From: an uncultured virus (IMG/VR IMGVR_UViG_3300042349_000834)
Taxonomy: Duplodnaviria > Heunggongvirae > Uroviricota > Caudoviricetes
IMG/VR virus record: IMGVR_UViG_3300042349_000834
Span: 57,267 to 77,266 of that record
Strand: one strand, 5' to 3'
Length of the DNA stretch: 20,000 nt
Of the stretch, positions 1 through 20,000 are shown piece by piece. The notes under the pieces are model-generated. The model did no database searches, was not told the DNA's origin, and was given only the letters and a program-made list of their open reading frames with translations. The position numbers and the translations under genes are program-made. The number at the start of each line of letters is the position of its first letter. Position 1 is the stretch's first letter.

Positions 1-254
1 GCTACCACATGATGTTTGTAGTTGTTGAATTCAATAAATCTATTTACATAATCCCATATTTTTTTATTAGAGGTATGAAAGATATGTGCGCCATATTTAT
101 GGACATCTATATTATTTTGTTTATAGGTATAGCAGTTCCCTCCTATGTGATCTCGTTTGTCTATCACCAGACAAGAGTATCCTGCGTCACTTAGTTCTCT
201 AGCACATACTGAACCATATATGCCAGCTCCAATAATTAAAAAATCAAATTTCAT
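1..254 (-). CDS. glf: UDP-galactopyranose mutase, N-terminal part (runs off the window edge)
   Basis: Manual translation from ATG at 254: MKFDFLIIGAGIYGSVCARELSDAGYSCLVIDKRDHIGGNCYTYKQNNIDVHKYGAHIFHTSNKKIWDYVNRFIEFNNYKHHVV. It has the FAD-binding GxGxxG motif plus the Glf signatures R-x-HIGGN-x-Y and HKYGAHIFHT. The ATG overlaps the upstream TGA stop (ATGA, 251-254). Not in the supplied ORF track. Confidence 0.95.
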   Translation of the reverse strand, partial: MKFDFLIIGAGIYGSVCARELSDAGYSCLVIDKRDHIGGNCYTYKQNNIDVHKYGAHIFHTSNKKIWDYVNRFIEFNNYKHHVV

Positions 255-907
255 AAGGGTATAAATTTATAGAATTCTGGATGTCTTATATCATTCTCGT
301 CGTAAACGTCTCCGACAAATTCAGTACCTTGTCTCATAGTAGGAAAAGGTTTTTTGTCAAAAAACTCATCATGAACAACTTTATCGTTTTGTATGAGTGG
401 ATATAGAGTGTTGCCTAAAAATTCATAATCAGTTCCATATTTATCTTTGCTGACATAATTTTTAAGAAGTTCTTCTATGTTATATGTATCGTTTTTTTTG
501 TATCCCCACATTCCTCCCAAAATGGGATATCCGTGATGAGGATGATCCCTCATTATGTGAATGGTTTTATTTTGCTTTAGCCAATAGTCAACAGCATATT
601 TTTCTCTCATACTAAGACGACTATCAGTATCTCTGAATACACAAACATCAAATTCGGGATCAAAACAAGTTTGAAATCTCCAGAACAGATTGGACCACGA
701 ATCTGATCCATTCATTGTTTTTACAATCACATGATCAAATTGTTCTAGTTCTATTTTTGTTTGTTCTGGAACAGATGAGTCGCTTATGAAGAATACACAT
801 TTCCATTCTGGATATATTATTGAAGCTAGTTTTGCATTTTTAATAGCTCCAACATTATATTTTGGATTATTTCCCCATAAGCTAAAAGCAATACATTTAT
901 TAGTCAT
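251..907 (-). CDS. Putative glycosyltransferase-like protein (GT-A-like, DxD)
   Basis: Motifs FSLWG..Y..GA, FWRF, RDTDSR (DxD), HIMRDHPHH..PILGGMWG. This pattern recurs in glycan gene clusters of large viruses and bacteria. Translationally coupled to glf. Confidence 0.6.
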   Translation of the reverse strand: MTNKCIAFSLWGNNPKYNVGAIKNAKLASIIYPEWKCVFFISDSSVPEQTKIELEQFDHVIVKTMNGSDSWSNLFWRFQTCFDPEFDVCVFRDTDSRLSMREKYAVDYWLKQNKTIHIMRDHPHHGYPILGGMWGYKKNDTYNIEELLKNYVSKDKYGTDYEFLGNTLYPLIQNDKVVHDEFFDKKPFPTMRQGTEFVGDVYDENDIRHPEFYKFIPL

Positions 908-1481
908 TTAACTTATTATTTGTTTTAGGAGGATAGTTATACACAATAACATCAAACTGTCCCCAAATATCATCAATTAAATCAGAAACGAACTGCCAAT
1001 TACCACCAGCTAGTCCGCTACCAAATTTAGGACAATGTATTTCTATCTTTTCGCTTTTATTAGAGAATCCCGTATTAGATTTAATATATTGAGATAAAGT
1101 ATTCATTGACTTAACTAATGCCAAATAGTTTAAAGGTCTGATATTGTTAGTCCCTTTAACTCCATTTTGAGCTATCATATTAACAAAAAATAGTTTATGC
1201 TTAAATTTATTGTCTTCATAGACTTTTAGTATTTGGCTATATCCAAAATTGTTACGCAAAAAGTGCTTGCCTAGCAAGTGATAGTCTTGTTTAACTGAAG
1301 GATATTTTTCAGCTAACTGAGCGGCAAATCCAGCACCGAATAGATCTATATTATTACACACATGAGGAACAAATACCGTAGATCCATTATTGCCGGAACT
1401 TACTCTTTCTCTGATAGATTCAAAAAGATTTTGATTAGAAAATCTGTAGTTGGGTAATAGTTTATTTATTTTTATTGACAT
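900..1481 (-). CDS. Macrodomain protein (ADP-ribose binding/hydrolase, Poa1p/TARG1/DarG-like)
   Basis: HVCNN...FGAGFAAQL, VNMIAQ and IHCPKFGSGLAGGNW are macrodomain motifs. Start moved to ATG 1481, preceded by SD-like AAGGTGA. Confidence 0.85.
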   Translation of the reverse strand: MSIKINKLLPNYRFSNQNLFESIRERVSSGNNGSTVFVPHVCNNIDLFGAGFAAQLAEKYPSVKQDYHLLGKHFLRNNFGYSQILKVYEDNKFKHKLFFVNMIAQNGVKGTNNIRPLNYLALVKSMNTLSQYIKSNTGFSNKSEKIEIHCPKFGSGLAGGNWQFVSDLIDDIWGQFDVIVYNYPPKTNNKLND

Positions 1482-1485
1482 TTGA

Positions 1486-1737
1486 TCACCTTTGAATTTT
1501 TGGCCATTTGCCAATAGGGCATTCTTGATCAGCCCATGCTAGTTTATTTAAGAATTTCTTCTTCTTACTCAAATAACATCCACATACATTGCACTGTTCT
1601 TTGTTTGCATTGAATTCTTCACATGTTTCACATACGTGGTATCTGTCTAGTATTTCTTTTTGTGTGGACTTTGGGAATCCTCCATAAATATGAAACCATA
1701 AGGACTTAATGAAGATCTGTAGTCTGATTAGGAACAT
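1486..1737 (-). CDS. Small Cys-rich protein (DUF6171-like)
   Basis: R..VCETC...QCNVCGC...K.....ECPIGKW pattern. Likely start at ATG 1737 after purine-rich AAGGAAGAAGG. Confidence 0.6.
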   Translation of the reverse strand: MFLIRLQIFIKSLWFHIYGGFPKSTQKEILDRYHVCETCEEFNANKEQCNVCGCYLSKKKKFLNKLAWADQECPIGKWPKIQR

Positions 1738-1957
1738 CCTTCTTCCTTTCTTTAATGGCAACAATATTTGAATCTTTATCTACTGTAAAAAGATCAATTT
1801 GTTCTATTATAAGATCAGGCAACATCCATTTTGTTGTTCCATCAATAAGAGAAACACATAAACGAGAGCCATTTTTCTTGTAGTCTGTGGTGACTACATA
1901 TTGGCATCCATTGTGCTGATAGCAATCACCAATTAATAATTCTTCTAAGTATTTCAT
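1706..1957 (-). CDS. Hypothetical protein
   Basis: 83-aa ORF packed into the minus-strand gene run; no recognised motif. Confidence 0.6.
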   Translation of the reverse strand: MKYLEELLIGDCYQHNGCQYVVTTDYKKNGSRLCVSLIDGTTKWMLPDLIIEQIDLFTVDKDSNIVAIKERKKDVPNQTTDLH

Positions 1958-1962
1958 ATTAA

Positions 1963-2157
1963 TTAATGATTGTAGTATCTATCCCAGTCTTCCCATTCTT
2001 CGTCTTGGAGATCTTCTTTGTGTTTTTTAACCTGTTTATTTATATCTTTAGGAGAAAAATCACCATCATCGTAACGTTGTTTGTTACGCTTCTTTTTGAT
2101 TTTATCTCTTCTATCGAGTTTTCGGTCTTTTTCTGGAAATTCGTTGTTTGGTTTCAT
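1963..2157 (-). CDS. Small highly charged hypothetical protein
   Basis: Lys/Arg-rich N-terminal half and acidic aromatic tail (DEEWEDWDRYYNH). First gene after the leftward promoter. ATG 2157 preferred over TTG 2175. Confidence 0.6.
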   Translation of the reverse strand: MKPNNEFPEKDRKLDRRDKIKKKRNKQRYDDGDFSPKDINKQVKKHKEDLQDEEWEDWDRYYNH

Positions 2158-2188
2158 TGAAATTATAGTCGCCAAAAGTATCTTTTGT

Positions 2189-2216
2189 ATAGTAGCTCAA
2201 AAAAGTTTGATGTCAA
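2189..2216 (-). promoter_or_regulatory. Sigma70-like promoter, leftward (TTGACA-16 bp-TACTAT)
   Basis: Minus strand TTGACA at 2216-2211 and TACTAT at 2194-2189, in the divergent intergenic gap. Confidence 0.65.
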
Positions 2217-2240
2217 TAGACTCTTTAGGATTTTTTTATC

Positions 2241-2269
2241 TTGACCCAACGAGAGAAGAGAATTACTAT
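2241..2269 (+). promoter_or_regulatory. Sigma70-like promoter, rightward (TTGACC-17 bp-TACTAT)
   Basis: TTGACC at 2241-2246 and TACTAT at 2264-2269, upstream of the glycosylation operon. A further TATAAT lies at 2286-2291. Confidence 0.6.
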
Positions 2270-2323
2270 TATGCAGGTCGGTGGATATAATATACTCTTT
2301 AGATACAATACCCTCTATCATCC

Positions 2324-3985
2324 ATGCTCAAATCTACCATCGTTACAGGAATATGGGATTTGGGCAGAGGTTCGCTAGGCGACGGATGGAGCAGGTCTTT
2401 TGATCGCTACAGAAACAACTTCTCTGTTCTGCTAAATAATATTAAAGATATTCCTACTATAGTTTTTATAGATAAAGAACACGAAGATATAGTATGGAAA
2501 TACAGAAGCAGAGACAACACAGCTGTTTATCATCATTCTGCTAAGGATTTTGATAATAATTTTTTCCCTTTTCGCAATCAAGTGGAAAAAATAAGGACAA
2601 ATGAAGACTGGTTATCTCAAGCTGGCTGGTTAAGAGATAGCACTCAAGCGAAATTGCCATTATACAACCCCATGGTAATGAGCAAGATGTTCCTATTGCA
2701 CAATGCAAAAGTATTTAATCCATTTAGTAGTGAGTACATGTATTGGCTTGATGGTGGAATATCCAATACTGTTCACCCAGGATACTTTAGCCACGACAAA
2801 GTAATAGAAAAAATACAAGATATCACTAAAAAATTCCTCTTTGTGTGTTTTCCTTATGAAACAGAATCAGAAATCCATGGATTCGACATAAGAAAAATGA
2901 GAGAATACGCTAAATCAGAAGAGGTTAATAGGGTTGCTAGAGGAGGATTTTTTGGTGGACACATTGATTATATATCTGAAGCTAATAATCTGTATTATAG
3001 TCTATTGAATGATTCTCTCAATAACGGTCTCATGGGTACTGAAGAAAGCATATTTACCCTAATGACATATTTGCAACCAGAAATGTATCAACATGAAACA
3101 ATTAATCATGATGGTTTATTGTCAACATTTTTTGAAAAAGTAAAAAATAATCAAACAGTTATAGAAGAAATAGCAAAAAACAATCCTAGAAAAAAGCATT
3201 CAAATAACGAAACAGTATTATACATTAATGCTTTTAATTCTCCAGAACAATTACAAATGGTCTTGGATAGTTTTGAACTACATGATAACTCATTTATTAC
3301 TCAAACAAAAAAGATTCTAATAAACAATAGCACAAAAGAAGATCTCTTCAGTAAGTATGATGCCATTTGCGAAAAATACGGATTTTCAGAGCAGATTAAA
3401 AAAGGAAATTTAGGAGTTTGTCGAGCTAGACAATTTGCTGCTGAACATTTCGCAGACCTTGGTTCTAAATACATGATCTTTTTTGAGGACGATATGTTGT
3501 TAGATTATTCTATATCTAATTGTAATTTTGGTTTTAAAAAATCGACACCTAATTTATTAAGTAGTCTTATTCGTATAATGGACAATGAAGAGTATGATTT
3601 TTTGAAATTTAGCTTTAGCGAATTTTATGGACATAACGGAGAACAGTGGAGTTGGCATAATGTTCCTTCAGAATTACGAGTAAAATATTTTGGAGACGCA
3701 AAGAAAAAACCCCCAACGAAGTTCTCCTGCATAAAATCTTATAATGGCATACCTTATGCAGAAGGTGAGATTTACTATTCAAATTGGCCCCATATAATAG
3801 ATCAGGAAGGCAACCAAAAACTATTCTTAGATACTACATGGTCAAATCCTTTTGAACAAACGTGGATGAGTCACATATATACTCTAACAATTAACAATAA
3901 AGTTAAACCAGCGATATTATTAGCTAGTCCAATAACACATAATAGGGTTCATTTTTATGAAGCGAACGAACGCAAAGAAAATTAA
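2324..3985 (+). CDS. Two-domain glycosyltransferase: N-terminal HtrL/YibB(WlaTC)-like domain plus C-terminal GT-A (GT2-like) domain
   Basis: N-terminal TIVTGIWDLGR, SKMFLL..A..FNPF.SEYMYWLDGG, GGFFGG and GTEESI match HtrL-like proteins. C-terminal half has GNLGVCRARQ and YMIFFEDDM (DD motif). Confidence 0.75.
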   Translation: MLKSTIVTGIWDLGRGSLGDGWSRSFDRYRNNFSVLLNNIKDIPTIVFIDKEHEDIVWKYRSRDNTAVYHHSAKDFDNNFFPFRNQVEKIRTNEDWLSQAGWLRDSTQAKLPLYNPMVMSKMFLLHNAKVFNPFSSEYMYWLDGGISNTVHPGYFSHDKVIEKIQDITKKFLFVCFPYETESEIHGFDIRKMREYAKSEEVNRVARGGFFGGHIDYISEANNLYYSLLNDSLNNGLMGTEESIFTLMTYLQPEMYQHETINHDGLLSTFFEKVKNNQTVIEEIAKNNPRKKHSNNETVLYINAFNSPEQLQMVLDSFELHDNSFITQTKKILINNSTKEDLFSKYDAICEKYGFSEQIKKGNLGVCRARQFAAEHFADLGSKYMIFFEDDMLLDYSISNCNFGFKKSTPNLLSSLIRIMDNEEYDFLKFSFSEFYGHNGEQWSWHNVPSELRVKYFGDAKKKPPTKFSCIKSYNGIPYAEGEIYYSNWPHIIDQEGNQKLFLDTTWSNPFEQTWMSHIYTLTINNKVKPAILLASPITHNRVHFYEANERKEN

Positions 3986-5273
3986 AGCCAAGACTCAAAC
4001 AGCCACAAAGAGTAATAAAGTAGAGACTATTTTTATTCAGATAGCTTCGTATCGAGATCCTCAACTCCTCCCAACCTTGAGAGATTTGTTTAGTAAAGCA
4101 AAAAATCCAAATAATATCACTGTTGGAATATGCTGGCAACATTCTCCAGATGATACATGGGATGTCCTAGCAGAGTTTGAAAACGATCCAAGAATAAAAG
4201 CTATAAACATAGACTATAAAGATAGTCAAGGTGTTTGCTGGGCTAGAAATTTAGTTCAATCTCTATATAATGGAGAAACATATACTCTACAACTAGATAG
4301 TCACCACAGATTCGTTCAAGACTGGGATGAAATCTTAATAGATATGCTAAAAGGTTTACAAAAAGACGGCTACAATAAACCGTTAATAACAGCATATATA
4401 CCCAGCTTCGATCCAGACAATGATCCCGCATCCAGAGTTCAAGAGCCTTGGAAAATGAATTTTGATAGATTCATTCCTGAAGGAGCAGTTTTCTTTTTAC
4501 CTGCCTCTTTTGATTCTTGGGACGATAAAACCAAACCTCTTCCAGGCAGATTTTATAGTGCTCATTTTGCTTTTAGCGTAGGAGCATTTTGTAAGGAGGT
4601 TCCTCACGATCCTCAATATTATTTTCATGGTGAAGAAATTAGTATTGCGGCTAGAGCATATACTCATGGGTATGATATATTCCATCCTCATAAGGTTGTT
4701 TGTTGGCATGAATATACCAGAAAGGGAAGAACCAAGCAGTGGGATGATGATAAAAAATGGGGAGACAGGAATAATATCTGTCATCTACGAAACAGAAAAT
4801 TGTTTGAAATGGATGGAGAAAAAAGAGATATAGATTTTGGCCAATATGGTTTTGGCACAGTAAGATCTTTGAGAGATTACGAAAAATATAGTGGATTATC
4901 ATTTGGTAAAAGAGCTATACAAAAAAGAGTACAGGATCATCAAGCACCACCAGATCCAGAAACATCCTATCTACCCGATGAGGATTTTGATAAAAGACTA
5001 TTAAGGATATTCAAGCATTGCATAGATATTCAATATGGTCAAGTACCAGAAAATGATTATGATTTTTGGGCTGTTGCTTTTAAAGATAAAGAAGGTCGAG
5101 ATATATACAGGCAGGACGCAGATAAAGACGAAATACTACGTATTAAAAATGATCCAGATGGATATTGCAAGGTGTGGAGAGAGTTTCAAACAGAAGTTAC
5201 TCCAACAAGCTGGTTGATTTGGCCTCATAGCTTATCAAAAGGATGGGCAGAACCGATTGTAGGGTATCTGTAA
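3957..5273 (+). CDS. GT60/Gnt1-like polypeptide or hydroxyproline alpha-N-acetylglucosaminyltransferase, with a C-terminal extension
   Basis: TIFIQIASYRD, GVCWAR, YTLQLDSHHRF..DWD (DSH metal motif) and YFHGEEI..AARAYTHGYDIFHP are hallmark motifs of Dictyostelium Gnt1-type GT60 enzymes. Confidence 0.85.
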   Translation: MKRTNAKKIKAKTQTATKSNKVETIFIQIASYRDPQLLPTLRDLFSKAKNPNNITVGICWQHSPDDTWDVLAEFENDPRIKAINIDYKDSQGVCWARNLVQSLYNGETYTLQLDSHHRFVQDWDEILIDMLKGLQKDGYNKPLITAYIPSFDPDNDPASRVQEPWKMNFDRFIPEGAVFFLPASFDSWDDKTKPLPGRFYSAHFAFSVGAFCKEVPHDPQYYFHGEEISIAARAYTHGYDIFHPHKVVCWHEYTRKGRTKQWDDDKKWGDRNNICHLRNRKLFEMDGEKRDIDFGQYGFGTVRSLRDYEKYSGLSFGKRAIQKRVQDHQAPPDPETSYLPDEDFDKRLLRIFKHCIDIQYGQVPENDYDFWAVAFKDKEGRDIYRQDADKDEILRIKNDPDGYCKVWREFQTEVTPTSWLIWPHSLSKGWAEPIVGYL

Positions 5274-5281
5274 AACGTCTT

Positions 5282-5893
5282 ATGCCAATATTTTCAAATA
5301 TTAGTGCTATTGGAGATTCTCATGTTGGTGCTTTTTCACCATACTGTAGATTATGTACTCTTGGTCCAGTTACCATGTATTCATTGACAACAGATAAGCT
5401 TAATGAATATATTGTTTATTTGCTTGAACGAAAAGAAATAGATATTAATGGCTGGTGGATTTTTTGTACTGGCGAAATAGATATAAGATGCTTATTACAC
5501 AAACAAATAAATGAGTACGGTAGAAAAGAGGACGAGACTATAGAAACATTGGTAGAGAATTATATATCCAATCTATATAAGCTGAATCACACCAAGTTAG
5601 CCATATCAACCACAGTACCACCTGCAAAAACAGAAGGTTTTGAAGTTCAACAAAAACATACCATTAATTCTGACTACCCTTTCAAGGGATCAGATTCAGA
5701 AAGAAACAGATGGTCTCAAAAATTAAATCACTATTTAATAAATAAGTGCATAGAAAAAAACATTACTTATATAGATATATACTCTCTATTCAAGAACAAC
5801 GAAGGATTTTTAGATCATCAATATATAGACGCAGATATGATACATGTTTCAAAAAATGATAAAATTGTCACATTACTTAATAATTTATACTAG
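5282..5893 (+). CDS. SGNH/GDSL-fold protein (putative O-acetyl esterase or transferase)
   Basis: Block I IGDSH, GEID.R, and C-terminal DxxH (DMIH). Start placed at ATG 5282, just after the upstream stop at 5273. Confidence 0.7.
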   Translation: MPIFSNISAIGDSHVGAFSPYCRLCTLGPVTMYSLTTDKLNEYIVYLLERKEIDINGWWIFCTGEIDIRCLLHKQINEYGRKEDETIETLVENYISNLYKLNHTKLAISTTVPPAKTEGFEVQQKHTINSDYPFKGSDSERNRWSQKLNHYLINKCIEKNITYIDIYSLFKNNEGFLDHQYIDADMIHVSKNDKIVTLLNNLY

Positions 5894-5901
5894 GAGAAAC
5901 T

Positions 5902-6642
5902 ATGAATTTGCTTTCCGCCCTGACGACATATAATGTTAATTCGAATAAAATGAGAATAGGTAATGAGCACGATGGTGGATATATTATCAATGATCTCATA
6001 GTTAAAAATACCAAAAGATTAATTTCTGTAGGAATAGGCGGAGAAGACAATTTTGAATTACAGTGGGCAGAAAAATTCCCAACAACATTCATAGAAGCAT
6101 ACGACGGAACGTATCCGTGTAACAATTTATGTAATAAATTTCCTGATAGAATTAACAAAAACATTTTTTACGTTCATAATGACGTTGGTTTTGGAGAAAA
6201 ACAAATTCCTCTCAATACAATCGTAGATAGTAAAGAAGGAGTTTTATTAAAAGTTGATATAGAAGGTGGTGAATATACTGCATTTGATAATTTATATCCA
6301 GACAGGAATCTAACAGGACTCATCTTAGAAGTCCACGATTTACATATACCTGAGAATTGTCAAAAAATAGCAAAAATAATCACTGAAAATTTCAAAAACT
6401 TGCTTCTTTTCCATGTTCACGGAAATTCGTGGGGAGGTATGTTTGATTTGAACTTGACACCCAATGTCAATGATGGTATACTAATCAAGAGGTTTCCTCA
6501 TGTGCTAGAACTGACATTCATATCAAAGCATATTGTAGATAATTACTCTCTTGAAAAGCGTAAATTCCCTGTGGATGGTTTGGATAATACTAACAGACAT
6601 GATTTTCCTGACATAGATCTTTATTGGATAAATGCTATATGA
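5902..6642 (+). CDS. FkbM-like / Methyltransf_22-type SAM-dependent methyltransferase
   Basis: RIG..HDGGY, SVGIGGEDNFE, LLKVDIEGGEY, LEVH, HVHGN and LELTF motifs. SD AGGAG upstream. Confidence 0.8.
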   Translation: MNLLSALTTYNVNSNKMRIGNEHDGGYIINDLIVKNTKRLISVGIGGEDNFELQWAEKFPTTFIEAYDGTYPCNNLCNKFPDRINKNIFYVHNDVGFGEKQIPLNTIVDSKEGVLLKVDIEGGEYTAFDNLYPDRNLTGLILEVHDLHIPENCQKIAKIITENFKNLLLFHVHGNSWGGMFDLNLTPNVNDGILIKRFPHVLELTFISKHIVDNYSLEKRKFPVDGLDNTNRHDFPDIDLYWINAI

Positions 6643-7499
6643 TATACATCTCGCTATGTGCTATGCCAGATAGATTAGAGACTAAAGATAGTTCGTCCCA
6701 ATGTTTATCTTCTTTATTAGAACAAGAAACAACCCATGAATATAAAGTTCTTTTAAATATTCCTTTAAAGTTAAGGAACTACGAAAATACAACTATACCA
6801 CAATGGGTATTGGATTTAGAAGCAACATATAGCGGTAAGCTTATGATTCTTAGAGATGATACGGACTATGGACCAATATCTAATCTATTGTCTCCCATTA
6901 AGCTAATAAGTATGGATCCAAATGACATTATTATTATTTGTGATGATGATCATATGTATGATCCAAAAATGATCGAATACCATCTTAAAAAATTGCAACA
7001 ATATCCCGACCATCATGCTATTTGCTTTAGGGGTAATCAACCACTAGAACTAAGAACGTGGTATATAGATAATGTTAAATATGGTAAACTCTATAATTCC
7101 TGTGTTTTATTTCCAACAAGAAATGATATTTATTTAAAATTGCCTGATCATTGGCATAGCGTATCATATCGTAGAAAGTTTATTCAACAAGACATTTTTG
7201 ATCAAGATTTTTTAAATATATCTTGGAATAACGACATTTTAATGGGATGTTATGCATGGTCTCATGACTTTTATTTCTTATGCGCTAACTATGATCAAGA
7301 GAGTGATTTTAGACCCGTTAACTATGATGGTCGAGGAGCTAATTCTTTTCCTTTAATGAAGATGCTTCCATTTTCTGGAGACAGTGGGTGCAATAGATGG
7401 AGAGATAAAAATAAGAAACCGGGTGAAGATATATGGGATTTAGAAAAATTTCGACAACTATTTGATAAGGATAAAGGAATAATACAATTATGGAAATAA
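6639..7499 (+). CDS. GT-A fold glycosyltransferase-like protein (paralog 1)
   Basis: ISL..MPDRL, LNIP, DYGPISNL, IIICDDDHMY, NNDILMG. ATG 6639 overlaps the previous TGA (ATGA). Confidence 0.7.
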   Translation: MIYISLCAMPDRLETKDSSSQCLSSLLEQETTHEYKVLLNIPLKLRNYENTTIPQWVLDLEATYSGKLMILRDDTDYGPISNLLSPIKLISMDPNDIIIICDDDHMYDPKMIEYHLKKLQQYPDHHAICFRGNQPLELRTWYIDNVKYGKLYNSCVLFPTRNDIYLKLPDHWHSVSYRRKFIQQDIFDQDFLNISWNNDILMGCYAWSHDFYFLCANYDQESDFRPVNYDGRGANSFPLMKMLPFSGDSGCNRWRDKNKKPGEDIWDLEKFRQLFDKDKGIIQLWK

Positions 7500-8260
7500 T
7501 CATATCTCTAACAACTGTACCTAATAGGTTATATGAGCATCACGGTCATTCAGCCACTAGGGCTGCTCTCACCACTCTATTAGAACAGTCATATCCTTCA
7601 TATTCTGTTCACTTAAATATTCCTTTAGAATATAGAGGAGAGCAAGTTTCTATACCAGATTGGCTTAATGACTACACAAATAAGTACAAACATCTAAAAG
7701 TTTTTTTAACACAAGACTATGGATCAATAACCAAGCTAATACCAACTCTAGAGAGAGTTGAAGATCCAGAAAGCATTATCATATTAGCAGATGATGATCT
7801 TTACTATATGGACGGATTAATTTCTGCACATATCAATGGAAGACAAAAATATCCAGACTACGCATTAGGTTTTGCTGGTATGGCAGCAATAGATGGCTCA
7901 TGTCACTTTTGTACAACAATACCAAAGGATACCAGAGTTAAGGTTTTAGAAGGATACAAAACAGTATCATACCTAAGAAAATTTTTTGACATTAATGAAC
8001 TCAAAAAAGATTTTGTTGGTAAGTCTTGGAGAGATGACGAAACATTATCGGCTTATATGGGGTATAAAAACATTAAAAAATTAGTATTATCATATGAAGG
8101 GGATACTGACTTTTCTCCAAGAGTAGAGTCTTTTCCAGTAACTGGTCATGTTCCAGCAGAAAGAGGTGGATGTAATTTATTCAGGGACTGTTCTGATTCC
8201 CAAAACAAGTCAGAACAAAATATACAGGAATTTTTTAAACTTGGTTACTTAGAAAGATAA
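7490..8260 (+). CDS. GT-A fold glycosyltransferase-like protein (paralog 2)
   Basis: IISLTTVPNRL, LNIP, DYGSITKL, IIILADDDLYY, DDETLS. Aligns by eye with the preceding gene. Confidence 0.7.
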   Translation: MEIIISLTTVPNRLYEHHGHSATRAALTTLLEQSYPSYSVHLNIPLEYRGEQVSIPDWLNDYTNKYKHLKVFLTQDYGSITKLIPTLERVEDPESIIILADDDLYYMDGLISAHINGRQKYPDYALGFAGMAAIDGSCHFCTTIPKDTRVKVLEGYKTVSYLRKFFDINELKKDFVGKSWRDDETLSAYMGYKNIKKLVLSYEGDTDFSPRVESFPVTGHVPAERGGCNLFRDCSDSQNKSEQNIQEFFKLGYLER

Positions 8261-8262
8261 TT

Positions 8263-8643
8263 ATGAAATACTTTTATTGTGTCATTTTGGTCATTCTTTT
8301 GTCTAGCAGCACTAAAGCTCAACAATGGTCTAATCCTGAAAATGCTAATCTTACAAGCACTATGACAAATATGATGGTTAATTTTGGTATAGCAGGAATG
8401 CAGTCATCCCAACCTTATGCAGCAAATAATACTAATCAATATCTAGATTATCAAAATGGATATTATCAAGAACTACAAAATAATTTAACTAGAACTGAAA
8501 TATATTTTCAAAAAAGACAAACTAATATGTACTACAGAGAACTTGAGTTTATTCAAAAACGAGAACTCAAAAATCTTAAAAAATATGATCAGTTGACCAT
8601 ACCAGAGCTTAATAGAATTTTTGGGAAAGATAGCAGATATTAA
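8263..8643 (+). CDS. Putative exported hypothetical protein
   Basis: Signal-peptide-like start MKYFYCVILVILLSSSTKA; Q/N/Y-rich body. Its stop shares the TTAA at 8640-8643 with the convergent subtilisin gene. Confidence 0.6.
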   Translation: MKYFYCVILVILLSSSTKAQQWSNPENANLTSTMTNMMVNFGIAGMQSSQPYAANNTNQYLDYQNGYYQELQNNLTRTEIYFQKRQTNMYYRELEFIQKRELKNLKKYDQLTIPELNRIFGKDSRY

Positions 8644-9575
8644 AATATTGGATTTACAATCCCATAACCTTGATATTTTTTTATTCCTTTATATCTAGGA
8701 TTTTCTAAAGAAATAGCATGTAGTTTAAATACTTCTATATAGTCTTCAAATGTTTTAAGCTGATATTTTTTATGCTTATTATTATAGCTTAATAGTAATG
8801 AAGCACAACCGACGACAAATGGATTGCTCATGCTTGTTCCGCTCATACTAGCATATCTATTTCCTGGAACACATCCAATAATATTGTGACCAGGAGCCAA
8901 AAAGTCTAAATCATCTCCACTACAGGTAAATGAAGTTCTATTCATATTTTCGTCTATTGCTCCTATAGATATAGTATTTTTATATCTAGCTGGATACATT
9001 ATTTCGGCATTTTCTCCGCTATTTCCAGCAGCGCAAAAAACAACACATCCCTTACTATTAGCATAAGTGATAGCATCCTCTATAACCTTCGCCGGTGCTG
9101 GTGAACCAAGACTCATAGTTATAAAATCTACATCTCCGTGGTTTGCAGCCCAGTAAATTCCGTCTGCAACTGTGTTCATTGATCCTGAACCATCGTCTCC
9201 AAGTGATTTAACCGGAATAATTTTAGTCATAGGAGCAACTCCAACCATGCCAAAACCATTATCTGACGCAGCTATAGTAGAAGAAACATGCGTTCCGTGA
9301 CCAGCACCATCTATTGGTTCTTTATTTTGATTAATAAAATTTTTCCCAGGTAATAAATTATCTACTAAGTCTTTATGGGTTAGGTCACATCCTGTGTCTA
9401 TAACAGCTACGACTACTCCTTCTCCTTTAGACTCTTTCCATAGATTAGGCACATTAAATTTTGTAAGTTCCCATCCCTTAAATTGTGGATCATTCACAGA
9501 TAGTCCATACACATCCTCTCTAACATATGGTAACAGTGAAATATTATTTTTCTTTTTTAAAAAACCTCTAGCCAT
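8640..9575 (-). CDS. Subtilisin-family (S8) serine protease
   Basis: Catalytic triad motifs VAVIDTG, HGTHV and SGTSMS, plus oxyanion AAGN. No signal peptide. SD AAGGAG. Confidence 0.95.
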   Translation of the reverse strand: MARGFLKKKNNISLLPYVREDVYGLSVNDPQFKGWELTKFNVPNLWKESKGEGVVVAVIDTGCDLTHKDLVDNLLPGKNFINQNKEPIDGAGHGTHVSSTIAASDNGFGMVGVAPMTKIIPVKSLGDDGSGSMNTVADGIYWAANHGDVDFITMSLGSPAPAKVIEDAITYANSKGCVVFCAAGNSGENAEIMYPARYKNTISIGAIDENMNRTSFTCSGDDLDFLAPGHNIIGCVPGNRYASMSGTSMSNPFVVGCASLLLSYNNKHKKYQLKTFEDYIEVFKLHAISLENPRYKGIKKYQGYGIVNPIF

Positions 9576-9577
9576 GA

Positions 9578-10327
9578 TTACTCCTTAGCTTGTTTTAGTG
9601 TTTTTTTTATCCAATCGTGGAATAAACTTACCCTAGTATGACAACTTTCGTCTGTATATGTTGAGTTTGGCTTCCCGTCATAGCCTATAACAGACGAGTG
9701 GATTCCGGCAAGTTTGTTGCCTATGAACAAACCCCCGCCACTATCCCCACTACCTATAAGATATTCTAGTTCTGTCATTTTCTCGTTTCTTCTCGATGGC
9801 GAGCAGATTAAAATCTTTCTTTCTGTTCTATCTATAAAATTAGATCCAGCTCTTTTTTTTCCATCTGCTCTTTCAATACCAGTATTAAATGTTCCAGTAA
9901 ATCCCAAACCGGCCATAGAGCATACTTTACCTACCTCATCTGAATCAATATATAATTCAGGATAATGGTCTAATTTAATTTCTTTTTCTATATAACCTAA
10001 AGCAATATCATTATAACCAAATACTTCTGTTTTATAATCTTCGTGAATAATAACTTTATCAATCTTGTATTGTTCTTCACCCACTGTAACTGACCAACTA
10101 TGGCAATTTTCTACCACATGAGCAGCTGTAATTATCCAATGTGGATCTATTATAACAGCAGATCCACAAGACAGTCCTTTGCCGTCAAAACAACATAGTT
10201 TAACAACACTATGAAATTTAGACCCATATTCTACATACCTTGAGTCTGGAGTATTAGGATCTATGGTTCCAGAATAAGCTGCAGAACCTATCAAAAATAC
10301 TACTAAAGCTAGTAAAAATTGACGCAT
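9578..10327 (-). CDS. Trypsin-like (S1) serine protease with signal peptide
   Basis: TAAHV, DIAL and GDSGG triad motifs. Hydrophobic N-terminus MRQFLLALVVFLIGSAAYS. Confidence 0.93.
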   Translation of the reverse strand: MRQFLLALVVFLIGSAAYSGTIDPNTPDSRYVEYGSKFHSVVKLCCFDGKGLSCGSAVIIDPHWIITAAHVVENCHSWSVTVGEEQYKIDKVIIHEDYKTEVFGYNDIALGYIEKEIKLDHYPELYIDSDEVGKVCSMAGLGFTGTFNTGIERADGKKRAGSNFIDRTERKILICSPSRRNEKMTELEYLIGSGDSGGGLFIGNKLAGIHSSVIGYDGKPNSTYTDESCHTRVSLFHDWIKKTLKQAKE

Positions 10328-10640
10328 GGTTTTGCACTTTGGGAGAATAGGGACGATTCTTAACCTTATTTAAATACACCGAGCAATCATTAATCACGTC
10401 AACATTCCAACTACTATAATCCATTAAATGGCCAAAAACAAAATGACAATCAGAACACAAAGTAATAAGATTAGTTAAATCCAACTCTCTGCTTGGATTG
10501 ACATGAAAAGGCTCTATATGATGTACCTGAATTTTTTTGCATGAACCGCAAGCCATGCAGCAGGGTTGTGATAGTAGGTGTTTTTTTCTTATTAATGACC
10601 ATTTAGGAGATCTGTCGGATAAAATATTCCACATTTTCAC
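10254..10640 (-). CDS. Small HNH endonuclease
   Basis: CMACG...VHHI...NLITLCSDCH zinc-bound HNH pattern. The 3' end overlaps the protease gene by 74 bp. Start is GTG 10640 or ATG 10634. Confidence 0.85.
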   Translation of the reverse strand: MKMWNILSDRSPKWSLIRKKHLLSQPCCMACGSCKKIQVHHIEPFHVNPSRELDLTNLITLCSDCHFVFGHLMDYSSWNVDVINDCSVYLNKVKNRPYSPKVQNHASIFTSFSSIFDRFCSLFWNHRS

Positions 10641-10644
10641 TATA

Positions 10645-11217
10645 TTATCCGCTTATTTCCATATAAATACAGTAATTCCCAACATTATCAAACCATGTTC
10701 CACTATCCCATATTCCACAATATACATATCCAGAGGATGGGGCAACTATATTTCCTCCCAATCCTATATAAAATGATCCAGTAGTAGTAAACGGTATTGA
10801 AGAAGCATCTGTTGTTGATAAAACGCCAAATACTGCATTATAATTGTTTATAAAAACATTAGGAGTACTATAAATGCCACGAGCATCACTAATACAAGCA
10901 CCAACAGCACAAGAAACACACCCTCTAACAGAGAAACTTATAGTCTGACCCGCTGTCACAAACTGCTGACCAATTCTTTTAAGTGTTGCTCCATCGGAAT
11001 AAACTAATGATGTTTCAATGGGTAGGCACGTAATACTTTCGGCACTTATACACATTCTGGTTGGCGTGGGTGTGATTGTTGGTGTGGGTGTAGGGGTATT
11101 AGTTTTTGTTATTGTGGGTGTTAGACTTACTGTTGGAGTTATTGTTGGTGCTGGTGTGCTGCTACTCAGGGGTTTTTGAGTAGCTACTGGACAGCAATTT
11201 ATATTAATAATTGTCAT
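10645..11217 (-). CDS. Thr/Pro-rich stalk plus C-terminal lectin-like beta-sandwich (LecA/PA-IL-like)
   Basis: N-terminal INCCPV.TQKPLSS, about 35 aa of TP repeats, then GQTISFSVRG...FYIG....VAPSSGYVY.GIWD....DNVGNY, which resembles PA-IL-like domains. Confidence 0.6.
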   Translation of the reverse strand: MTIININCCPVATQKPLSSSTPAPTITPTVSLTPTITKTNTPTPTPTITPTPTRMCISAESITCLPIETSLVYSDGATLKRIGQQFVTAGQTISFSVRGCVSCAVGACISDARGIYSTPNVFINNYNAVFGVLSTTDASSIPFTTTGSFYIGLGGNIVAPSSGYVYCGIWDSGTWFDNVGNYCIYMEISG

Positions 11218-11804
11218 ATTTTATAACCACTTACTCTTGAGATCATAGGTCCAAAACATCCACCCGGAGATATTGATTCAAATTTTAGTAATGTACTATT
11301 AGAATTAGCAGTAAAAGTCTCAGAAATAGTATTCCAGCCAAAAGTTTCTGCTGAAACTTGAAACCCATAACTTGGACACGTATAAGTATATGTTTTATTA
11401 AGTATTATATTAGTACCAGTTAGCGTTAATTTCATAACTTTATCAGCAACATTATTATCAAAACGCACCCCACAATTTCCGCTTAGATCAAAATAAATTA
11501 CATAATTTTGTCCAGGTATTGTTGTAATAGTTTGACTGATATATCCAATCCCACAAGCGTTTAAGTCTACAAAATATCTATCAAAACCATAATAATTATA
11601 ATCTACAGAACTAAAAGTCCAATTACTAAGGGAATTTTCTAATGATCCGTTTATCACTATGTTAACAGGTTCTGCGCTTGGCGTAGGCGTTATTGTTTGT
11701 GTAGGAGTAGGGGTATTGGTTTTTGTTATCGTGGGAGTAGGAGTAACACTACTTAATGGTTTTTGAGTAGACACTGGACAGCAATTAATACTTATGATGC
11801 TCAT
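11214..11804 (-). CDS. Thr/Pro-rich stalk plus DUF642/galactose-binding-like carbohydrate-binding domain
   Basis: Same N-terminal motif and TP repeats, then NIVINGSLE...VDLN...[13 protein letters not shown]...FDLSGN...W...TFTA....T.L.FES...FGP, typical of DUF642-like domains. Confidence 0.7.
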
Positions 11805-13873
11805 GGGATATAGTTAATTTCTCTTTGGGCTATAAAATAGTAGGTGGGTTCTGGTGTAGGTTGAGGCGTAGAACTTGGTGGTGGTGTAGAGCTTGGGGTT
11901 GCTGCCGGTGTGCTGCTAGATGTTGGTTCTGGAGTTTGAGTCGGAGTAATACTTGGAGTTGTTGTTATTGTCGGCGTTACGGTAGCAGTTGGTGTTGGGG
12001 TTGGAGTTACGCAGCATGATTCAAAGCAATACGTTCCAGGAAATGATACCCAAGAACTTGGAATATTAGATGGCGAAACAGATGTAGAATCAAAATATGC
12101 ATCTTGACAATTTGTAAAATGCATAGCCCTAATTCTAAAAGTTAGAGGCTGATCCGCACTTGTGCAAGTACCGTCTCCACTTTTATTCTCAAAACTATTT
12201 AGATAATACTGATAAGATGAAGCGTTAGGATTAAATATGCAGATATTATCTACTATATCATCAACCGATCCGCTTTGACCATTTGCGTCCAGTGCTTGTA
12301 TCTGATACCCCTCTATACAGCCTTGACTACCTGGTTCAGTATTTCTGTTCCATGTTAAATATATAATTACTTGGTTAGGGCTTTCAGTACCATCCTTTAT
12401 ACATGAACAGGCAGCACTTTGAATACTAGGAGTTAATAACTGACAATTATTTGTTGGCGTTGGGGTCGGACTTTGGCTAGGCGGTGGAGTACAACAATTA
12501 CAATTACTTGTATTTCCCTCAAATGCCCATACTGGAGGAACATTACATTGACAGGCAGTAGATATTCCAGTTATATTTAATCCTCCAACACAAGAAATAT
12601 TAGCACTTGCTGTCCATTTATTAGCACATGAACTAGAACCAGTATATGCTACACTAGGATCACAAGTAACTGACATAAAGTATGTATCGCCACAAGCCAA
12701 TGTGCCGCTACTAGTCCAATAATTTGGCATGACTTTAGTAAATAACAAATCTAGACTTATAGTTCTGGTTATATTGTTACAATTTAATACAAATGTAGTC
12801 AAACCATTCCAGTCGCAGCAAGTAGCTCTACTTGGAGATGGCGTTAATGTCTGAGATGCTGTTAATGAAGGCGTTGGAGTTAGCGTTCTGGTGACTGTTT
12901 GGGTTGGTGTTCTTGTTGGAGTAGGAGTGCAACAACTGCAATTATCAAAATTGCCAACAAAACTCCAAATAGGAGGAGCGTTACATTGACAGGCTTCTTT
13001 TATTCCAGTAATTATTAGACCAGTAACACAGGATATGGTTAATGAAGAAGTCCATTTATTTATACATGAACCTGATCCTGTGTATCTAGCATTTGGATCA
13101 CATGTTATCGTAGAACTAAAAGTATCTCCACATGATAAACTTCCACTAGCTTGCCATGTATTTGCTGCTGTTTTTGTATAGGCTACTGGAATGACTAAAT
13201 TGCCACAAGAAGCATCAAACTGTAAGAATGTATTACCGTCCCACTCACAACATGTAACAGTAGATGGGCTTGGAGTATTTGTCGGAGTAGCAGTAATTGT
13301 GATAGAAGGAGTAATAGAGGGTGTTACTGTAGCAGTAGCAGATCTTGTGATAGTAACTGTTGGGGTTTGGCTTACTGTAATACTTGGTGTTTGCGTTGGT
13401 GTTTGCGTAGGTGTTGGTGTCTGTGTATTGGTCTGAGTAATACTAGGAGTTAGTGTAGGGGTCGATGTAGCTGTTCGACTATTAGTGGGGGTTGCAGTTG
13501 GTGTTCTTGTATTAGTAGGGGTGTTTGTTCTAGTTGTTGTTATGCTTGGAGTTACGGTAGGGGTTACTGTTCTTGTTAGTGTTCTAGTTGGTGTTCTTGT
13601 TGGGGTAACTGTTCTAGTTACAGTAATGCTTGGAGTTATTGTAGGGGTAAGTGTTGGTGTCGGTGTTGGCGTTTTTTTAGGGGTTCTAGTTGGTGTTGGA
13701 GTTTTAGTAGGTGTCTTAGTAGGCGTTTTACTAAGGGAATTTCTATCTATAAAAGGACACCCATCATCCGACCCTATCCTTGGAGGTTTTGGAGTTTCTG
13801 TTGGTGTTCTGGTTGGTGTTGGAGATGGCGGAAGTATTTTCCGCTCATTTTGTCCGTTCATTCTGTTTGTCAT
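11801..13873 (-). CDS. 690-aa mucin-like protein: Thr/Pro/Ser tracts, two 12-Cys repeats and an FN3-like domain (putative virion fibre or decoration protein)
   Basis: About 190 aa of N-terminal TP/TR repeats; duplicated Cys-rich module (aa 207-315 and 351-461); LTW...GYQI...TFRIRA FN3-like segment; C-terminal TP tract; no signal peptide. Confidence 0.8.
12491..13255 (-). repeat. Intragenic duplication of a ~110-aa Cys-rich module (copies at 12929-13255 and 12491-12823)
   Basis: Both copies share TCCxWxG...W..SG.L.CGDT.....TCDP...YTGS.SC.NKWT....ISCV.GL.ITGI..ACQCN.PP.W.F.GN..NC.CC. Confidence 0.9.
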
Positions 13874-13876
13874 TTA

Positions 13877-14878
13877 TTACAATACTTTCGCAGCTATTAA
13901 ACATCCTTTTGACACTGAATGTAACGGATCGGCGGCATGCTTAACTTCTTTAATAGACAAAGGAAAATTATTTTCTGATAGTTTTTTCTTAAAATGTTCA
14001 ATATAACCACCAGCTTGTGATGTTCCACCAGCAATGACTATTGTTAGTGGGTCTTTAAACTTTGGTAAAGCTTTATGATCTGTTAGTGCTGCTGTTAATT
14101 GTTTAGTAGTATAATCTATTAAACGATCATAATATGACGATACAGCTGCTAATATAGGATTATCATTATGCTGACCAACATTAAAATTTCCACCCTCTTT
14201 CTCAGCCTGTACGACACTATCCGGTTCCCCTGTGGCTACGGCGCTCATTCTATCTACCCAATCCCCAGATTTAGTTGTGGAAAATACAACAGTGGGTTCA
14301 CCATTTAGCATTACACAAACATTAGTCATACCAGCACCACAGCTAATAGCTATACCAGTATAATCATTATCCGCTAACTCAGCATAGCATAAAGCTTCAG
14401 CTTCATTAATTGATCTAGCGTTATATCCACAGCTATCTAAAATAGTTTTGACTACATCTTCATGATATCCAACATCAAAATCTTCATCTTCTTGGTCTAC
14501 TGGTTGAGCAGGAACACAAAAAACGATCTTTTCAAGGGGCTCCGAAGATTGCCCGACTACTTCCTTTAATATAAAAGCTAAGACTCTTTTCGCATCTTTC
14601 TCTTTTGCAGAAACAACTCCTTTGTACATTGGTCTTTTAGCGGTGTCGTTTCTCTCAATAGCTTTTTCAATAGCATCTTGTCCGAGGATAATAAAAGAAC
14701 CGTCTGTATCTTTAATAAAGACTTTTCCAGCCAATCCCTTTTCTATCATCTTTGTTGCTACTGGAGTAGATGGCTTGATGATATAAAAGGCATCTCTAAA
14801 GTCTTTGTATTGTACTTTATCTCCTTTGTCCTCAGATAAAACAATATAGCTTGTTCCTACGTCAAGACCCCTAGCCAT
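13877..14878 (-). CDS. Actin-fold ATPase (MreB/MamK-like superfamily)
   Basis: Phosphate-1 GLDVGTS, connect-1 INEAEA, phosphate-2 ISCGAGMTNV and adenosine IVIAGGTS motifs. SD GAGGTGA. Confidence 0.85.
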   Translation of the reverse strand: MARGLDVGTSYIVLSEDKGDKVQYKDFRDAFYIIKPSTPVATKMIEKGLAGKVFIKDTDGSFIILGQDAIEKAIERNDTAKRPMYKGVVSAKEKDAKRVLAFILKEVVGQSSEPLEKIVFCVPAQPVDQEDEDFDVGYHEDVVKTILDSCGYNARSINEAEALCYAELADNDYTGIAISCGAGMTNVCVMLNGEPTVVFSTTKSGDWVDRMSAVATGEPDSVVQAEKEGGNFNVGQHNDNPILAAVSSYYDRLIDYTTKQLTAALTDHKALPKFKDPLTIVIAGGTSQAGGYIEHFKKKLSENNFPLSIKEVKHAADPLHSVSKGCLIAAKVL

Positions 14879-14881
14879 AAT

Positions 14882-15193
14882 TCACCTCTTTAAATTTTGT
14901 AGTTTATTAACAGACTCGGAAATATTCTCGTTTGACAATCTTGTATTTCCTAATTCGTTATATTTTTTCTCCATCCCATCAACACTTATATCTGTAACAA
15001 ATTTTCTGTCATCTATAATAATCTTATTTTGACTTTTTTCATTATTATTATATTGTTTGTTTCTTTTTGATATTGGTTTTTCAATCATTGTATAACTACT
15101 ATTGTTTAATCTTCCTATAATATAACCAATTCCAAAAGAGACAAAATTAAAAAGTACCAATATTATACTTAACAGAGATGCAGTATCTATCAT
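14882..15193 (-). CDS. Small single-pass membrane protein
   Basis: Hydrophobic N-terminus (LLSIILVLFNFVSFGIGYIIG) and basic soluble tail. Strong SD TAAGGAGG at 15202-15209. Confidence 0.75.
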   Translation of the reverse strand: MIDTASLLSIILVLFNFVSFGIGYIIGRLNNSSYTMIEKPISKRNKQYNNNEKSQNKIIIDDRKFVTDISVDGMEKKYNELGNTRLSNENISESVNKLQNLKR

Positions 15194-15229
15194 GTGGATA
15201 GCCTCCTTACCAAATTTACACCATACTAT

Positions 15230-15260
15230 AAAAGAAAAAAGGAGCGATTGCTCGCTCCTT
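15230..15260 (-). terminator. Rho-independent terminator downstream of ruvB
   Basis: Minus strand reads AAGGAGCGA-GCAA-TCGCTCC-TTTTTTCTTTT: a perfect GC-rich stem, a GNRA tetraloop and a U tract. Confidence 0.85.
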
Positions 15261-15298
15261 AATTTTAAAAATGGGGTTGTAATCGGCCCGTAGTTTTC

Positions 15299-16189
15299 CT
15301 ATATCGTACCCATGACTCTGCCCTTTTGGGTACGAACAACATAACCCTTACGAACCAAAAACGGCTCAATACTATTCTCGATAGTATCTAAAGCTATTCC
15401 AGTCATTGCTGATATAGACTTAAGACCCAAAGGATTACCCTTGCTTCGTCTCAAAGCATCAATATAAAGCCTATCATACAGATCCAAACCCTTACTATCT
15501 ATACCCTGAGTAGAAAAAATGGTATCAATTGTACATGGATCGGTATGGCATATCTTGTAGTTTTTATACCATAATAGTCTAGCATTAAGAATTCTCGGAG
15601 TACCCTTGCTTCTTTTTGCTATCTCAACCAAATCTTCATCAGAGATTTCTAGATCTAATTTAGCAGAGTTCAATCTTGCTACTTTAGCTAGATCATCATC
15701 CGTATAGAAAGAAAGATGTTCTTTGATTGTAAACCTGTCATAAAATGGCTGACTTAAACTTCCCCCACTAGTAGTCGCTCCGATAAGAGTAAACATTGGA
15801 AGATCAATAGTTTCTGGAGCATCTTCTGATGATATACTAAGTACAAAATCTTCCATGATAGGATACAAAAACTCCTCTACTGTTTTGGGCAACCTGTGTA
15901 TTTCGTCAATAAACAACACAGACCTAGCAGAGATTCCCATAATATATGGCAAAAGATTTTTTATGCTACGAATATTAGCAGCATTGAGAGTATAAAGACT
16001 GACCCCCATTTCGTTTGCTATAGCACTCGCTATGGTAGTCTTGCCAAGCCCAGGAGGGCCGTCTATTAAAACATGAGGCAGCACACTGCTAGACATTTTA
16101 CAGCCCATAGCAGAGATGCGTAGACGCTCAATAACGTCGCCCTGACCAATGATTTCATCAAAACTCTTCGGCCTTGTAACATTTGCCAT
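15299..16189 (-). CDS. ruvB: Holliday junction branch migration ATPase RuvB
   Basis: RPKSFDEIIGQ, Walker A GPPGLGKTT, Walker B LFIDEIHRL, FTLIGATT, KGTPRI, IEPFL and RTQKGR. Confidence 0.95.
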   Translation of the reverse strand: MANVTRPKSFDEIIGQGDVIERLRISAMGCKMSSSVLPHVLIDGPPGLGKTTIASAIANEMGVSLYTLNAANIRSIKNLLPYIMGISARSVLFIDEIHRLPKTVEEFLYPIMEDFVLSISSEDAPETIDLPMFTLIGATTSGGSLSQPFYDRFTIKEHLSFYTDDDLAKVARLNSAKLDLEISDEDLVEIAKRSKGTPRILNARLLWYKNYKICHTDPCTIDTIFSTQGIDSKGLDLYDRLYIDALRRSKGNPLGLKSISAMTGIALDTIENSIEPFLVRKGYVVRTQKGRVMGTI

Positions 16190-16192
16190 AAT

Positions 16193-16609
16193 TCACATTC
16201 CTCCAAAAATTTTCAGAGCATCCTTCACTAACAATAAAGGATTATTCTGATTAGTAAGATCGTATACTTTATTTACCAAATCTACAGCTTCTTTGTTAGA
16301 AAAACCATAGTTTTCCAAAATTTTATATGCTTTTTTAAGATACTCAGGCTCCTCTTTCGTAACTATTTCAGATGACTTATTAGATTCTGTTCTAGGTTTT
16401 GTGGTCTTTTTTGAGAATTGTGTTTTTATATTTGCTATCTGGCGTATCTTATAAACATTCCCGCAATCACATACAAGTTTAAAACCCTTCACTTGAACTT
16501 GATTCAAAAATAGCCAATGTTCTGATTCGCACTCTGTATTTGTGCATTTATATTTAAACTGAGCATCTAGACTAATCGGTTTCAGGCTTTTGGTTTGATT
16601 TTGTATCAT
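16193..16609 (-). CDS. Zn-ribbon plus RuvA C-terminal-domain-like fusion protein
   Basis: C22-x4-C27...C47-x-C49, then a charged linker, then KAYKILENYGFSNKEA..LV.KV.......LLVKDALK, matching the RuvA domain III pattern (A..AL..LGY...EA...V........LIR.AL). Directly upstream of ruvB. Confidence 0.65.
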   Translation of the reverse strand: MIQNQTKSLKPISLDAQFKYKCTNTECESEHWLFLNQVQVKGFKLVCDCGNVYKIRQIANIKTQFSKKTTKPRTESNKSSEIVTKEEPEYLKKAYKILENYGFSNKEAVDLVNKVYDLTNQNNPLLLVKDALKIFGGM

Positions 16610-17009
16610 CTTCTTCTTTCACCCAAAAAATAAAATCGTTTTGATCACTATCGTACGCACTATCAAGAATTCCTTTATTAACCAAGGAATTTAATATATT
16701 ACTAATCATTCTATTATTCAGATCTTCTATAATAGTTTGAAGAAGTTTATCAGTTAAACAATATCTTACTTCTTTTGTTTTTTTATTTATCTGTTTCTTT
16801 GCGTGGTTTTTAATTATAATAGCAGATTCATCATGGGTTAGTGTCTCATTCATCTCCTCTATTTCTTGTTTGCTCATTTCAGATATGGATGCCACCATAG
16901 AATCGTGTTCTACTTCTTTTATAGCTCCAAAAAATTTAAAAACTAATGATCTTGAATGGTCAACAAAGTCATCAAAATCATTTATAAAAAACCATTGTTC
17001 ATTTTTCAT
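16572..17009 (-). CDS. Hypothetical protein
   Basis: Start moved to ATG 17009 (ATGA overlap with the upstream stop). The C-terminal ILNSLVNKGILDSAYD segment may be winged-helix-like. Confidence 0.7.
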   Translation of the reverse strand: MKNEQWFFINDFDDFVDHSRSLVFKFFGAIKEVEHDSMVASISEMSKQEIEEMNETLTHDESAIIIKNHAKKQINKKTKEVRYCLTDKLLQTIIEDLNNRMISNILNSLVNKGILDSAYDSDQNDFIFWVKEEDDTKSNQKPETD

Positions 17010-17245
17010 TGAACTAGGGTTACTCCTTCGTACTTTGGAATCTCTGTCCACATCAGTTTAGCAGAGAACTCTGGTTTGTACACTGTGACCACCCTATCTG
17101 TTTTTTTATCTTTTTCCACAATTGCTTCTACTATTACTCTATCTTCATTAAGTCTTTTTTCTATCTCTCTAATAGAGTCAGACATACTATCGAATGTTTT
17201 ATTGTATTCTGGTCTATTAAATAGTGTTTTAAAATATGTGGTCAT
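17006..17245 (-). CDS. Hypothetical protein
   Basis: 79-aa ORF tightly packed between its neighbours. Confidence 0.65.
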   Translation of the reverse strand: MTTYFKTLFNRPEYNKTFDSMSDSIREIEKRLNEDRVIVEAIVEKDKKTDRVVTVYKPEFSAKLMWTEIPKYEGVTLVQ

Positions 17246-17247
17246 AA

Positions 17248-17499
17248 TTATTTATCTTTGAGTTCTGTTTGACAGTTATTGTGTTTGTCTACAAATGTTC
17301 TTTCAAATCCCAATTCTGCTAGTATGGGCATTTCGTAAAAGGTAATAGTAAATCTTACATTACCGGCATCATCTGTCATTTTTGTCCACTCAATTCTTTT
17401 TGCTTGGCTCATGTTGGTTGCAAGATCGTATGCTATTAACGGAGTTTCTGTCAAAGAACCAAAAGCCATCGCTAAATATAAAAATAATGCTGGTAACAT
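17248..17499 (-). CDS. Hypothetical protein with hydrophobic N-terminus
   Basis: MLPALFLYLAMAFGS is signal- or anchor-like; tight gene packing. Confidence 0.6.
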   Translation of the reverse strand: MLPALFLYLAMAFGSLTETPLIAYDLATNMSQAKRIEWTKMTDDAGNVRFTITFYEMPILAELGFERTFVDKHNNCQTELKDK

Positions 17500-17513
17500 A
17501 ACATCCGTGTCTT

Positions 17514-17924
17514 TCAGTTTAAAATATCAAACATACCATCATAATAATTCGGCTGTTGTAAAAAGTGAACAGCGTTTGCTATTAAATGATTTCTATACTC
17601 AGTATCTAATTTGTTGTGAATAAAATATTTTGTTTTGTAAATTGGTTCTTTGTAATGATTGTTCCCCAAATACAGGGAGTTTTTGAAGTTCCCTGATTTG
17701 GAGAAGTAATCATTCACAGGTAACGAACCTTTAGGAAAGCTCGGGCCAATATACCATACGTTTGAAGGATGTTCAACTATTTCATTTAGAGTATCATATA
17801 ACATTTTTCCCCAAGCATCCCAAGCGTCGGGGTCAAACTTGAAATACTTTTTATAATGACTCTCTAAATTGTCCTGACTATCACCATAGTCATCGTAGTC
17901 ATCATCTTCATAATCTTCGTGCAT
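17514..17924 (-). CDS. Hypothetical protein with acidic N-terminus
   Basis: Starts MHEDYEDDDYDDYGD and is aromatic-rich; begins 3 bp after the primase stop. Confidence 0.65.
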   Translation of the reverse strand: MHEDYEDDDYDDYGDSQDNLESHYKKYFKFDPDAWDAWGKMLYDTLNEIVEHPSNVWYIGPSFPKGSLPVNDYFSKSGNFKNSLYLGNNHYKEPIYKTKYFIHNKLDTEYRNHLIANAVHFLQQPNYYDGMFDILN

Positions 17925-17927
17925 ATT

Positions 17928-19067
17928 TCACCCGATACAAAATTTATCACTAATCTTAGACGCTAGTTCTTTAGCAGCATTAGAAAGAAACCTGTTGTTG
18001 CTAAAGTAGAGGGGTGTTGAGACTTGATTAAGGAACTCCACGACCGTTTTTAAAAGCTTGGTCTGGGAACCGTCAAGATCTAAATCTTCGCCCCCAGCGT
18101 CAACAGGAAGCGGCTCAATAGCATCTGTATCGTCCTCAGTAACAGGAGATACTGGAGTAGGATCACCATAAGCCTTGTTGAACATACCATGACCAGAATA
18201 GACATACTTTGTCTTGATATCTTCTGTGCTGTTGGTATATGTGTTAAGGTTTAAAGACTTCATCTGATTTGCAATAGTTGTAGCAACATTAATTGCAACT
18301 GGAACTCCAGTGATGTCAGACTTTTTATAAGCCTTGGCATATTCTTTAAACCATTCGTCGCTAGTCTTATTAGCAACAATATTAACAACAGCAGAAACTC
18401 CATCAAGAGCCTCTTTAAGTTGTTCAATATTTATCGGATTACCAGTTGATCCAGACAAAATACTGGTAAAATAAGGTTGCTTTCCTTCCCAACCCTTCCT
18501 CCACCAAGTATAAGGGATTCTGTAAATCTGATTGATTTTGATAGCTCGGGCATCACCACCAAAATGATTTACCAGTTTCTTTTGAATACCATTCCAATAA
18601 GTCTTATGAGGACTATTAGTATTTGGGTTTAGAATCCAATAGCACTGATAACCATTACGAGTATCAACAACCCAGCTTGGCTTTACTGGAAAGTTATTGA
18701 TATAATTCAAGAATCCCCTTTTCTTCTGCATTACGACACTGGGCTTAAAATAGTTACCGTTATCATCTCGTCCAGCATCCATATCAACAAAACAAGCACG
18801 AATTCTACTAATAGCATATTGTTTACGTCCACCATTAACGTAGAAATAAGCATCAGCACCTTGGTTATCATTTGCAATAGCAACGGTGGTGAGATGATCT
18901 GTATGATTCATGCTACTGATCTTCTTGCGAGGATCACCATTGTAACAGAAAATCTGCTGACCACCAAAAGACTCAAAAAACTTATTCCTCAAAGTAATCT
19001 GATCTCTTGTTCCAATAGCACTATGAGTCTTATCAAACGGATTAAAAGCCAAAGTATCGCTAAACAT
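17928..19067 (-). CDS. RepB-type primase (AEP/primase-polymerase) domain protein, no helicase domain
   Basis: YFYVN, RACFVDMD (DxD), PSWVVDTRNGYQCYW and GGD......IYRIP motifs resemble RepB'-like primase domains. Start placed at ATG 19067 after AAAGGA. Confidence 0.75.
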   Translation of the reverse strand: MFSDTLAFNPFDKTHSAIGTRDQITLRNKFFESFGGQQIFCYNGDPRKKISSMNHTDHLTTVAIANDNQGADAYFYVNGGRKQYAISRIRACFVDMDAGRDDNGNYFKPSVVMQKKRGFLNYINNFPVKPSWVVDTRNGYQCYWILNPNTNSPHKTYWNGIQKKLVNHFGGDARAIKINQIYRIPYTWWRKGWEGKQPYFTSILSGSTGNPINIEQLKEALDGVSAVVNIVANKTSDEWFKEYAKAYKKSDITGVPVAINVATTIANQMKSLNLNTYTNSTEDIKTKYVYSGHGMFNKAYGDPTPVSPVTEDDTDAIEPLPVDAGGEDLDLDGSQTKLLKTVVEFLNQVSTPLYFSNNRFLSNAAKELASKISDKFCIG

Positions 19068-19145
19068 TTGTTTTCCTTTTTCCACTTCCTACCTACATTT
19101 TTGATATTGGGATAGTAAACACTACCATCAAAAGCAATATCGTAA

Positions 19146-19226
19146 AAGATGGTAACGGAATCGAACCGTTATTGTAGGATAGTAAAAACTATATAGGTAC
19201 TATCTTACAAGTTCCAAACACCACCT
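19146..19226 (-). ncRNA. tRNA-like structured RNA (acceptor stem plus T-arm, no D-stem, long central hairpin)
   Basis: Minus strand: AGGTGGT pairs with ACCATCT (7 bp, G3:U70). Canonical T-arm AACGG-TTCGATT-CCGTT. 13-bp central stem TTGTAAGATAGTA/TACTATCCTACAA with one mismatch. No encoded CCA. Confidence 0.6.
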
Positions 19227-19229
19227 TGA

Positions 19230-19805
19230 CTATTTACTAACTCCATATTTATTCTTGAGACTTTCCATTGTTCTATTAATTTTCACTTCGCTTTTTTTGG
19301 TAAATTTATCACTATCAGATAGTTCATAATGCAACTCTCTATGACATCTATTACAAAGCAGTTTACACTTTTTTATTTCTTGTAACAGTTTTTCAAAATT
19401 TGTATTAATTTCTCCTATCGCATACTCTTTGATCGCAGGATCTAAATGATGAAAATCTAATGCCGATTGACACTTATTGTATCCACATTTTTCACATCTG
19501 TTGCCCAGTTGTTCTATTAGAATTTTTTTCTTTGCTATTTTAATGATTTTGTTAGCGCATTTACTACAAGTTTTCATTGAGCTTTTTTTATCACAAATTT
19601 CACAGTTGGTTATACCTAATGCTTTTCTGTTTGTTTTATCGTGTGGTCTTAAGTTTTTAGTTAAGTACCCTAGTCGTTTTTTAGCCTCATGAATAGATGA
19701 TTTAGAACATCCATATAATTCGGCTAACTCATACGAGGTTTTACCTTCAAGTATATGCTGCTTGAATCTTTTCTTATCCTTGATAATTTCTTTAATAGTC
19801 ATCAT
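19230..19805 (-). CDS. HNH homing-endonuclease-like protein with N-terminal HTH and Zn motifs
   Basis: HTH TSYELAELYGCSKSSI; CEIC...CSKC; LGNRCEKCGY..C..ALDFHH.DP..K...KCKLLCNRCHRELH. Start placed at ATG 19805 (or 19802) after GGGGG. Confidence 0.88.
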   Translation of the reverse strand: MMTIKEIIKDKKRFKQHILEGKTSYELAELYGCSKSSIHEAKKRLGYLTKNLRPHDKTNRKALGITNCEICDKKSSMKTCSKCANKIIKIAKKKILIEQLGNRCEKCGYNKCQSALDFHHLDPAIKEYAIGEINTNFEKLLQEIKKCKLLCNRCHRELHYELSDSDKFTKKSEVKINRTMESLKNKYGVSK

Positions 19806-19807
19806 AA

Positions 19808-19860
19808 ACCCCCGGAGAATGAAAGTATACCTTTTAATACACCTTTCAAACTCCGAGGGC
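19808..19860 (-). promoter_or_regulatory. Long RNA hairpin occluding the HNH ribosome-binding site, with an internal GGTGTA motif
   Basis: Minus strand GCCCTCGGAG-TT-TGAAAG-GTGTATTAAAAGGTATA-CTTTCA-TT-CTCCGGGGGT-TT-ATG. Confidence 0.7.
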
Positions 19861-19872
19861 ATGATTTATTTT

Positions 19873-20000
19873 TTAGAAATTATCCTCATCCTCTTCATCG
19901 TCAAAATCGTCCTCATAATCATCTTCGTCAGAATCGTCAAATTGAGACCAATAATCTTCATCGGTCAAGTGATCATCATTATCTTCGTCATCATTATCAT
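19873..20000 (-). CDS. C-terminal end of a protein with a very acidic tail (partial)
   Basis: Manual translation ...DNDDEDNDDHLTDEDYWSQFDDSDEDDYEDDFDDEEDEDNF*, stop TAA at 19875-19873. Not in the ORF track. Confidence 0.75.
   Translation of the reverse strand, partial: DNDDEDNDDHLTDEDYWSQFDDSDEDDYEDDFDDEEDEDNF

Follow-up and report, generated by a model that had tools for sequence, protein, structure and literature searches.

The window analyzed here is a stretch of 20,000 nucleotides from an uncultured tailed virus (Caudoviricetes). All ORF coordinates given in the original prediction were confirmed, and the following features were found:

1..254, minus strand: 5' portion of glf (UDP-galactopyranose mutase), running off the window (Pfam)
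251..907, minus strand: viral GT-A-like protein, to the left of the cassette (ESM neighbours)
2324..3985, plus strand: two-domain protein, 553 aa, HtrL/YibB-like glycosyltransferase (GT) plus GT2-like GT (PF09612, E 2e-14)
3957..5273, plus strand: soluble GT-A enzyme of GT60 type (PF11397), 438 aa (Pfam, E 5e-77)
5243..5893, plus strand: accessory SGNH-like protein (PF00657, E 0.005, below cut-off)
5902..6642, plus strand: accessory FkbM-like methyltransferase (PF05050, E 2e-4, just below cut-off)
6624..7499, plus strand: accessory GT2-like glycosyltransferase (PF00535, E 4e-5)
7490..8260, plus strand: accessory GT-A paralogue of 6624-7499 (30% identity, E 5e-33)
8640..10640, minus strand: subtilase, trypsin-like protease and HNH genes, conserved clade backbone between the two cassettes (Pfam)
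10645..11217, minus strand: TPT-stalk protein, 190 aa, candidate acceptor (7 TPT)
11214..11804, minus strand: TPT-stalk protein, 196 aa, candidate acceptor (PF04862, E 4e-8)
11801..13873, minus strand: long-tract TPT protein, 690 aa, candidate acceptor (33 TPT, 45% T+P+S)

The last GT gene ends at 8260 and the block of Thr/Pro-repeat (TP) genes starts at 10645, leaving a gap of 2,385 bp, close to the 2.4 kb claimed before. The enzyme genes had been called an operon; this label is based on their tight packing on the same strand, and a promoter and terminator scan gave values at chance level (63 vs. 56 ± 8). The subtilase, trypsin-like protease and HNH block is not part of the glycosylation system, and its backbone genes are also found in three GT60-negative relatives (G124-G126). 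A complete twin phage, G003 (243,821 bp, about 244 kb, with direct terminal repeats), contains GT60 and TP genes identical to those of the window. Terminase and portal matches in G003 show that the GTs are encoded in a tailed-phage genome, and its capsid protein resembles gp27 of phage G (E 4e-7). Two plus strand ORFs (13191-13436 and 13485-14006) were not accepted as genes, because they merely mirror the TP tract on the antisense strand and are rich in Val and Gly, and a DarG assignment for 900-1514 was dropped, the NCBIfam match lying far below the cut-off.

The protein encoded at 3957-5273 had been predicted to be a GT60/Gnt1-like transferase, with profile searches and structure prediction proposed as checks. 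Both agreed with the prediction: the protein matches PF11397 (GlcNAc), which we take to be equivalent to CAZy GT60, with 260 bits against a cut-off of 21, and its predicted fold is ppGalNAc-T-like. It also matches PHROG 24687 (glycosyltransferase, E 5e-174). The AF2 model (pLDDT 90) contains an extra all-beta domain at the C-terminus (approximately residues 349-437), and its best Foldseek matches were all GT27 ppGalNAc-Ts. Comparison with ppGalNAc-Ts yielded VIA Z scores of 20.8 and 20.2 (281 and 268 residues aligned, rmsd 3.7 and 3.4), and the next-closest family reached 16.2. Sequence identity to these enzymes is 11-15%, and a sequence-only PDB search (protein; alignment) returned no solved relative. 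The DxH motif (D114-S-H116) and the C-terminal H251 are invariant in 45 sequences and 11 diverse homologues, and F223-H-G-E-E227 is likewise invariant among homologues. DxH is described as typical of GT27 and GT60, both of which carry out O-glycosylation of polypeptide Ser/Thr (PMC7185993). The hydropathy profile revealed no membrane anchor (best 19-residue value 0.66), and no ricin-type lectin domain was matched in Pfam, the C-terminal domain being all-beta. From profile match, fold and motifs together, 3957-5273 is predicted to be an initiating polypeptide O-HexNAc transferase. Its GT60 family matches more than 7,400 viral clusters, in which the GTs are unannotated.

Four further GT domains had been reported next to this gene. 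The HtrL_YibB domain in the N-terminal half of 2324-3985 and the GT2-like 6624-7499 are backed by Pfam, and 7490-8260, which has no Pfam match of its own, by paralogy; the GT2-like C-terminal half of 2324-3985 is indicated by ESM feature neighbours and a weak PHROG match. The SGNH and methyltransferase genes were recovered with weak matches, both under the Pfam cut-off; the sequence of 5243-5893 contains GDSH and DxxH motifs, and the protein could possibly transfer or remove O-acyl groups. The HtrL/GT2 fusion adjoins GT60 at 75 of 80 loci, and PF09612 is present in exactly those 13 of 38 records that have a window-type GT60. Homologues of the accessory genes are found near GT60 at far fewer loci (SGNH 5/80, methyltransferase 7/80, 6624 type 13/80, 7490 type 14/80). 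The core consists of GT60 and the HtrL/GT2 fusion; the downstream GTs, the SGNH protein, the methyltransferase and glf are variable. The glf gene is genuine (PF03275, E 1e-73 in G003) and is encoded 2 kb to the left on the other strand. Of 10 records with a window-type GT60, 3 contain it, as does one GT60-negative genome, and it was discarded as a core component (5 of 32 records, one of them GT60-negative). The other gene on the left, 251-907, is similar to uncharacterised viral proteins of the GT-A type (ESM neighbours); homologues are present at 29 of 80 GT60 loci and absent in G124-G126, and its tie to the glycosylation system is unproven. The glmS gene is sparse, with 3 of 10 window-type GT60 clade records compared to 0 of 22 other records searched. 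Extension, methylation, acylation and addition of Galf, as originally proposed, are plausible for this strain only, since the SGNH, methyltransferase and GT2 genes are present at 5-14 of 80 loci and glf shows no tie to GT60. Only the HtrL/GT2 fusion constantly travels with GT60, and it is likely responsible for adding the sugars that follow.

The three TP proteins are the only ones with TPT tracts among the 106 ORFs of the 77-kb contig, and their tracts are mucin-like and of low complexity as claimed, with 63-77% T+P in 30-residue windows. Neither these proteins nor the seven GT-block and GT-like enzymes have a transmembrane segment or a signal-like N-terminus in a hydropathy test that was positive for the control ORFs 8263 and 9578, in agreement with the original prediction. 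Proteins 10645-11217 and 11214-11804 both start with an INCC motif followed by a TPT stalk. The former ends with a possible PA-IL/LecA-like beta domain (ESM look-alikes include PA-IL; score 0.84, TM 0.54-0.55; a lead only), the latter with a DUF642/choice-of-anchor C domain (TIGR04362, E 2e-14, below cut-off). An internalin K assignment for 10645 was rejected as a low-complexity artefact with an NCBIfam match far below the cut-off. Protein 11801-13873 has long TPT tracts between Cys-rich repeats and a short conserved C-terminal tag (single-sequence AF2 model, pLDDT 34); in the relative P0124 this region is fused to an FGE-sulfatase-fold domain. The same domain is found on TP proteins of the tail module, so that FGE-fold TP proteins occur both there and at the window slot. 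Pfam names a domain in just 10 of 45 TP proteins.

Enzymes and substrates had been described as close together, which is true for the window; in many GT60-positive clade relatives the TP genes are located at other sites, for instance in the tail module. The TP proteins had also been regarded as structural. Gene position supports this for two further TP proteins of G003, located inside the tail module about 100 kb from the window-type TP genes, and for XacN1 ORF325 (see below). The genes of the three window proteins are found between actin and protease genes rather than in the morphogenesis module, and no structural-protein match was obtained for them in Pfam, PHROG or NCBIfam; their location on the virion is therefore presumed. 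The major capsid protein of G003 has no TPT tract.

Co-occurrence of GT60 and TP genes across related phages had been suggested as a check, and joint presence and absence was indeed found and survived controls. TP ORFs are located within 10 kb of GT60 at 42 of 80 loci compared to 0 of 80 random viral loci, and in a distant clade (59-63%) they flank 25 of 26 GT60 loci, 12 within about 110 bp. The motif TPTxTPTxT is present in 39 of 43 GT60 records, including 10 of 10 that are at least 90% complete, and in 1 of 50 random records, which are smaller than and unrelated to the GT60 records. PF11397 was detected in 12 of 34 TP-selected records versus 0 of 50 random ones; since 22 of the 34 do not have it, among them 5 of the 7 with a completeness of at least 90%, TPT tracts need not always be accompanied by GT60. 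A comparison of 29 records from within the clade, selected through MCP, actin or trypsin, gave nine with both traits, 15 with neither, four with GT60 only and one with TP only (Fisher p 0.001; the records are related, and p-values overstate their independence). Three of the GT60-only records encode divergent GT60s together with other Thr/Pro tracts, the fourth likely is without its tail module, and the TP-only fragment stops before the GT60 slot. Among 11 complete or near-complete members (complete or ≥190 kb), five have both traits and six neither, and the clade tree requires five changes, at least three of them forced by well-supported branches. In G124-G126 both cassettes are missing and the flanking backbone genes are retained; G124 and G125 each encode one poly-Thr protein. 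A trypsin-anchored locus search yielded only 8 loci. Because GT60 and TP genes are gained and lost together among related phages, GT60 likely sugar-coats the TPT stalks.

The cultured jumbo phages XacN1 of Xanthomonas, Xoo-sp13, and RAS14 of Stenotrophomonas carry GT60, an HtrL-GT and 10-39 motif copies, and five GT60-less jumbo relatives have 0 copies. Only 4 of 50,697 phage records match the window GT60. In XacN1, ORF334 is a full-length homologue of 3957-5273 (48% identical) with an HtrL-GT partner, there are many TPT genes, and the TP gene ORF325 is located behind the baseplate wedge genes. XacN1 virions contain at least two Schiff-positive glycoproteins, phage GTs were suggested as their makers, and tail fibres were not seen by EM (PMC5852040). 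The searched text of that report does not name GT60, acceptors or TPT tracts, and does not identify the Schiff-positive proteins; XacN1 also encodes a second GT, a GT9.

Fold, motifs and joint presence and absence (in one clade, in cultured jumbo phages and in bacteria) strongly support the proposal that GT60 primes the Thr/Pro tracts; glycosylation itself is predicted. We consider it likely that the phage enzyme attaches the first sugar, an N-acetylhexosamine (probably alpha-GlcNAc, donated by UDP-GlcNAc), to Thr of the phage's own TPT stalks in the host cytoplasm, and that the modified proteins are probably appendages on the virion surface. The HtrL/GT2 fusion would extend the primer sugar, and the strain-variable GTs, methyltransferase and SGNH protein may decorate the glycan further. 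Such an appendage would comprise an anchor (either a CC motif at the N-terminus or a tail-module domain), a stiff glycosylated stalk and a variable binding head (lectin-like, fn3, LamG or FGE-fold). Glycosylated stalks would be extended and resistant to proteases, and the glycosylation may also shield the particle.

Protist GT60 enzymes (TcOGNT1/2, Dictyostelium Gnt1) have PF11397, the DxH motif and the GT27-like fold in common with the phage enzyme, which in contrast is soluble without a Golgi anchor and has the extra beta domain and the HtrL/GT2 partner; in addition, the candidate acceptors here are phage proteins. Gnt1 itself is a soluble cytoplasmic GT60 acting on hydroxyproline. The T. 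cruzi enzyme TcOGNT1 makes GlcNAc-alpha-O-Thr on mucins, and Gal and Galf can follow (PMC9472816). GT27 ppGalNAc-Ts, which initiate animal and apicomplexan mucins, have the nearest solved fold and the same order of catalytic and beta domain, whereas the phage enzyme differs in sequence, has no ricin lectin match and is placed outside the secretory pathway. In mycobacteriophages (Che8 and others; Freeman 2023, as cited in PMC11256854, PMC12619734 and PMC10955285) phage GTs are described to glycosylate the phage's own virion proteins, forming a glycan shield; the acceptors there are C-termini of capsid and tail tube proteins, whereas dedicated mucin-like stalks are the candidates here. No mycobacteriophage is among the four records that match the window GT60. 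Pro/Thr-repeat linkers between domains of secreted bacterial cellulases are reported to be O-glycosylated (PMC3490864, PMC4370642, PMC6151902); the repeats are alike, but those proteins are secreted, and the enzymes that modify them are chromosomally encoded and belong to other families. Phage virion glycosylation is known; for the pairing of phage GT60 with mucin-like acceptors we found no paper in the literature covered, which excluded subscription journals and bioRxiv supplements.

Whether GT60 and the HtrL/GT2 fusion form a portable, hitherto undescribed cytoplasmic module for mucin-type O-glycosylation, common to a number of unrelated lineages of jumbo phages and to certain bacteria, we regard as evenly balanced. 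Phages would use this module to coat the virion with a glycocalyx of appendages whose anchors, stalks and heads are interchangeable, and the enzyme subfamily would correspond to the type of repeat; in bacteria it would serve exported mucin-like proteins and RiPP-like glycopeptides. A small TPT gene adjoins GT60 at about 11 of 36 bacterial genome loci (8 of 36 by a stricter rule), and the HtrL GT of Jiulongibacter has an FkbM domain fused to it.

The TPT proteins might be glycosylated by GT60 and yet not belong to the virion, acting inside the cell or after lysis as decoys or lectins, or on the surface of the infected cell. The position of the window genes outside the structural module would fit this, as would the bacterial cassettes, whose TPT proteins have either twin-Arg-like leaders and T9SS tails or PqqD domains. 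We nevertheless think it unlikely: the phage TPT proteins have no signal or transmembrane segments, sister TP proteins are encoded in tail or baseplate modules, the FGE-fold links the window slot to the tail module, and XacN1 virions contain glycoproteins (PMC5852040). The GT cluster might instead remodel host LPS or capsule for superinfection exclusion, or make a free glycan, with the TP genes merely carried along in shared variable islands. Phage GT clusters are usually interpreted in this way (PMC7824862, PMC7029224). Both HtrL/YibB and GT2 belong to families of LPS type, and G003 has a second large glyco island that is partly common to GT60-negative G126. This explanation appears quite improbable to us, because the closest fold to 3957-5273 is a polypeptide transferase, the block contains no membrane anchor, flippase or polymerase, and co-occurrence persists where the TP genes are 50-100 kb distant, and in unrelated phages as well as bacteria.

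If the enzyme resembled Dictyostelium Gnt1 in specificity, prolines of the repeats would be hydroxylated first and GlcNAc added to hydroxyproline instead of Thr. The tracts are rich in Pro, but we give this route very little credence: PF13640 2OG-Fe(II) oxygenases, the sole oxygenase family searched, score over the cut-off in 0 of 5 GT60-positive complete or near-complete genomes (G011 has one match below it), and Pfam finds none of this type within the GT block. Glycosylation of modified DNA bases has next to no chance of being correct, even though PHROG 842 (beta-glucosyl-HMC-alpha-glucosyltransferase) is a weak match for the C-terminal half of 2324-3985 (E 1e-4); it leaves the tie to TPT proteins unexplained, Pfam detects neither a gene for base hydroxylation nor a hydroxymethylase within the block, and the genomes sequence and assemble normally.

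Mucin-type O-glycosylation is taught as a process of the eukaryotic secretory pathway. If GT60 primes the TPT stalks as proposed, a phage version that works in the cytoplasm, on mucin stalks made for the purpose, would be a new element of particle biology, with bearing on phage stability, adhesion and evasion of grazers or antibodies. It would also assign a function to a very large unannotated viral GT family, offer an alternative to the default interpretation of phage GT islands as host LPS modification, and make available polypeptide HexNAc-transferases that are soluble and E. coli-compatible, of use in producing synthetic mucins. Because the module is carried by cultured phages, the claim is open to direct testing.

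The window forms the final 20 kb of a viral contig of 77,266 bp with a GC content of 33%. The IMG/VR record G003, 243,821 bp long and bounded by direct terminal repeats, encodes a GT60 enzyme identical to that of the window and the same three Thr/Pro-rich (TP) proteins. Among the other genes of G003 are those for the large terminase subunit, a portal and a capsid protein resembling gp27 of phage G, and the source virus is, judged by these genes, a large tailed phage. All ORFs named in the original prediction are present, and the profile search confirmed the GT60 assignment (PF11397, E 5e-77):

2324-3985 (+), two-domain protein with an HtrL_YibB domain and a GT2-like half
3957-5273 (+), GT60 enzyme, 438 aa
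5243-5893, putative SGNH protein
5902-6642, putative FkbM methyltransferase
6624-7499, GT2
7490-8260, paralogue of the GT2 at 6624
10645-11217 (-), TP protein, 190 aa
11214-11804 (-), TP protein, 196 aa
11801-13873 (-), TP protein, 690 aa

The SGNH and FkbM methyltransferase genes exist as ORFs, and their family assignments stay tentative, both matches lying under the Pfam cut-off. Among the 106 ORFs of the contig examined, only the three TP proteins carry TPT tracts. Hydropathy agrees with the predicted lack of signal peptides: enzymes and TP proteins are without export or membrane segments. In the same region, a Volactin-like actin homologue (13877-14878, -; PF25216, E 6e-66), a phage cytoskeletal protein, is more than 80% identical throughout the clade, and a subtilase and an adjacent signal-peptide-bearing trypsin-like protease (together 8640-10327, -) are part of the conserved clade backbone.

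A model of the GT60 enzyme, built from an alignment of 45 sequences, reached a pLDDT of 90 and consists of a GT-A domain followed by an all-beta C-terminal domain. As expected from the proposed kinship, its top PDB matches in Foldseek are all ppGalNAc-Ts. With VIA-align over 48,161 chains, mouse GalNAc-T1 scored Z 20.8 (rmsd 3.7 over 281 aligned residues) and Toxoplasma GalNAc-T3 reached Z 20.2; the next family scored far lower (Z 16.2). D114-S-H116, FHGEE (223-227) and H251 are invariant in all 45 aligned sequences, and the DxH motif and the C-terminal His (H251) are kept in 11 diverse homologues from phages and bacteria. We take the FHGEE motif to correspond to the WGGE loop of GT27. Passages in the literature describe DxH as a mark of GT27 and GT60, both acting in polypeptide Ser/Thr O-glycosylation (PMC7185993), give GlcNAc-alpha-O-Thr as the product of T. 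cruzi GT60 on mucins (PMC9472816) and note GT60 domains in a giant virus (10.1101/2020.07.30.228163).

A TP-rich ORF lies within 10 kb of GT60 at 42 of 80 loci, compared to none of 80 control loci chosen by an arbitrary 14-mer. In a distant clade (59-63% identity), such an ORF was found at 25 of 26 loci, at 12 of them about 110 bp or less from GT60. For whole records, 45 of the 80 GT60 loci (contigs >50 kb, two near-copies of the window left out) and three cultured phages were used, 43 of which were scored; 39 contain the motif TPTxTPTxT, including all ten that are at least 90% complete. The reverse test took 39 of 134 TP-selected loci (contigs >50 kb) and detected PF11397 in 12 of the 34 records scored. 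Among 50 of 121 random loci, GT60 occurs in none and the TP motif in one (0/17 and 1/17 when restricted to >50 kb), these controls being smaller and unrelated phages compared to the GT60 set; ruling out common descent as the cause therefore called for a separate test.

Clade relatives were gathered via their capsid, actin-like or trypsin genes, and 29 records of at least 80 kb (from 32) were scored. With the strict motif, nine have both traits, 15 neither, four GT60 only and one TP only (Fisher p 0.001, kinship ignored). Eleven records have terminal repeats or reach 190 kb; five of them have both traits and six neither, as the predicted link between enzyme and TP-rich genes would have it. On the actin-gene tree (25 rows) the GT60-positive state takes five changes, and branches with good support force three of these; G011, for instance, which has both traits, is sister to G124 and G125, which have neither. 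These two and G126, likewise GT60-negative, keep the order of macrodomain, subtilase, trypsin, HNH and actin genes and lack the GT block as well as the three TP genes. The pattern has complications: in many GT60-positive relatives the window's slot is without a TP gene and TP genes lie elsewhere in the genome. The TP-only record, G060, stops short of the region holding GT60, and GT60-only G035 likely lacks its tail module because it appears to be cut just after the capsid gene. The other GT60-only records, G136, G141 and G144, carry a divergent GT60 (37-39% identity) with no HtrL partner and bear other Thr/Pro tracts missed by the strict motif. This subfamily (L560 and L616 in G136, L561 in G141, L562 and L573 in G144) has FRGEE for FHGEE, and the repeats in these records are of the poly-Thr/TTET, TPTYT and TPPT types; enzyme type may be matched to repeat type. 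As a further complication, poly-Thr proteins of another type occur, one each, in GT60-negative G124 (C1:51513-53168) and G125 (C1:83410-84399), their genes sitting in the head/tail region. A gene that is tail-tube-like, as its position suggests, forms three tandem paralogues at G003:C1:7575-11138 and has a single matching place in G124-G126.

Of 38 records, 13 have the window's type of GT60, and these are precisely the ones in which the partner domain PF09612 was detected; the domain adjoins GT60 at 75 of the 80 loci. Across these loci, SGNH was found five times, the methyltransferase seven times and the two GT2s 13 and 14 times. These counts point to a core of two genes, GT60 and the HtrL/GT2 fusion, with the rest as variable decoration plausibly linked to the GT60 glycan. 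The gene glf is not tied to GT60: it occurs in five of 32 records, of which one is GT60-negative. G003 encodes a full-length glmS (C1:223430-225244), whose product feeds the synthesis of UDP-GlcNAc; the gene is present in three GT60-positive genomes and none of the other genomes searched. The viral record G000 contains a second very large sugar-metabolism island (C1:13000-35000 and 50000-57500), shared only in part by G126, in which N-termini presumably indicate NeuA/NeuB-like, GT and methyltransferase genes.

G003 encodes five TP proteins, the window's three and two after the tail genes, the latter with FGE-sulfatase-fold and DUF285 domains. Relatives' TP proteins with an FGE fold occupy the window's slot, and one relative of the 690-aa protein carries a fusion to this fold, which links the slot to the tail-side site. 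An N-terminal Cys-Cys motif is present in 13 of 82 TP proteins compared to 24 of 2,530 others (near-copies counted); after it come the stalk and then a head that varies between proteins (DUF642, fn3, possibly PA-IL-like; LamG in the distant clade). With its order of anchor, stalk and head, this layout may point to surface display of these candidate acceptors.

Only four of 50,697 GenBank phage records match the window's GT60, namely XacN1, Xoo-sp13, CM1 and RAS14 (45-49% identity). HtrL-GT is present in all three examined, cultured jumbo phages that contain 39, 29 and 10 copies of the TP motif; five GT60-less jumbo phages, distant relatives found via the XacN1 polymerase (30-36% identity), contain none. 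The XacN1 TP gene, ORF325, lies after the baseplate wedge genes and before the GT cluster. According to parts of the XacN1 report, virions contain at least two Schiff-positive glycoproteins, whose bands are given without identity in the text; ORF328 and the GT60 homologue ORF334 are named as candidates, and tail fibres were not visible (PMC5852040). In XacN1-type phages a carbamoyltransferase gene (L215:16412-18709, XacN1 ORF333) follows GT60, suggesting carbamoylated glycans.

We consider it most likely, and on the whole probable, that GT60 would prime the TPT stalks of virion appendages with O-HexNAc in the cytoplasm, the HtrL/GT2 fusion would extend this glycan and strain-specific genes would decorate it. 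The main evidence against this predicted mechanism is that PF11397 is absent from five of seven near-complete TP-selected viral records. It is unlikely that the TP proteins are glycosylated and yet not part of the virion. Synthesis of a host-surface glycan by the GT block, the usual reading of phage GT islands in passages of PMC7824862 and PMC7029224, appears slightly less likely still.

Hydroxyproline as the GT60 acceptor is improbable, PF13640 scoring over the cut-off in none of five genomes, and modification of DNA by the GT block is the most improbable of these readings. As for priming of virion stalks, glycosylation of phage virions is already known from mycobacteriophages, going by partial sources; literature searches found no paper on a pairing of GT60 with mucin stalks in phages, and the available text of a 2026 huge-phage preprint holds no mucin or GlcNAc passage.

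GTDB genomes contain 36 loci with the GT60 enzyme, about 24 of them with HtrL-GT, and several of the contigs appear to be phage sequences that were binned. Directly beside GT60, Bacteroidota (among them the isolate Jiulongibacter sediminis) and Gemmatimonadaceae have a short TPT gene that encodes either a twin-Arg-like leader and a T9SS tail or a PqqD domain. In Bacteroidota cassettes (L582, L588, L591, L600 from J. sediminis, L608) the adjoining TPT protein has a twin-Arg-like N-terminus; those of Saprospiraceae additionally have a T9SS sorting domain, and L600 contains a second PF11397 gene. In Gemmatimonadaceae MAGs (L587:8510-9235, L589:3839-4471, L592, L593, L611) a PqqD/RRE-like gene lies directly upstream of GT60; its product, which also has a leader-like Arg-Arg segment and a TPT tail, resembles the precursor of a RiPP-type glycopeptide.
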